Below, piece by piece: positions 1 through 64,000 of a stretch of 64,000 bases of DNA (the first letter of the stretch is position 1; every line of letters starts with the position of its first letter). This DNA comes from an uncultured Acidobacteriota bacterium (lineage in GTDB: Bacteria > Acidobacteriota > Terriglobia > UBA7540): contig CAWDSK010000005.1 of assembly GCA_963804995.1 (NCBI GenBank), positions 1-64,000 on the forward strand, in the 5' to 3' direction. The position numbers and the translations under genes are program-made. The notes under the pieces are model-generated. The model did not search any database. It saw only the letters and a program-made list of their open reading frames with translations, and was not told where the DNA came from.

Positions 1-468
1 AGAGAAAAAACCGTCAGATCGATAAATGCGATATCCGGTTTCACAATTGGAACTGTCGATAATAGTCAATTTTGCGAATTGCGATGTATCATAATTCCAT
101 AACACGGAACAACCTGGATTCCTAAAAATAAGTGTCGGGTTGGGGGTCGTTATTTGTATGCTGTTGGATGTGTCTGATACGGAATCTGAATCATATGCAC
201 GGATCTGATAGGAATATGAGACTCCAGGGTTGACGTCCTTTGTATCAATATAGGTAAGTGTTGCCGGAGTCTTTACAGAATCAATGACTCCAAAGCTGGT
301 TGAGTTTGAGTCTTTTCTTAGAATTATAAATCCCTGTGTGGCAGCGTCATTGTTCCGCCAGGATAGGCTTACGCTGTAATCGCTCAGTGCCATCGCGCTT
401 ATCAAATACGGCGCTTGAAGGCCGTAGGACATTGAACATAATCCAAGCACAAACGCCAGTTTCTTCAT
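1..468 (-). CDS. Secreted fibronectin type III domain protein (partial, runs off the window start)
   Basis: Manual translation from ATG at 468 after a GGAGGA RBS: MKKLAFVLGLCSMSYG signal peptide, then LSWRNND...GFIILRK...TYIDT...YSYQIRAY, an FN3-like pattern. No stop before position 1, so absent from the ORF track. Confidence 0.75.
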   Translation of the reverse strand, partial: MKKLAFVLGLCSMSYGLQAPYLISAMALSDYSVSLSWRNNDAATQGFIILRKDSNSTSFGVIDSVKTPATLTYIDTKDVNPGVSYSYQIRAYDSDSVSDTSNSIQITTPNPTLIFRNPGCSVLWNYDTSQFAKLTIIDSSNCETGYRIYRSDGFFS

Positions 469-540
469 GGGTTTTCCTCCTATATTGGGGAAAAGTCCGT
501 TCCACCGCAAGTGCATTCCCCGGCCAACAAAGCGGGGCGC

Positions 541-1641
541 TCAATCAGGGACAGGCTCTCCGCCTTTCCGTATTTTTTCATAATGGCAGACCTTGAGTTC
601 CCCGGTTTTTTCGTCGCGCAGGTGAAGCCCGTTTCCTTTGCACCATTTGTAAACTTTGCACGAGACGCACGGCCCCGTTCTGGTCCACGACCGGTCGCGC
701 ATTATCCGGAAACGGCTGTTCCACACGTCCCAGAAATCGTCCCGGTAGATGTTGCCTTGGATATAATCCGCCCGCAGGCTGGGACAGGCCGAAATCGAGC
801 CGTCCACCAGCACCGACCCCACGGAAATGCCTGCCATGCAGTGGAAATACGTATCACGCGCCGTTCCTTCGTAGCTGCCGAGAAACCCCTCGCACCCATA
901 ATTCGGCCTGATCGCGCCCTGTTTTTTTGTTGCAACGATAAAGTCCATGAGTTCGACAAACTGCCTGTCCGAAATCTGAAGGTCAGCGTTTCCCACGGCC
1001 CGTCCTTTGGGAAACACGGTAAAGAGGCGCCACCTTTTGACGCCCGAATCCACCAGGAGCTTTCTGATCTGCGGCAGGTCCCCAAAATTCCTGTGGGTGA
1101 TGCATGTGGCAACATCAAAGATGACGCCCTCTGTTTTTGCCGCGATCCCTATGGCCTTTACTGCGGCCTCAAAGGAACCTGCCTGGCCGCGAAACCAGTC
1201 ATGCGAAAGCCTCATGCCGTCGAGGCTGATGGTGAGGCTGCGAAGCCCGGCGTCAAGCAGTTTTTCGTACCTGTTGGCCGTCAGGCTATATCCGTTGGTG
1301 ACAAAACCCCAAGGGAAACCGCGATTATAAAGTTCATGGCCGCATTTTTCTAGGTCGCTGCGCATGAGCGGCTCGCCGCCCGTGATGGCAATGGTGGTTT
1401 TGCGCGGCTCAACGCGGTCCTTGATGGAATCAACGACCCTGAGAAAATCGGAAAGCGGCATGTCCTTATGAAACGCGTCGCGCAGGCAGTCGCTGCCGCA
1501 ATGGACGCAGGACAGGTTGCAGCGGAGCGTGCATTCCCAAAACAAGTACCGCAAATCGTGGAGGCGCGTGTCAACGCCATTTTTGACGCGGTACAGGTGA
1601 AGCGCCACGCGCTTGCGAAATGAAATCCCCGCGTTTTTCAT
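541..1641 (-). CDS. Radical SAM/SPASM domain protein, resembling the TIGR04133 rSAM/lipoprotein-system family
   Basis: CTLRCNLSCVHC (CX3CX2C), GGEP, and C-terminal SPASM cysteines (CMAG...CPS...CVSCKVYKWCKGNGLH). N-terminal RKRVALHLY...LFWECTLRCN resembles that family. Confidence 0.88.
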   Translation of the reverse strand: MKNAGISFRKRVALHLYRVKNGVDTRLHDLRYLFWECTLRCNLSCVHCGSDCLRDAFHKDMPLSDFLRVVDSIKDRVEPRKTTIAITGGEPLMRSDLEKCGHELYNRGFPWGFVTNGYSLTANRYEKLLDAGLRSLTISLDGMRLSHDWFRGQAGSFEAAVKAIGIAAKTEGVIFDVATCITHRNFGDLPQIRKLLVDSGVKRWRLFTVFPKGRAVGNADLQISDRQFVELMDFIVATKKQGAIRPNYGCEGFLGSYEGTARDTYFHCMAGISVGSVLVDGSISACPSLRADYIQGNIYRDDFWDVWNSRFRIMRDRSWTRTGPCVSCKVYKWCKGNGLHLRDEKTGELKVCHYEKIRKGGEPVPD

Positions 1642-2428
1642 CGCCGACTGATAAGCTTGGTTACGGAGACGAACGCGCCGGCGTGCAGTTTGAGAAAATA
1701 GACGCCTTCAGCAAGCGATGCGGTCTCCACCAATGCCGAATGTTCGCCCGCGGATTCGTTTCTATCGAACAGGGAGCGCACCAGCTTGCCGTTCGCGTCG
1801 TACAGGGCCATGCTCGTTTGCCCTGGACCGGGAGCGCGTAGCGTGTTTGAATTGTCCCGTTGGCCCCATGCCAAGCCCGCATTGCCAGGCGCGCCTGGGA
1901 AACGCCGGATCCCGAGGATTGGTCGCAGTGGCGATCTTCTTCAAATACAGTTCGATATTTACCGTGTCGCCCGAAGGAATGGAAATCAGCGTGTCTTTAT
2001 TCATGAACAAGGTATCCCGCGCTTCAAGGAGCCAGGTAGTGAGTCCCGGCATCTGGTAAAATGTCATGGAGAACGAGCCGTCGGTTGCCGTGAAGGCGGA
2101 ATCAACGAACTGTTTGCTCGCCGTATCCTGCAGAATGACTTTTGCCTTTTCGACGGGTGTACTGTCGGCCAGTGATTTGATTATTCCTTTAACGGGAATT
2201 GCGTAGGGGGCGGGCCATACAAAACAATACCATACAGCGGGACTGATTGAGTCAATGACAGCCTTGACGTCGCTGATTTTTGTCGCGGTGGTCTTACCTA
2301 CGCCGGTTGCCTGAATGACTGGCCGGTGGCATACACAAAAAAGGTAAAAGGAAGGTGATTACCGCGCCAACAAGCCTGAGCATCAATCTCGACATCCGGC
2401 CGGGAAGCCTGATGATTTTTTTTGCCAT
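1638..2428 (-). pseudogene. Frameshifted secreted protein with a PLYGIVLYGPPP motif, a beta-sandwich domain and a C-terminal FlgD/T9SS-sorting-like domain; probable rSAM partner
   Basis: ATG 2428 after GGAGGGG. Stitched pieces in different frames: MAKKIIRL...hydrophobic; PLYGIVLYGPPP (2205-2240); VKGIIKSLADSTPVEKAKVIL; LYDANGKLVRSL...LAEGVYFLKL. Stop overlaps the rSAM start (ATGA). Confidence 0.65.
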
Positions 2429-2685
2429 ACTACCCCTCCATTTGGCTGGGGAAGCGCTCAAAATTCGTTTTAATATGAGTATCTTCTTACATAATATAAT
2501 CGCGGAAAACGGCAAACGTTCATTCTTTTTTTGCTAATTTTATCGTGGTTTTGCACTAGTCATAGTACAGAAGATAAGACTCAAATTCCTCAAGGCTTGG
2601 GTATCAGCAGGACAGCCCCGCCTATTTCAATATGCCCAGGATCGGAACCTATATAGGCTTGATTTAGTTTACGCCCACAGCTTCT

Positions 2686-3072
2686 CTACAATCTCGTCCT
2701 GATATCCTCTTTCACCTTCCCCTTGCCATCCACGCACGCGGCTTTAATATCCCCGCTTACGCAGAGCACACCGCGTTGGTTGGCGATCTTGTAGCGAAAG
2801 GTAAGAGTGACCGGGGTGTGGCCGACAATGGCGGTGGTTACGTCGAGCACGTCATTGTAACGGGCCGGGAAGTGGTACCGGATATGGGCCTCGGCCACAA
2901 CAAACAACGTGTCTTGTTTGTGAAGATCGGCAAGATCGAACCCTAGTTCCCGCAGCACTTCGGTCCTGCCGCGTTCCATGTACTTGAGGTAATTGGCGTA
3001 GTAGACCACATTGCCGCAATCGGTGTCCTCGTAGTATATCCTTATTTGTAAATGATTGGCGTGCGGTTTCAT
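2686..3072 (-). CDS. ybgC: YbgC/FadM family acyl-CoA thioesterase
   Basis: RIYYEDTDCGNVVYYANYLKYMERGRTE hotdog-fold signature. Confidence 0.85.
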   Translation of the reverse strand: MKPHANHLQIRIYYEDTDCGNVVYYANYLKYMERGRTEVLRELGFDLADLHKQDTLFVVAEAHIRYHFPARYNDVLDVTTAIVGHTPVTLTFRYKIANQRGVLCVSGDIKAACVDGKGKVKEDIRTRL

Positions 3073-3081
3073 GTCATTTCG

Positions 3082-3570
3082 CTAGGGCTGGGGTGGAGCG
3101 GCGTCCAAAGGGATCTGTCGGTCGAGCTTGTATTCGCGTATCTTGCGCCACAGCGTGGATCGGGATATCCCGAGTTTCCTTGCGGTTTCGGAATAGTTAT
3201 AGTGCAGTGCATCGAGTGTCCGCAGGATGTGGTTCGCTCTATGGTCTCGAGCGACTCGATATCCTCGCGTTCCGGACGAAGGGGCTTGCCGGCCGATAAG
3301 GATTTTTCCTGCCCTCGATCAACAGCCTGTTCTTTAAGCATGATTTCGGGCAGGTCTTTTTCCGTTATTTCCCCGCTTTCGGCGAGCACCACGGCATGTT
3401 CGATGATGTTCTCCAATTCGCGCACATTTCCGGGATAGTCGTAATTGGCAAGAATCGCCTCGGCAACGGACAATATTCTGGAAATGTTTTTATCGAGCAG
3501 CTCGTTGTCCTTATGGATAAACAGCTTGATAAGGTTGGGAATGGTCTCCTTGCGCTCGCGAAGTGGCGGC
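3082..3570 (-). pseudogene. C-terminal part of a sigma-54-dependent (NtrC/Fis-type) activator, 5'-truncated and frameshifted
   Basis: PPLRERKE and YDYPGNVRELENIIE AAA motifs; the Fis HTH (NYSETARKLGISRSTLWRKI) is in another frame after ~3235. Homology stops abruptly at ~3570. Confidence 0.75.
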
Positions 3571-3587
3571 CACAGATATTGGTACTT

Positions 3588-3637
3588 GTAGCGCCGACCT
3601 TGAGGTCGGCATATGTCCCGACAAGTCGGGACGCTAC
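3588..3637. repeat. Inverted pair of GTAG-footed REP-like hairpins
   Basis: GTAGCGCCGACCTTGAGGTCGGC followed by GTCCCGACAAGTCGGGACGCTAC. Confidence 0.65.
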
Positions 3638-3689
3638 GACGGCAGCCCTGACAATCATGCGCACCGCGATTTGACACGCACTACACTAG

Positions 3690-3911
3690 TGTCGTGTCTC
3701 AGGAGTTCGCTGACAAAGTCTCACTGGGTTCAAAGGCGACCCCCTCCCCCCCGGCCCCTCTGTCGCCGCGGCGACCGAGGGGAGAGTTAATCTGAATTTG
3801 TCGCCCTCGCCCCTTTGGGGGAGAGGGTGGACCGCCACCGGCGTTTTCATCAGCCGGGGCGGGACGGGCCAGGGGGTTCTCTAATAATCAGCGAACTTCT
3901 GAGACACGACA
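3690..3911. mobile_element. MITE-like element: 24-bp terminal inverted repeats flanked by CTAG on both sides
   Basis: TGTCGTGTCTCAGGAGTTCGCTGA (3690-3713) versus TCAGCGAACTTCTGAGACACGACA (3888-3911), one mismatch. CTAG at 3686-3689 and 3912-3915. Confidence 0.75.
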
Positions 3912-3957
3912 CTAGGCATTCGTAAAGACGCGGAAAACAGCAGAACGGCCGGAATCC

Positions 3958-4784
3958 ATGACTGAAACCGCAGTCTGAAATCCTGTTCTTACTCCCTGGT
4001 GCGCTACGTCCCCAACACCGAGCGCGGGGAATTCCTCAACATCGGGTTATTCCTGCACAGTGCCGAAGACCAGTTCCTCAACTGCCTTTTTACGGACGAC
4101 TTCCGCCGCGTCAAGCGCTTCCACCCGCAAGCGGATCTGCGCTTTCTGCGGGAACTTCAAAGCCACTTCGAGCAGCAAATCCAAGAGCACGAAAACGACC
4201 TCGCGGGATATCTCCGGGAGATGCAGGAGTCCTTCTCGAATCTCATCCAGATCACGCCGCCCCACCCGTTGCTCGCCGCCGAGCCCCAGGCGCAAATCCA
4301 ACAACTGTTCGAAAGATTTGTGGGCAAACGCCTGGCGGAATTCCCCGCCGCCGACACACGCATGCGCATCAAGCAGCAGCTCGCCGGCGCCCTACGCCAC
4401 GCCATGGTGTTTAACCACCCGCTCTTCAAGAAGCGCATCCCCGCCGAGCGTTGGACTGAAAAAGGCGATCCCTTCCATTTCGACTTCGGTTACCGGCCAA
4501 CCCGGAAACCCAACGGGCACGTCAAGCTGATCCACGCCCTCTCCTTGCACCGCGACACTGAAATCGCCCACGTCCTCGCGAATACCCTGCGCTATATTCG
4601 TCAAAAAGAACCCGCAGACCTAACCGCCATCGTAGAAGGCAGGCCTGCCAGAGGAGATAAAGTCGCTGCCCATTCCTATCGTCTGCTGATGGATGCTGAA
4701 GCCACCCTGCGCCCCCTCTCCGAGGTCGACGATTTTGCCATGTCCGTCAGCAAGGAACTCCTGCTAAGCGAATCCGCGCCCTGA
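3958..4784 (+). CDS. DUF3037 domain protein (likely true start ATG 3958 with a 1-nt indel; in-frame GTG at 3999)
   Basis: YSLVRYVPNTERGEFLNIGLFL is the DUF3037 N-terminal signature. Confidence 0.75.
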
Positions 4785-4852
4785 CCTACGCCTTGTAGCC
4801 GACAGGAAGCTTCCATAATTCCTTGATTCATCAGCCCAAAGGGAAAATTCGT

Positions 4853-5149
4853 AGCCCTCTCCGAGGGGAGAGGGTGGCGCGCTGCCGGCGTACTCACCAG
4901 CCGGGGCGGGACGGGTGAGAGGTTACGCATCTCCCACCACCAAATCCTCGCCTAAGGCGTATTTGGACAGCCCGCTCCGAAAAGCCCCAAAGGGGCGAGC
5001 TTCCACAGCCCAGGCCGAAGGTCCGCCGATCTTAATGGTGGACCAACGGCCCATACGCGTTAAGCTAGCCCTCTCCGAGGGGAGAGGGTGGACCGCCGCC
5101 GGCGTTTTCACCAGCCGGGGCGGGACGGGTGAGGGGTTACGCATCTCCC
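4853..5149 (+). repeat. Two direct copies (~83 bp) of the CCCTCTCC...GGAGAGGG...GGGACGGGTGAG palindromic repeat; related copies at ~3804, 25127, 27514, 33873 and 50904
   Basis: Direct comparison of 4853-4935 with 5067-5149 and the other listed loci. Confidence 0.8.
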
Positions 5150-5287
5150 GCCTCCAATCCCTTTGGTTCATCGATAGCGATTATGGCAGGGGTTGTCCCG
5201 CCCCTTCCGGGCTTGAGGCTGTGATCCTTCCTCGATTCCCCGCAACGGGATGCCCCAGCCGCGAAGGTTGTGGTATGCTCTGCGGAA

Positions 5288-6913
5288 ATGGACGGGAAGA
5301 ATAAGCTCTACTTTGGCGATAACCTGAAAATCCTTCGCGACCACGTCGCGGACTCAAGTGTTGACCTGATTTACCTTGACCCTCCCTTCAACTCCAACGC
5401 CAACTACAACGTGCTCTTCAAAGAAAAGAGCGGCGAGGAATCCGCCGCGCAGATCACCGCTTTTGAGGACACCTGGCAGTGGGGTTTAGAGCCGGAGGCC
5501 ATTTATAAGGAAATCGTCACCAGCGGTCCTCGCAAGCTCGCCGACTTAATGCAGGCGCTGCTCGCCTTCCTAGGCCGCAACGACATGATGGCCTACCTCG
5601 TGATGATGGCGATTCGGCTCGTCGAGCTTCACCGCGTCCTCAAACCCACTGGCAGTATTTATTTACACTGCGACCAGAAAGCCAGCCATTATCTTAGGTT
5701 GTTGATGGACGCAACGTTTGGGCCCGAAAACCTTCGAACCGAGATCGTTTGGAAGAGAAAGGCTGGCCGCGGGGAAACCAACGTTGCTGCGATCCGATTC
5801 GGGGTAACAACGGATACACTCCTCTTCTATGCTCGTAGTCCCGACGCAAGATTGCAACGGCAGTACCGCAAGAATAAAGCCGAGTACCTCGAATCAAAAT
5901 TCACTCACGTGGATTCCAATGGTCGGTGCTACCGCCTGGACAACATAACCAGCCCGTCGTACCGGCCTAATCTTATTTACGAGTACAAAGGGTATAAGCC
6001 GCCTGCCAAGGGCTGGGCGGTGTCTCGCGAACGCATGGAGCAGATGGATGCAGAAGGACGGCTGTACCTTCCCAAACAAAAGACGAAGCGCATCCAGCGC
6101 AAGAGGTTTTTGGACGAATTAGAGGGTGAGACCGTGGATAGCTTGTGGGATGACATCCCACCAATTAACTCCCAAGCGCAAGAGCGTCTTGGCTACCCCA
6201 CCCAGAAACCCGAAGCGCTCCTCGAAAGGATCATCAAAGCCAGCAGCAATGAAAGTGACGTGGTTCTCGACCCGTTCTGCGGTTGCGGAACAGCCGTTGC
6301 TGTCGCCGAGAGACTCAAGCGCCGGTGGATTGGCATTGACATCACATATTTGGCAATCAATCTCGTCCAGCGACGGTTAAGAGATCACCATCCCACCGAT
6401 CTAAGCCCTTATGAAATCATTGGTGCACCAACAGATCTCGCGAGCGCCGAGGCGTTAAAAGAAATCAGCCCACACCAGTTCGAGTGGTGGGCGGTGGACC
6501 TAGTTAATGCGCGGCCCGCCAAGGACCACAAGAAGGGTGCGGACACCGGCATCGACGGCTACATCAACTTTTTCGACAACAAGAGCGGCCAGGCCAAGCA
6601 GGTAATCGTGCAGGTGAAGAGCGGCTACATTGGCGTAAACCATGTCCGCGACCTGAAAGGGGTACTCGACCGGGAGAAGGCCCCCATTGGTGTACTCATT
6701 ACTTTGCGCGAACCCACCAAACCCATGCTCACGGAAGCCGCCGCCACCGGCTTCTACGAGTCAAAAGACTTTCCGGGCCGCTATCCCCGCCTGCAAATCC
6801 TCACCATCGCCGAATTGCTGGCGGGAAAGAAACTCGAATACCCCGCCCACCGCGTCGAAACCTTCGCCAAAGCGGAGCGCAAAACCAAGCACGAGCAGGA
6901 AGACTTGTTCTGA
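5288..6913 (+). CDS. N6-adenine/N4-cytosine DNA methyltransferase (beta order) with a C-terminal Mrr-like nuclease domain
   Basis: DLIYLDPPFNS, YPTQKPEALLERII and VLDPFCGCGT motifs; C-terminal FEWWA...GADTGIDG...IVQVKSG, a PD-(D/E)xK-like Mrr pattern. Confidence 0.9.
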   Translation: MDGKNKLYFGDNLKILRDHVADSSVDLIYLDPPFNSNANYNVLFKEKSGEESAAQITAFEDTWQWGLEPEAIYKEIVTSGPRKLADLMQALLAFLGRNDMMAYLVMMAIRLVELHRVLKPTGSIYLHCDQKASHYLRLLMDATFGPENLRTEIVWKRKAGRGETNVAAIRFGVTTDTLLFYARSPDARLQRQYRKNKAEYLESKFTHVDSNGRCYRLDNITSPSYRPNLIYEYKGYKPPAKGWAVSRERMEQMDAEGRLYLPKQKTKRIQRKRFLDELEGETVDSLWDDIPPINSQAQERLGYPTQKPEALLERIIKASSNESDVVLDPFCGCGTAVAVAERLKRRWIGIDITYLAINLVQRRLRDHHPTDLSPYEIIGAPTDLASAEALKEISPHQFEWWAVDLVNARPAKDHKKGADTGIDGYINFFDNKSGQAKQVIVQVKSGYIGVNHVRDLKGVLDREKAPIGVLITLREPTKPMLTEAAATGFYESKDFPGRYPRLQILTIAELLAGKKLEYPAHRVETFAKAERKTKHEQEDLF

Positions 6914-7032
6914 CATCAACAGTGGCGCAGAATGGGGTATATGGGACTGTCTCGATACGGGAACCAGTGTCGCAATGTAGTTGCGTACACCCCGAGGACA
7001 ATACGTTCGGATCCCCCGAAAGCGGAGATTCT

Positions 7033-7395
7033 ATGAAGCGAGACCTAGATCTTATTCGGAAGATGATTCTTGAAATCGAAGACGCCCCATCCGGGTGGGC
7101 GCCTGACCTGGCGATTGAGGGCTACGCACCAGAACAAGTCAGTTATCACGCGTATCTGATTGTTGACGCAGGTCTGGCGCAAGGTAAAGACGTGACGACG
7201 ATGGGCAGCCACGGCCCAGAGGCCCTGATTACAAGCCTTACTTGGGCCGGCCATGAATTTGCCGAAGCCGCACGCGAGGAGACTCGGTGGAAGAAGGCGA
7301 TGGGTATCGTGAAGGAGAAGGGCGGGACAATCACTCTCGATGTCCTAACACAACTCCTAGGCGGTCTCATGAGGGGAGCGTTCGGGCTCCAATAA
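7033..7395 (+). CDS. DUF2513 domain protein
   Basis: MKRDLDLIRKMILEIE...YHAYLIVDAGL...LTWAGHEF signature; GGAG RBS. Confidence 0.85.
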   Translation: MKRDLDLIRKMILEIEDAPSGWAPDLAIEGYAPEQVSYHAYLIVDAGLAQGKDVTTMGSHGPEALITSLTWAGHEFAEAAREETRWKKAMGIVKEKGGTITLDVLTQLLGGLMRGAFGLQ

Positions 7396-7530
7396 GGAGC
7401 GGGTTAACAGAGCAATGGAGCAAATGGTCGCCCCGGGATCGCGCCGACACTGTCTGTAGGGGTGCGCGATTTGCCAAAGGGTTTTGTGAGAGCTGGCGGT
7501 GCATCTCAGTCGGCTCCGCTGCAGGGTGGA

Positions 7531-8940
7531 ATGAGAGAGCCAGATTTAGACGCAAAATTTAGCGTTGATGGGGTGTGGTGGCTGCCTGAAAGGCCATCGG
7601 TCAAGCTGCCAGGCACGCTCTTTGTGGAGTGTGGTCGTGAGAATCGCCTAAAGTTATTCGGAGTGCTGGGCGATCCAAGCTCGGACTTTTCGAGGGGGCT
7701 CTCCAGATTTCCGATCATTCTCGGCACGTCTGACAGGGAAGAGCCATGCACATTGTCCAACACTTATGAGTTGAGACGTTCTACGGAACCGGAGCGCCAA
7801 ACAGTTGCAGCAACGGAGTTGGGTGCCCAGCGGGTTTACATCGGCAAACAGTTTCCGGCTTCGAGCGAGATACGGTTTACCTCCATGGAGGTGAGGTACA
7901 CTGACCTTGAGTGGTGGCTCGGATTGAGGCCCTTCGAGAAATATCTCCCGGCGAACGGCATCGAGTGGAAAGTCGAAGAGCCCAATCTGTGTCGAAGCAT
8001 AGTGGATTTCGTCGATTCAGTCCGATCAGCTACGCTCTCGATATGGTCGCGAGTATCTGAGATCATTTCCTTCACTAAATTTGGGGCCGAGCATAAGGTA
8101 TACCTACGCATCACCCCTTCGGCCCCGAGCACTTTTGAGTGGTTCTCAGAATACTTGTTCGACGTTAGGAACCTTTTCACACTATTTATTGGGTCACCGA
8201 TCTACGTTGAGGCGATGACAGGGTTTGGCGACGAGGTAGAGTACGCCCCTGGCGCCAAGTATCCGGAGGAAATAAGCGTGTACTTCAACACAATGCCGTG
8301 GCCCAAAAGACATCACGTCTACCCGATCGATATGCCTGTGACATTTCAATCGATCCGGGAGCGGACGGGCGAAGTGTTTCACGCTTGGTTTTCAAACGCG
8401 GAAAGGCTCCGGCTAGTCTGCGAGCTCTTCTTCGGTGCTCAGTACAACCCCCAGATGTACGCCGAGTCAAAATTCCTGAATTTCACGCAGGCGCTTGAAG
8501 TCTTTCACCGCGTAACACAAGATCGGAGCTATGTCCCCAGAGAGGAGTATGAGAGATACCGGCAAGCTCTTGAATGCGCAATTCCCGCAAAGGTTCCCGA
8601 GCTGTTGAAAAACAAGCTGAAAACAATGTTGAAGTACGGGAATCAGTACACGCTCCGAGATGCGCTTCGAACTCTAATGGACTCGCTGGAGGCACAGTCC
8701 AAGCAGAGGATATCCAGCAATCCCAAAGCCTTCGTTAACAAGGTGGCCGACATGAGAAATTACCTGACACATGGTGACGAGGGGCTGAAGGAGAAGGTGC
8801 TCAGTGACTCTTCCCCGGAAAGGCTAGAGGAATATATCCACATTTACCGAAGGCTGCGAGCAATCCTCACCCTTCTCCTACTTAAGTTCATTGGTATACC
8901 TGAAGCTCAGGTAGCCTCCCGTGTACTTCGCGGCTTGTAA
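7531..8940 (+). CDS. ApeA-like protein (ApeA N-terminal domain plus HEPN RNase)
   Basis: N-terminal GVWWLP...PGTL; C-terminal FLNFTQALEVFHR and RNYLTH (Rx4H HEPN motif). Confidence 0.8.
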   Translation: MREPDLDAKFSVDGVWWLPERPSVKLPGTLFVECGRENRLKLFGVLGDPSSDFSRGLSRFPIILGTSDREEPCTLSNTYELRRSTEPERQTVAATELGAQRVYIGKQFPASSEIRFTSMEVRYTDLEWWLGLRPFEKYLPANGIEWKVEEPNLCRSIVDFVDSVRSATLSIWSRVSEIISFTKFGAEHKVYLRITPSAPSTFEWFSEYLFDVRNLFTLFIGSPIYVEAMTGFGDEVEYAPGAKYPEEISVYFNTMPWPKRHHVYPIDMPVTFQSIRERTGEVFHAWFSNAERLRLVCELFFGAQYNPQMYAESKFLNFTQALEVFHRVTQDRSYVPREEYERYRQALECAIPAKVPELLKNKLKTMLKYGNQYTLRDALRTLMDSLEAQSKQRISSNPKAFVNKVADMRNYLTHGDEGLKEKVLSDSSPERLEEYIHIYRRLRAILTLLLLKFIGIPEAQVASRVLRGL

Positions 8941-9030
8941 CGAGGGGTGGCCACCGCGGGCTGGCGCAGACGGTCGCTTTTTAGCTTCTGCGCCAGATGG
9001 AGGTGAATCGGAAAATGGACGGCCTGCTGC

Positions 9031-9720
9031 TTATTGTCGCACTGGCAAGAATTTGTCGATGTACCCAGCCCCAAGCATTTTTTCGTAAGCCGCATGTCCC
9101 TCGGGAGTCTCCAGCAGCGGACGGGTAGTTTCTAGCCAGTCCTCGAAAAACAAGTAAGACCCAACGTAGTTGCAGATAAGCGGGCCCGGTTTTTGTTCGA
9201 GGCGAGAGACGCGGTACGGTTGCGAGCCGTCAAAGGCCCGGTACTTGATTGCAAGACTGCGAATGATCTGTGCTCGTGCCAACAAGTCATTAGGGGTTTT
9301 CCCAACGCTCGGACGCCCTCTCTTTGACTTCCCAAGCTTCCACTTCCAATCCAAGGCCTCGGCAACCTTGAGGCATGCGACCTTGTTTTGGAATCCTTTC
9401 AGTTCCAGCACCCTCACGCCAACATAGACTCGCTCGCTAAGGTCTGAACCACGGATAAACTTGAGCACCCCTGCGCGGCTCACATGCCGCCCTCGCATGG
9501 GGGCTTTCTGATGTTTGTCTGAGGAGATGGGGCGAGTCGCTACGTTTCCGGGGTTGAGTAGCCATTTAAGAAAGCGATCTACATCAATGTTAACCCCCTC
9601 AATATCGGCGGCTCTAACGCGCCTCGCCAAATGGAATTCGTACCACGCGCGGATTCTCTCCCTGGCACCCGAAACTGTTGTCCAGGAAGGAATTAGTAGC
9701 GGATTGCGCCTAATATACAC
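9031..9720 (-). CDS. Hypothetical basic protein
   Basis: 229-aa ORF with no recognised motif; start uncertain. Confidence 0.45.
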   Translation of the reverse strand: MYIRRNPLLIPSWTTVSGARERIRAWYEFHLARRVRAADIEGVNIDVDRFLKWLLNPGNVATRPISSDKHQKAPMRGRHVSRAGVLKFIRGSDLSERVYVGVRVLELKGFQNKVACLKVAEALDWKWKLGKSKRGRPSVGKTPNDLLARAQIIRSLAIKYRAFDGSQPYRVSRLEQKPGPLICNYVGSYLFFEDWLETTRPLLETPEGHAAYEKMLGAGYIDKFLPVRQ

Positions 9721-9824
9721 GCGGGACCTCGACAGCCTGATATTAAGTATGGCCTAATGACCGAAGGGGGTCAAGCTTGCCGAACGACGACTCCGAGTAA
9801 ATAGGGACCAGAGGAGCAAATGCG

Positions 9825-10064
9825 GTGTCAGAGAGGGAAGACTTCCAAGACGTAATGGCTGAGGAAATGGCGAGAGGGCGTCGCCAGCCAAAGAAGGCTG
9901 TCACGCTGGCGCGTCAGCGTATGATTCGAAAAGTAGCAGATATGCTCGCTGATCCAGGCTGCGAGAAGAGAACTTTTCTTGCGGTTATTCGTGAGTACGG
10001 GATAAAAGAGGGATCGCCTGAGTTTCTTCAACTCTGCGAGTTGTGGGACGCTCGGCACGGCTAG
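9825..10064 (+). CDS. Small hypothetical protein
   Basis: 79-aa helical-looking ORF with AGGAG upstream; overlaps the convergent ORF. Confidence 0.4.
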   Translation: MSEREDFQDVMAEEMARGRRQPKKAVTLARQRMIRKVADMLADPGCEKRTFLAVIREYGIKEGSPEFLQLCELWDARHG

Positions 10065-10209
10065 CACCCAGCGCCGTGCGCTCGGCGTTCTTGATGAGCT
10101 TGTCTTGTTCCCCAGGGGGCAACGCACTGAGGTGGCGTGATACGATCTTGGTGAACCGGTTGGAAAACTCTTTGGCGCTAATCCGCGACCGCTTCTTGGC
10201 CATCTTCAT
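9985..10209 (-). CDS. Small hypothetical protein
   Basis: 74-aa ORF with a purine-rich RBS (GAGAGGGTAGGA). Confidence 0.4.
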   Translation of the reverse strand: MKMAKKRSRISAKEFSNRFTKIVSRHLSALPPGEQDKLIKNAERTALGASRAERPTTRRVEETQAIPLLSRTHE

Positions 10210-10676
10210 TCCTACCCTCTCATAACTCTCCCTACTGTATTACATCTTACCACACCGTTTCACGTCGCACTATGCGCGCCACGGGGCATGCAATCTAGGG
10301 GGCTACCCAGGAAGCGCGAATCTAACGAAGAACCGCCCCGATGCACCGGGGACTGATCTTCCCCCCAGCTAGAAAATCCGAATTCTCTTCACGCCGCGCC
10401 GACGCGGAGGGCAGGACCGCGGGCCCTGCATTGCAATACCTCTTGTTTTTTCAGCAAACATTTTGAACCTGGCGTAGGGCCGACGCTGGCGTCGGCCTTG
10501 GCCGGGGCGAGCCCCGGCCTTACAAATCCGCGGGGCATCCACCTTGCACGTTAGGTTGCGGCTCGGCCGCACTGCGCTTTACCGGCCACATCTTTTATGG
10601 CAACATGAACCTTGGGGTGAGGATCGGGTGATTCAGGCTGCGCGGTTCGATCCAGGGCCGGAAAACTGGTGTGCTG

Positions 10677-11015
10677 ATGCCTCGCTATAAGGTGATGGTC
10701 GATAATAACTTCCACTATCACGAGCTGGAGGAGCGCTGGGTGAAAGGCGTTTACGACACGGCGCAGGAAGCGCTCGCAGCGTGCCATGAACTTGTCGATC
10801 AGTCCCTGAGGGAAGTGTTCGAGCCCAGCATGTCTGCGGAGGTTCTGTACGACTCTTACACCAGCTTCGGCGACGATCCCTTCATCATCGTACTCGATGG
10901 GGTCGATGACAGCGCCAAATTCTCGGCGTGGACCTATGCCAAAGAGCGCTGCCGCGTAATGTGCGGTGAGACTCCGGCAACAACCCGTGCCCCTGAGGAT
11001 CCCCCAAGCCCGTAA
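10677..11015 (+). CDS. Hypothetical protein (YKVMVDNNFHY motif)
   Basis: Protein-like composition: YKVMVDNNFHY...EALAAC...YTSFGDDPFI...FSAWTYAKERC. Confidence 0.65.
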   Translation: MPRYKVMVDNNFHYHELEERWVKGVYDTAQEALAACHELVDQSLREVFEPSMSAEVLYDSYTSFGDDPFIIVLDGVDDSAKFSAWTYAKERCRVMCGETPATTRAPEDPPSP

Positions 11016-11294
11016 GGTCGGCGCACCCCGCAGCGGCGCCCGCGTCCCCTGAGAAGAACAGTGGTTAGTGGCTAGTGGTTAGTGGCTAGTGACGAACATG
11101 CTTCCACACTCTGGAAGAGTCCCGACAAGTGTCGAGTCTAGCCCCAAACCCCAGAAGAACTCTGACAAATGGCGAGTGATGAGCCAATCCCCCAACCGAT
11201 CCCCGACTCCGCCGTGCCACACAATCCCCGTGCTGACAGGTCACAGCCGACAGCTCACAGCTAGACCCCAGCCCCCAATCCCTCCGACCCCGCC

Positions 11295-11773
11295 GTGACA
11301 CACTTCCCCACTTCGGTAATCGGTGGGTTGTCACCATAACATGAGCCCCATTGGGCCGGTCAGGGGTTCACAGTAAATTGCTGGCCTGACGATTCGATCA
11401 CCCGATTGCCGGATCACCCGATCTCCCGATTGCCCGCCCCGCGTGACACACTTCCCCGCATCGGTTATCGGTGGGTTGTCACCATAACATGAGCCCCATT
11501 GGGCCGGTCAGGGGTTCACAGTAAATTGCTGGCCTGACGATTCGATCACCCGATTGCCGGATCACCCGATCTCCCGATTGCCCGCCCCGCGTGACACACT
11601 TCCCCGCATCGGTTATCGGTGGGTTGTCACCATAACATGAGCCCCATTGGGCCGGTCAGGGGTTCACAGTAAATTGCTGGCCTGACGATTCGATCACCCG
11701 ATTGCCGGATCACCCGATCTCCCGATTGCCCGCCCCGCGTGACACACTTCCCCGTATCGGTTATCGGTGGGTT
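11295..11773 (+). repeat. Tandem repeat, ~3.2 copies of a 148-bp unit
   Basis: Units start at 11295, 11443, 11591 and 11739 with GTGACACACTTCCC and are nearly identical. Confidence 0.95.
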
Positions 11774-12261
11774 CAACGCTCAGGATGAGGGGAATTGAGT
11801 GCCGCGGGACGAGCGGAACTCCACACCTATGAAACAGGCAGCCCCACTCTCGTTCAGTTGCGGGCCTGGCTCGCTGGGCGACTGGCTTTCAGGCGCTGAT
11901 GTCATTCGGGCGACAATTGGGGTGAGAGTCGGGGACGGGAAAATCTGCACGTCCGGCTCGACCCGGGCGAGGGGGTCGGGCTCGACAGCGCGAGCTCGGC
12001 GTCGCCTGCTGCCCCAGTCAACTCTTGCAGGCCCGCGACTTTTTGTCAAGGTGGGACATGTCCCACATGTTGCTCTCCGCGGGGCATAGCGAGCGAGGTC
12101 CCACCAACTTTCCTATCTTCATGCGTTATTTTCCTATGACTTTATGCGTTATTTTCCTATGACTTTTCACTTGCGGATTCGTCGCCCTGCGCTACATTTC
12201 TTGAGCTTGGCGGTGCTTGCCTGAACGCGCCGCCGTGGCCGCGAGGTGACCCTCCTCTCGA

Positions 12262-13023
12262 TCAATGGCCCGCCGCGGTCATGGCGCCGTCCACCACCAG
12301 CGATGTTCCTGAAATAAATGAGGCGGCATCTGAGGCCAAGAACAATGCGGCTTCCGCGATGTCGCGAGGCGTGCCGATGCGGCCCAGCGGGTGGGCTCGC
12401 ATTACTTCCCGCATCGTGGTTTCAGGATCGGGCAAGTCCGCCAGCCATTTGTCCATCAAGGGTGTGTCGATGTAGCCGGGGCAGATGGCGTTCACGCGGA
12501 TCCCCTCACGGCCGTGGTCAAGTGCCAGCGCGCGTGTCAGCCCGATGATGCCGGCTTTCGAAGCGTCATAAGCGGCGTAGCCCTCATAGGAAACGAACGC
12601 GTGCACGGAGGCGATATTCACGATGACCCCTCTGCGCCCGCGCAGATGAGGAATCGCGTACTTGCAGAATAGAAAATACCCTTTCAGATTCACACCCAAC
12701 TGGCGGTCCCATTGGGCGGAAGTGAGATCAACCACCTGGGCAAGATATTCAAATCCGGCGTTGTTCACCAACACGTCGAGCGCGCCGAATTCCTGCACGG
12801 TGCGGGCAACGGCGTTCTGCACATCCTCCTCGCAAGACACGTCACCGATGATGGCGATAGCCCGTCCCTTCCGATTAAGACTTTGTACCGTCTGGTGGGC
12901 ACGCTCAGCATTGATATCGAAAACCACCACCGCGGCGCCTGCCTCCACAAATCGCTCCGCGATGCCCGCGCCAATTCCCATGGCGGCGCCGGTTACAAGG
13001 GCAATCTTATTGTCAAGGCGCAT
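12262..13023 (-). CDS. Short-chain dehydrogenase/reductase (SDR)
   Basis: TGAAMGIG, NNAG, YDASK and NAICPG motifs; ATG 13023 after GAGGGAGG. Confidence 0.93.
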   Translation of the reverse strand: MRLDNKIALVTGAAMGIGAGIAERFVEAGAAVVVFDINAERAHQTVQSLNRKGRAIAIIGDVSCEEDVQNAVARTVQEFGALDVLVNNAGFEYLAQVVDLTSAQWDRQLGVNLKGYFLFCKYAIPHLRGRRGVIVNIASVHAFVSYEGYAAYDASKAGIIGLTRALALDHGREGIRVNAICPGYIDTPLMDKWLADLPDPETTMREVMRAHPLGRIGTPRDIAEAALFLASDAASFISGTSLVVDGAMTAAGH

Positions 13024-13288
13024 GCAACCTCCCTCAGGAAGTATTCGGTCTAATGCCGCAGTGGCGTACTCAGCCGCGCCAGTGGCAGAAGCTGACCCCG
13101 GGCCTCCTGACCCCTTCCCCCGCGCGTGGCGCAACGATTGCGCCTCCTCCACTCATAGGGCATGTTCAGTAGCTTAACCCATCCCACCCTCCGCCAAACC
13201 TGAAATCCTCACACCAACGCCATCGTCGGATCAATCGCGTAGGCCCACATTCCCAATTCCCCTTTTCAGGGAAATCGTTGATTGCGGC

Positions 13289-13316
13289 TAAAGGTCAAGG
13301 CGTTTTGGGCCGATTC
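13289..13316 (+). promoter_or_regulatory. Putative sigma-28 (FliA) promoter
   Basis: TAAA-N16-GCCGATTC. Confidence 0.55.
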
Positions 13317-13347
13317 AATTATTGAGAAAGGGCGGAAGGGTGACTTG

Positions 13348-13710
13348 ATGACGCCGTCGCTGCTCAATGTTGTTCGAACCGCGAATCGCGAGTTTCAGGG
13401 GCTGATTGAAGAGATTTCACTGGATGGCGCGAAGATTCTGCAATCACGTGGAGCGATTCGCCGCCTTGAGAAGGTCTCGATCCGATTGCGCCAAGTGGAC
13501 CGGTATTTGGCCGAAAGCTCGAAGTCTTCCACCCAGACGGCGGAATCTGAGTACGAGATCCTGAAATACAGGGAGAGCTTGAAGGCCCTCAGGGCGGCTT
13601 TTGAAACCCTTCAGTATTCCCTGCTTGTCGAAAAATCCCACCTCGAAAACGTCTGTGCGAACCTGCAATCCGCCAAGGCGTGGGCAAATTCCGTACGCGA
13701 GTTTTCCTGA
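13348..13710 (+). CDS. Hypothetical coiled-coil protein, probably flagellar regulon
   Basis: 120-aa helical ORF downstream of a sigma-28-like promoter, convergent with flgL. Confidence 0.65.
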   Translation: MTPSLLNVVRTANREFQGLIEEISLDGAKILQSRGAIRRLEKVSIRLRQVDRYLAESSKSSTQTAESEYEILKYRESLKALRAAFETLQYSLLVEKSHLENVCANLQSAKAWANSVREFS

Positions 13711-13951
13711 GCCCACCGGACCCACCGCGCATTGATTCTGCTTCTCTCGGTGGCAACCGCGGTTTCGTAGGAGTGTCTTTAATCACCATGCCAACGCACG
13801 CCAACGTCCAGCGGCAAATGATGATCCACTGAATATCGCCGCGGGGTGAGGGAGAGGGGCGAGCGTGCTGCGGAGAGGTTAAGATCCGAGGGCGGCCACT
13901 TTCGGCTATCCCTGCACAAAGTGAAAAGCGAAGAGGTTCTACAACAATCGG

Positions 13952-14851
13952 TTACGACGAGGGAAGGTAATCAAACAGATTCGTCTGAGAGATTTTTCCG
14001 CCGGCACCCAGCAAAGCTTGTCGGGTGGTTTCAGTTTGGCTCAGGTTTGTGACCGCAGTCGCCATGTCAACGTCCAACGTAGTGCTCTCTGATTCGGTCA
14101 ATTGTGTTTGTTCTTGAGTAAGAAACGTTTGGGCGCTGTTCAGCCGGCTCAGGGAGTTTCCGTAAAAGGTTTGTTGGGTGGACACATAATTCAGAGCGTT
14201 CTGGACTTCCGTGGTGGCGCTGCTAATATCACCGTTATTGTTCAATGCGGTGTACAGATCTTGGAGGGATTGAAAGACGTTTGTTGTAGCATTGCTAAAC
14301 AACTGGCTCCCCGGCAGGTTAATGGGCATCGCCTGCCCTTCAGAAATTTCCACGCTGTTAGTGTTACTATTTCCATTGTAGGTCACGCCGGAAGCAGCGT
14401 TGGTGTCCGCCACGTAGGGTTGGGTGGTTGTGGCGGTCCCTGAAAAAAGATACTGGCCGTTATAAGAAGTATTCGCCAGCCCCAGCATTTCCTGTTGGAT
14501 ACCTTGAACTTGCTGGGCAATGGCTAGCCGGTTCTGCGCGTTGACGGTTCCATTCGCTCCCTCAACACCCAAGGATTGCGCGCTCGTCAAGGCCTCCACG
14601 ACTGAACTCAACGCCGAGTCCGCAACCTGCAAAGACCCTGTTAATGACGTAATATTCTTCGAGTATTGGGTGTCGGAGCTTGACTCCATCCGCAAGTTTA
14701 CTAAGGTGGCCGCTGCGGAAGGATCGTCGGAAAGGGAATTCAGCTTTTGCCCGGACGAAATCTGCTGCAAGGCTTGGTCCTGTTGTTGCGCATTGGTCTG
14801 CAATCCACTCAAGATCATGCCGTAAATGTTGGGATTAACGCGTATGCCCAT
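13952..14851 (-). CDS. flgL: Flagellar hook-associated protein FlgL
   Basis: Flagellin-like N-terminus (ISSGQKLNSLSDDP), NGQYLFSG, C-terminal LFDYL; follows flgK. Confidence 0.92.
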   Translation of the reverse strand: MGIRVNPNIYGMILSGLQTNAQQQDQALQQISSGQKLNSLSDDPSAAATLVNLRMESSSDTQYSKNITSLTGSLQVADSALSSVVEALTSAQSLGVEGANGTVNAQNRLAIAQQVQGIQQEMLGLANTSYNGQYLFSGTATTTQPYVADTNAASGVTYNGNSNTNSVEISEGQAMPINLPGSQLFSNATTNVFQSLQDLYTALNNNGDISSATTEVQNALNYVSTQQTFYGNSLSRLNSAQTFLTQEQTQLTESESTTLDVDMATAVTNLSQTETTRQALLGAGGKISQTNLFDYLPSS

Positions 14852-14852
14852 A

Positions 14853-16247
14853 TTAGCTCGGTGTAAACATGTTGATGGTCGTCGAGGTGAGCTCATCGAC
14901 GACGGACATTACTCGCGCGGCGGCTTCGTAAGCGCGCTGATAAAGAACTAAGTTGCTGGCTTCCTCGTCCAACGAGACCCCGGAAATAGACGACCGCTGG
15001 TTGGAAAGCTGCTGTAAGACCAGACCGACCGCTTGCTGCTCGGTGGTAGCGTTGGAAACGGTGTTGCCGACCTGGTCGACCAGGTTCGAATAATAATCTC
15101 CTGCCGTTTGGTTTGAAACGATGGATGCATTCTGGAGGTCGGCCATCAGCGTGGCGTTGCCGTTGTCACCTTGGGTACCGTCGGAACTGGCAGCGACTTG
15201 GTCAGGATCGGTGAGCGCCACGGTCATAGTGGCTGCTGCGCCGGCGTTGGAACCCGGAGTTGAGGGCGTAAACGGCGTGAAGAAATCAACACCTTTTGCG
15301 CCCGTCATGTCGAAGCCGTCATTTTGTTGCTGGTTCACGGCCGAGATCAGACCGGCTGCCAGATTGTTGAGGGAGGATTGCGCCGAGGGAATACCGTTGT
15401 CGCGGGCGCTGATGAAACCTTGAAGCTGCCCACCGGCGATGGTGGAAGTGATGTCAGTTCCCTGGGAAAGCACTTCATGCATTCCCGTGGCACTATTGAT
15501 CTGGGTCGTCAAGGCGTTACTTTGATTTCCGGAGACGAGGAGCGTGCCATTGGTGGTGGTCAAGGACACCGTACCGTTGTCGGAATAAATGGCCGCCGTG
15601 TCGATCAGGCCGGAGAGGTTTTGTACGGCTTCGTCGCGCTGGTCTTCAAGCGCGCCAGGGTTCTGCCCGGAATTGGAAACCATCTGGATTTGCTGATTCA
15701 GGTCGGCTACTTGCGCGCTGAGCTGGTTAACCTGCTGAACTGTCTGCACGACGGATTGGTCCAGACCCTGTTGGATGGTCGCCAGATTATTGCTGGTTTG
15801 GTTGAAGGAGTTGGCAAGGTCCTGACCCGCGGTAAGCGCCGCCTCGCGCAGGGAGGAACTTGTCGGATCGGTGGCGAGGGACTGAAAACTGTTGAAGAAA
15901 TTACTCAAATCGGTCTGCAGGCCGGTACCCTGAGTCTCGTTGAAAAGGGTTTGCACCTGGTTCATGGAATTAACGTATGAATTCAGGCTGGATTGCTGGG
16001 AGGTTTCCTGGTCGATACGGAGACTCAGGACATTGTCGCGCACGCTTTCCACGCTCTGCAACGTCACGCCAGTCCCCACCTGGACATTCCCACTCAGGAT
16101 CGGAGGACTCTCCTCCAAGACCGGTATTTCGCGGGAATATCCTGGGGTGTTGGTATTCGCAACATTGTTGGCTACAACCCCCATCGCACCTTGCTGGGCG
16201 AGTAGAGATTGCAGGGCGATCGACATGCTACCGAATAGGCTAGACAT
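14853..16247 (-). CDS. flgK: Flagellar hook-associated protein FlgK
   Basis: NVANTNTPGYSR, LEDQRD and SGVSLDEEASNLVLYQRAYEAAAR motifs. Confidence 0.95.
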   Translation of the reverse strand: MSSLFGSMSIALQSLLAQQGAMGVVANNVANTNTPGYSREIPVLEESPPILSGNVQVGTGVTLQSVESVRDNVLSLRIDQETSQQSSLNSYVNSMNQVQTLFNETQGTGLQTDLSNFFNSFQSLATDPTSSSLREAALTAGQDLANSFNQTSNNLATIQQGLDQSVVQTVQQVNQLSAQVADLNQQIQMVSNSGQNPGALEDQRDEAVQNLSGLIDTAAIYSDNGTVSLTTTNGTLLVSGNQSNALTTQINSATGMHEVLSQGTDITSTIAGGQLQGFISARDNGIPSAQSSLNNLAAGLISAVNQQQNDGFDMTGAKGVDFFTPFTPSTPGSNAGAAATMTVALTDPDQVAASSDGTQGDNGNATLMADLQNASIVSNQTAGDYYSNLVDQVGNTVSNATTEQQAVGLVLQQLSNQRSSISGVSLDEEASNLVLYQRAYEAAARVMSVVDELTSTTINMFTPS

Positions 16248-16735
16248 GGTCCATTTTCCCCACTGACACCATGGGCCTACCTCGGAGTTGGGTGAGCGGT
16301 ACAGGGTAGGTACCCGAATAGTGCGCCAAAAAATTTAGCAGGACGTTCACGGAACGCCGCGAACGCTTGAGCAGTTCTGAATGCACACGGCTGAGCCGGC
16401 GCACGTCTGCCTGTATAGATGCCAGGCCACTGAGCAGGAGCTGAAGTTGTTCGAGCTGAGGCCGGATCAAGTTGCCCCCCCAACCGACCCAAGGTGGAGG
16501 GCTGCTTGCTCGGCGTGTTTTGACCCGTAAAGCGCTCGCTGAGGCTCCGCAATTCGGCGTCTAGCAATCGGATCTCTACGCACAGGTTCTCTTGATTCGA
16601 GATATGTTGATGCATGGCGCGGAGGTCCAGTTCGACATAGGCCGATTGGCTCTCATCCAGATCTGCGGCGAGCAAGCGCAGTGTCACCAACCGCCGTTCG
16701 AGCAATTCCAGGTAGTGTTGCACTTCATGCTTCAT
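16240..16735 (-). CDS. flgN: FlgN-like export chaperone with an apparent 1-nt frameshift near 16455
   Basis: Lies between flgM and flgK. Two overlapping helical ORFs (16277-16735, 16240-16470) join into one FlgN-sized protein. Confidence 0.6.
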
Positions 16736-16737
16736 GT

Positions 16738-16914
16738 TTAACCCAACACGTCCAGCTCATGGTCCGAGGCGGGCTGAGGCTCGGGGCTCTGCTCCTCGCC
16801 GGGCGCCTGGAGTGCTTTTTTCGGGGCCTTCTTTCGTGCCGGAAAGATCTGCACCGGTCGCCGTTCACCGTCATCACCGATTCGTTGTGCCGGGGCAGGA
16901 GCCAGGTCGTCCAT
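16738..16914 (-). CDS. 58-aa small protein ending HELDVLG, not in the ORF track
   Basis: Strong RBS AGGAGGGAGGAG before ATG 16914; MDDLAPAPAQRIGDDGERRPVQIFPARKK...DHELDVLG; fills the flgM-flgN gap. Confidence 0.6.
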   Translation of the reverse strand: MDDLAPAPAQRIGDDGERRPVQIFPARKKAPKKALQAPGEEQSPEPQPASDHELDVLG

Positions 16915-16930
16915 GACTCCTCCCTCCTAA

Positions 16931-17242
16931 TCATTTGGGTGTGCCGGGGTCCGCCGTCACCAGTTGGGAATGGATGGCATCAGCGAGTTGTTGGTCCGAT
17001 ACCTGGTAGTTTCCACTACCAATAGTTTGACGGAGGGCTTCTACGCGCTCTTGCCGAACCTCCGGCACACTCGCGAGGTTAACTTTGAGCTGGTCAATTC
17101 TTCCACTGTCGACTGACAGTTGTGCGTGGTCCTGGTTTGAAGAGACCGCCGACGATTGGTTCTGATTGCTCCCCGACCTTGAGCGGTCAACCTTCTGGGG
17201 TTGAAGATTCTCGGGAAGGTAAATTGGGCCATCAACTCTCAT
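16931..17242 (-). CDS. flgM: Anti-sigma-28 factor FlgM
   Basis: PEVRQERVEALRQTIGSGNYQVSDQQLADAI signature. Confidence 0.9.
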   Translation of the reverse strand: MRVDGPIYLPENLQPQKVDRSRSGSNQNQSSAVSSNQDHAQLSVDSGRIDQLKVNLASVPEVRQERVEALRQTIGSGNYQVSDQQLADAIHSQLVTADPGTPK

Positions 17243-17270
17243 TTCCTGCCTCCTACTGGCTACAACACTA

Positions 17271-17297
17271 TTATCGACGATTCTTTGAGAAACTTTA
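17271..17297 (-). promoter_or_regulatory. Sigma-28 promoter of flgM
   Basis: Minus strand TAAA-N15-GTCGATAA directly upstream of flgM. Confidence 0.8.
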
Positions 17298-17660
17298 ATC
17301 CGATGATGGCGTTTTAATTGTTTTCCCCGTTTGCTCCAGGCTGCTGCGGTTTAGGCTCGGCTCGAGCTGGTGAACCAACATTTTCGCAATCCCCAACCCT
17401 CCTCGCTGGGCCAAGGCCGTGGACATCGTCTGAATGGCCAGTGAGTTCAGCGTGTCGGATCCCGCCGTCGGGGTCTCTCCCGACCAGGACCCGCTCGGTT
17501 GGAAATTTTGCCACAGTTCAGAAATCAGGATGGACTCAAAGGCTTGGGCGGCTTTGCGCAATTTCCGATGAGCCGGCGTTTCCGCGGCCTGACTGGCACC
17601 GCCAGGAGTCACTCCCGGGCGGCTTGCCAAAGCCTCGGAGTTGAGCGGGAGGGTGGTCAT
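17295..17660 (-). CDS. flgJ: FlgJ rod-binding domain only (no muramidase domain)
   Basis: KLRKAAQAFESILI...GGLGIAKMLVHQL; follows flgI. Confidence 0.8.
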   Translation of the reverse strand: MTTLPLNSEALASRPGVTPGGASQAAETPAHRKLRKAAQAFESILISELWQNFQPSGSWSGETPTAGSDTLNSLAIQTMSTALAQRGGLGIAKMLVHQLEPSLNRSSLEQTGKTIKTPSSD

Positions 17661-18778
17661 AGGAGCTCCAATTCCGCCTGCAAGGCCCCCGCCGCGCGGA
17701 TCGCTTCCAAAATCGCCACGATATCGCGGGGGGTGGCGCCGATCGCCTGCAAGCCATTGATCAAGTCATCCACGGTGGCACCTTCGCGAAGCTCAATCCG
17801 GTGAGCCGGACTTTCCGTGGCTTTAACTGTGGTTTGGGGAACCACCTGAGTCTGTCCCTGCGTGTAAGGCAGGGGCTGTGAGACTTGGAATACCGTGGTG
17901 ATCACGACGGAGAGGTTTCCATGCAGGATGGAACAGGCTCCGAGGCTCACGTCTTGGCCCATAACAATGGTCCCCGTGCGCTCGTTTACAACCACCCGGG
18001 CGGGGGTATGAACGGCCACCATCAGCTTCTCGACTCTGGCGAGCAAGCTGGCCACGACCTCGGCGCGGGGTTCAGGAATGCGAATCTCAATCCGGCGGCT
18101 GTCGACCGCACGGGCGGAATCCTTTCCAAGTTCGCCGTTAATGGTGCCGGCAATCTCCGTAGCGGTCTCGAAGTCTGGATCCCGCAATAAGAGGGAGAGC
18201 TTGGTCAGCTTTCCCAGGTCCACCGTCGCATCACGCTCGATGATTCCTCCCCCCGGGATGCGCGCGGTCGTGGGATGGTTGATCTGCACTGAGTTGCCCC
18301 GCCCTCCTGCTGTGTAGCCCCCATTCATCAACGGCCCTTGCGCCGTCGCATAGACCTGGCCGTCGGGACCGTGCAGGGTGGTGAGCAGGAGAATCCCACC
18401 CTCAAGATTCTTGGCATCTCCGATCGAGGAGACCGTCACGTCGATCTGTGTACCGGGCCGGGAGAAGGGGGGGAGTGTCCCCGTAACGAATACAGCCGCC
18501 ACATTCTTGACAACCACCGCCGTGGGGTTAATTTGGACTCCCATCTTGGTGAGAAGGTTGGACAGCGTTTGGACGGAGAATACGGTCTGCTGACGGTCAC
18601 CCGTGCCGTTAAGGCCCACGACCATCGAGTACCCGATCAGCATGTTGTCGCGCACGCCCTCCACCGTCACCACATCACGGAGGTGGACTTGCCGGGCCAC
18701 GGCTTCCTTCCCGGCCAGGCCTTTGGGCAATATGAACAGCACCAGAACGATCAGCCCCATCCATCGGTTGAATCGCAT
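17657..18778 (-). CDS. flgI: Flagellar P-ring protein FlgI
   Basis: GVRDNMLIGYSMVVGLNGTGD, VVVNERTGTIV and AGALQAEL motifs. Confidence 0.96.
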   Translation of the reverse strand: MRFNRWMGLIVLVLFILPKGLAGKEAVARQVHLRDVVTVEGVRDNMLIGYSMVVGLNGTGDRQQTVFSVQTLSNLLTKMGVQINPTAVVVKNVAAVFVTGTLPPFSRPGTQIDVTVSSIGDAKNLEGGILLLTTLHGPDGQVYATAQGPLMNGGYTAGGRGNSVQINHPTTARIPGGGIIERDATVDLGKLTKLSLLLRDPDFETATEIAGTINGELGKDSARAVDSRRIEIRIPEPRAEVVASLLARVEKLMVAVHTPARVVVNERTGTIVMGQDVSLGACSILHGNLSVVITTVFQVSQPLPYTQGQTQVVPQTTVKATESPAHRIELREGATVDDLINGLQAIGATPRDIVAILEAIRAAGALQAELELL

Positions 18779-18784
18779 GATTTG

Positions 18785-19495
18785 TCAGAACCCCACTAAT
18801 TTCAAGATCGCTCGCACTATCCGGTTGGGAGGTTGAACGCCATCGCTGATCACCCCGCGCCCTTTCAGCTCAACCTGCAAGTTGCTGACGGCCGTCGAGG
18901 CAACCGTGTTACTGGCCGTTACGTCCCCCGGGCGCACCACGCCGCGAACGATGAAGGTTTGGTGCTGGTTATTCATCTCAACCTCGCGGACGGCTTCCAG
19001 GACCATGTACCCGTTGGGCAAGACCTCCAAGACGCGAGCCGAAAGGCTGGTGGTCAGGCTCGAATCTGAGGACGTCTGCGCTTGTCCGTTGAGCGTACGA
19101 TTGGAATTCGGGGAGAAAATGTTTTGTATGCCGCTGGTGGGGCCGGGTGTACCCATCAGTCCACTGATACCGGAGCTCGCCGCGAAAGCCCGCTGGGATT
19201 TAACTGCCCCATCCTCTGCCGCCGTGGTCGACTCCACCACCTGAATCACGATGAGGTCATTGACGTTATGGGCTTTGTAATCACCCGCTATATCCGTGTA
19301 AGGGCTCTGCGGGGTCCAGATACTCCCCATGAGGGGTGAAGGCCCCGTCGTCGCCCGCACCCGCGCCAGGTAGTCAGCAAGCTGGTCTTGTGCCGGCTGG
19401 GACTTCTTCTTGGCGCCATTCGAAGGGAGGGGAAAGAGCATGCTCAGACCTAGGAGAACCGGAAGCGTTTTGCGGGCAAACAGGGTCAGGCTCAT
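18785..19495 (-). CDS. flgH: Flagellar L-ring protein FlgH
   Basis: VLEVLPNG...GVVRPGDV...N; lies between flgA and flgI. Confidence 0.92.
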   Translation of the reverse strand: MSLTLFARKTLPVLLGLSMLFPLPSNGAKKKSQPAQDQLADYLARVRATTGPSPLMGSIWTPQSPYTDIAGDYKAHNVNDLIVIQVVESTTAAEDGAVKSQRAFAASSGISGLMGTPGPTSGIQNIFSPNSNRTLNGQAQTSSDSSLTTSLSARVLEVLPNGYMVLEAVREVEMNNQHQTFIVRGVVRPGDVTASNTVASTAVSNLQVELKGRGVISDGVQPPNRIVRAILKLVGF

Positions 19496-19509
19496 CAGAC
19501 ACTCCCTTA

Positions 19510-20316
19510 TCAGAAACTCGTCTGCAACAATCCCTCAGCAACGACTTCTGCCGTCATCACACGTGCACTGGACGTGTCACGCACCCGAATGCACTGTCCC
19601 TTGCTCCCAGGTTGCAAGGGGATCACCGTCGTGGTGATCCGCAGGTTATGTCCGAGGATGATCAAAGTGGCGGGCCGCCCCGCTTTCGCGAGCGTCGGAG
19701 GCCGCACCTTCCTTGTGTCAGGGTTCTGGCCCACGAGTGCCGATTTATAGGGGCGAGGCCAGGGCAGAACCGTTGAGGTGACACCCCTTCGGGCCCAGCC
19801 GTTTGCATCACCGGTCGTCTCGACTGGAATCCCTGCTAGGTTCGAGATTTCCTCCGGCCTCAATTCCTGCCCAATGACTAACCCCAAGGCTTGCGGCTCC
19901 CACCAGGTGGCCACGTGAAAAGGAAGAAGTTGCGGCTCTTTGGAGGTCCAAAGTTCAAAGACGGTTTCACGGCGGATGGGGTCGAACCCGATTCCCTTGA
20001 CTTGTAACCCTGCGTCCCTCCCGGAGACCGTCACCCCGAGCTGGATTTTCAGATCCTCAGGCCGCAACTTTCCCGATTCCCGAAGGCCTCGGCGGGCCAA
20101 ATCGTCACTGATCGCCTGGAAGATTTCCTGGCGCGTAAGCGTGCGTGCAGTGTGCGGCGGGTTGGATTCCTCAACCCGGGAGGCGTCGACCGGGCGCCTG
20201 CGGAGCGCCGGGGACGCGGAGCGGGCGGCCGGAAAGCTTATTACCACCAGCAGCACTGAAAGCGACGAAATCACTCGGCTTCTAGGTCTCACCGACTTGT
20301 GGGTTGCGTGTTCCAT
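19510..20316 (-). CDS. flgA: P-ring formation chaperone FlgA
   Basis: Signal peptide; C-terminal LQPGSKGQCIRVRD...AEVV pattern; synteny. Confidence 0.75.
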   Translation of the reverse strand: MEHATHKSVRPRSRVISSLSVLLVVISFPAARSASPALRRRPVDASRVEESNPPHTARTLTRQEIFQAISDDLARRGLRESGKLRPEDLKIQLGVTVSGRDAGLQVKGIGFDPIRRETVFELWTSKEPQLLPFHVATWWEPQALGLVIGQELRPEEISNLAGIPVETTGDANGWARRGVTSTVLPWPRPYKSALVGQNPDTRKVRPPTLAKAGRPATLIILGHNLRITTTVIPLQPGSKGQCIRVRDTSSARVMTAEVVAEGLLQTSF

Positions 20317-21107
20317 TAATGGGCCATGTTATTAACGTCTTGCAGCATCTGATCGGCCGCCGACACGACCTTCGAGTTGGACTCGTAGGCCCGCTGGGTG
20401 ACAATCATCTGGATGAACTCATCCACCACATTAATGTTGGAATTCTTGAGCATGCCCTGCTGGAGGGTACCCAAGCCTTCGGACCCACCCGGACTCCCCA
20501 CAATGGGATCGCCCGAGGCAGTGGTGGGAGTAAACAGATTGTTGCCATTGCTTAACAGGCCCCCGGGGTTCGGAAAGGTGGCAAGTTGGATCGTGCCCAC
20601 TTGCTGGGCATTGGTTTGTCCCGGTTGGGTCACGGTCACGGTGCCGTCGGTGCCAACACTGACCGTGAGGGCGCCATTGGGGATGGTCACAGCCGGCTCC
20701 AGAGGGTCGCCGCTAGCCGTGACGACGGTCCCTTGCTGATCCAGATGGAAAGTTCCCGCCCGCGTGTAGGCAGTTTCCCCGTTCGCCTGCTTCACTTGGA
20801 AGAACCCCTGGCCTTGAATCGCCAAATCTAAGGAGTTCCCCGTACTGGTATATTCACCCTGTGTTTGCAGGACCTCGGAAGCTGAGGCGCGAGTTCCCAG
20901 GCCGATTTGCAATCCGGCTGATACGGTTGTCTGCTGCGTGGCGGCCGATCCGGGTACGACCATCTCCTGATAGATCAAATCCTGAAACTGCAGCCGGGTC
21001 CCGCGGAAGCCCACCGTGCTGGCATTCGCGAGGTTGTTGGCAATATTATCGAGATTGAGTTGCTGGGCGAGCATGCCGCTCGCGGCCGTGTAAAGGGCTC
21101 GGAACAT
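20316..21107 (-). CDS. flgG: Flagellar basal-body rod protein FlgG
   Basis: MFRALYTAASGMLAQQ...NNLANAST; YTRAG; QRAYESNSK. Confidence 0.96.
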   Translation of the reverse strand: MFRALYTAASGMLAQQLNLDNIANNLANASTVGFRGTRLQFQDLIYQEMVVPGSAATQQTTVSAGLQIGLGTRASASEVLQTQGEYTSTGNSLDLAIQGQGFFQVKQANGETAYTRAGTFHLDQQGTVVTASGDPLEPAVTIPNGALTVSVGTDGTVTVTQPGQTNAQQVGTIQLATFPNPGGLLSNGNNLFTPTTASGDPIVGSPGGSEGLGTLQQGMLKNSNINVVDEFIQMIVTQRAYESNSKVVSAADQMLQDVNNMAH

Positions 21108-21123
21108 ACCACTCTCCTTCGAT

Positions 21124-21861
21124 CTAAGACACGCGCGGAAGCTCTTGGGCCGCCGTGGCGTTAAACGTGTTGTGGAAAATCGACAACGCCTGCTGCAACA
21201 GTTGCGCTTGGCGCTGCAAGGTAATCAAGCTCACCGCGCCCGCCACCGGATTCAGATTGGAACTTTCCAGCGTCCCTTGGGAGAGACGTGGGTCGTCGGC
21301 AGGCAACTCTGACCCTGGGGGGGCTTGGTAGAGAGAATTCCCCTCCGGAACCAAAGTAGTCGTCGGCGCGAAGGTGACCAGCTTCAGATTGGCCACCACC
21401 GCACCTTGCTGAGAAATCGTGCCGTCGGAGCTGATGGATATGGTGCCGCCGGGGAGATCGATGGGGCCTTGCTCACCCATTACGGGGTCACCGGTCGTCG
21501 TCACCATGCGGCCCGAGGCGTCTGTCCGAAAAGTTCCGTTGCGGGTGTAGCGCACTCCCGCGGCGGTCTGGACCACGAAGAATCCGGAGCCCTGGAGCGC
21601 CAAGTCCAACTCGTTACCGGTCTTCTCAAACTCACCCTTTTTCAGGTCCAACGCCGCTCCACCCAATACTCCATAGTCGTTTACAGCTTGGTTGAGCGAA
21701 CTGAGGTCTCTCGTCCCCAGGCTGGCCGTGAACGAGCGATAGAACTCCAATTGCGACTTGTAGCCGGTCGTACCCAGATTGGCCAGATTGTTGGCCACTA
21801 GTTCCAAGGCATCCGTCTTGGCCAGCAATCCCGTACAAGCGGCATAAAATCCACTGTCCAT
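21124..21861 (-). CDS. flgF: Flagellar basal-body rod protein FlgF
   Basis: ANNLANLGTTGYK, YTRNG and LESSN motifs; upstream of flgG. Confidence 0.9.
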   Translation of the reverse strand: MDSGFYAACTGLLAKTDALELVANNLANLGTTGYKSQLEFYRSFTASLGTRDLSSLNQAVNDYGVLGGAALDLKKGEFEKTGNELDLALQGSGFFVVQTAAGVRYTRNGTFRTDASGRMVTTTGDPVMGEQGPIDLPGGTISISSDGTISQQGAVVANLKLVTFAPTTTLVPEGNSLYQAPPGSELPADDPRLSQGTLESSNLNPVAGAVSLITLQRQAQLLQQALSIFHNTFNATAAQELPRVS

Positions 21862-22076
21862 ATTGAATCTCCCCACAGGCTTCTAAGCAGGAGAGGGACC
21901 ATGCAGGCAGGGCGGAGTTAATTCTCGTAAGTTATGGAATAAACATAGGTTGGTTAGCATCTGGGAGATCATCCCGGGGGGGGAGTATGACGTGGCATGG
22001 GGAACAAGCTGCCGAGCGGCCTACCGGTGGCTAGGCAAGATCTTCCCAGTTACTTCTCCGAGTGTGGCAAGGCTTG

Positions 22077-22646
22077 TTAGCTGCTATGGAGGTCCAACGT
22101 CATCCAGACGAGGGCTCCTTCAAACGTCCGTGAAACCTGGATCCGCAAGCCATCGACCAACGGATACAGTTGATAGTCCTTGCCGCTCACCACGGTGGGG
22201 ACCGAGAGCATGCACTGATCGGCAATGCCAGAGAGGCGGCCTTTGAAAGAACCGGCCACCATATTGCAGATTTCTCCCAGCGCATCGCGGATGCACTCCT
22301 GGGAGGCGTGTTCGTCTGAGCCCAACATCCGTGCCGCGATCAGGGCGGCAGACTCGCCACCGCACCGGAAGCTCAGGACGCCACACAGGCTTCCTGCCAA
22401 GCCGATCATGGCAGTGAAATCGGCAACGCGCGGCAGGGTGGATTCTTCCACCGCCCCCAGGGGGGTTCCGACCATCATCTCGAAGACCTCTTGCGCGGCG
22501 TTTTCCAGAGATTCCGTGAACCGCTGCCGGTTTTCCTCGCGGGATAACTCCCCCAATTTGGGACTTGGTCGTGAGGGACCCGAGGATTTAGCCGAAAGTA
22601 TGAGTTGCACCCTGTTCGAACCTACAGGGCTGAGATCAGAATTCAT
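22077..22646 (-). CDS. cheX: CheX-like chemotaxis phosphatase
   Basis: DALGEICNMVAG...LSVPTVVSG. Confidence 0.88.
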   Translation of the reverse strand: MNSDLSPVGSNRVQLILSAKSSGPSRPSPKLGELSREENRQRFTESLENAAQEVFEMMVGTPLGAVEESTLPRVADFTAMIGLAGSLCGVLSFRCGGESAALIAARMLGSDEHASQECIRDALGEICNMVAGSFKGRLSGIADQCMLSVPTVVSGKDYQLYPLVDGLRIQVSRTFEGALVWMTLDLHSS

Positions 22647-22648
22647 AA

Positions 22649-23029
22649 TTACCCCGCCAGGAGTGGAATGAGTCGTTCTTTGATTTGGTCCGGACTGAAA
22701 GGTTTACGGATATAGCCCCGCGCCCCACACGACAGTGCCTGAACGACGTGGCTTTCGCCGGCTTCTGTTGTCACCATTACGATCGGCACGCCCTTGGCAT
22801 TCTCCAGAGCTTGAAGTTGGCGTACGAGCTCAATGCCGTCCATGGTCGGCATGTTGATGTCGCTCAGGATAAGGTCCACCCGAGTTTCTTGGACGCGCGC
22901 CAAGGCCTCCGCGCCATTTCCCGCCTCGAAGACCTCCGTGATCTCCAGGCCCGCTTGGCGCAGAGAGCGATCAACAATTTTCCTCATTACCGCAGAGTCG
23001 TCCACAATCAATACACGCAGCCCGCTCAT
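22649..23029 (-). CDS. cheY: CheY-like single-domain response regulator
   Basis: LIVDDS, DINMP, VTT and KPF motifs. Confidence 0.9.
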   Translation of the reverse strand: MSGLRVLIVDDSAVMRKIVDRSLRQAGLEITEVFEAGNGAEALARVQETRVDLILSDINMPTMDGIELVRQLQALENAKGVPIVMVTTEAGESHVVQALSCGARGYIRKPFSPDQIKERLIPLLAG

Positions 23030-24054
23030 GCTCGTCCCTCAGTTTCACGGAAAGGATTTTTAGGAATTCCGCCGCCAAACAGGCCGGCGGCCCCGAATTC
23101 TAACAATTGAATCAAATGGAGAAAGTCCGTCTCAAGCAATTCCCCCAGCTTCGCTACCTGAGTTGGGTCTAATGTCGGCAGGCAAGCTGCCAGGATCTCT
23201 TGATTCGGATTGGCACTGGATACAGGAAGCTCTGGGGGGGTGGCGCCCAGCACCACACCTCTTTGAACACAGAACTGGTCTGCTGCCGCTACCGCTCCCA
23301 CCAACGGTTGGTCCTGTTTGGCGTTGCGGGGATCGTGATGATTTACCATGACTTCCAGCAGGGAGCGAGGAAAATTCCAGGAAACTCCGATCCAGTGGCC
23401 AACCTCGCAATGGTCAGTCCCAAAGCGCTCCCGCTCCAAAGTGATGGACTCACCCCAACTCTCGGAGGAGGGTTCACCGCTCTTATTTGCATCGGACGAG
23501 CTGATGATCAAAAGGGGCAGAGCCCCAATGTCATGCAGAAGTCCCGCGATGTAGGCCTGCTCGGGTTGGGGATAAGCAATCCCCCGGGCTAAGCGCTCAC
23601 CCAAGGTGGCTGTGAGGAAACAGTGTTGCCAAAAGGACTGGATGTCCTCCGACATCAATCTGTGGCCCGCGTATTCCACCAGCGAGCAGGTGAGCACCAG
23701 CGTGCGTAGCCTCTCTGACCCCAGCAGGACCACAGCGTGTTCAATACTCTTTACTCTCTCTCGGAATCCCAGGAAGGCCGAGTTGCAGAGCCGGATGACC
23801 TGCGCGGAAAGGCTGGGGTCCGTCCGGATGACCTCACCGACGCGTTTGAGATTTACCGGAGTCGTAGCCAGCAGGCTATTCAGCTCAAAAACATAGGCGG
23901 GTAAGGTTGGTAATCCATCCGAAAGCGAGGCCATCAGGGCCAGCCTGCGACTTTGCTTGGCCTCGGGATCTTGGGGGCTGGGCGAGTTTGAAGCGACAAC
24001 CTCTTCGGGAGACAGCAAGCGCACATTTTCGTCAGGCCTATACATTATCCCCAC
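23026..24054 (-). CDS. HDOD domain protein
   Basis: LPTLP, DPSLSAQVIRLCNSA, AGLLHDIG and DHCEVG...WNFP motifs. Confidence 0.92.
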   Translation of the reverse strand: MGIMYRPDENVRLLSPEEVVASNSPSPQDPEAKQSRRLALMASLSDGLPTLPAYVFELNSLLATTPVNLKRVGEVIRTDPSLSAQVIRLCNSAFLGFRERVKSIEHAVVLLGSERLRTLVLTCSLVEYAGHRLMSEDIQSFWQHCFLTATLGERLARGIAYPQPEQAYIAGLLHDIGALPLLIISSSDANKSGEPSSESWGESITLERERFGTDHCEVGHWIGVSWNFPRSLLEVMVNHHDPRNAKQDQPLVGAVAAADQFCVQRGVVLGATPPELPVSSANPNQEILAACLPTLDPTQVAKLGELLETDFLHLIQLLEFGAAGLFGGGIPKNPFRETEGRA

Positions 24055-24063
24055 CAGATGTGC

Positions 24064-24090
24064 ACATCGGCATAATCCGTTTGTCCTTTA
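24064..24090 (-). promoter_or_regulatory. Sigma-28 promoter of the HDOD-cheY-cheX operon
   Basis: Minus strand TAAA-N15-GCCGATGT. Confidence 0.75.
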
Positions 24091-24439
24091 GCTAATAAAC
24101 CGGCAGGAAGGTTCGTGGGCCGTGAGTAATCGGGTGATTGGGCCATCGGTAAATCGGGTCATTTGGCCATCGAGTCATTGTGCGATTGCCGAGCTTCAGC
24201 TAGATTTGCGGGCTCATGTAGGGGTGGCAACCCACCGATATCCGATAGGGGGGAGTGTGCCACGGCCGGGTCCCAATCAGTAAGGCTGGGTGTTAGTGCC
24301 TGATCCTCCTCGGGGCGGGCCTCTCACCCAGTCTTCCCGACTTCATCCTGCGTCGCGAACCTACCGATAACCGATATGGGGGAGTGTGCCACGGGCGGGT
24401 GAAGTCGGTCAGGTTGGTGACCACCTCTTGATGCTCTTA

Positions 24440-24975
24440 GAGCCCGGACATCGCGGGGTGAGGTGACGCTCAAGGTGGACCTGGTCAGCGAAGCAGGGCT
24501 GGGCAAACGTGCGAGGCATTTCCAGTCCCACATCGGAATAATTGGTGGGACAAGGGCCGCTACGCCCCGCTACGGGCAACATCTGGGACACCCCTGGGGG
24601 CCAAAATGTCCGGGGGCGGGCCCTCACTTCCGACCTGGGTGCCATGCGCACGACCCAGGAATTCGCCGCGGCGGTGGCCGAGCCTTCCAGGCGGTGGCGC
24701 CGGTTTCCCGCGCCCCCTCGCCTTTTCTTCTTGCCGCCTTTTACGTCTTCCGCAGGTGGCGAAGCACGATGCGCAGCTTGCCCCCATTACGAACAACCCC
24801 AGCGGCCAAGCGATGGGCAATTGGGGATGGAGCTGTTTTGCCGCGGGAATCATCCCGGTGAGCATAAAGACGAAAAACGGGATCGGGCGATACTCAAATA
24901 CCCAGCACGTTGCCCAGCAAAGGCTGAATGCGCGCGGTGCGACGGTGCAGGCACTCAAGCGGTGCAGCCCCTAAG
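24440..24975 (-). pseudogene. Degenerate inverted copy of the DUF1648/tartrate-dehydrogenase 3' junction (~45945-46435)
   Basis: Shares e.g. GCTCGGCCACCGCCGCGGCGAATTCCTGGGTCGT, and encodes FFVFMLTGMI...LPIAWPLG versus FFVFMLNGII...LPIAWPLG; many substitutions and indels. Confidence 0.8.
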
Positions 24976-26020
24976 AATTCCGGTTATCTAGCTTGCAGCG
25001 CGGCGAAAGCCCGCACTGCTGGAAGATCCATCCGCCATTAAGATGGGCGGACCTACGACCGTGGGCTCCGCAATGCAATACCGTAGATTCTTGTTTTTTT
25101 AGACAAGAATATTTTGCTCCGAACTGACCCCTCACCCGTCCCGCGTCCCGATCAAGTGCATCGGGACCACGGTCCACCCTCTCCCCTGCGGAGAGGGCTA
25201 TGATTTTCTTTTGGTTGTGGCTCCGCCGCCCTGCGTTACCTCTCGATCGCGGGCGGCGCCCAGACACATCGGGGCGCCCCGAGAACCCCGACAACCTCTC
25301 TGTCACTCGCCTGCGATCTTGATATCCCAAGAACGCGCCAGGGTTTGCCTGAACCGCGATATAATGCCGCAGAATTACGAACCAACCCTGCCACAGAGGG
25401 AAGAGTTTGCGAGGGCGCCATGCAAGGCCCGATTCCAAATGCCAACTTGAGGCTCACCGATATTCCTTCGGCGAATGCGGATTGGCCTACGATCAACGAG
25501 TTCGCACTCACCTTTGACGGCTACGGAGCCTGGGGCTTAGCCAGCAAGTCTGCACTCGGAGGGCGTCCATGCCTGAAGAAATCGATCGCCAATCCATCAT
25601 TGACGGAGCGGGGTAGCCACGGTCAGTGGGGTTCTGACCGTGGGTTCTTCTGGCGGTGGTCGAGTTAAAGGAATTTTGTTCTGGATAAGGCGACGGTGGC
25701 GGCGTGTCCCATTCAGATTGACCATGTGCGGATAGCGCTGGGATATCGGGCATCAGAAAAGCCCACGGTCAGAAAAACGCTGACCGTGACTACCCCGCTC
25801 CCCTCCTGATTTAGGAGGGGTGGCGCCGGAGGCGACGGGGTGGTTACGCGAGCGCCTGTGGCGACGGGGTCGTTACGCCTGAGGAGGGGAGCATTTTCAG
25901 GACAACAGGAGGCAGGGCTGCGTTGAGAATTCGAAGCGTTCGCCAATTTGGACAGGGGCGAGCGGCGCTCGCCCCGGGCCGAACGCCGTTCGGCCCTACG
26001 TCCCCAGCTACCCACATAAA

Positions 26021-27139
26021 CTACTGCCCACGCAGCCAATTCAAGGCTTGCTGCGAAGTGGGAGGGCCGAGGTTGGGCGGGATCTCCCCCGTCAACGACA
26101 TGAGGAAGGCTGTCAGGTCAGCGATCTCCTGCCGCGTCAGGAAATCCAAGGGGTGAATTTCCTTGTCGCGGTAGGGATTGGAATTGCCTCCGCCGATGTA
26201 GAAGTCGAGAACCTCTTTCAAATTCTTGTGACTCCCATCGTGCATGTAGGGGGCAGTCAAAGCGATATTCCGCAGGGACGGGGTTCGGAAGGCGCCTTTA
26301 TCAGCCTCAACTCCTGTGACCTTGAACCGCCCCAGGTCGGTCAATTCCGCTTCACCGTTGATGGTGAGCTTCACCCCCACGCCCAGGTTGTGGAATTTGT
26401 TGTCTGTGAACAGCGCGTACTTCTCCCCGATCGTGTGGCACTCGGCACAATCGCCTTTCTTGCGATTGCGGAACACTTCCAGTCCACGTTGGGCGGAGGC
26501 GCTCAAAGCCTTCTTGTCCCCGCCATACATATAGCGATCGAAGGGAGAGTTGCCGCTCACCACAGTGCGTTCAAACGAGGCGATGGATTTCTCCACCATC
26601 TCGTAAGTGATGACGTCAGCTCCCCAGGCCTTCTTGAATTCCGCCCGGTAAGAGGGGTCAGCATTTAACTTCTGTTCCACCGCGGTAAGGGTGTTGCCCA
26701 TCTCGACCGGATTCGCCACGGGGCCCTCTGCCTGTTGTTCCAGGCTGGCGGCCCGCCCATCCCAAAACTGCGTGGTGTAATAGGCGGCGTTGAAAACTGT
26801 GGAGGAATTGCGGTTGCCTTTCTGTTGGCGGACCCCATCCGAAAACTGCTTCCCGTCGCTGAAACCAAATTTGGGGTCATGGCAACTGGCGCAAGAGATG
26901 GTGCTATCCACGGAAAGGGCCGTGTCGTAATACAGCCTGCGACCCAGCGCGACCGTCTCCGCCGTCGGGGGATTATCGGCCGGAATGGGAACGGGCGGAA
27001 GTCCCAGGGGCGCGACAATCTCGATGGGAGTCCCGGTCGGCTTCGCTGCGGGCCGAGGGGTGGATTTGTTGCCGCATGAAATGAAAATCTGGCAAAGCGC
27101 CAGCAGGGCGAGAATCAAAATGATTCGCTGCGCACGCAT
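26021..27139 (-). CDS. Di-haem cytochrome c peroxidase (CCP/MauG family), probable lipoprotein
   Basis: CASCH and CAECH haem motifs, QFWDGRA, FRTPSLRN, PYMHDG; likely start MRAQRII with a signal ending FISC. Confidence 0.92.
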   Translation of the reverse strand: MRAQRIILILALLALCQIFISCGNKSTPRPAAKPTGTPIEIVAPLGLPPVPIPADNPPTAETVALGRRLYYDTALSVDSTISCASCHDPKFGFSDGKQFSDGVRQQKGNRNSSTVFNAAYYTTQFWDGRAASLEQQAEGPVANPVEMGNTLTAVEQKLNADPSYRAEFKKAWGADVITYEMVEKSIASFERTVVSGNSPFDRYMYGGDKKALSASAQRGLEVFRNRKKGDCAECHTIGEKYALFTDNKFHNLGVGVKLTINGEAELTDLGRFKVTGVEADKGAFRTPSLRNIALTAPYMHDGSHKNLKEVLDFYIGGGNSNPYRDKEIHPLDFLTRQEIADLTAFLMSLTGEIPPNLGPPTSQQALNWLRGQ

Positions 27140-27323
27140 GAGGGTGGCCTCCGCTTGGAAGTGAATGCTATTTTGCGAGGACTTCGTGGCTTCCTGGCTG
27201 ACCTGGAGGTGCGTCCGGCTGCCCCGTGGCCAAGCCGACCGCCAAGGCCGCTCGAGAAGAGGAGCATATACTAGCACATCAGCGAGTGCCTTCGCACGGC
27301 GGAGCCGCATGAGAAAGGCAGAA

Positions 27324-27372
27324 GGCTAAAGGCTAAAGGCAAAAGGCAAAAGGCTAAAGGCTAAAGGCTAAA
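27324..27372 (+). repeat. Heptamer simple repeat (GGCTAAA/GGCAAAA) x7
   Basis: Directly visible in the sequence. Confidence 0.85.
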
Positions 27373-27822
27373 GTAAAGAGTCTCTGCTGGGGGTTGCTTG
27401 CCACTAGAACCTTCCCCCCTCACCTCCCGGCCCCTCTGTCGCCGCGGCGACCGAGGGGGGGCCTTAATTTGGATTTACGCGGATGAGAGCGGGAGGTTGG
27501 TTTGAACTCATAACCCTCGCCCCTTTGGGGGAGAGGGTGGACCGCTGCCGGCGTTTTCATCAGCCGGAGCGGGACGGGTGAGGGGGTCACCTATTTTAGC
27601 AGGCAGCAGCGCGACAGAACCACATGAGAAAACCGAAAGACAAAAGGCAAAATGCAAAAGGCAAAATTGCGACTACCATCCCCATATTTTGTTCCTCTTC
27701 GCTCCCCTGGAACCGTGGAAAATTTTCTCGAACCATGAAATTTTCTCCTTATTGAAAAGCCTGCCTGGACCCCAACTGTGAAGTAACTACCTTGTTGTCA
27801 ATTAGTTATAAGTATAGGTTTC

Positions 27823-27837
27823 TGGCACGCGGGGTGC
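27823..27837 (+). promoter_or_regulatory. Putative sigma-54 promoter
   Basis: TGGCAC-N6-TGC with correct -24/-12 spacing; AT-rich IHF-like TCAATTAGTTA upstream. Confidence 0.6.
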
Positions 27838-27889
27838 CTCCCATTATTCTGCTCGCGTCGGAAGAGTGTTAGGTGAAGGGGAGGGAATC

Positions 27890-28888
27890 ATGAACGAAGA
27901 ACGGACGCCATTGCACGAGTCTCAAGATTCAGCAACGCATTCGCAGGAAACTCCGGTGGGAGATTTTCACGAATCGTCGTCAAGCGGCCGCGGATTGAAG
28001 ATCGGGGTCATCTTGCTCGCCTTGGCGGCGGGTTTCGCGGGAACTTACGCTTGGGTACAACAGCGCGCGGTGCGCGACCTTGTTTCCAACCGAGATCAGC
28101 TCAGCGCTTCGCTCCAGCAGATGCACAGCGAGGAGGCGGCTTTAAACGCCAAGATTAATGCCCTGAGTGCCGCGCAGACGGCGGCAAGCGCTCCCCCGGA
28201 AACTGGGGAAGTGAAGAATTCACAATTCGCGCCTCGAACGGGTGAGACGCCGCGCAGCTCTACACGTCATGTCGTGGCTCACCGCCGTCCCGCCGATGAC
28301 CCACGCTGGAAGCAAATCCAAGAACAACTGGGCAAGCAGGAAAAAGAGCTGGACGAAGACAAGCAGAAGATTGCCGAGACCCAGACCAATCTGGACCAGG
28401 CCAAATCCGAGCTGCAAAGCAATCTTGAATCTGCACGCAGCGAACTGGGCGGCGACATCGCTCGCAATCACGGCGAACTGGTGGCTTTGCAGAAAAAGGG
28501 CGAGCGGAATTACTACGAGTTTGACATCCCGAAATCGAAGACCTATCACCACACGGGTCCGATCAGCATCGCCGTGCGCAAGGTTAACGACAAGCAGGAG
28601 TACTGTGACCTGGATATGGTGATCAATGACTCCACGCTCTCCCGGAAACACGTGAACCTTTATGAGTCGGTGGCGTTCTATCCGGAGGGCTACCCCTTGC
28701 CGCTGGAAGTGGTTATCAACCGCATCGCCAAAGACTCCATACACGGTTACGTGAGCGAGCCGAAATATCGCACCAACACCGCGCAGGCCGTGTCGCCGGT
28801 CCCCACACCCACCACGGCGTCGGTCAGTCCCGCTGCCGCTGCTACGCCCGACCCCACGCTTCAACACCGTCCGGATGACGCGCACTGA
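27890..28888 (+). CDS. Membrane-anchored coiled-coil hypothetical protein (paralogue of 42651-43556)
   Basis: Single TM segment, coiled coil, IARNH...KKGERNYYEF...VVINRI...GYVSEPK. Confidence 0.8.
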   Translation: MNEERTPLHESQDSATHSQETPVGDFHESSSSGRGLKIGVILLALAAGFAGTYAWVQQRAVRDLVSNRDQLSASLQQMHSEEAALNAKINALSAAQTAASAPPETGEVKNSQFAPRTGETPRSSTRHVVAHRRPADDPRWKQIQEQLGKQEKELDEDKQKIAETQTNLDQAKSELQSNLESARSELGGDIARNHGELVALQKKGERNYYEFDIPKSKTYHHTGPISIAVRKVNDKQEYCDLDMVINDSTLSRKHVNLYESVAFYPEGYPLPLEVVINRIAKDSIHGYVSEPKYRTNTAQAVSPVPTPTTASVSPAAAATPDPTLQHRPDDAH

Positions 28889-28960
28889 GGCTCGAATATC
28901 TGATGGCTGCAGGGGAGGTTCAGCACGCCTCCCCCGGGGCTAATTTGAGGAGGCACCACC

Positions 28961-29095
28961 ATGAAACCTGAAGTCATTTTCATGGCGGGAATCGCCGGCA
29001 CCTCGATGGGGATTGGCGCACTAGCGGCCGGAGGCACGGGCCTGGCCATCGGCGCCATCGTGGGTGGCTGTGTAGGCTTGAAACTTCTCCTCTGA
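28961..29095 (+). CDS. 44-aa glycine-zipper hydrophobic peptide, not in the ORF track
   Basis: GAGGAGG RBS; MKPEVIFMAGIAGTSMGIGALAAGGTGLAIGAIVGGCVGLKLLL; followed by a strong hairpin. Confidence 0.65.
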   Translation: MKPEVIFMAGIAGTSMGIGALAAGGTGLAIGAIVGGCVGLKLLL

Positions 29096-29143
29096 ACCGA
29101 GCCCCAGGTGGTGAACCCACCGGGGCTCGGTTGCCCCCTTTTT
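29096..29143 (+). terminator. Probable intrinsic terminator hairpin
   Basis: ACCGAGCCCC...GGGGCTCGGT stem with a downstream T run. Confidence 0.6.
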
Positions 29144-29327
29144 GTCCGACAATTTGGGTTTGGGACAGTCTGATGTAGAAGCGGGTCTATCCCGCGACTT
29201 GGCGAGGTAAACTCGCCGCTACAACATTAAACTGAACCTCCACTGATGGAACGGCATTTGCTTTGGACAATTAGGGGCGGGACTTTCGCTCAGCGACACA
29301 GTGTCCGATTTCCCCGGAGGATGGATT

Positions 29328-29618
29328 ATGACAACGTTAATGACCATGTGTGCGGTCTGGGCAGTGATTACGCTCACCTTTGCTATTCTGCTCCTGTACC
29401 GTCGGAGCCTTACCAAGCAGGAATCGGATTGGATTCCGTTGACCGACGATGCGCGGGAAGAGAAGGCCATTGCGGCCCAAACGATTATCGAGATGAAAAC
29501 CCGCAAATTGACCGTTCCGATTCGGACCCTGGGAACGCTTTCGGTGGTTATGCTGCTGGTAATCGTGGGCTTCTACCTTTACCTTAGCATCACCACACCG
29601 CCACCGATGCCGCAGTAA
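29328..29618 (+). CDS. Small two-TM membrane protein
   Basis: GGAGG RBS; two hydrophobic segments; hairpin downstream at 29649-29670. Confidence 0.7.
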   Translation: MTTLMTMCAVWAVITLTFAILLLYRRSLTKQESDWIPLTDDAREEKAIAAQTIIEMKTRKLTVPIRTLGTLSVVMLLVIVGFYLYLSITTPPPMPQ

Positions 29619-29897
29619 CGTTGGTTCCGTGAACGACCAGTCAAGAGTGGGGCACTGCGTAAAGTGCCCCGCTGTGTCTTTTGAGGCCCCCCTCGGTCAC
29701 GCTTCGCGCGGGCCACTCTTTTGTTGGGCGTTCTCCCCAGCGCCCAAGAAGCAACTTCCCCCCAATGCAGACAAATCTCCCCCAAAACTGAGTTGAATCT
29801 TTGCCCAGCGAGGCAAGCCGCTATAAGTCCGGTGCGATTCATCCGCCGTTGGGGGTTAGGAATGCCAGTTTGCACTTGGATTCAAATGCGCGAAGGG

Positions 29898-30812
29898 TCA
29901 AGGGCCGAACACTTCCCCGCCACAACGGAACCCCAGATTGTCGTCCCTGCCGCCAGGCTTGACTCTGAGGCGGCTCGATACGCGGACGATCCTGTGAATG
30001 CTCGACCAGGACCCGCCTCGCAGCACGCGTAACTGCCCGCTCGTCGGCCCTGGGGGATCTTGCGACGGGCTGTTCTGGTAATAGGTCTCGTCGTACCAGT
30101 CGTTCACCCACTCCCAAACGTTTCCCAATATGTCGTACAGCCCGAAACCGTTGGCACGCTTCTGGCAGACTTCATGCATGCCGTTGCCGTTTTCGTTCAA
30201 GCGCTTCTCGTAATGAGCCTGGTCATCGTCAAAAATCCTTTGGCTGTGCAAGTGTTTGCGCCCACTGTTGTCCCCGTACCAGGCGAATCTATCCAGATCG
30301 CCATAACGCGAGGCAGTATTCCCCGCGCGGGCTGAATACTCCCACTCGGCTTCGGTCGGCAGCCTCCCGCCCGCCCACCCGCAATATGCCTGGGCATCAT
30401 TCCAGGTCACATCCACCATAGGCATGGCCGCGTTACTCCATCCCGGATTGAGCAGCCTCCCGCTAAAATTCGGCTCAGGTGGCATGGGCCTTCCTGTCGC
30501 TCGCGCGAAGCGCTGGTAGGCGCCCACCGTGACTTCCGTTTGGCTCATCCAGAAACCCTTCGTGATTATGACTCGATGAGCGGGCCTCTCCTCCGCGCGG
30601 CACTCGGGGTCTTTCGGCGAGCAGCCCATCCTGAACGTTCCAGGGGGAATCCAGGCGTACTTCAACCCGTCCTTGGGGTTATCTCTAACGGTTCCGGCAG
30701 CAGGCGCAACGATGGCTTCCTTCGAGGTTGGCTGCGCCGCCTGCGCAACAGAAACCGGGCACATGATGGCGCCCCACAAAGCTGCTAATGCGCATAGCCC
30801 TGCAAATTGCAT
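29898..30812 (-). CDS. Formylglycine-generating enzyme (FGE-sulfatase/SUMF1) domain protein, secreted
   Basis: GTFRMG, RLPTEAEWEY, NGFGLYDILGNVWEW, RGGSW and GFRC motifs. Confidence 0.92.
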   Translation of the reverse strand: MQFAGLCALAALWGAIMCPVSVAQAAQPTSKEAIVAPAAGTVRDNPKDGLKYAWIPPGTFRMGCSPKDPECRAEERPAHRVIITKGFWMSQTEVTVGAYQRFARATGRPMPPEPNFSGRLLNPGWSNAAMPMVDVTWNDAQAYCGWAGGRLPTEAEWEYSARAGNTASRYGDLDRFAWYGDNSGRKHLHSQRIFDDDQAHYEKRLNENGNGMHEVCQKRANGFGLYDILGNVWEWVNDWYDETYYQNSPSQDPPGPTSGQLRVLRGGSWSSIHRIVRVSSRLRVKPGGRDDNLGFRCGGEVFGP

Positions 30813-30872
30813 ATCAAGCTTGTTTTCTCAGAATATCGTGAGAGCTGACCCGCCTCAGGATGAGCTGGTCGC

Positions 30873-31190
30873 CTATCCATTGAAACGTAATGCGGTAAGA
30901 CTCGAATCCTTGAGGAGCTCGTCGACGGAAGCGAATTCCTTGACTCGGCCTTGGGCGATATCTTCGTCGGCCTCTCGTTCCTTTTTCCGCCACTCGGGGG
31001 TCCAGAACCAGAGTTGGTCCTTGGGAATGATACTGGCCGGCACCAACTCCACGCTGTTACCCACCATGCGTACCAGCATGTGGTCGCCCTTCTTAAGCCG
31101 CAATGCCTTGGAAATTCGGTGCGGGATGGTGATTTGGTTTTTAGCTCCCATCCGCACGGCTTCTTCAAGCACGGTCTTGGCCCTGGCCAT
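30873..31190 (-). CDS. AbrB/MazE/SpoVT family antitoxin-like protein
   Basis: KNQITIP...LRLKKGD; QLWFWTPEW...EREADEDIAQGRV. Confidence 0.85.
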   Translation of the reverse strand: MARAKTVLEEAVRMGAKNQITIPHRISKALRLKKGDHMLVRMVGNSVELVPASIIPKDQLWFWTPEWRKKEREADEDIAQGRVKEFASVDELLKDSSLTALRFNG

Positions 31191-31262
31191 AATTCCTGTC
31201 CTTCCTTCGCTTTTCCGACAATCTGATTTTCCTACCGAATCGGTCCAGAGTCAACTTCAACC

Positions 31263-31436
31263 ATGCTTCCCAGGGGCCCAGTGCTCGAAGACATTCAGGC
31301 GCTTTGCCGCCAACACGGCTTGGCTTCCTACGATGCGCTTTACGTGGAGTTGGCCATGCGGTCGGGGTGTCCCCTTGCTACGCTCGATAAGAATCAGCGG
31401 GACGCTGCCCTGGCGGTCGGAGTGACTTGCCTATGA
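31263..31436 (+). pseudogene. C-terminal fragment of a PIN-domain (VapC) toxin
   Basis: Manual translation: HGLASYDALYVELAMRSGCPLATLDKNQRDAALAVGV; the N-terminal half is missing. Confidence 0.7.
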
Positions 31437-31445
31437 GTGGCGCGG

Positions 31446-32213
31446 GTAGCGCCGACATCCCATTTTATGTCGGCGACCGTTAAGAAGCCAGAACAGGCCA
31501 CGGATAGGACGCGGTGACAGAGATGTTGCCCGGGTTCGTGGGGCGCCCCGATGCATCGGGGCGCCACCCACGATTGCACCGACCGTGCCTGCCTACATTC
31601 ATTTTGAGCAGCACCACTCCCCCTGTCATCCTGAGCCCGTACTTGGGGCGAAGGACCCCTGTAGTTCGCTCTTCCCAGTGCGCCGCGATAAACTGCCGAG
31701 GTCCTTCGGCCCGAAAGAACCGGGCCTCAGGATGACAGTGGGTTACGTGCGTGCATTCCTTTTCGGGGGGTGGCGCTGACACCCCGTGTTGCGGGGCCGT
31801 TAAGAAGCCAGAACCGGCCACGGATAGGACGCGGTGACCGAGATGTTGCCCGGGTTCGTGGCGCGCCCCGATGCATCGGGGCGCCACCCACGATTGCACC
31901 GACCGTGCCTGCCTACCTTCATTTTGAGCGGCACCACTCCCCCTGTCATCCTGAGCCCGTAATTTGGGCGAAGGACCCCTGTAGTTCGCTCTTCCCAGTG
32001 CGCCGCGATAAACTGCCGAGGTCCTTCGGCCTGAAAGAACCGGGCCTCAGGATGACAGTGGGTTACGTGCGTGCTTTCCTTTTCGGGGGGTGGCGCCGAT
32101 ATCGCATTTTATGTTGGCGACCGCTAAGAAGCCAGAACCGGCTACGGATAGGACGCGGTGACAGAGATGTTGCCCGGGTTCGTGGCGCGCCCCGATGCAT
32201 CGGGGCGCCACCC
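31446..32213 (+). repeat. Tandem ~320-bp composite palindromic repeat (~2.3 copies)
   Basis: TAAGAAGCCAGAAC recurs at 31481, 31801 and 32125. The two full units contain GGCGCCCCGATGCATCGGGGCGCC-like and TGTCATCCTGAG...CTCAGGATGACA inverted repeats. Confidence 0.9.
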
Positions 32214-32252
32214 GCCGGCCCTCCTGCCCATTCAATACCTTTTGCCTTTGGT

Positions 32253-32455
32253 TTACTGGCGCACCCTGATGCGCGAGGCATCGACGGTGATCAATTTTCC
32301 CCGATAGTGTTCCATGCGCGGATGGAGTTCGAAATACGGTAATGAGATTGGAGACGCAATGATCGGCGAAAAGGCGCAACGCCATCAGGCGGTGACCTCA
32401 AATTCGGCCAGGTCACGCGCGTAGTCGAGGCAGGCGGCAATCTGCTGAGGAAGAC
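32253..32455 (-). pseudogene. Remnant DUF433/DUF5615 (PIN-like) toxin-antitoxin pair
   Basis: QQIAACLDYARDLAEFEVTA* (DUF433-like C-terminus) overlaps MALRLFADHCV (DUF5615-like N-terminus), which is joined almost directly to GKLITVDASRIRVRQ*, implying an internal deletion. Confidence 0.6.
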
Positions 32456-34273
32456 CGCAAAGTTGCACCACCAAGACACCAAGGCACAAAGGAATAGCTG
32501 TAAGAGAAGAATCCCGTGCCGCCTTGAACCAGGCCCCACTGTAACCACCCCGTCCCTCAGCTTTCTTGGTGTCTTTGTGCCTTGGTGGTGGAAAGAAATC
32601 TGGGATCTGAGGCGCTTTCACCGACAACAAAAATGAACCACCAAGTCACTAAGACACAAAGAAGGAGCTAGAGGAAGGGGCTTTAAAAACTGGTCAGCGC
32701 CGCATCAAACGGGTGATTTGTCCGACCTATTTCATTTTTGGGCTACCGGTAGCCCTAAAGAGCGTTTATCTTATTGACATAGCCCAGTCGATTAAGAGCA
32801 CAATAGAGGTGAGGAAGAATTGTGCCCTGATGCGTCCAGAAAGCCCTCGAAGAACCGCGGGCCCCAAGATGGGGATCTGCCATGCCAAGCCGTGAAGGCC
32901 GGTTTTCCTGGCAAACATTTCGCTGTGTCCTCTGCGTCCCGAAGAGCAGAGGTCACGGAGAGGCTCTGGGGGAGCGGAGCGCCGTGCCAAGACGCGGCTG
33001 AAGTTCTTCCGTTTTTCGGAACACAGCGCCCGCTGTTTGTGAAGATGTTCATGAAAATAAAGGTGGTTAGGCGTGAGAAGGGGTTTTTTAGCAAAAACCT
33101 ATCTAGTTGAAATGAATTGAGTTACATTTAACGCGGGTAAGAAGAAAAGCGCAAATCAATCAGGATAGTCTAGCGATGTGTATGAAAACAAAGGAAAATA
33201 AAAGCGGCAATTTGGCAAGTCTAACGATGTTGATGAAAACAAGTAAGTTATGGTTGTTTTGCCACGATGTTTATGAAACTAAAGGTAGTTAGTTAAGAAA
33301 ATGGGTAGGAAAATGGAGCAAGCCGTCGCCATTCGCACCAAGCGTCAGCCTCCAGCCTGGATTGACCCGCCAAGCGGGCGGCGCTGCGTTCAAATGGGGA
33401 GACGATAGAACCCCCATCGAGAACAGGGTCAAAGAAACGGGTGACGTGATGATCGGGGCGAAGCTGGAAGGTGGGAAAAGCGTTGGACAGGAGATCAAAA
33501 GCGGTGATCCCAGCCGCCCCAACCGACCCGCCGCGGCCTCCTACTTCGGCCACCGGTTGTCACTGCGGCGACAGAAGACCGCAACGGCCCGGAAGCCCCG
33601 CAGCGAGCCACGAACCCCATCTACCGAAAATCGCCCGGCCGTGACGCACTTCCCCACATCGGTAATCGGATGGACGGCACAGGAACATGAGCTCAATTCG
33701 GCCGATCAGAGCCTGGCAGTGACGTGCTGCTCCGATTATTCGATCACCCGATCTCCGGATCACCGCATCTCCCGATCCTCAGCCCCCGGCGGCCCGCACT
33801 CCCCCGCTTCGGTTATCGGCGGGCTCGAACGCTGAGGATGAGGGAAATTGAGTGGGCCACAACAGCAGCTTACCCCCTCACCCGTCCCGCCCCGGCTGGT
33901 GAGTACGCCGGCGGCGGTCCACCCTCTTCCGCCACGGCGGATCTACGACCCCTCGGAGAGGGCTATGAACTTTCGCCATGGACCGATGATCCGATGAATC
34001 AATGGGCCGCTGGCCCGATGATCAAATCGCGCGATCACCGGATCACCCGATCTCCCGATTTCTAGCCCCCGCCGGCACACACTACCCCGCTTCGGATATC
34101 GGCGGTGCCAGGTGAGAAGATGAATCAAAGGTTGACTTCGAAAATCGCCAATCACAAATCGCTATTTACAAATCAGCCGGGCAACCGATGCCTCAATCAC
34201 CAGAACGCAAAATCACTCAATGATCCGATGGCCCGATGACCCGATGGCTCGATTAACCGATGGCCCGATCACC

Positions 34274-35026
34274 CTAGGCCTCATCGGTTCTCTGAATTTC
34301 GTCCACAATCTGGCCGTCGAAGAGGTGGATGGTGCGGTCGGCGAATTTCGAATAGCGGGGGTCGTGGGTCACCATGCAGATGGTGGCGCCCTCCTGGTGA
34401 AGTTCGCGCAGCAGGTTCATCACGGCCTCACCATTCTTAGAATCCAGGTTGCCGGTGGGCTCGTCGGCGAGAAGGATGGAAGGCTTGCCGCCCAAGGCTC
34501 GGGCCACCGCCACGCGTTGCTGCTGGCCGCCGGAAAGTTGCGCGGGGTAATGCTTCATGCGGTGCGACATCCCCACGCGCTCCAGCGACTCCTGCACGCG
34601 CTCGCGGCGCTCGGCGCTGGGCATACCTCGATAGGTCAGAGGTAGTTCCACATTCTCGTAAACGGTGAGATCGCCAATCAGATTGAAGGCCTGAAATATG
34701 AAGCCCACTTCCCGATTGCGAATGCGCGTGCGCTCCGCGATGGACAGGTCCTCAACCTCCCGGTCATGCAGCCAATACTTGCCGTCGGTGGGTGAATCCA
34801 GCAGGCCGATGATGGAAAGCAAGGTGGACTTGCCACAGCCCGAGGGCCCACCCACCGAAAGATATTCGCCTTTCTTAATCTCCAGGTGGACGCCGGACAG
34901 GGCGTGGGTTTCCACTTCATCGGTGAAGAAGACCTTGGTAAGGCCTTCCAGGCGGATTAAAGCCTCGCCATTTCCAGCCGGCTTGCGGCTTTCAAGCTGT
35001 GTGCTCATTTCGTTCGAGTCATCCAT
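34274..35026 (-). CDS. ABC transporter ATP-binding protein (LolD/MacB type)
   Basis: [25 protein letters not shown]. Confidence 0.95.
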
Positions 35027-35078
35027 GACTAGCTCCTTCGATCAGGTTAGGTTCTGCCACCGAGGGTCGAATCCGCGC

Positions 35079-35756
35079 TCACTTCGGCGCGCCCGTTCCT
35101 TCCATCCACCCATCGCGCAGCGTGATAATCCGATGGCCATAAGCTGCCCAGTTCTCGTTGTGGGTGACTTGAATAATGGTCGTGCCTTCTCCATTCAGTT
35201 TCTTGAACAGCTCCATGATTTCCTTGCCTTGGCTGGTGTGCAGATTGCCGGTGGGCTCGTCGGCAAGAATGAGCTGGGGATTGGCGATGACCGCGCGCGC
35301 CACCGCCACCAATTGTTGCTGCCCGCCCGAAAGTTGGCTGGGGAAGAGGTCTTTCTTCCCCACGATTTGGAAGCGATCGAGCGTATCAGCGACCCGAGCC
35401 TGCCGTTCACTGGCTTTTATGTCGCGATAAGAAAGCGGGATATCCAGGTTTTCCGCCACCGTCAGGCCGTCGAGCAGATGATACTGCTGGAAGACGAGGC
35501 CAATGTGCCGCTTGTTGAGTACGGCGCGCTGCCGCAGATTGAGCTTGTGAATGGGCTGGCCCAGGAGGTGATACTCACCGCTCCACTCGCTGTCGAGCAT
35601 GCCCAGGATGCAAAGAAGCGTGGTCTTCCCGGCGCCCGAGGGCCCCATGATGGTAAGGAACTCGCCTTCCCGGATTTCGAGATTAATGCGCCGCAGCACC
35701 CAGTACCGCCCCACCCCGGCGGGGTACGATTTCTCGACATTCATCAGTTTAATCAC
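35079..35756 (-). CDS. ABC transporter ATP-binding protein (LolD/MacB type)
   Basis: [24 protein letters not shown]. Confidence 0.95.
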
Positions 35757-35773
35757 AGTGACACCCCTTGGAC

Positions 35774-38209
35774 TTATTCGTACCTCAGCGCCACCAGAGG
35801 ATCGACCTGGGTGGCCCGTCGCGCGGGGAGGTAACAGGCAAAGAAGGCAATCCCCGCCAGGAGCACTGCGACGGCGAGCAGCGTGACCGGGTCCGCCGGC
35901 CGGACCCCATAGAGCAAGCTGGCGAGGAAGCGGGTCAGCCCCAGCGCCGCCGCCAACCCAATCCCCGCTCCCATCGCCGCCAGCGTCATCCCTTCGGCTA
36001 GTACGAGCCGAAGGATACTCCAGCGTGACGCACCGAGCGCCATACGCACGCCCAGTTCATGAGTGCGCCGGGTTACCGCGTAGGACATTACTCCGTAGAT
36101 TCCCACGGCGGCCAACACCAAGGCCGTGGAAGCGAAGATGATGAGCAGCAACATAGTGAAGCGCCGCTCCGCAAGCGACTCCGAAATGACCTGCTCCATG
36201 GTGCGGACAGCGTAGATAGGCTGATCTTCAGTGGGCCCGGCCACTTGTGCCCGTACGGCAGAGGCGACGCTCAAGGGATCGGGCGAGGAACGGACGGAAA
36301 GGATCAAGCCTGCAACGACCTCCGGCATAAACGGGTCGGGCACTTGCAGGAAGGGAAAGTACATCTGGTCCCGGATATTGGACGTGTCGTCGGAATCAAG
36401 ACCCCATTGCTTGACGTGCCGAACCACTCCAACGACCTGGACGGAGCCGAGCAACATCAGGTTGATCTGTTTACCGACGGCCTCCTGACCGGAGAAAAGG
36501 TGTTTGGCCATGACATCATCGATCACCACCACCGAGGACGAAGTGGGGGTATCGCGATTCGTGAAGAATCGTCCCGCCAACAACGGGATGCCCATCACCC
36601 GGAGATAATCGGGAGTCGCAATGTAGAACACCGCCGCGGACATCTGGTCTTGCGGGGGCTGCGTTGCCGCGCCCACCCAGTAGCCAATTGAACTGTCCCG
36701 CCAGCCGAGCGGAATAATCTGCGAAATGGCAGCCGCCCGGACCCCCGGGATGCCCGACACACGGTCGAGCAACTGCTGGTAAGCAAGCCGGATGGCTTGG
36801 GGACTGGCCATGACGCTGGGTGACAGCGCCACCTCTGAAGTCAAAACGTTGTGAGGATTAAATTGGGGGTCCACTCGCCAAAGTCTCCAGATGCTTTGAA
36901 TCATCAGTCCTGCGCCGGCGAGTAAGACGACCGCGAGCCCGACCTCGACGACCACAAAAACTCCCTCGGCGCGGTGGCGCCCTCCCCCGCTGCCACGGGT
37001 ACCTTCTTTCAGAGACTCCTGGGGGTGGACATTCGAACTGTGGAAGGCTGGGGCGAGGCCAAAGGCGATGCCGGTAAGAATCGAAATCCCCAGCGTAAAG
37101 AGCAGCACGGAGGGATCGAGCCCGATCTCCAGGGCGCGCGGCAAGTCCCCCGGCGCCGCGGCCAGGACAACGCGAGTTCCGGCGTAGGCGAAAAGCAACC
37201 CCAATACGGAGGCGCCCAGCGCCAGCATCACACTCTCGGTCAGAAGTTGGCGAATCACGACCAGACGGTTGGCGCCCAGTGCCGTGCGAATAGCGAACTC
37301 GCGCGCGCGCGCCGCGGAGCGCGCCAGTAAGAGGTTCGCAACGTTGGCGCAAGCGATGATCAGCACGAATCCCACCGCGCCCAGTAACAGCAGCAGCGTG
37401 GGCCGGATGTCAGCCACCTGGTCGCTTTTCATCTCGACCACCGTCACCCCGCGCCCCGCATTCGTTTTCGGGTACTGCTCTGCCAGAACTTTGCCCAGGG
37501 AAGCTATTTCAGCTTGGGCTGCCGCCAGGGTTACACCCGGTTTCAGCCTCCCCACCACGCTCAGTCCCGCGTGCACTTCCCGGTTGCGTAGTTGAACGGA
37601 GTTCCATTGCTCGAGTGGAACATAGACAGGAGCCTCCTCGCGGAATCGGAAGTCCGCGGGCAGAACTCCCACCACCGTGCAGTTCTTGGCATTCAGGGTA
37701 ATCGCCTTGCCGAGGATGCCCCGGTCGCCGCCGAAACGCCTCTTCCACAGTCCGTAACTCAGTATCACGGCGCCGCCAGCCCCCTCCCGATCTTCCTGCG
37801 GCAAGAAGTTGCGTCCCAGGAAGGGATTCACACCGAGGACCGGAAAGAGGGTCGCCGTGACATACTCGCCCTTGAGGTGTTCCGGCTGGCCTGAACCCGT
37901 GAAGTTAAGGTCGTCACCGCGGAAGGCTGCGATGTCTGTAAAAGACCGTTGGTCGCGGCGCCAGTCGAGGTAATTCGGGTAGGCAACAGAGCTATGGCCG
38001 AAATCCCTCGAACTCTCGTAAAGCATCATCAGCCGCTCGGGCTCCGGGTAAGGCAGCGGCCGCAGAAGCACGCCGTTCACCACGCTGAAAATCGCCGTAT
38101 TGGCGCCAATGCCGAGCGCAAGCGTCAACACGGCCACCGCCGTGAACCCGGAATTCTTCGCCAGCATGCGCAGGCCGTAACGAATGTCTTGGAAGAGTGT
38201 GTTCATCAT
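35774..38209 (-). CDS. ADOP-type duplicated MacB/FtsX ABC permease
   Basis: QDIRYGLRML...[42 protein letters not shown]. Confidence 0.93.
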   Translation of the reverse strand: MMNTLFQDIRYGLRMLAKNSGFTAVAVLTLALGIGANTAIFSVVNGVLLRPLPYPEPERLMMLYESSRDFGHSSVAYPNYLDWRRDQRSFTDIAAFRGDDLNFTGSGQPEHLKGEYVTATLFPVLGVNPFLGRNFLPQEDREGAGGAVILSYGLWKRRFGGDRGILGKAITLNAKNCTVVGVLPADFRFREEAPVYVPLEQWNSVQLRNREVHAGLSVVGRLKPGVTLAAAQAEIASLGKVLAEQYPKTNAGRGVTVVEMKSDQVADIRPTLLLLLGAVGFVLIIACANVANLLLARSAARAREFAIRTALGANRLVVIRQLLTESVMLALGASVLGLLFAYAGTRVVLAAAPGDLPRALEIGLDPSVLLFTLGISILTGIAFGLAPAFHSSNVHPQESLKEGTRGSGGGRHRAEGVFVVVEVGLAVVLLAGAGLMIQSIWRLWRVDPQFNPHNVLTSEVALSPSVMASPQAIRLAYQQLLDRVSGIPGVRAAAISQIIPLGWRDSSIGYWVGAATQPPQDQMSAAVFYIATPDYLRVMGIPLLAGRFFTNRDTPTSSSVVVIDDVMAKHLFSGQEAVGKQINLMLLGSVQVVGVVRHVKQWGLDSDDTSNIRDQMYFPFLQVPDPFMPEVVAGLILSVRSSPDPLSVASAVRAQVAGPTEDQPIYAVRTMEQVISESLAERRFTMLLLIIFASTALVLAAVGIYGVMSYAVTRRTHELGVRMALGASRWSILRLVLAEGMTLAAMGAGIGLAAALGLTRFLASLLYGVRPADPVTLLAVAVLLAGIAFFACYLPARRATQVDPLVALRYE

Positions 38210-38383
38210 TTACCTATATATACGTGCATAGGACCATCGAAGTTCAAAACTCGAAATTCGAAACTCGGAAGCAAACTCACAATTCGCGTCTACGTGTTTC
38301 GATCTTCGAGTTTCCCTTGCCATCAACCGACCACCGGATCACCAGATGAACCGATGACCCGATGGCCAGATGACCCGATTCCT

Positions 38384-40809
38384 TCACTCATACCTCAACG
38401 CCACCATGGGATCCACCTTGGTGGCGCGGCGGGCGGGGATGTAGCAGGCGACGAGCGACACCAGGCACAGCAAAAGCGCCACCGCAGCATATGTCAACAC
38501 ATCGGTCGCGGTAACTCCAAAGAGCGCGCTTTCGAGGTAGCGAGTAACCGCGAGGGATACCACAAGGCCTACACCCAAGCCGGCCAGGGTCAACAGCAGA
38601 CCTTGGCTCAGCACCAGCCGGAAAACGTTCGCGCGCTGAGCTCCGAGCGCCACGCGAATGGCAATCTCATGGGTGCGTTGGCGCGTCGTGTAAGCGATCA
38701 CTCCGTAGATACCGACAGCCGAGAGAATCAGGGCGAGCAATCCAAAGGCGCCGGCGAAGGTTCCCGAGATCCGCTCAAAGGAGCTCCCCATTTGCATGCT
38801 GGACTTCAGGGTTGTCACCCCGAACACCGGCAAATCGGGGTTGAGGTCATGGACCGTTCTTTCCACCGCCGCGGCGTAAGCCTGGGGATTGCCCGAAACC
38901 CGCGCGTGAATGATCACCGGATCAACGTTATCCTGGAACAGAGGCAGAAACACCACCGGCGCCGGAGCATAAACCAGGCGGCGGTACTTACCGTTGCGAG
39001 CCACGCCCACCACCGTATGCCACTCGCCCCAGACGTGGATCCTTTTGCCGAGCGGGTCCTGACGCGGCCAGTAACGGTCGCAGAACTCCTGATTGACGAT
39101 GGCGACCAGCTGCGACCTCTCGCCATCTTGGGCGGTAAATTCCCGCCCCGCGACCAGAGGAGTCCGCATGGTCCGAAAGTAATTCGGACCTACGTTGGCG
39201 CGATCGATTTCCATCGATTCACCAGGCTGGGGGACGTAACCATCGGCTTGTACAATGTCCGAGTGGAGGGTGAAGCTGAGCGGCGAGAAATCGGCCAGCG
39301 TCACCGACTCAGCCCCGGGGAGGGCTTCAAGTTTCGAGAGCATTTGGCGGTGGAACGCGATGCCTTCGCCATCGGAATAGTGCAAGGGCCCGAGCTCATA
39401 AGAAGCCAACAGAACATGGTTGGGGTCAAAGCCGGGATCCTGGCGCTGGGCGTTCTGCAAGCTGCGAATGAACAGGCCGGCCGAGATCAGCAGGAGCAGC
39501 GAAAGGGAGATTTGCGCCACTACCAGCGCGCTCGAGAGCCGCAACTTCTGGGGTCCGCCCGAAAGAGTGCCCGCCTCCTCCTTCAGCACCGCGACGGGGG
39601 CCAGGCCGGAAGCGCGCAGCGCCGGGAGGATTCCGAAAATGCTGGCGGTAAGAATCGAGAGGGCCATCGTCGCCAGGAGCACCGTGCGGTCGGCGTGCCC
39701 ATTGAGTGTGAGCGGCAAGTTTGCGAGGGGCGGAAAGAAAGCCGCAAACGTCCCGGCCGTCCACGTGGTGAGCACCATGGCGAGCGCGCCGCCCGCCAGG
39801 GCGAGCAAAAGGCTTTCGACCAGCAGTTGACGCACCAGCCGCCAACGGCTGGCGCCCATGGCCAGGCGCAGGGCAACCTCGCGCCGCCGCGCCACCGAGC
39901 GCACCAGCAGAAGATTCGCCACATTGGCGCAGGCCAGCAAGAGCAGCACCGCCGCCAACGCCAGCAGCATGGGCAGGCCCTTGTACATGTAGACGTTCGC
40001 TCCAAAGGGCGAGCGCCAGAGCGGGTCCAGCGTGATCTGGTTGGGGCCGCGGTGCGAGTCGGGAAACTGCCGGACGATGCGCTGCATCTGGAGGTTGAGT
40101 TCCTCCTCGGCTTGCTGGCGGCTGACCCCGGGCTTGAGCCTCCCGAGCGCGTTGAGCCAGAAATCGTCGCGTTCGTGGAGCTGCTCTCCCCTATAAATCA
40201 AGGAAATCCAAAGATCCGTGCGCACTCCGGTCGAACATCCCTGAAAATCCGGAGGAGTTACTCCCACAATCGTGCACAGGATCCGGTTGAGCTGGAGGGT
40301 CTTGCCGATGATGGACCGGTCCCCCCCGAAATGGCTCTGCCACAGGGCATAGCTGATCACCACCGACGGTGTGCTTCCGGGTTTTTCTTCTTCCACCGGC
40401 AGGAGGCCGCGACCGAGGATGGGTTTGACGCCCAGCACCTCGAAATAATTCGCGGAGACGTTCCCACAGTAGAGGCGCTCCGGCGTGCTCGTGCCGGTGA
40501 GGGAAATGAAATCCTCGTGGTACGCCAGGAGGCCCGACAAGCTCTGGGTTCTCGACGCAGGTCCACATAATCCGGGTAAGAGAACGGCGGAGTGGGGTGT
40601 TCGCTACGCTGCCCCCTCATAAGCGCAACCAGGTCGCCGGTGTGGGGTTGCCCGGGAATGGGATTAAGGAGCGTGGAGTTGATCCAACTGAAGATGGTGC
40701 TGTTGGCGCCGATCCCGAGCGCGAGTGTCAGTACCGCCACGGCGGTGAAGCCGGGATTCTTGGCCAGCATGCGCAGACCGTACTTGAGATCTTGAATCAA
40801 AGTGCTCAT
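38384..40809 (-). CDS. ADOP-type duplicated ABC permease with an apparent frameshift near 40550
   Basis: The N-terminus [15 protein letters not shown] (40809) and the rest (38384-40540) are in different frames. Confidence 0.85.
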
Positions 40810-41007
40810 GGTTTACCTGGAATCAGTTTATCGGCTCATCTGGCCATCGAGCCATCGGTTCATCGAGGACCGAAATTCGAAAATCGAAATTCGAAACTCG
40901 GCGGCCAACTCGCATTTCACATTTTCGAGCTTCGATCTGCAAATTTCGATTCTCCCTCGCACTCATTCGATCTCCCGATCACCGGATCACCCGATCTCCC
41001 GATCCGC

Positions 41008-42258
41008 TCACTCCAGCCGAATCCGGTTAAAGGCATCCCAAGCCGACATATCGGAAAGGATGACTTTGTCGCCGGGCTGCAAGCCGCTCAGAATTTCGAC
41101 CGCATTCACCGAAGCGTGGCCCAGCTTTACCTGCACGCGGCTCGCGACCTTGCCACCCTCCTCGAGCCGGAAGATACCCACCGTGCTGTTAGGCTGGCCA
41201 AACGCCGGGCGCCCCACGTAGACGACGTCGGCAAGATTTTCAAGTTCGATGGTGCCTTCCACGCTCAAGTCGGGCCGCGCGCCCTTGGGCAGCGCGTCAT
41301 CCAGGTGGACGTCCACGGTCACCGTTCCGTTCTGCACCGCGGGGTCAACCCGCATCACGTGACCGGCGATAATGCCGTTGCGCGTATCGATGGAAGCCGG
41401 CTGGTTGGCTTGCACATCCTTGGCTTGCGTCTCCGGAATCTTGAGCTGCGCCTTGAGCTTGGTGGGCTGGGCGACCTTGGCGAGAGGCGCTCCGGCGGCG
41501 ACGCGCTGGCCGACTTCGACTTCCAACTCCTGGAGCACCCCGTCGGCGCCGGCACGCACGTGCAGCGCATTCAGTTGGCTCTTCTTCAGTTCAGCCAGGG
41601 CGCGCAACTGCTCAACCCGCGCCTGTTGCGCCTCAAGCTGAGCCTGGACCGAAGCCGCGCTCACGGCGAGGCGTTGCTTCTCAATGTCGTTGCGCGTCGC
41701 CAACGCTTCCACCTTGGCGCGTGTCACCTTAGCATTCAGCTCCGCGCCCAATCCCAACTTGGCCAACTCCGCATCCTTCTCCGCGTTCAGTTGGGCTTCG
41801 GTGTAGTCGGATTGCACGGTCGCCGCGGAGGCTTTCTGATCCAGAAGCTGGCTCGCCAGTTGCGCCTTCAGGCTCTTGTACTGCTCCTCGGCGGCCTTCA
41901 GTTGCCAGTCGGCGTCGAGGGCGGCCTGCTCAAGTTCCGGGTTGCTCAGCTCAAAGATCAGCGTGTCGGCTGTGACCGGGGTGCCGGGGAGAATGAACCG
42001 GCGGGCTACCCGCCCGTCGGTGACGGCGGGAATCCAAAGAATCTCCTCCGGGACGAGGCTACCGAGACCCCGCACCTGCAAAAGCATCGGGCCGCGCTTT
42101 ACCACGTCAACCCACACCGGGCTTTCCACAATCGGAGCAGCAGGCTTCAGGCGCGACAGACCGTACGTCACCGAGCCAATTACCAGCAGCCCGCCCAGCA
42201 GGTAAACCATCCGGCGGATGCGCCGGGCACGGATAGCGGATTCACGAGGAATATCCAT
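41008..42258 (-). CDS. Efflux periplasmic adaptor / membrane fusion protein (HlyD family)
   Basis: TM anchor, VKRGPMLLQVRGLG, long coiled coil, VEILSGLQPGDKVI; probable start MDIPRE. Confidence 0.9.
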   Translation of the reverse strand: MDIPRESAIRARRIRRMVYLLGGLLVIGSVTYGLSRLKPAAPIVESPVWVDVVKRGPMLLQVRGLGSLVPEEILWIPAVTDGRVARRFILPGTPVTADTLIFELSNPELEQAALDADWQLKAAEEQYKSLKAQLASQLLDQKASAATVQSDYTEAQLNAEKDAELAKLGLGAELNAKVTRAKVEALATRNDIEKQRLAVSAASVQAQLEAQQARVEQLRALAELKKSQLNALHVRAGADGVLQELEVEVGQRVAAGAPLAKVAQPTKLKAQLKIPETQAKDVQANQPASIDTRNGIIAGHVMRVDPAVQNGTVTVDVHLDDALPKGARPDLSVEGTIELENLADVVYVGRPAFGQPNSTVGIFRLEEGGKVASRVQVKLGHASVNAVEILSGLQPGDKVILSDMSAWDAFNRIRLE

Positions 42259-42280
42259 AAGAATCTCCGCATTACAGAGG

Positions 42281-42295
42281 GCACGCCGCATGCCA
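42281..42295 (-). promoter_or_regulatory. Putative sigma-54 promoter of the efflux operon
   Basis: Minus strand TGGCAT-N6-TGC, 22 bp upstream of ATG 42258. Confidence 0.6.
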
Positions 42296-42650
42296 GCCCT
42301 TCGGCGCATCTAACTCATAGTAGTTACAGGAGTTGGAGCAGCGCGCGGAAGTTTATCCCAAGGGGGAGTGTTCGTTAATGGGATTGGACTGCCCGATACC
42401 GAACACGGCGAAAGGGCTTCTTCCAAACCAAACGGCAACCTTTGTTACGAGTGACGAGGATTTTGAGCGCGTGGGGACTGGCCTAATGACATAGGTGTTC
42501 TCAATAAAGCCGTAACTAATTGAAGCAAAGTGTGTTAGAGTTTAATTCGATGGCTCCCAATCGTTCCTTTGCTCATAAAGCGGGAAGTGAATGGCGGGCA
42601 GATTGTAACGTTCCCCAAGGCAATTCCCACATAGGTAAGGAGAGACTAAT

Positions 42651-43556
42651 ATGGCGACCGACGACTCGACGAGGCAACTTTTTGAGCACGTCCCGCCTGC
42701 CCAAGAGTCGGGGCACGGCATTAAGTTCATAGTGATTTTCCTCCTCCTCGCAGTCCTGGCCGGCGGGGAATTTTACGCGGTCAACAAGATGAACAGCACG
42801 CGCAGCGAGCTCGAGGCGCAGCAGAGCCAGTTGCGAAAAGAGTTGACGGCGGAAATCCAGGCTCAGGTTTCAGCTCGTCTAACCACCATGGAGCAGCAGA
42901 CCGCACAGCAACTGGAAGCGGTCAAGACGGAGCTTGACGAGTCCGCCAAGCGTCTGGGCTCGCAGGGCGGCGAGTTGAAGCGCGCCCGCAAGTTGGTGAC
43001 GGAAGTACAGGATCAACAGCGCAAGCAGACCGAGGACATCCAAAAGGAACTATCTGAAAAAGCCGATACGCAGCAAGTCGGCGCGCTCACCCAGGATATA
43101 TCCTCCACCAAGACCGACCTCGACACGACCAAGAAGAGCGTCAGCTCCCTGGCGGCTGACTTGGGCATGGCCCGCAGCGAACTGGGCAATCTGATTGCCC
43201 GGAACCACGACGACATCGAATACCTGCGCAAGATGGGTGAGCGTGACTACTTCGAATTCACGCTCAACAAAGGCCATCCCACCCGCGTGGCCAATGTGGG
43301 CTTGAACCTGAAGAAGACCAACCCGAAGCGCAATCGTTTTAACATCGCCATGACCGTTGACGACACAGAAATTGAGAGGAAGGACCGCACCATTAACGAG
43401 CCAGTCATCTTCTACGTCAACGGCTCGAAAAAGCCCTTGGAATTGGTCGTGAATAAGGTGGATGCCAATCAGGTGAAAGGTTATATCAGCACCCCGAAGG
43501 GTATCCCCGAGGTTGCCCGCCAGCCGCAAAGCTCAGTACAGCCTCCCGCGCCCTGA
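42651..43556 (+). CDS. Membrane-anchored coiled-coil hypothetical protein
   Basis: TM segment, coiled coil, IARNH...RKMGERDYFEF...LVVNKV...GYISTPK; AGGAG RBS. Confidence 0.8.
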   Translation: MATDDSTRQLFEHVPPAQESGHGIKFIVIFLLLAVLAGGEFYAVNKMNSTRSELEAQQSQLRKELTAEIQAQVSARLTTMEQQTAQQLEAVKTELDESAKRLGSQGGELKRARKLVTEVQDQQRKQTEDIQKELSEKADTQQVGALTQDISSTKTDLDTTKKSVSSLAADLGMARSELGNLIARNHDDIEYLRKMGERDYFEFTLNKGHPTRVANVGLNLKKTNPKRNRFNIAMTVDDTEIERKDRTINEPVIFYVNGSKKPLELVVNKVDANQVKGYISTPKGIPEVARQPQSSVQPPAP

Positions 43557-43597
43557 CTTTTCACCGGCCGTCTGGAAATCGAAACGCAAATCCTGGC

Positions 43598-44176
43598 TCA
43601 CTGCTTGTTGCCTGAGGAGGGCAACCGCTGGAGATCCTGGATGAGTGCCCAGAATACGTGGTACACCGCGTCCCGCTTCTCCACCGGACCAACTGGCACT
43701 CTCATTTCCGGCGACTCTTCAGGAGTGTTTGGCGAGGCGGCGAGTGCCTGCACGCGGTAGAGGAGCCTCGAGGCATCGCCGACGGTTAATACGACCTTGA
43801 TCGGCGCCTCCGGGTAGCTGCCAGGAGTCAGCGTGACCGGCTCTCGCGTGGGCTCGCCCAGGCGGATGGCAGTTTCGTTCATGCGAACAAATTCCAAGGT
43901 TGCAGTGGCATCAGGTTGTCCGTTCTGGCAGTCCTCGACGAGTTTCCACGGCAGCTTCGCGAGCAGGTGCTTGGGCTTGCTTTCTGTTTTCACGAACCCG
44001 TCTATCAAATAACGGTCCGGGCCAGACAGACCGCTCTTGTCAATGCAATAGGTTTGGACTTTCGCCAGATCCTGCGGCTTGGGAATTTCACCGGTTGGCT
44101 TCTTGACTTGCGATATGGCGGGAATCGCGAAGAACAGTGCAGACACCGTCACGGCAGCCTTCACGAGCGCATGCAT
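43598..44176 (-). CDS. Secreted hypothetical protein
   Basis: Signal peptide, 192 aa. Confidence 0.65.
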   Translation of the reverse strand: MHALVKAAVTVSALFFAIPAISQVKKPTGEIPKPQDLAKVQTYCIDKSGLSGPDRYLIDGFVKTESKPKHLLAKLPWKLVEDCQNGQPDATATLEFVRMNETAIRLGEPTREPVTLTPGSYPEAPIKVVLTVGDASRLLYRVQALAASPNTPEESPEMRVPVGPVEKRDAVYHVFWALIQDLQRLPSSGNKQ

Positions 44177-44425
44177 AGTGGCGCCCCCGGGATTGATGTG
44201 CGGCTCCGGCTGCGACCTAAATAATCTTAGCCGGTTCAGGTGAAGATCGCAACGCGTGGACGCTGCTTGGGACCAGACAACTTGAAAATTTCCGCTGATC
44301 GGGACCCCATGGTGGAACCGGAAAGTGTGCTATCTTACCTACATTCATAATAGGGGCCTGGAATCCGGAGCCAATAAGAAACGCCGACCTCGAGGTCGCA
44401 GGTTCGCGCGACGCTTGCCAAGGAG

Positions 44426-44983
44426 ATGCTCATGAAAATTAGCAGTCCAGTCAAGGCTGGAAGTTTATTCTGTCGTCGACGGGCAGGGAGGATTTCGCTC
44501 TGGGGGCTGGCGTTGCTCTTAGTTTCCGGAGCAATCGTAAACGGCCAGCAACCCACCGCCACGCCGGGCTCCGTTAAACACGTGCTCGGCTTCGAAAACA
44601 TCAAACCCAACGCCCAAGGCGATCTGACCGTCCAGGGTGACAAGCTGCAATTCAAGGCCAGCAAGGCCCAGGCGGAGGTGAGTATGGCTTCCGTCCAGGA
44701 TGTTTTCACGGAACAGGATTTCAAACAGGCGATTGGGGGCACCGCCGGGACGCTGGCAAAAATGGCCGTACCCTATGGGGGCGGGCGCGTGCTGAGTCTG
44801 TTCCAGGAAAAAATCGATGTGCTCACGGTGGAATACCGCGACGCCAATGGCGGGCTGCACGGCGCCATCTTCACCCTCCCCAAAGGACAGGCGCAACCGC
44901 TCAAGAAACAGCTAGTCGCGAACGGAGCGCACGCCAGCATTCCCCCGGAAGAACCAGCGCCGCCAGAGGAGAAGAAACCATGA
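44426..44983 (+). CDS. Exported hypothetical protein
   Basis: AGGAG RBS, hydrophobic signal; coupled to the next ORF by ATGA. Confidence 0.7.
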   Translation: MLMKISSPVKAGSLFCRRRAGRISLWGLALLLVSGAIVNGQQPTATPGSVKHVLGFENIKPNAQGDLTVQGDKLQFKASKAQAEVSMASVQDVFTEQDFKQAIGGTAGTLAKMAVPYGGGRVLSLFQEKIDVLTVEYRDANGGLHGAIFTLPKGQAQPLKKQLVANGAHASIPPEEPAPPEEKKP

Positions 44984-45591
44984 CCAAGCAGATTCCAAGC
45001 GGGCTCGCGATTTGTTCCCGACTTGTTTCCATCCCGCGCTCGGCCCCCACGCGGAGGGTCGCGTTATCGCTGACTGCTTTGCTCGTGGCCGTTGGCGCAG
45101 GACTTCTGGGTGGGGGACGTCTGCTGGCACGTGGCAGTTCCGCCGCGCCATCTCCTTCCGCCAGCCCGACTCCAGCGGCGGAAAAACTCACCGCCTCGGC
45201 CATTCAAATCGAACCGGTTGAAGTCGGCGATGTGCAGTTGCCTCCGGAGTTCCGCGACGCAGTCTACGAGTATGTTATCGGAGAAGTGGGCAAGACAGGG
45301 AAGTTTCAACACATTTATCGCAGTGGTGACCGCGCGGCGGGCGATGCGCCGGATCTTGTCACACTGAGGATGAAGGTGAAAGGCTTTAAGCAAGGCAGCC
45401 AAAGGACGCGTGAAGTAACCACCGTGGCCGGGGCAACTTCCGTCGAAATGGGAGTGCAAGTCACCAGCCGCGACGGCAAAGCGCTGTTGGACCGCGACGT
45501 GGAAGGCAAAGTCCGCTTCTTCGGCGGCAACTTGCGCGCCACTTACGATTTTTCCAAGAAGGTTGCGGAGATCCTCCGCCAGAGCTTCTAG
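44980..45591 (+). CDS. Exported protein, DUF4410-like
   Basis: Signal/TM segment; LRMKVKGFKQGS...AGATSVEMGVQV pattern. Confidence 0.6.
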   Translation: MTKQIPSGLAICSRLVSIPRSAPTRRVALSLTALLVAVGAGLLGGGRLLARGSSAAPSPSASPTPAAEKLTASAIQIEPVEVGDVQLPPEFRDAVYEYVIGEVGKTGKFQHIYRSGDRAAGDAPDLVTLRMKVKGFKQGSQRTREVTTVAGATSVEMGVQVTSRDGKALLDRDVEGKVRFFGGNLRATYDFSKKVAEILRQSF

Positions 45592-45709
45592 CGGCGGGTT
45601 CGGCAAAATTGTGGCGGCGCCGACCGCTGACAGCTAACAGTTCATTCCGGACCTCGTATCCCGCATCCCGGCCGCTTCGTAGTAGGATAGTGGGCGCGAG
45701 GGTCTCCGC

Positions 45710-46228
45710 ATGCTCAAGCTCATCTCATTCGGGTTGCTGCTCTGGTCTTACCTCCTGATTCAAACCAATATTTCCCAACTGCCGCGGCGCATTCCGACTC
45801 ACTTCAACGCCGCCGGAAACGTCGACGGTTGGGGAAGTCCTGACACGCTATGGACCTTGCTGGCCGCGCAGGCCTTTACCACAGCACTCTTTTTGATCGT
45901 GCCTCTCATCGGCGAACGATTTCCCGCCATGGTGAATCTTGGAACCCGCCGTTTGAGCGACTACACCGCCGCCCAGCGCGTGCGCATTCAGCCGTTGCTG
46001 CGTGACTTGGCGGCGTATCTGAGTATCGTCATGAACCTGTTTTTTGTTTTCATGCTCAACGGGATTATAGGCGCGGCAAGGCAGACCCACCCCCACCTGC
46101 CCATCGCCTGGCCGCTGGGGTTCCTGATGGGTGGCATGTTGTGCATCGTGCTTTACTACATACGGAAGACGTACCAGGTTGCAAAAGAGGTAGACCCAAA
46201 CTCGCAGGAAACCGGTGTCACTTCCTGA
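45710..46228 (+). CDS. DUF1648 membrane protein
   Basis: LPRRIPTHFNAAGNVDGWG signature; several TM segments. Confidence 0.85.
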   Translation: MLKLISFGLLLWSYLLIQTNISQLPRRIPTHFNAAGNVDGWGSPDTLWTLLAAQAFTTALFLIVPLIGERFPAMVNLGTRRLSDYTAAQRVRIQPLLRDLAAYLSIVMNLFFVFMLNGIIGAARQTHPHLPIAWPLGFLMGGMLCIVLYYIRKTYQVAKEVDPNSQETGVTS

Positions 46229-47279
46229 GTCGCTCGGCCACCGCCGCGGCGAATTCCTGGGTCGTACTCGTGCCACCCAGGTCAGGAGTGCGCACCCGCC
46301 CCTCGGACATTACGGCCCTCAGGGCGTCCCAGATGTTACGCGCAGCGGGGTCTAGCGCGCAGTGTCCTAGCAAAAGTACCGATGCCCAGATCGCCGCAAT
46401 AGGATTAGCAATCCCCCGTCCCGCGATGTCCGGAGCGCTGCCGTGCACCGGCTCAAAAATCGGCGGCCCCAGACGCTGTGTGGGATTCAAGTTGGCGCTG
46501 GCGGCAAGACCCAAGCTTCCTTGCAAAGCTCCACCGAGATCAGTGAGGATGTCAGCGAAAAGATTTGAGCCCACCACAACGTCCAGACTTTCAGGATGAG
46601 TGATCATGCGCGCCGCCAGCGCGTCCACGTGATAACTGGCAACCGTGACTTCCGGATACTCGCGCGCTACTTCCCGGACAACTTCATCCCACAGCACCAT
46701 GGTGTATTGCATGGCGTTGGATTTGGTGGCGCTCGCCAGGCGCTTGCGAGGCCGCTGGCGCGCCTGCTCGAAGGCATAACGCACCACGCGCTCCACACCC
46801 TTGCGCGTAAACACCGATTGCTGGATGGCGACTTCATCCGCGGTCCCGCGCTTGAAGCGTCCGCCTACTCCCGCGTATTCACCTTCGGTGTTCTCGCGGA
46901 TGAAGAGCATGTTGATGTCTTCCGGGCGCTTTCCACGCAAGGGCGACTCGAGTCCTGGCAGAATTTCCACGGGCCGCAGATTGACATAGAGATCAAAGCC
47001 AAACCGCATGCGCAGCAAAAGATCACGAAGCGAAATGTGGTCGGGAACCGTGGGGTGGCCAATGGCGCCCAGCAGAATAGCGTCAAACGGCCGGAGCGTT
47101 TCCAGCCCGTCTTCAGGCATCATGCGGCCATGCTTGAGATAGTATTCGCAGCCCCATTCGAAGGATTCGCAGGAAAGAGTGAAACCCTGAGCGGCGGCGT
47201 TGAGAACTTGGACGGCGGCGGGAATGACTTCCTTGCCAATCCCGTCCCCGGGAAGAAGCGCGAGGCGTAAGGTTTTCAT
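46218..47279 (-). CDS. Tartrate dehydrogenase / isocitrate-isopropylmalate dehydrogenase family
   Basis: PGDGIGKEV, RENTEGEY, SATKSN, FEPVHGSAPDIAG. Confidence 0.9.
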   Translation of the reverse strand: MKTLRLALLPGDGIGKEVIPAAVQVLNAAAQGFTLSCESFEWGCEYYLKHGRMMPEDGLETLRPFDAILLGAIGHPTVPDHISLRDLLLRMRFGFDLYVNLRPVEILPGLESPLRGKRPEDINMLFIRENTEGEYAGVGGRFKRGTADEVAIQQSVFTRKGVERVVRYAFEQARQRPRKRLASATKSNAMQYTMVLWDEVVREVAREYPEVTVASYHVDALAARMITHPESLDVVVGSNLFADILTDLGGALQGSLGLAASANLNPTQRLGPPIFEPVHGSAPDIAGRGIANPIAAIWASVLLLGHCALDPAARNIWDALRAVMSEGRVRTPDLGGTSTTQEFAAAVAERLRK

Positions 47280-47328
47280 GGCGGGTCTGATTCTACACTC
47301 GAATTACGGATCAAGGACATCTGACTCT

Positions 47329-48885
47329 TCACCGGCGCAGCTTTGCGAGATACGCATCCAACTCGCGCACGCGCAGGAGCTTCGCGAGCGCTCCCGTCAA
47401 GCCAAATCCCACCAAGCTCACAATTACCAAAACTCCCAAGGCGTGCAGCGTAGTTTGCCAACCGATCCAAACGCCCAACGTTTGGGTCAGCTTAAAACAC
47501 ACCGCAGCAGCAACGACTGAGGCGAGGGTGATCTTCAGGAAGAATCTGACCAGCTCGCCAGCCTCCTGGTTGTGGGTACGACGATTTAGCAGCCCAAAAA
47601 GCAGCAGCGTGTAGGCAATGATTCCGCAGGAACTGGCGAGTGCCAGCCCCAGATGCTGGTAGTGCCGAACCAGCAGCCAGTAGACGGGCAGATTCAGGAA
47701 GGTGAGCGCGGTTCCTACGACGGCGGGCGTTATAGTATCGCGAGCCGCATAAAAACCGCGCGCCAGGATATTCTGTGCGCCCCACGCCAACATGCCCAGG
47801 GAAAAAACGGACAAGGTCGCGGCCGTGGCTGCGAGGTCAGGCTCACTCATCTTGCTGTGGGTATAGAGCAAGTGAACCAACGGTTGATTCATGGCGATGG
47901 TCAGCGCGGAAATGGGCATGAGCAGCAGGATCATACCCTTCATCGTGGCGTTCAGAGTGTGATTCAATTCCGCCAGCTTGCCTTCCGAGTACAGTTGCGC
48001 GAGGTAAGGGAACGACGCCACTCCGATGGCCTGCCCGACCACCCCCAGCGGGACTCTCATCAGGGTCTTGGCGTAACTGAGCCAGGTGATCGAGGCAGGC
48101 ACAAGAAAGGAGCCGAACCAGCGGATAATCCAGTCGTCCGTGAACACCAGCGACAGCGCCAGCATGATGGGAATTGTCAGCTTGACGAAGAGCCGAAAAC
48201 CGGGATGGCGGACATTCAGGTTTGGGGAGAAGCGTACGCCGGCACGCCGTGCTCCATAAATTTGTAAGAGGAGATTTCCCGCCAAGGCGCCGACCAAAAC
48301 GCCCACTGCGAAGCCAGTGATTCCCAGGCGGCGCGAGAGCAGCACGCCCCCCAGAATGATTCCCAGGTTGTAGACCACGGGGGCTAGAGAGGGCACCAGA
48401 AACTGCCCCTTGGCGTACTGCACGGCGCTCAGGATACTGCCGAGGTAGAAGCAGAGCTGGGCGGGCATCATCAACCGCGTCAGGAAGATGACGCGTGCTT
48501 TCTCCGCGGGGCTGAAGCCGGGAGCGATCAGTTCCACCAACTGCGGCGCGTAGATTTCTCCCGCGATCACCACCGCCATAAGCAAGAGGCCCATGGCGCA
48601 AATCACCGTTGAGAAGACGTGCCAGCCTTCTTCCTCGCGGTCCTTGCTGACGAACTGGGCAAAGACCGGAATAAAGGTGAGGCTTAAGGAGCCGCCCGCG
48701 ACCAAATAATTCAAGAAGTCAGGAAGCGTGAAGGCGGCATAATACGCGTCGGTGACGGCGTTCGAGCCAATCTGGTGGGCAACGGTCCAGTCGCGAAGGA
48801 AGCCCAGAATGCGACTTGCCAGCACGCTGGCCATGACGATGCCGGAAGCCTGCGCGATGCGTCGCGTGACGGGGGCAGTGGTCAT
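47329..48885 (-). CDS. murJ: Lipid II flippase MurJ (MviN)
   Basis: SRILGFLRD, DAYYAAFTLPD, RGFYAARDT; multi-TM. Confidence 0.92.
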   Translation of the reverse strand: MTTAPVTRRIAQASGIVMASVLASRILGFLRDWTVAHQIGSNAVTDAYYAAFTLPDFLNYLVAGGSLSLTFIPVFAQFVSKDREEEGWHVFSTVICAMGLLLMAVVIAGEIYAPQLVELIAPGFSPAEKARVIFLTRLMMPAQLCFYLGSILSAVQYAKGQFLVPSLAPVVYNLGIILGGVLLSRRLGITGFAVGVLVGALAGNLLLQIYGARRAGVRFSPNLNVRHPGFRLFVKLTIPIMLALSLVFTDDWIIRWFGSFLVPASITWLSYAKTLMRVPLGVVGQAIGVASFPYLAQLYSEGKLAELNHTLNATMKGMILLLMPISALTIAMNQPLVHLLYTHSKMSEPDLAATAATLSVFSLGMLAWGAQNILARGFYAARDTITPAVVGTALTFLNLPVYWLLVRHYQHLGLALASSCGIIAYTLLLFGLLNRRTHNQEAGELVRFFLKITLASVVAAAVCFKLTQTLGVWIGWQTTLHALGVLVIVSLVGFGLTGALAKLLRVRELDAYLAKLRR

Positions 48886-48967
48886 TGAGGAAGATGTATC
48901 ACGTTTTGCGTGGGTTTGCCTAGGACCGACGTGGCGGTGGGGCGCACCTCAGGCCGACACGGGAGGG

Positions 48968-49456
48968 CTAATCGGGGTAGGGAAAGCGATGGTCGCACCT
49001 CATGCACCGGGCCATCCTCGGGCGCCGGAACCAACGTTCGTAGAATTTGCGCCGGGACCTGCGGATCAGCCCGCCACCACACTTTGGACAACTGTAGCGA
49101 GGTTCACTTTCTTCAGTCGTTACCGCGACGCCCACGGAGGCGTCCGTAGCGGAATCTTCCTGGGGGCTTTCCACTTCGGGAGGCCCGGAAATCGTATGGG
49201 GTGAAGGCGCTTGATAAGGCTTGGACACAACTCCTCCGGCTTCGGCAATCTTGCGGTTGTAATATTCCTGGAGCTGCTCTTGGGTCATGTCATCGGGATG
49301 CGGCCGGTTCCGGTCCACCCGCTTGAACAGGCGGCGCCGATTGCAGAATGAGCAGCGGCGTAAGTGCAAACCCATCTTCCAGAGAGTTTCGTAGATAAGC
49401 CCGTGCCGGACGGATTCAGTTTTCGTAGCTCCACATCGGGGGCAGGGAGTCGCCAT
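48968..49456 (-). CDS. Hypothetical protein with two zinc-ribbon modules
   Basis: CPRC...CSFC and CPKC...CMRC separated by an acidic/Pro linker. Confidence 0.7.
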   Translation of the reverse strand: MATPCPRCGATKTESVRHGLIYETLWKMGLHLRRCSFCNRRRLFKRVDRNRPHPDDMTQEQLQEYYNRKIAEAGGVVSKPYQAPSPHTISGPPEVESPQEDSATDASVGVAVTTEESEPRYSCPKCGGGLIRRSRRKFYERWFRRPRMARCMRCDHRFPYPD

Positions 49457-49780
49457 CGGTCTACCTTCGAACCCAATTTTGCAGCGTCATGGCTAAATCT
49501 CAAAGACCCAATCGTTCCGGTTACCGCTCTGGACGCTTAAATATGTTTCCGGGTAACGACCTTTCTGGCGAAGTGGCAGACATTGACAAGCTAACATAGG
49601 CTAATTTAATGTAACACACACAAATGCGATTGCCAACCAGCCCGCGATAAAACGATAATGCCAAAACGTTATGATATGCCCGCCGAGCTCCGGCCCTACC
49701 CGCAAGCCTTTAACACTGGTTGCCTTAAGCCTCGGGGGGGACGGTCAAGCCACATTTAATAAGTAGGAATCCCGGAGGAC

Positions 49781-50728
49781 GTGGAGATGCCAAAATTCGA
49801 CATAACAGTAGTGGGCGAACTCAACTTGGACTTGATACTTTACGGCCTGCCTGACCAACTGGTGCCGGAGCATGAAGCTTTGGCTGACCGCTTGGCCTTG
49901 ACCTTGGGCAGCTCCTCCGCAATTTTCGCTCACAACCTGGCGGTGATGGGCAGTCGTGTGGGATTTATATCACGCATCGGTGATGACCCGCTGGGGCGCA
50001 TCAGCCTGGAACGTCTTGCCGCGGGGACGGTGGATGTCTCAAAGGTTCGCACCGTCAGCGGGCCCACGACCACCGGGCTGACGGTCATCATGCCGCGCGC
50101 CCACGATCGCCTTAGCTGTACCTACGCGGGCACGATGTTTGAGATGTGTTTTGAAGATCTGGACCTCACCTACCTGGCTTCCGCCAAGCATTTCCACTTG
50201 TCTTCATTCTATCTGCATCGCGCGCTGCGTCCGCGGATTACAGAGCTTTTCCATAAGATGAAAGCCGCTGGCCTTACGACCTCCCTCGACACCAACGATG
50301 ACCCGGAGGATTGTTGGGCGCCCGATCTGCTGGAAACCTTGCGCTACGTGGACGTCTTCCTGCCTAACGAGCGCGAGATCATGAAAATCACCCGAACCGA
50401 TCATCCCCAGGCGGGGCTCGTGAAACTATCGAGCTTGGTGCCAATTGTGGTCGTGAAGCTCGGCTCCCGGGGAGCCGTAGCGCGTCGAGGGAAGACGGAA
50501 ATCACGGCCCCTCCCGTTCCGGTGGAGGTCGTTGACCCGGTGGGCGCGGGTGATAGCTTCGATGCCGGATTCATCCACCAGTACGTCAAAGGCGCTGACC
50601 TTGCCGCCTGCCTTCGTTACGGAAATCTTGCCGGCGCGTGCTCCACCACCATGCCCGGCGGCACGGAAGCTTTCCGCGACCGCTCGCATTTCCAGAAGTT
50701 TTTCAATGAGCACGCGGCGAAAGCGTAG
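49781..50728 (+). CDS. PfkB family carbohydrate kinase
   Basis: PNERE, VKLGSRGA, DPVGAGDSFDAGF. Confidence 0.93.
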   Translation: MEMPKFDITVVGELNLDLILYGLPDQLVPEHEALADRLALTLGSSSAIFAHNLAVMGSRVGFISRIGDDPLGRISLERLAAGTVDVSKVRTVSGPTTTGLTVIMPRAHDRLSCTYAGTMFEMCFEDLDLTYLASAKHFHLSSFYLHRALRPRITELFHKMKAAGLTTSLDTNDDPEDCWAPDLLETLRYVDVFLPNEREIMKITRTDHPQAGLVKLSSLVPIVVVKLGSRGAVARRGKTEITAPPVPVEVVDPVGAGDSFDAGFIHQYVKGADLAACLRYGNLAGACSTTMPGGTEAFRDRSHFQKFFNEHAAKA

Positions 50729-51023
50729 GCCCTGTATTCGGGATTTCGGGGGTGCGGTAAATGTAGCGCAGACCTCCGCTGTTGAGGTCTGCGGTTCTTC
50801 GTGCGTCATGGGAGCGGATGTATCGTGGCGAAGCAGCCGCCCGTGTTTACATGCTGCGGGTTTTCCAAAAGAAGAACCGCCACCGCGCCAAAATCACGAA
50901 TGACCCCTCACCCGTCCCGCCCCGGCTGATGAAAACGCCGGCGGCGGTCCACCCTCTTCCGCCACGGCGGATCTGCGACCCCTCGGAGAGGGCCGTTACT
51001 CAATGTCTGGTGCCGCATCACCG

Positions 51024-52253
51024 TTACACGCTCAAGTTCAGCAGGCGGGCGGCGTTTTCGTTATAGACCTTGCGCAGGATCTGGTCCGGCAAGCCGAGGC
51101 CGGAGATTCTCCATCGCCCCTGGGGAGGAACCGGCGCGGGAGCGTAATCGAAATACTCGTCTTCGGTCTCCAGGAAACGGTAATAGATCTCATACAACGC
51201 ATCCCCGAAGATTTGCTGCGGAGTCTCGATCCCGTGCGGGACGGCGTCCGTTCCCAGCATAATGCGGTCCTGGTATTTCTCAAAAAACTTGCGCGCTTGG
51301 CGTGGTTGCCGGCCGAGCTCGTTGAGCCGGGCGCCCATCTCCACATGCATGTTCGGGAGGTGGTCGAGGCAATGCGCGACGTAACCCAGGTCTTCTCCCC
51401 GATTTCCGACATGCAAAGCAATGAACTGCGTCTTGGGGTGGCGAGCAAACACGCGGTTGCGTGCCTCCAGTAGTTCCATCTTGGCCGGAAAGTCGCGGCC
51501 GTAAAACGACCAGTCAGGATGGTTGTTCAATTCCTCGAAGCGCTCATTGAAGCGGTCGGTGGGGAGAAAGAAGGCATCGGGGTCGGAAGTGTGAATCGCG
51601 ACAGGCAGGCGGAGCGCGCCACAAGCTTCCCACATCGGATTAAAGCGAGGGTCATCAACTTTCACGAGGTTGCCCGTAGTGACGTTCGCACGCAAGTAAA
51701 GCCCCAGCACCTTGGTGACCTTCAAGCCCTTGGCGCCGGCCCGGTGGGCGCGTTCGATCTCATCCGCCTGCGTTTGGGCATAGCCCGGCTCATTCGAGCA
51801 TTCCCACCACGGTTCCGTAAAAACCAGAAAGCGCCCCGGGTGAGATGTCGCGAATTTCTGGATGGCTTCCACCAGTCCCTGGCCGCGCCCGCCGGTGAGA
51901 TCAACCATGGTCCGGATGTTCTTGCGATTCATGACGGCCAATATTTCTTCCGGAGGGGCTGGGTAATTCATCTTCTCGCCCAAGGGAACGCCATTCCGGT
52001 GTGCGGCCTGAAAGGAAAGGTGGGCATGAACATCAATCACCGGGAACTTGGAGCGCGCGACTTTGGTCTCCGGCACGCGGAGCATGCTTTTGGGCTGGAA
52101 TTCCGTGAGGTCGAGCGGCGTCCGGGTTTTCTCAACGGGGACTCCACTAACTTTCGCGCCCAATATCTTTGTTGATGACTGAACCGCGCTGCTTCCCACA
52201 ACTGCTGCGGCCGTGCGATGCAGCCATTGCCTACGACTCCATTTGCTCATCAT
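51024..52253 (-). CDS. Tat-exported amidohydrolase (Amidohydro_2 family)
   Basis: SRRQWL twin-arginine signal; DVHAH; GTD; KVYNENAARLL. Confidence 0.88.
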   Translation of the reverse strand: MMSKWSRRQWLHRTAAAVVGSSAVQSSTKILGAKVSGVPVEKTRTPLDLTEFQPKSMLRVPETKVARSKFPVIDVHAHLSFQAAHRNGVPLGEKMNYPAPPEEILAVMNRKNIRTMVDLTGGRGQGLVEAIQKFATSHPGRFLVFTEPWWECSNEPGYAQTQADEIERAHRAGAKGLKVTKVLGLYLRANVTTGNLVKVDDPRFNPMWEACGALRLPVAIHTSDPDAFFLPTDRFNERFEELNNHPDWSFYGRDFPAKMELLEARNRVFARHPKTQFIALHVGNRGEDLGYVAHCLDHLPNMHVEMGARLNELGRQPRQARKFFEKYQDRIMLGTDAVPHGIETPQQIFGDALYEIYYRFLETEDEYFDYAPAPVPPQGRWRISGLGLPDQILRKVYNENAARLLNLSV

Positions 52254-52749
52254 GTGCTCCTCAACTCACTTTGGGCATCTACAAGCCCGCCAGCTTAGTG
52301 CGCCCTCCTGGGTACGTCAACTGGATTGGCGTGTTCATTTCCGGGACGTTCCGTTGGAGGCGGGATGGCGCATGAGGTTTTGCATGCGGCGGAGCCGCAC
52401 GTGAAAAGTCATAGGAAGAAAACGCATGAAGCTGGGCAAGTTGGTGGGACCTCGCGCGCTAAGGCCCGCGGAAGAGCAACATGTGGGACAGTCCCAGTGA
52501 TGACAAAAAGTCGCGGGCTTTCCAAAGTAGGGTGGGAGAGCACGCGATCCCGAGCCCACCTCCTGCCCCCTTGTTGAGCCGGGCGTGCCGATTTCCCGCC
52601 TGCGGCTCACCCGCCAACTCTCCGGGTTTGAGGCTTGCGGGTTTTCCAAACGAAAAACCCCAAAACCGGGGTAGTGGGGTCATTTGCTGTGGCACGGCCG
52701 ACCTGCCCCGATCCATCGGGGTCTTGGCCGTGACCGTTCACGGGCGGGA

Positions 52750-52878
52750 GAAGCTGTGAAAAAATACCATTTTCACCGCTGAGACGCTGAGACGCAGAGA
52801 AATGACCCTTTGTTTTCAAACCTCTGCGCCTCCGCGTCTCCGCGGTGAAAGCTTTGATGGGATTTTTTCACACCTTCG
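52750..52878. mobile_element. Small MITE-like element with ~16-bp terminal inverted repeats, inserted in a REP-like hairpin
   Basis: GAAGCTGTGAAAAAAT / ATTTTTTCACACCTTC. The flanks CACGGGCGG and GACGCCCGTG rejoin into a hairpin. Confidence 0.55.
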
Positions 52879-52965
52879 GACGCCCGTGCCGCTTCCAAAT
52901 GACACCACTACCAAAACCGGGGAACCTCGCTAGGAAACCGACCCCCGCCCCTCGAAACTTTCCAC

Positions 52966-53000
52966 TTGACAAACTAATTGTAACGTACTAATAAATTAGT
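52966..53000 (+). promoter_or_regulatory. blaI promoter/operator: TTGACA plus an ACTAAT-AA-ATTAGT palindrome abutting the ATG
   Basis: Palindrome at 52987-53000, second half-site ACTAAT at 52973; no SD before ATG 53001. Confidence 0.65.
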
Positions 53001-53375
53001 ATGCGAACCAAATCCAAGACCCTCACCGAACAAGAGCTGGAAATCATGAAGGTGGTCTGGGAGCTCCAGACCGCGACGGTGCGCGATGTTTATGAGGCCC
53101 TGCTGCGCCGGCGCAAGATCGCTTACACCACGGTCATGACCATGATGAACATCCTGGAAGAGAAGGGGTATTTGAAGAAGCGCGCTGACGACAAGGCTTT
53201 TGTCTACCGGCCTGCCCAAGCCAAGGGCAAGGTCATCAAGGCGATGGTGCAGGATTTTGTCAGCCGCGTCTTCAACGGCTCGGCGCAGCCTCTTCTGGTG
53301 CAGTTGGTCAAAGACCGGCAGCTTTCGGAGAAAGACCTGGAAGAAATCCGCCGCCAGATCAAGGAGATGAAATGA
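53001..53375 (+). CDS. BlaI/MecI/CopY family repressor
   Basis: LTEQELEIMKVVW...AYTTVMTMMNILEEKG...FNGS. Confidence 0.93.
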   Translation: MRTKSKTLTEQELEIMKVVWELQTATVRDVYEALLRRRKIAYTTVMTMMNILEEKGYLKKRADDKAFVYRPAQAKGKVIKAMVQDFVSRVFNGSAQPLLVQLVKDRQLSEKDLEEIRRQIKEMK

Positions 53376-54973
53376 GCGCTCCGCTTTGGCTCCAGAACCT
53401 CTTTGCCTACTGCGTGCAAATTACGGGACTGGCTCTGGCCGGACTCCTGCTCCCGCGCCTGTTGCGGCTCCGGACGCCTCGGGTTCTGTATTTCTATTGG
53501 CAGGCGCTGCTCGCGGCGTGCTTGTTGCTGCCCCTTCTCGAATCCTGGAAGCGCCTTGAAACCGCGGGGGGCGGATTGACAACCAGCCGCCTGCGCTTTG
53601 AGGTGGCGCCGGCGGTGGCGCATTTGCCGGGGCTGGCGGTCGCCCCTCTGATTCTTATGGTCCTGATCGGGGGGATGTGCCTGCGTTTGGGGTGGCTGGC
53701 GCTAGGCTTGGCATCGCTTCGTCGCTTTCGCCAGACCGCCCGCCGCCTTGCACCCCTGCCTCAGGGCATCGAAGAGCTAGGGAGTCGCCTGGGCGTCGCG
53801 CCCGAGTTCTGCCTCAGCGAAAAAATCGAGGGCCCCGTGACCTTCGGCCTGCGGCGCCCGGTCATTCTGCTTCCGCCACGCTTCCTGGACCTGGATTCCG
53901 ATCGCCAGCAGGTCATCGCCAGTCACGAACTGCTGCACGTGGTGCGACGCGACTGGGCGATGAACCTGGTCGAGGAGATCGTGTTGGCCGCCTTCTGGTT
54001 CCACCCCGTGGTGTGGTGGCTGGTGGGCCAAATCCGGCTGAGCCGCGAGCAAGTGGTGGATCAGCAAGTCGTGGAACTGACGGGCGCCCGCAAGCCTTAC
54101 CTCTATGCGCTGGTGGAAATCGCCGCCGGGCCGGGCGCCGCGCGCGGCTTGGTCGCTCCCGCTTTCCTCGAGGAATCCCAGCTTGCCGAGCGCATTCGGT
54201 CCTTGATAAAGGAGGACTTCATATCCAAACGAAGAATTATCATCTCTCTGGTATGTGTAGCGGTGTTGACCGTGCTTGCCGGGCTCGCCCTCATCCGCAA
54301 GTTTCCTCTGAACCTGGGCAGTTCCGAGCCGGAGATCATCGACGCCATGTCATCTGTTAGTGGGGTGACCGCGCCAGTTGCAATCTATAACCCCGAACCT
54401 CCCGCCAATTCCGAGGTGCTGAGGCTGGCGGAAATACGGGCCTACATGAGCTACTGGGTCACCATTGGGGCAGACGGCGCGGTAAAAGATGTTACCGTCC
54501 AAAGGTCATTAGCCCCCGGAGTGGATCAGTACGTCGCGAACGTTATCAAAACCTGGAAATTCAAACCGGCCATGAAAAACGGCAAGCCCGTGGCGTGCAA
54601 GACCAACCTTGGGTTCATGTACACGCAAGCCTCGGCCCCGACGCTCAAGCCCGCCGCGACCCCCATGGAAAAGCCTACTTCTGAGGTCTTTAGTGTTGGC
54701 AATGGGGTGAGCGCCCCAGTGGCCATCTTTAAGCCCGAGCCTCCCTATACCGACGCGGCGAGGCGTGCCAAGCTCCAGGGTACGTCGGTGCTGTGGACCA
54801 TCATCGGTGCCGATGGCGCTGTGAAAGATGTGAGAATTGTAAAGTCACTCGACCCAGGACTCGATCAGAGCGCCGTGAACACAATCAAGACCTGGAAATT
54901 CAAGCCGGCCACAAAAGACGGCACGCCGGTGGCGTGCAAGGTGTCGGTCGAGGTCAGCTTCAAGTTGTTTTGA
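53372..54973 (+). CDS. BlaR1-type M56 peptidase fused to two TonB C-terminal domains
   Basis: HELLHVVRRD, FWFHP; two PEPP...IGADGAVKDV...WKFKPA repeats. Confidence 0.9.
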   Translation: MSAPLWLQNLFAYCVQITGLALAGLLLPRLLRLRTPRVLYFYWQALLAACLLLPLLESWKRLETAGGGLTTSRLRFEVAPAVAHLPGLAVAPLILMVLIGGMCLRLGWLALGLASLRRFRQTARRLAPLPQGIEELGSRLGVAPEFCLSEKIEGPVTFGLRRPVILLPPRFLDLDSDRQQVIASHELLHVVRRDWAMNLVEEIVLAAFWFHPVVWWLVGQIRLSREQVVDQQVVELTGARKPYLYALVEIAAGPGAARGLVAPAFLEESQLAERIRSLIKEDFISKRRIIISLVCVAVLTVLAGLALIRKFPLNLGSSEPEIIDAMSSVSGVTAPVAIYNPEPPANSEVLRLAEIRAYMSYWVTIGADGAVKDVTVQRSLAPGVDQYVANVIKTWKFKPAMKNGKPVACKTNLGFMYTQASAPTLKPAATPMEKPTSEVFSVGNGVSAPVAIFKPEPPYTDAARRAKLQGTSVLWTIIGADGAVKDVRIVKSLDPGLDQSAVNTIKTWKFKPATKDGTPVACKVSVEVSFKLF

Positions 54974-55442
54974 CCCGGGGAGAGGCAGCTTGACCGGGGC
55001 CGGCGCAGACCCCAAGGATGAAGGTGTGAAATGATCGAAAAACGGGAATTTCACTCTGGAATTTAAGGTCGTGGATTCTTGGTCTTTTTAGCAAACCTTT
55101 CTCTGTGTCCTCTGCGTCCAGAAGAGATTTAATACAGAGGTCACTGAGCTACGCTGTGCTACTATCCTAGAGATTCTTCGTGACGCGCGAAGATTTCGTG
55201 CCACGGGCAGGTCGGCCATGGCACGGCCTTGGTTGCGGCCCCGCCGCGTTGCGTACCCCAATGTAAACTCAGGTAGCGGCACGCCATCCCGATCATAACC
55301 ATCGGGGCAGGTGGCGTGCTCGTACCAGGATGTTTCACATCTTGCTCCTGAAGTTTGCGCTTGTTCGTGTGCCACGGGAGCGGATGTGGTGTGGCGAAGA
55401 AGCGCTCGGGTTCGGAATTTGAATAATTTGCAAACGAAAAGC

Positions 55443-55641
55443 CGCGGACCCCAAAACCGGGGGACCGCGCTACGCATAGTGCTAACGATATCGAGGGAGC
55501 AAACCTCGTAGCGCAGACCTCCGTTGTTGAGGTCTGCGGTTCTTCGTATGCCATGTGAGCGAATGTAGCCGTCCGTAGTTGGGGGTTTGCGGTTTTATCA
55601 CATGAAGAGCCGCGGAATCAAAATTCGGGGGACCGCGCTAC
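55443..55641. repeat. REP cluster (type B reversed, type A, type B reversed)
   Basis: GTAG-footed hairpins at 55443-55473 (-), 55508-55538 (+) and 55611-55641 (-); another type A copy at 50763-50793. Confidence 0.85.
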
Positions 55642-55743
55642 GACGTTTGCTGGACCTGCGGCACGATAGCCGGCAGCGTCGTGCAGGCAGGGACACAACC
55701 AGAGCAGTTTTCAGATGGAGTGCGAGGGCGGCGAGACTTCAGC

Positions 55744-55917
55744 TTAACTGGTGCCAGTCAGACTCGTCGCGGCACTGGAGAACACGCTGCTGACGGCGCT
55801 GGTCACACCGTTCACCGAGACAATCAAGGCGAGGGCTATCAGGGCCACAAGCAGGGCATATTCTATTAAGTCCTGGCCGTCTTCTTCTTGCCAGAGCTGC
55901 CGCATAAGCTTCCGCAT
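55744..55917 (-). CDS. flp: Flp (type IVb/Tad) pilin, 57 aa, not in the ORF track
   Basis: MRKLMRQLWQEEDG|QDLIEYALLVALIAL, with prepilin G cleavage and the Flp EY motif; AGGGAGG RBS. Confidence 0.9.
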   Translation of the reverse strand: MRKLMRQLWQEEDGQDLIEYALLVALIALALIVSVNGVTSAVSSVFSSAATSLTGTS

Positions 55918-56320
55918 GAGTCTTTTCCTCCCTAACCTCTGAGTCTCGTTGTCGCGGTTGGACGATTCGCGATGTCACGAGCTGTTCGAGCCGCCAAAAT
56001 ACTTGCCCTCTCCCCTTTAGAGAGGGCCGTTACTCAGCGTGTGGCGCCGTAGGGGCTGGCGCGGCGAACGGTTCTCCAAAGCGGCCAGTCGTTGCGACGA
56101 TGTAACTTTACTTCTGGCCGGAATCACCCCAAGCAAGCATAGAGCGGTCCCCCACTCTTGGGGTCCGCAATTCTTCATTTGAAAAATCCACCACCCGCCA
56201 AATGCACGCGACAATATGCCTACATAGTACACGAAGAACCGGAGAATCACAACGGGGGAGTGCGCTACGATGTTTGCTGCCTCGGCACCGTTAGTTACAA
56301 CCGTAATGTGGACATGCTTC

Positions 56321-56439
56321 GTAGCGCGGTCCCCCGGTTTTGGGGGCCGCGGTTCTTGGTTTGAAAGGCTGGTTCTTCGCCACCCACCATTCGCTCCGAT
56401 GACATACGAAGAGCCGCAGACCTCAACGGCGGAGGTCTG
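56321..56439. repeat. REP pair whose type A REP is interrupted by the group II intron
   Basis: Type B at 56321-56351; CGCAGACCTCAACGGCGGAGGTCTG at 56415-56439 continues as CGCTAC at 58353-58358. Confidence 0.9.
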
Positions 56440-58352
56440 GTGCGCCGGGATAAACCGGCAGAAAGCAGAGAATGAAAATTTCTCACGAGGAAGGAGTAGC
56501 GATCCACTCGGCCCCGAGTTTTGCGCTGGGCGTCGTGAGGCGCACGGTGAAGCGTAAACAGGGGAATAGGTGGGCTGGGTATTGAGCTTCGAAAATGTCC
56601 AATCAGGACGCCGACGTTTTCAGACTAAACGGAAGGCAACATGAGGCCGGGACGCCAACGCGAGTTCCGGCACAGTCCTGCGTAGTCGTAGACCCCAGAC
56701 ACGCCTAGACACTTTCTGCACGAGAACCGGGAGACCTCGGAGGCGCCGGCCGCCGTAGATCGTGGCCGGACGGCGGGAAAAGGCGATGGCCGTACAGCCC
56801 GCCTGCACGCTTTCGAGGAGTCGGACAGCGGAACAGTACCGATGAATCATTTGAACAAAGACGGGAAGCCGTTGGCGGAGAATGAGGAGGGAAGGCCGCT
56901 GATCAAGGAGAACACCCGTTGGCCTAACACGCACCCGACACAGAGCGGGGCACGCGTGTCCCAGGGACTCGCGGGTGTGCGGAAAGCCGCGAAGGAACAC
57001 AGGGAGATGAAGTTCACGGCCTTGCTCCACCACTTAACGGTCGATCTGCTGCGGGAAAGCTTTTACGCCTTGAAGCGAAAAGCTGCACCGGGAGTAGACG
57101 GCATGACGTGGCAGGAGTATGAAAGCGGGCTGGAAGGTCGACTCGTCGATCTGCACAGCCGGGTCCACCGCGGAGCATTCCGAGCGAAGCCCTCGCGAAG
57201 GGCGTATATCCCGAAAGGCGACGGGCGGCAACGTCCGTTGGGGGTTGCGGCACTGGAGGACAAGATCGTCCAACAGGCCGTGGTCACCATCCTCAAGGCG
57301 ATTTACGAGGAAGACTTTCTGGGCTTCTCGTATGGCTTTCGACCGGGATGCAGCCAGCATCAAGCGCTGGACGCGCTCTCGTACGCGCTCACGGTGAAGC
57401 ACGTGAACTACGTTCTTGACGCGGACATTCGTGGATTTTTCGATTCGATATCCCACGAATGGATGCTCAAGTTCGTGCAGCATCGCGTCGCCGACCCCCG
57501 GATTCTCCGGCTCATCCAGAAATGGCTGAAAGCCGGGGTGAGGGAGGAAGGCGAATGGTCGGAGACGGAGATGGGTACGCCACAAGGGGCGGTGGTCTCG
57601 CCCCTGCTGGCGAATATCTATCTGCACTACGTCTTTGACCTGTGGGTGCAGGCGTGGCGCAAGAAGCACGCCCGGGGAGACGTGGTCGTGGTGCGGTATG
57701 CCGACGATACGGTCCTTGGATTCCAATCGCAGACGGAAGCCGACCGCTTTCTGGAGGATTTCCGGGAGCGGGTGGGGAAGTTTGGATTGGAACTGCATCC
57801 TGACAAAACGCGCCGGATCGAGTTCGGGCCGTTTGCCGAACTTTACCGGAAACGGAGAGGAGAAGGTAAGCCGGAGACGTTCGACTTTCTGGGCTTCACG
57901 CATATCAGCGGGAAGAACCGGAGGGGGCAATTTACCGTGAAGCGGAAGACGATCAGCAAGCGCCTGCGGGGGAAGTTGCAGGAACTCAAGCAACAACTCC
58001 GGCAGCGTCGGCACGATCCCATCGCGGATACGGGTAAATGGCTCCGGTCGGTCGTGCAAGGCTACTTCAACTATCACGCGGTACCGGGAAACCTCGACCG
58101 CCTGCGAATCTTTCGGGAACGGTTGACCCGACTGTGGCGAACACAACTGCGTCAACGCAGTCAACGCCACCGCCTCAACTGGGACCGACTGGGGAAGCTT
58201 GCGGCCTGCTGGTTGCCTGCTCCGCACGTTGTGCATCCTTGGCCATCCCAACGGTTCGCCGCCACACATCCGAGATAAGAGCCGTATGCGCTAACCAGCG
58301 CACGTACGGATCCGTGCGGGGGGTACCGGGTAACCGGTATCCCTACCGCAAC
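56440..58352 (+). mobile_element. Complete group II intron
   Basis: 5' GTGCG at 56440; domain V GAGCCGTATGCG...CGCACGTACGGATC at 58279-58312; domain VI hairpin and 3' AAC at 58352; removing it restores an intact REP. Confidence 0.93.
56842..58278 (+). CDS. ltrA: Group II intron reverse transcriptase/maturase without an endonuclease domain (start may be GTG 56956)
   Basis: APGVDG, RPLGVAALEDKIVQ, GTPQGAVVSPLLANIYL, YADD, FDFLGF and maturase GYFNYH motifs; no HNH domain. Confidence 0.95.
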   Translation: MNHLNKDGKPLAENEEGRPLIKENTRWPNTHPTQSGARVSQGLAGVRKAAKEHREMKFTALLHHLTVDLLRESFYALKRKAAPGVDGMTWQEYESGLEGRLVDLHSRVHRGAFRAKPSRRAYIPKGDGRQRPLGVAALEDKIVQQAVVTILKAIYEEDFLGFSYGFRPGCSQHQALDALSYALTVKHVNYVLDADIRGFFDSISHEWMLKFVQHRVADPRILRLIQKWLKAGVREEGEWSETEMGTPQGAVVSPLLANIYLHYVFDLWVQAWRKKHARGDVVVVRYADDTVLGFQSQTEADRFLEDFRERVGKFGLELHPDKTRRIEFGPFAELYRKRRGEGKPETFDFLGFTHISGKNRRGQFTVKRKTISKRLRGKLQELKQQLRQRRHDPIADTGKWLRSVVQGYFNYHAVPGNLDRLRIFRERLTRLWRTQLRQRSQRHRLNWDRLGKLAACWLPAPHVVHPWPSQRFAATHPR

Positions 58353-58400
58353 CGCTACGGTTCACTGGTGATACCTCCGCCACTGTTGTATTCTGGCCGC

Positions 58401-58922
58401 GTGTCACGGCTACGTCGGCTTTTTCTTTCTGATCGGTTCTTCTTCATCACGGTGCGCCTACTGGAGCGCCGCCGCAAATTAGATGATGCCGATTTCGAGC
58501 GTCTGGCACTGGCCATCTCCAGGAGCCGGAAGTCTCATCCCTTCTTCCTAACGGCCTGGGTGTTTCTTCCCAATCACTGGCATGCGATCTGTGCCCTACA
58601 ACATCCGGTGACTATTATTGAAGTCATGAAATCCATCAAAGTCAGCTCGACGACACTCATCAACGAGGGCCGCTCCCGGTCAGGTGGATTGTGGGTGGGC
58701 CGTTATTTTGACCGTGCCCTGCGAACTGTGAAGGAATACCACGAGAAGGTGGACTACATTCACAGGAATCCGGTAAAGGCAGGATTGGTCGGTCGGGCCG
58801 AGGAGTGGCGATGGTCCAGCGCGATCGAGTATTCCGGTGTGAGTGCGGCGGAACAAATGCTCCGCTGCGGGTTGACCATTGATCGGGTGAATCTCCCCTC
58901 GGATTTGAAAACGAGAATCTAG
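58401..58922 (+). CDS. REP-associated tyrosine transposase (RAYT/TnpA-REP, HUH Y1 family)
   Basis: FFITV, WVFLPNHWHAI (HUH), W...YFDRALR, YIHRNPVKAGLV...WRWSS; flanked by GTAG REPs. Confidence 0.88.
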   Translation: MSRLRRLFLSDRFFFITVRLLERRRKLDDADFERLALAISRSRKSHPFFLTAWVFLPNHWHAICALQHPVTIIEVMKSIKVSSTTLINEGRSRSGGLWVGRYFDRALRTVKEYHEKVDYIHRNPVKAGLVGRAEEWRWSSAIEYSGVSAAEQMLRCGLTIDRVNLPSDLKTRI

Positions 58923-58923
58923 C

Positions 58924-59551
58924 GTAGCGGCGTCCCCCTTATTGGGTCCGCGGTTCTTGGTTTGCAAAATTCGCAAAACCTCAACATACGGGTGGCTACG
59001 TTCGCTCAGAGGGAAGACGAAGAACCGCAGACCTCAACGGCGGAGGTCTGCGCTACGAGGTTTGCTCCCTCGGTATCGTTAGCATGAGGCGTAGCGCGGT
59101 CCCCCGGTTTTGGGGTCCGCGGTTCTTCATTTGCAAAATCCGCAAACCCCAACATGCGGGTGGCTGCATTCGCTCCGATGGCACACGAAGAGCCGCAGAC
59201 CTCAACGGCGGAGGTCTGCGCTACGAGGTTTGCAGCCTCTGCATCGTTAGCATGAAGCGTAGCGCGGTCCCCCGCTTTTGGGGTCCGCGGTTCTTGGTTT
59301 GAAAGGCTGGTTCTTCGCCACCCACCATTCGCTCCGATGACATACGAAGAGCCGCAGACCTCAACGGCGGAGGTCTGCGCTACGAGGTTTGCTCCCTCGG
59401 TATCGTTAGCATGAGGCGTAGCGCGGTCCCCCGCTTTTGGGGTCCGCAATTCTTCATTTGCAAAATCCGCAAACCCCAACATACGGGTGGCTGCATTCGC
59501 TCCGATGGCACATGAAGAGCCGCAGACCTCAACGGCGGAGGTCTGCGCTAC
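58924..59551. repeat. Array of four inverted REP pairs (REPIN/BIME-like, ~160-168-bp period)
   Basis: Type B GTAGCGCGGTCCCCC...GGGGTCCGC at 58924 (variant), 59091, 59259 and 59418; type A CGCAGACCTCAACGGCGGAGGTCTGCGCTAC at 59026, 59194, 59353 and 59521. Confidence 0.93.
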
Positions 59552-59557
59552 GGTTGC

Positions 59558-60220
59558 TTAATGCTTGGGGGCGGGGGAGACCCAGACTCTTCGCGCGGCG
59601 GATTCGCCCAGGTGGGTTGGCTTGTCGCCTATACGCAGGCTAATGGTCCCATCGTAATTGCGGCTCAGGACTTTCAGTTGCACGCCCGGCCGGATGCCCA
59701 GCCGATCGAAGTACTCCAAAAGCTCGCGATCACGCTCGTGCATGCTATCCACTTTGACGGGCGCGCCCGGGGGCGCTTCCCACAATTGTTGCAAGCCCAG
59801 GCGGCGGCGCTCACTGGCGCTCTTGTTGATTTGATTGCCGTGCGGGCAGGAGCCACCGGGGCCGAGTTTGTCGATCAGTCTTTGCTCTACGTCCGCGGAA
59901 ATAGCGTGCTCCAGGCGCTCCGCCTCGTCGTGGACCTTATACCACTCCATCCCCAGCAGTTCGTGGAGCATGCGCTCCACCAGGTGATGGCGCAGTTGCA
60001 GTTTTTCAGAGATGCTGCGCCCCGCCGCGGTCAGAGAGATGCGGCCTTTCTGATCAACTTTCACCAGATTATCGCGGCGCAGCCGGCGCAACGCCAGCGC
60101 CACCGCCGGAGCGCTTACCTCCAGCCAGCGGGCAATAGTGGCCGCAATGACGGCGCCCTCTTCGGCGTCAGCCTCCGCAATGGCCTTCAGGTAATCCTCT
60201 TTTGAAATCGTGAGCTTCAC
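59558..60220 (-). CDS. DtxR/MntR family metal-dependent repressor with a FeoA domain
   Basis: EDYLKAI, RHHLVER, VHDEAERLEHAIS, CPHGNQI, LGIRPG. Confidence 0.92.
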   Translation of the reverse strand: MKLTISKEDYLKAIAEADAEEGAVIAATIARWLEVSAPAVALALRRLRRDNLVKVDQKGRISLTAAGRSISEKLQLRHHLVERMLHELLGMEWYKVHDEAERLEHAISADVEQRLIDKLGPGGSCPHGNQINKSASERRRLGLQQLWEAPPGAPVKVDSMHERDRELLEYFDRLGIRPGVQLKVLSRNYDGTISLRIGDKPTHLGESAARRVWVSPAPKH

Positions 60221-60347
60221 GGCGCCTGCCCCCTTCGGTTTCTCGAAGCCTGCAACTTTTCCATCATGCCAGCGCCGGGACTTTCACGCAACAGCCAATA
60301 CGTTAAGATAAGGGATCACAAAGTTCTTGACATGCGGCAACGTCTAT

Positions 60348-60365
60348 AGTTAACTATGGTTAATT
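60348..60365. promoter_or_regulatory. Palindromic candidate operator for the DtxR-type repressor
   Basis: AGTTAACTATGGTTAATT just downstream of TTGACA (60327) in the divergent intergenic region. Confidence 0.55.
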
Positions 60366-60436
60366 AGAAACAGGAAGCATAGATAAATACGCGCGGCGGC
60401 CGTCCGCGGTTTAAGGGTTCGACGGGGCCGGCGGGC

Positions 60437-63400
60437 GTGGGAGCGGATGGAATGATGGCCCGGATAGTGGTTCTCAGCCTTTTGATCATGAGCGTACAGG
60501 GTCTCTGCCCTTCGGTGAGCCGGGCGCAGGGGGAAACCACCAGCGCCATTGTCGGCCAAGTGACTGACGCTACCAACTCGTTCATTCCCGCTGCCACGGT
60601 GACGGTTACCAATCTCGAGACTGGTTTCGAGCGGCGCGCCCAGACGGACGGTGACGGCCGATTCAACTTTCCCCAACTCAAGCCCGGCTCCTACTCCGTC
60701 AAAGTTGAGGCGAAGGGGTTCGAACCCCAGCAAGTTGGCCCGGTGCTGGCGGGTTTGGGCCAGAAGCAGACCGTCACCTGTGTTCTTCAAGTGGCGCGGG
60801 CGCAACTGACGGTGGAAGTAAGCGCGGCCGCGGCCCTGATCAACCCGGAAAACGCCAATACCTCGACAACACTCAATGCCCCGGCGCTCGAAGACCTCCC
60901 CAATCCGGGTGGGGATTTGACCTACCCTTTGCAGTTTGCCACCGGCGCCCTGATCAACACGGCGGGCAGCGGCAATGATTTCGTGGGAGGGACGAACGGG
61001 TACGGCAACGTGGAATTCAACGGGCTGCCGGCGCTATCCAACGGTTACATCGTGGACGGCCTCGAAACCAACGATCCGCTCACCAACCTCAACAGCGGTC
61101 TTTCCACAAACCTGGTTCTGGGGCTCAATTCCATTTCGGAGGTTACGGTCAATACGCTTTCCTACGCCGTTGACGAAGGGCGCTATGGAGCGGCCCAGGT
61201 CAACTACGTGACCAAATCCGGCACCAACCACTTCCACGGTAATCTCTATGAGCTGTGGAATGGTTCCAAGCTCAACGCCGCCGATTTTTTCACCAACGCC
61301 ACGCCCGGAAATCACAAGCCCCGCTCGACGGTAAACCACTTCGGGGGCAGCCTGGGTGGGCCGATCGTGCGCGACAAGCTCTTTTTCTTCTTCGACAGCG
61401 AATGGGTTCGGATCGCGCTGCCCATCGTCACGCCCACGACCGTCCCCACGCAGGCCTTCCAACAATACGTTTTGCAACAACTCCCGCTGGGTGGCACTGA
61501 TGCCGTAACCGGATCAAGTTACCCGGGCGCTCCGCAACTGGTACCGTTTTATCAAAAGATGTTTTCCCTGTATGGAAATACCCGGGGCACGCCGCTCGCC
61601 GTCCTGGGATGTCCGTTTAATGCCGATGGCAGCCAGGCGCCGGGGAGTCCGGCGAACGGAAATGGTTGCGCCAACCGGCAAAGTGTTTCGCACTCCAGCG
61701 ACGACCACGAGCAGGTGCAGACGGTGCGCATCGACTACAACCGCAGCGAGCGGAATACGGCGTGGTTCCGTTTTCAGGCGGACACGGGTGTGCAAGCTGC
61801 CTACACCGACCCCATCAATCCCTTGTTTGACGCGTTCTCGCCCCAGCCGCTCTATTCCTTTGCCGCCGGGCATACCCACGTCTTTTCCCAGAATTTGGTG
61901 AACTACTTCAATCCCGCGTTTTCCTGGTACGGGAGTTTGTTCGCGCCCAGCGATTACGCAAAGACACTGGCGGCCTTTCCCATTGTCCTCCAAGGGATGG
62001 GCGCCAATGCCCCTTTCACCACGCTGGGAGGGCTTGACAATACCTGGCTCCAAGGCCGGCGCGCCTCCCGCTTCTTTATTAATGACAATCTCGCCTGGAG
62101 TCATGGGGCGCACGAATTCAGGTTCGGCACCAATACCCGGATTTTTCGCATGAATGATTACGATTTCGGCCAAGGTACGGTGCCTACGGTTGCTTACACC
62201 ACGCTGCCGCAATTCATCTACGGGGTGGCGTCCACCGCTACGGAAACTTTTCCCCTCGCGGCGAACCAGCCCTTCAACTTTCTTAACCTCGATTTGTATG
62301 CACAGGATACGTGGAAGGTGACTTCCCATTTCACCTGGACGTTCGGCATTCGCGACACGCTGAATACCAATCCCCTGAACCCGCATCGGAATATTGCGCG
62401 CCTGCGCGGATCGTTCCCAGCCATTCCCCATGATGTCAATCAACCCCTCGACGCCGCGATCGAAACTCATCTCGATCACCTGTTCGTTTCCACGCCGCTG
62501 GCAGTTCTGCAACCGCGCACCGCCATCGCGTGGCAGTTTGCACCGCATTCCGTGCTGCGCAGCGGTTTCGGGGTCTTCAGCGATATTTTGCCGGGCAGCG
62601 TGGCCGACAGCCTGGGCATGAATCCGCCCTATGTGCGGACCTTCCAGGGAGGATTGCTCGGAACCGTGGGCGGGAGGGGCATTGGGCCAGGTGTGCCGGG
62701 AAGCGCGGTTGACGCGACCGTGGCCGCAAACCAGTCCTTCAACTCTGGATTCGCGGGCGGCGAGCTTTCCTGCGCGTCTCCGCAGGCCAATCCTGGGACG
62801 TGCCTGGAGCCTGTGGCGATCAGCGCCGCCCCCGACGGCGAACTGCGCGCCCCGTACTTCCTGGAGTGGAGCTTCGGGATCGAGCACCAGTTGGGAAGCA
62901 CCGCCAGCCTGCACGCCCAATACGTGGGCACGCGCGCCATAAACCAGCCTTACTTCACGCAAGTGAACGGATATCAAACCGTCTGCCCGGGATGCTTCGC
63001 GCCCTTTCCCTACTTGCAACCTCAAGATCCGAGGTTCGGAGCGGTGACGCAGCTTTCTACGGGCGCGAACAGTCACTATCACGGACTACAACTGACCGGA
63101 ATGAAGCGCCTGGGACACGGCTTGCAGGGGCAAGTCAACTACACGCTCAGCCGCTGCGTGGACGAAGTTTCGAACGGCGGATTCCTGCAATTTTCCGCGG
63201 GTGGAATCCTCTCCCCCCTGCCGGGAGAGCTGGCGCGTGACCGTGGTCCTTGCGATTACGACATCCGGCACAACCTCAACGCACAGTACGTCTATAAACT
63301 GCCGATTAAAGTGAGAAGCCACCGCCTGGGCTATGCATTGAACGGCTGGCAGGTGTCGGGCACGGCGTTTTGGCATAGCGGGATTCCCTTTTCCGTCGTG

Positions 63401-63928
63401 AGCACGCCTTACTCGGCGAACGGAAACGGCATCGTGCAGGGCAGTGGACCACAATTCGCAAGTGTCGTCCCCGGTGCGCCCAGGTATGCGCGGAACCCCG
63501 TTGCGGGCGTGACGCAGCCGGGCACGATTCAGTGGCTAAACCCCAATGCGTTCGAGTCAAGCGTTGACCCGAGCACGGGGGCGTGCACGGGCGGTGACAG
63601 TTCTGCGGATTGCCAGTTTGGGACGCTGGGCCGCAATGCGTTGCGCGGTCCGGGGTTCGTCTGGAGTGATTTCTACCTCACGAAGTGGGTGCCCTTGACT
63701 GAGCACGTCAAGCTGCGCCTTGAAGGTCAATTCTTCAATGTGTTCAACCATCCGAATTTTGGACTTCCCAGCATTGTGCTGGGCGGCATTCCCGGAAAGC
63801 CATCCACCCAAACTGGATTTGGAGCGCTCACCTACACCACCTCACCACCCACGGGCTTGCTGGGGGTCGGATTGGGCGGCGACAACTCGCCTCGCATGAT
63901 TGCATTCCAGGCTCGCTTGGAGTTTTGA
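60437..63928 (+). CDS. Oar-like TonB-dependent receptor with an N-terminal carboxypeptidase-regulatory-like domain (start uncertain, perhaps ~60452)
   Basis: GQVTDAT...GRFNF, TKSGTNHFHG, LYAQDTWKV, FFNVFNHPNF, and C-terminal RLEF. Confidence 0.92.
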   Translation: MGADGMMARIVVLSLLIMSVQGLCPSVSRAQGETTSAIVGQVTDATNSFIPAATVTVTNLETGFERRAQTDGDGRFNFPQLKPGSYSVKVEAKGFEPQQVGPVLAGLGQKQTVTCVLQVARAQLTVEVSAAAALINPENANTSTTLNAPALEDLPNPGGDLTYPLQFATGALINTAGSGNDFVGGTNGYGNVEFNGLPALSNGYIVDGLETNDPLTNLNSGLSTNLVLGLNSISEVTVNTLSYAVDEGRYGAAQVNYVTKSGTNHFHGNLYELWNGSKLNAADFFTNATPGNHKPRSTVNHFGGSLGGPIVRDKLFFFFDSEWVRIALPIVTPTTVPTQAFQQYVLQQLPLGGTDAVTGSSYPGAPQLVPFYQKMFSLYGNTRGTPLAVLGCPFNADGSQAPGSPANGNGCANRQSVSHSSDDHEQVQTVRIDYNRSERNTAWFRFQADTGVQAAYTDPINPLFDAFSPQPLYSFAAGHTHVFSQNLVNYFNPAFSWYGSLFAPSDYAKTLAAFPIVLQGMGANAPFTTLGGLDNTWLQGRRASRFFINDNLAWSHGAHEFRFGTNTRIFRMNDYDFGQGTVPTVAYTTLPQFIYGVASTATETFPLAANQPFNFLNLDLYAQDTWKVTSHFTWTFGIRDTLNTNPLNPHRNIARLRGSFPAIPHDVNQPLDAAIETHLDHLFVSTPLAVLQPRTAIAWQFAPHSVLRSGFGVFSDILPGSVADSLGMNPPYVRTFQGGLLGTVGGRGIGPGVPGSAVDATVAANQSFNSGFAGGELSCASPQANPGTCLEPVAISAAPDGELRAPYFLEWSFGIEHQLGSTASLHAQYVGTRAINQPYFTQVNGYQTVCPGCFAPFPYLQPQDPRFGAVTQLSTGANSHYHGLQLTGMKRLGHGLQGQVNYTLSRCVDEVSNGGFLQFSAGGILSPLPGELARDRGPCDYDIRHNLNAQYVYKLPIKVRSHRLGYALNGWQVSGTAFWHSGIPFSVVSTPYSANGNGIVQGSGPQFASVVPGAPRYARNPVAGVTQPGTIQWLNPNAFESSVDPSTGACTGGDSSADCQFGTLGRNALRGPGFVWSDFYLTKWVPLTEHVKLRLEGQFFNVFNHPNFGLPSIVLGGIPGKPSTQTGFGALTYTTSPPTGLLGVGLGGDNSPRMIAFQARLEF

Positions 63929-64000
63929 GGGGCGCTCCAGAGTCGTGTTGCAGTTTAGAAGGGCGATTTCATCCACAGACCACCCCGTCGCCCGGGGCGC

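Follow-up and report, generated by a model that had tools for sequence, protein, structure and literature searches.

Class E group II introns, as reportedly set out by Toro in 2002, include S.me.I4 of Sinorhizobium meliloti and Cl.be.I2. Introns of groups IIE and IIF are described as having a ribozyme of 450–700 nt once the ORF of the intron-encoded protein (IEP) is left out and a domain V loop of 5 nt in place of the usual 4 nt, and hydrolytic self-splicing in vitro is given in the same source as a group IIE property (Nagy 2013, PMC3753933). Group IIC introns use attC sites or the DNA that follows a terminator stem-loop as insertion sites (Zimmerly & Semper 2015, PMC4424553; PMC7923331), and the stem-loop lies upstream of an IBS1 of 3–4 bp (PMC7923331). 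Three kinds of target are listed for bacterial group II introns in the 2015 review: attC sites, terminators and homing sites that are unique (PMC4424553). RmInt1 and RmInt2, which are endonuclease-less class D introns of S. meliloti, home to ISRm2011-2 and to both ISRm17 inverted repeats (PMC4075523, PMC5894124), and a lagging-strand bias is known for RmInt1 (PMC4075523). Plasmid pRmeGR4b of strain GR4 holds one disrupted class E intron (S.me.I4) together with one RmInt1 (PMC5894124). Repetitive extragenic palindromes (REPs) are targeted by insertion sequences that include ISPpu9, ISPpu10, ISPa11, IS1397 and others, and two of the nine copies of a group II intron in Pseudomonas putida KT2440 are reported as REP-associated (Tobes & Pareja 2006, PMC1525189). 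The literature that we searched yielded no group II intron specialized on REPs.

Here we analyze such a candidate in a window of 64,000 nt, the whole stretch of DNA under study, from an uncultured soil bacterium of the Acidobacteriota. A first-pass annotation had claimed that a full intron splits a type A REP and that its removal restores a 31-mer found intact at four downstream sites. Rfam, TIGR04416 and the junction sequence agree on the intron (Table 1), and joining 56415–56439 to 58353–58358 does regenerate the 31-mer, which is intact on the plus strand at 59026, 59194, 59353 and 59521 and nowhere else in the window. Considered together with the genomic and comparative data below, the locus is best explained, with a probability that we put at roughly 0.8, as an active, recently expanded, endonuclease-less class E (IIE) intron whose predicted homing site is the REP itself.

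Table 1 Features of the intron, its REP target and the adjacent RAYT gene in the window.
Feature	Position	Strand	Description
Second-type REP	56321..56352	+	GTAGCG foot (at 56321), then CGGTCCCC...GGGGGCCG hairpin; read from sequence
Split type-A REP, 5' part	56415..56439	+	Arm CGCAGACCTC, loop AACGGCG, 3' arm to GAGGTCTG; intron 5' exon
IBS1	56434..56439	+	GGTCTG, within 3' arm of REP stem; pairs with CAGACU at 56621–56626
Group II intron, complete	56440..58352	+	Class E-like, 1913 nt; ends GTGCG...AC (GCAAC 3' end); without endonuclease domain
Ribozyme domain I core	56475..56695	+	RF02005, 173 bits, model positions 1–225 of 225
Possible short EBS2	56596..56599	+	UGUC, internal loop 5' of EBS1 hairpin; tentative
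EBS1 stem-loop	56615..56631	+	CGTTT-T-CAGACT-AAACG; EBS1 CAGACU = 56621–56626
EBS3	56688..56688	+	G pairing with C58353 at exon +1; best column for +1
Reverse transcriptase/maturase ORF	56842..58278	+	478 aa, YADD motif; TIGR04416, 342.5 bits (cut-off 300)
Domains V and VI	58277..58352	+	RF00029 (DV-DVI), includes 3' splice site
Split REP, 3' part	58353..58358	+	CGCTAC (complement of GTAGCG foot); C58353 = IBS3
RAYT (REP-associated tyrosine transposase)	58401..58922	+	GTG start; NF047646 REP_Tyr_transpos, 111.9 bits (cut-off 80); Pfam Y1_Tnp
Four tandem REP doublets 3' of RAYT	58924..59551	+	Each with an intact, unoccupied type-A 31-mer at its end; sequence

The intron ends agree with the group II consensus GUGYG...AY. 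The domain I match far exceeds the gathering score of 49 for RF02005 (group-II-D1D4-6), and the RF00029 match (39.2 bits, E 1.2e-6), slightly below its gathering score of 40, terminates precisely at 58352. A Pfam search of the intron protein returned RVT_1 alone, with no endonuclease (D/En) domain, and subtraction of the ORF leaves a ribozyme of 476 nt (1913 − 1437), within the 450–700 nt range of class E. Domain V reads ...GCGC-UAACCA-GCGC..., with a loop of either 4 nt (AACC) or 6 nt (UAACCA) depending on whether the U-A pair forms, so that inspection by eye did not find the 5-nt loop of IIE in this intron. The reverse transcriptase (RT) shares 57% identity with the disrupted RT on pRmeGR4b and 35% with the other RT there. 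Similarly, the class E remnant of that plasmid falls in the same Rfam domain I family as the window intron, RF02005, whereas RmInt1 falls in RF01999; L156, L159 and L160, in our labeling, match RF02005 as well. These comparisons place the intron in bacterial class E (IIE) and set it apart from the hairpin-seeking IIC introns, a grouping anchored in one literature reference rather than in an all-class tree. Class C (IIC) was rejected as an assignment on three counts. Solved IIC RTs match the RT domain only (137–140 bits, E about 1e-39); a 320-aa class E fragment scores 404 bits against the window RT. An IBS1 of 3–4 bp without EBS2 is ruled out by the 6-bp pairing (all six positions in 39 of 53 combinations, see below), and a required stem-loop upstream of IBS1 is ruled out by the location of IBS1 inside the 3' arm and by the many hairpin-less relatives.

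The split element has the features of a REP: the palindrome is short and rich in GC, its GTAGCG foot is read on the minus strand, and its copy number is high. It is the right half of a doublet whose left half is the second-type REP at 56321. When folded as single-stranded DNA, the intact REP is predicted to form a stem of 10 bp closed by a loop of 7 nt (−11.6 kcal/mol, z −3.5). The insertion point, ...GGTCTG / CGCTAC, is set two base pairs in from the foot of this stem, and the hairpin is thereby separated from its GTAG foot. Exact unoccupied 12-mers of two A-type REP variants occur 84 and 118 times in the genome. Two REP families with a common stem core and different loops and feet (GTAGCG and CTGGCG) are used as intron targets, each linked to its own RAYT clade. 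The RAYT gene of the window does begin 48 nt 3' of the intron, as first annotated, and REP feet are found on both sides of it. However, among the 40 genomic copies of the intron only three lie within 120 bp of any of the 15 RAYT-like genes (NF047646 matches, six of them above the cut-off). RAYT genes are flanked by their own REPs, and for this reason the adjacency in the window is incidental and does not speak for a functional coupling. Of the layered REP/RAYT/retroelement system proposed at first, distinct from IIC introns, the distinction stands because both RT and ribozyme group with class E, and the functional layering is conjectural.

The genome contains 38 full copies of the intron and two at contig ends, with 99.7–100% identity. 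Intron copies are located at four contig ends of the assembly. The RT ORF is full length and free of stops in 38 of the 39 copies that carry it. Every one of the 38 readable 5' junctions is a hairpin ending in ...GTC(T/C)G, and every one of the 39 readable 3' junctions reads CGC(T/C)A (24 CGCTAC, 13 CGCCAG and 2 other). This consistent insertion at ...GTC(T/C)G / CGC(T/C)A, always in a REP and in two RAYT-associated families, supports the earlier suggestion that the intron is specialized on a multicopy REP target.

How is this site recognized? Positions 56621–56626, proposed by the first-pass annotation as the EBS1 that pairs with GGTCTG, sit within a terminal loop (UCAGACU) in both the Rfam consensus structure and the RNA fold, and the loop is unchanged across the 37 genomic copies compared. 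Among relatives, 39 of the 53 distinct combinations of intron and target show EBS1–IBS1 pairing over the full six positions, compared with 4.4% in mismatched controls. Covariation also bears out the proposal that G56688 is EBS3-like and pairs with the +1 C: its column shows 97% complementarity with exon +1 over six pair types, with standard pairs in 70 of 72 relatives and all four Watson-Crick types represented. The comparison shows that the target is read by the intron RNA through base pairing, with predicted pairs between EBS1 and GGTCTG and between EBS3 and the following C. A possible EBS2, whose pairing with an IBS2 counts among the traits of class E, scores z 5–7 over shuffles against exon −9 to −12 in a register-specific manner, although only ~2.4 of 4 positions pair and kinship is uncontrolled.

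The occupancy of sites within the genome follows the EBS1 match. GTCTG-type sites are occupied in 33 cases and empty in 145, whereas GTCCG-type sites, which carry a C.A mismatch at −2, are occupied in 4 and empty in 152 (Fisher p = 2e-6); in the permissive orientation alone the values are 28/73 and 3/72 (p = 3e-7). Forty-five sites that match perfectly and have the permissive orientation are nonetheless empty, including the four in the window, which indicates that occupancy is stochastic or that further factors matter. Additional target determinants may lie in the pairing of a short EBS2 with −9 to −12, in contacts made by the protein around +3 to +6, or in the two combined.

A palindrome offers two strands, and the intron uses only one. 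The opposite strand presents an identical IBS1 and +1 C, and at least 87 hairpin sites in the genome read GGTCTG / CGG(T/C)TC on that strand, yet this form occurs at none of the 39 3' junctions. Replication orientation is equally one-sided. With replichores inferred from GC skew in a nine-contig assembly, and six copies on contigs C1 and C9 left out as unassignable, 33 of 34 copies are co-oriented with the G-rich strand and thus face the direction of replication. Among GTCTG-type sites, 28 of 73 co-oriented but 1 of 78 anti-oriented sites are occupied (p = 1e-9), and the REPs themselves show no orientation bias (73 versus 78). The polarity of the skew was checked against the 16S rRNA gene, which is on the minus strand of C6, where 15 of 15 copies are minus, and against dnaA at C2:123925, to the left of which introns are minus and to the right plus. 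This bias fits entry into the lagging-strand template. By analogy with RmInt1, the RNP would reverse-splice into the lagging-strand template strand and be primed at the fork, and entry of this kind would leave sites in the other orientation empty.

One alternative is that the orientation bias reflects selection: splicing would remove only those copies that lie in sense orientation within transcripts, and the majority of genes are transcribed in the direction of replication. Co-orientation of genes with replication is indeed common. REPs are described as often lying between genes of one transcript (PMC3733652). However, a ratio of 33:1 exceeds the usual gene-strand bias, and several co-oriented copies have their nearest long ORFs on the opposite strand to both sides or in divergent arrangement (e.g., C6:913675 and C6:1536608), according to an ORF scan around the copies that is crude and unreliable at 58% G+C. 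We regard selection as an improbable source of the bias.

The closest relative of the intron lies in a genome of the same genus, has a 92% identical RT (clade support 99) and carries CGGACU as its EBS1. All six of its loci lie in CGGACC...G(G/C/T)CCG REPs, and CGGACC...GGTCCG is the prevalent form among the 57 unoccupied REP-like matches there, as read by eye from the list. EBS1 and the REP sequence therefore co-vary between the two genomes, a correspondence looked for since the first annotation. Five of the six occupied REPs in the sister genome have G or C for T at −4, which would be a mismatch or bulge against EBS1 and runs against simple pairing, by which it is not predicted. Further away, many relatives target sites without a conserved hairpin through a matching EBS1 of 6–7 nt, and proteobacterial relatives with 58–61% identity home by a 6-nt EBS1. 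Homologues at non-REP sites, held at the outset to count against REP specialization, thus do exist in more distant lineages, but all copies of the window lineage are in REPs. Since the distant lineages carry a different, matching EBS1, their sites point to retargeting and give no argument against the specialization of the window lineage. Lineages of this intron clade may retarget through changes in EBS1, and the window lineage and its sister may each have tracked the REP variant dominant in its own host.

Could the copies instead have been spread passively, by RAYT-driven movement of REPs or REPINs or by REP-REP recombination? The REPs are RAYT-associated and three copies adjoin RAYT genes, as such spread might lead one to expect. 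Against this, a single intron occupies two REP families with different RAYT clades and feet, the junctions are precise to the base and removal of the intron regenerates the 31-mer, and occupancy is tied to EBS1 match and replication orientation. Passive spread also runs counter to the nearly uniform integrity of the RT ORFs and to EBS1-target covariation across lineages, and we consider it very improbable.

A closer competitor is structure-directed targeting as in IIC introns, in which the RNP would recognize the extruded, single-stranded REP hairpin and EBS1 would set only the exact cut. The hairpin is present at 38 of 38 readable sites. Among co-oriented sites with the −6 to +6 motif, none of 11 hairpin-less sites is occupied, but 23 of the 51 that have a hairpin are (p = 0.005), which leaves room for recognition of the hairpin itself; the hairpin-less controls, however, contain no REP base upstream of −6 either, so that structure and sequence are not separable by them. 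Hairpin targets recur in separate sublineages of the intron clade (L062, L145 and L059/L148), and the two used REP families share their stem despite their unlike loops and feet. On the other hand, IBS1 is part of the 3' arm and would be hidden by a folded hairpin, in contrast to the upstream stem-loop described for IIC (PMC7923331). The hairpin of the opposite strand is equally stable (−12.3 versus −11.6 kcal/mol) and is never used, and most relatives home without a conserved hairpin by means of a matching EBS1. Structure-directed targeting is for these reasons unlikely. We read the data as ordinary base-pair-guided retrohoming in which a multicopy REP happens to serve as the predicted homing site.

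A more ambitious extension, which we consider possible though doubtful, is that the class E intron clade in Terriglobia acts as a hyperparasite of RAYT-associated palindromic repeats. EBS1 in effect copies the 5' stem arm of the REP (CAGACU versus CAGACC; in the sister, CGGACU versus CGGACC), so that the intron RNA would displace this arm on a hairpin extruded from the lagging-strand template and would use the strand complementary to the 5'-GTAG foot strand. Insertion would cut the hairpin off from the GTAG foot and disable the REP as a RAYT substrate, and EBS1 would co-evolve with the dominant REP variant of the host. If this extension is true, two mobile systems divide the REP population between them according to replication orientation.

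A common view holds REP/RAYT systems to be domesticated or self-contained. The present locus shows that they are themselves open to parasitism, and that REPs constitute a fourth kind of group II intron target, one that is read by ordinary base pairing and yet is available in hundreds of copies. Such a supply of sites explains why the recent burst of the intron, with its ~40 near-identical copies, is so unusually large for a bacterium. The genome also provides a natural experiment: near-identical sites, some filled and some empty, occur by the hundred in either replication orientation, and the effects of a single IBS1 base pair and of the direction of the fork can be measured from them directly. 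A compact endonuclease-less intron that enters a 12–13-nt motif might serve as a tool for multi-site genome engineering in Acidobacteriota.

How does the window intron compare with described systems? It resembles class E introns in its RF02005 domain I, the missing endonuclease domain, a small IIB-like ribozyme of 476 nt and the use of EBS1 and EBS3, and differs from them in homing to a REP present in hundreds of copies, in reaching ~40 copies per genome, in a domain V loop that is not 5 nt and in a weak EBS2 signal. With IIC introns it shares the absence of an endonuclease, the use of EBS3 and, as landing site, an intergenic DNA hairpin that occurs many times per genome. However, its IBS1 is 6 bp inside the stem instead of 3–4 bp downstream of it, its relatives need no hairpin, and its RT and ribozyme are class E-like. 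As described so far, RmInt1 and RmInt2 are likewise endonuclease-less introns specialized on a multicopy mobile element, with a strong preference for the lagging-strand template and with targets that differ between related lineages through EBS changes, RmInt2 using inverted-repeat ends. They belong to another class (35% RT identity, RF01999), and the target of the window intron is a 31-nt extragenic palindrome rather than an IS; RmInt2 is described as hedging its orientation, whereas the window intron, which uses one palindrome strand only, does not. The REP-targeting ISs and the P. putida KT2440 intron, in the accounts available, provide the precedent of REPs as landing sites for other mobile DNA. 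Unlike these, the window intron is found at a single base position of REPs at all 38 readable junctions, and has an identified RNA guide that covaries with the REP variant between genomes.

Excision of 1913 nt from the window sequence restores a 31-mer that is the same as four intact copies downstream (table). As DNA, this 31-mer forms a hairpin with 10 bp in the stem and 7 nt in the loop (−11.6 kcal mol−1) and carries a GTAGCG foot on the minus strand, and it is a REP, or short palindromic repeat (type A). Fold and foot together place the insertion two bp into the stem from the foot end, where it separates hairpin and foot. The element is a complete group II intron, and a gene for a REP-associated tyrosine transposase (RAYT), which has REP doublets on both sides, begins just downstream. 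The first-pass annotation had proposed the split REP, the full intron and the adjoining RAYT gene, and all three stand. Pfam gives RVT_1 alone for the intron ORF, so no endonuclease domain is detected.

Features of the intron-bearing REP locus (window coordinates; C5 is the contig that holds the window)
Feature	Position	Strand	Support or remark
Complete group II intron	56440-58352	+	1913 nt; ends GTGCG...AC
Domain I core, RF02005 (group-II-D1D4-6)	56475-56695	+	Rfam, 173 bits, full model
Domains V-VI, RF00029	58277-58352	+	Rfam, 39.2 bits, E 1.2e-6, one bit below gathering score; match end is the proposed 3' end
Group II RT/maturase ORF	56842-58278	+	TIGR04416, 342.5 bits
Split type-A REP 31-mer	56415-56439 and 58353-58358	+	5' and 3' parts flanking the intron
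Intact type-A 31-mers	59026, 59194, 59353, 59521	+	identical to the intron-free join
RAYT ORF, GTG start at 58401	58401-58922 (C5:58407)	+	48 nt 3' of the intron; NF047646, 111.9 bits
ORF adjoining REP array	59558-60220	-	looks like a DtxR/MntR-type metal regulator, by eye
ORF adjoining REP array	60437-63928	+	looks like a large TonB-dependent-receptor-like outer-membrane protein, by eye

The genome assembly (7.55 Mb, nine contigs C1 to C9, 58% G+C) was searched with BLAST, which returned 38 full intron copies (one of 1914 nt) and two truncated where a contig begins; of the full copies, two are located 3 and 34 nt from contig ends. Identity among all copies is 99.7-100%, and an uninterrupted 478-aa ORF is present in 38 of the 39 ORF-bearing copies, which argues for recent expansion. 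With ^ marking the insertion point, every readable 5' junction (38/38) has the form hairpin-...GTC(T/C)G^ and every 3' junction (39/39) the form ^CGC(T/C)A, so that the expected insertion at a single REP position is seen throughout the genome. The 3' exons are CGCTAC (24), CGCCAG (13), CGCCAT (1) and CGCCAA (1). Two REP families are occupied; short RAYT genes (C5:58407, C2:304797) lie among GTAGCG/CGCTAC feet and longer ones (C6:722336, C3:777566, C2:467487) among CTGGCG/CGCCAG feet. One intron is able to use both families because they have the stem core GCAGACC...GGTCTGC in common. The RAYTs themselves form two clades that differ in REP feet and have this core in common. Only 3 of 40 copies lie within 120 bp of any of the 15 RAYT-like genes, and for this reason the adjacency in the window is read as incidental, given that RAYTs have REPs on either side.

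Intron copies are also found at four contig ends (C2:6-649, C7:1-1904, C9:388252-390164 and C6:2170751-2172663). For this reason assembly breaks are probably due to the intron, and the genome may hold more than 40 copies. Neighbouring REPs are both occupied in two cases, with the copies separated by 265 bp on C6 and by 70 bp on C7. Six SNPs, at window positions 56497, 56812, 57297, 57349, 58096 and 58143 (intron 58, 373, 858, 910, 1657 and 1704), are each common to 7-25 copies in differing combinations, and this combinatorial sharing suggests that there were several source copies or that copies have undergone gene conversion with one another.

How is the REP recognised? The sequence UCAGACU (56620-56626) forms the terminal loop of a hairpin on which the Rfam consensus and a free-energy fold agree. 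Relatives of the intron were collected from 40 related genomes, a 185,579-species genome collection (best 80 of 565 stretches kept) and 15 extra regions, and their named sources are nearly all Acidobacteriota/Terriglobia; a script found 98 intron starts, yielding 74 distinct introns with both junctions. Among 53 distinct combinations of loop and exon, the proposed exon-binding site EBS1 pairs with the six bases that end the 5' exon at 6/6 positions in 39, at 5/6 in 9 and at 4/6 in 5, compared with 6/6 in 4.4% when exons were dealt to other introns. A blind scan of alignment columns against exon positions assigned 56621-56624 to −1 to −4 and chose 56688 as the partner of +1 (six pair types, 97% complementarity). 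The pair between EBS3 and +1 is standard in 70 of 72 cases (G-C 57, A-T 4, T-A 5, C-G 1, wobble 3). This pairing and covariation in relatives bears out both assignments of the first-pass annotation, EBS1 in the loop at 56621-56626 and EBS3 at G56688. For EBS2, the longest helix found anywhere scores 3.69, barely above shuffles (3.50 ± 0.09), and a register-specific test gives a signal at 56596-56599 against exon −9 to −12; a short EBS2 pairing there is possible and weakly supported.

The nearest lineage, at 92% RT identity, occurs in a genome of the same genus (G005) and forms a clade at 99 support in a quick tree with SH-aLRT support only. Its EBS1 reads CGGACU against CAGACU in the window lineage, and at each of its six loci the host hairpin is CGGACC...G(G/C/T)CCG^CGCT(A/G)(C/T). 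G005 also has 57 REP-like matches that are unoccupied, mostly of the CGGACC...GGTCCG kind (list read by eye). The predicted covariation of EBS1 and REP across genomes is thus observed, as an A>G change in the intron with T>C in the repeat. Five of the six occupied REPs have a base other than T at −4 (four GGGCCG, one GGCCCG; loci L047, L058, L140, L141 and L032), compared with roughly 8 of the 57 unoccupied matches by a by-eye count, a pattern that is not predicted by simple pairing. With G or C at this position, one A of the hairpin is bulged and the pairing with EBS1 contains a mismatch.

More distant introns (L062, L145, L148, L059 and L041) sit at the 3' end of CTGGCG- or GTAG-footed hairpins with matching EBS1, and further lineages occupy sites without a conserved hairpin. 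Proteobacterial relatives (58-61% identity), located via Rfam, lie at unrelated sites that each fit their own EBS1. Since such varied sites go with matching EBS1 loops, the clade retargets by EBS1 change and a hairpin is no general requirement. A tblastn search with nine G000 RAYTs (G000 being the genome of the window) against all collected loci, whose flanks extend only 1.5 kb, gave no match at E <= 1e-4.

Other Terriglobia lineages use another motif of ~28 nt, ...AAATCGCC-ATTACA^CTCAT..., with variants such as AATGCA, as 5' exon (L065-L068, L079-L081, L092, L101-L112, L118-L132). A second set lies on its opposite strand, ...GGCGATGTTA^CGCCAAC... (L093, L097, L100, L115, L121, L128, L131, L133, L134, L138), and EBS1 fits the target in each lineage of both sets. 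The ~28-nt motif is often accompanied, at a distance of 20-40 nt, by an inverted partner, and 10 unoccupied copies occur on the chromosome of Tunturiibacter psychrotolerans versus none for a reversed-pattern control. Separately, the GTGCG start is absent at the aligned position in L072, L143-L146 and L062 (...CTG^GAAAGCG or GTAAGCG) and likewise in L059, L148 and L041 (...CTG^GATAGCG). In these lineages the pairing of EBS1 suits a 5' splice site that lies 2 nt before this position, and they may represent shifted splice sites or decayed copies.

A further question is what decides which REPs are occupied. We catalogued sites in G000 as (A/G)GTC(T/C)G followed by CGC(T/C)A or an intron, giving 334 sites, 37 occupied and 297 empty. 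GTCTG-type sites are occupied in 33 cases and empty in 145, whereas GTCCG-type sites, with a C.A mismatch at −2, are occupied in 4 and empty in 152 (p = 2e-6); EBS1 is invariant among the 37 copies compared. The hairpin, GGTCTG and +1 C recur on the opposite strand of the palindrome, which reads GGTCTG^CGG(T/C)TC at no fewer than 87 sites, yet no junction of this form occurs among the intron junctions read in G000. A determinant beyond IBS1 and IBS3, the exon bases matching EBS1 and EBS3, must therefore be read, with positions +3 and +5, or −9 to −12, as candidates.

Orientation matters as well. The copies lie on the G-rich strand, and replication direction was inferred from GC skew, its polarity checked twice: the single 16S gene on C6 is on the minus strand, as are all 15 C6 copies, and dnaA at C2:123925 has two minus copies to its left and three plus copies to its right. 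Of the 34 copies on contigs that could be assigned, 33 point in the direction of fork movement, and GTCTG-type sites are occupied at 28/73 when co-oriented versus 1/78 when anti-oriented (p = 1e-9); the REPs themselves have no orientation bias. The intron sense strand, on this skew assignment, is leading-strand sequence, which would mean entry into the lagging-strand template. Such a bias is reported for the endonuclease-less intron RmInt1 (PMC4075523), and a genome survey describes strand biases that vary by type of intron-encoded protein (Miura 2022, PMC8919778). Chance is probably one factor too, as 45 permissive sites are empty, many of them the same as occupied sites and four of them in the window. 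Co-oriented sites that match from −6 to +6 are occupied at 0/11 without a REP hairpin and at 23/51 with one (p = 0.005), though the 11 also lack REP sequence upstream of −6 and so cannot separate structure from sequence.

Public sequencing runs were consulted for splicing and mobility. No Logan contig (best word share 0.47) bridges either intron junction. Some contig ends at 56439 continue into CGCTAC, and because they match only the last ~31 nt of the REP they are probably other, empty REP copies. Metatranscriptome contigs are 90-95% alike to the intron and uninformative on transcription in G000.

To which class does the intron belong? Solved RT structures were tried and set aside, as PDB matches of 137-144 bits to CL, IIC and ML alike give no separation. 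Plasmid pRmeGR4b of S. meliloti GR4 is described as the host of S.me.I4, a class E intron that is disrupted, and of a single copy of the class D intron RmInt1 (Toro 2018, PMC5894124); the window RT is 57% identical to the disrupted RT and 35% to the other. RF02005 is matched by the disrupted intron, by that of the window and by the relatives in Pseudomonas and Ralstonia, and RmInt1 matches RF01999. The ribozyme without its ORF measures 476 nt, and IIE/IIF ribozymes are given as 450-700 nt with a 5-nt domain V loop (Nagy 2013, PMC3753933), a loop not seen in the window intron. Introns of the IIC class are described as having an IBS1 of 3-4 bp, lacking EBS2 and carrying a stem-loop 5' of IBS1 (PMC7923331), a description that as a whole does not fit the window intron. 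The intron is best called class E-like, by comparison with a single literature-anchored reference.

These sequence comparisons are best explained by ordinary retrohoming of an intron that lacks an endonuclease and has a REP as its homing site. Target recognition would depend on EBS1, on EBS3 and on one or more additional determinants, and the intron would enter the lagging-strand template. In the searchable literature we found no group II intron described as REP-specialised, and the only link between group II introns and REPs is a table entry in which 2 of 9 copies of a P. putida KT2440 group II intron are REP-associated (PMC1525189). A further text match, PMC10011109, uses 'Rep sequences' for replicases. 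RmInt1, which homes to ISRm2011-2, and RmInt2, which homes to the inverted repeats of ISRm17, are the nearest working parallels (PMC5894124). The likeness to IIC introns lies in the landing place and not in the mechanism. Three target specificities are described for bacterial introns, namely homing sites, terminators and attC sites (Zimmerly & Semper 2015, PMC4424553), and against these the present case would be a homing site in the form of a palindromic repeat of high copy number.
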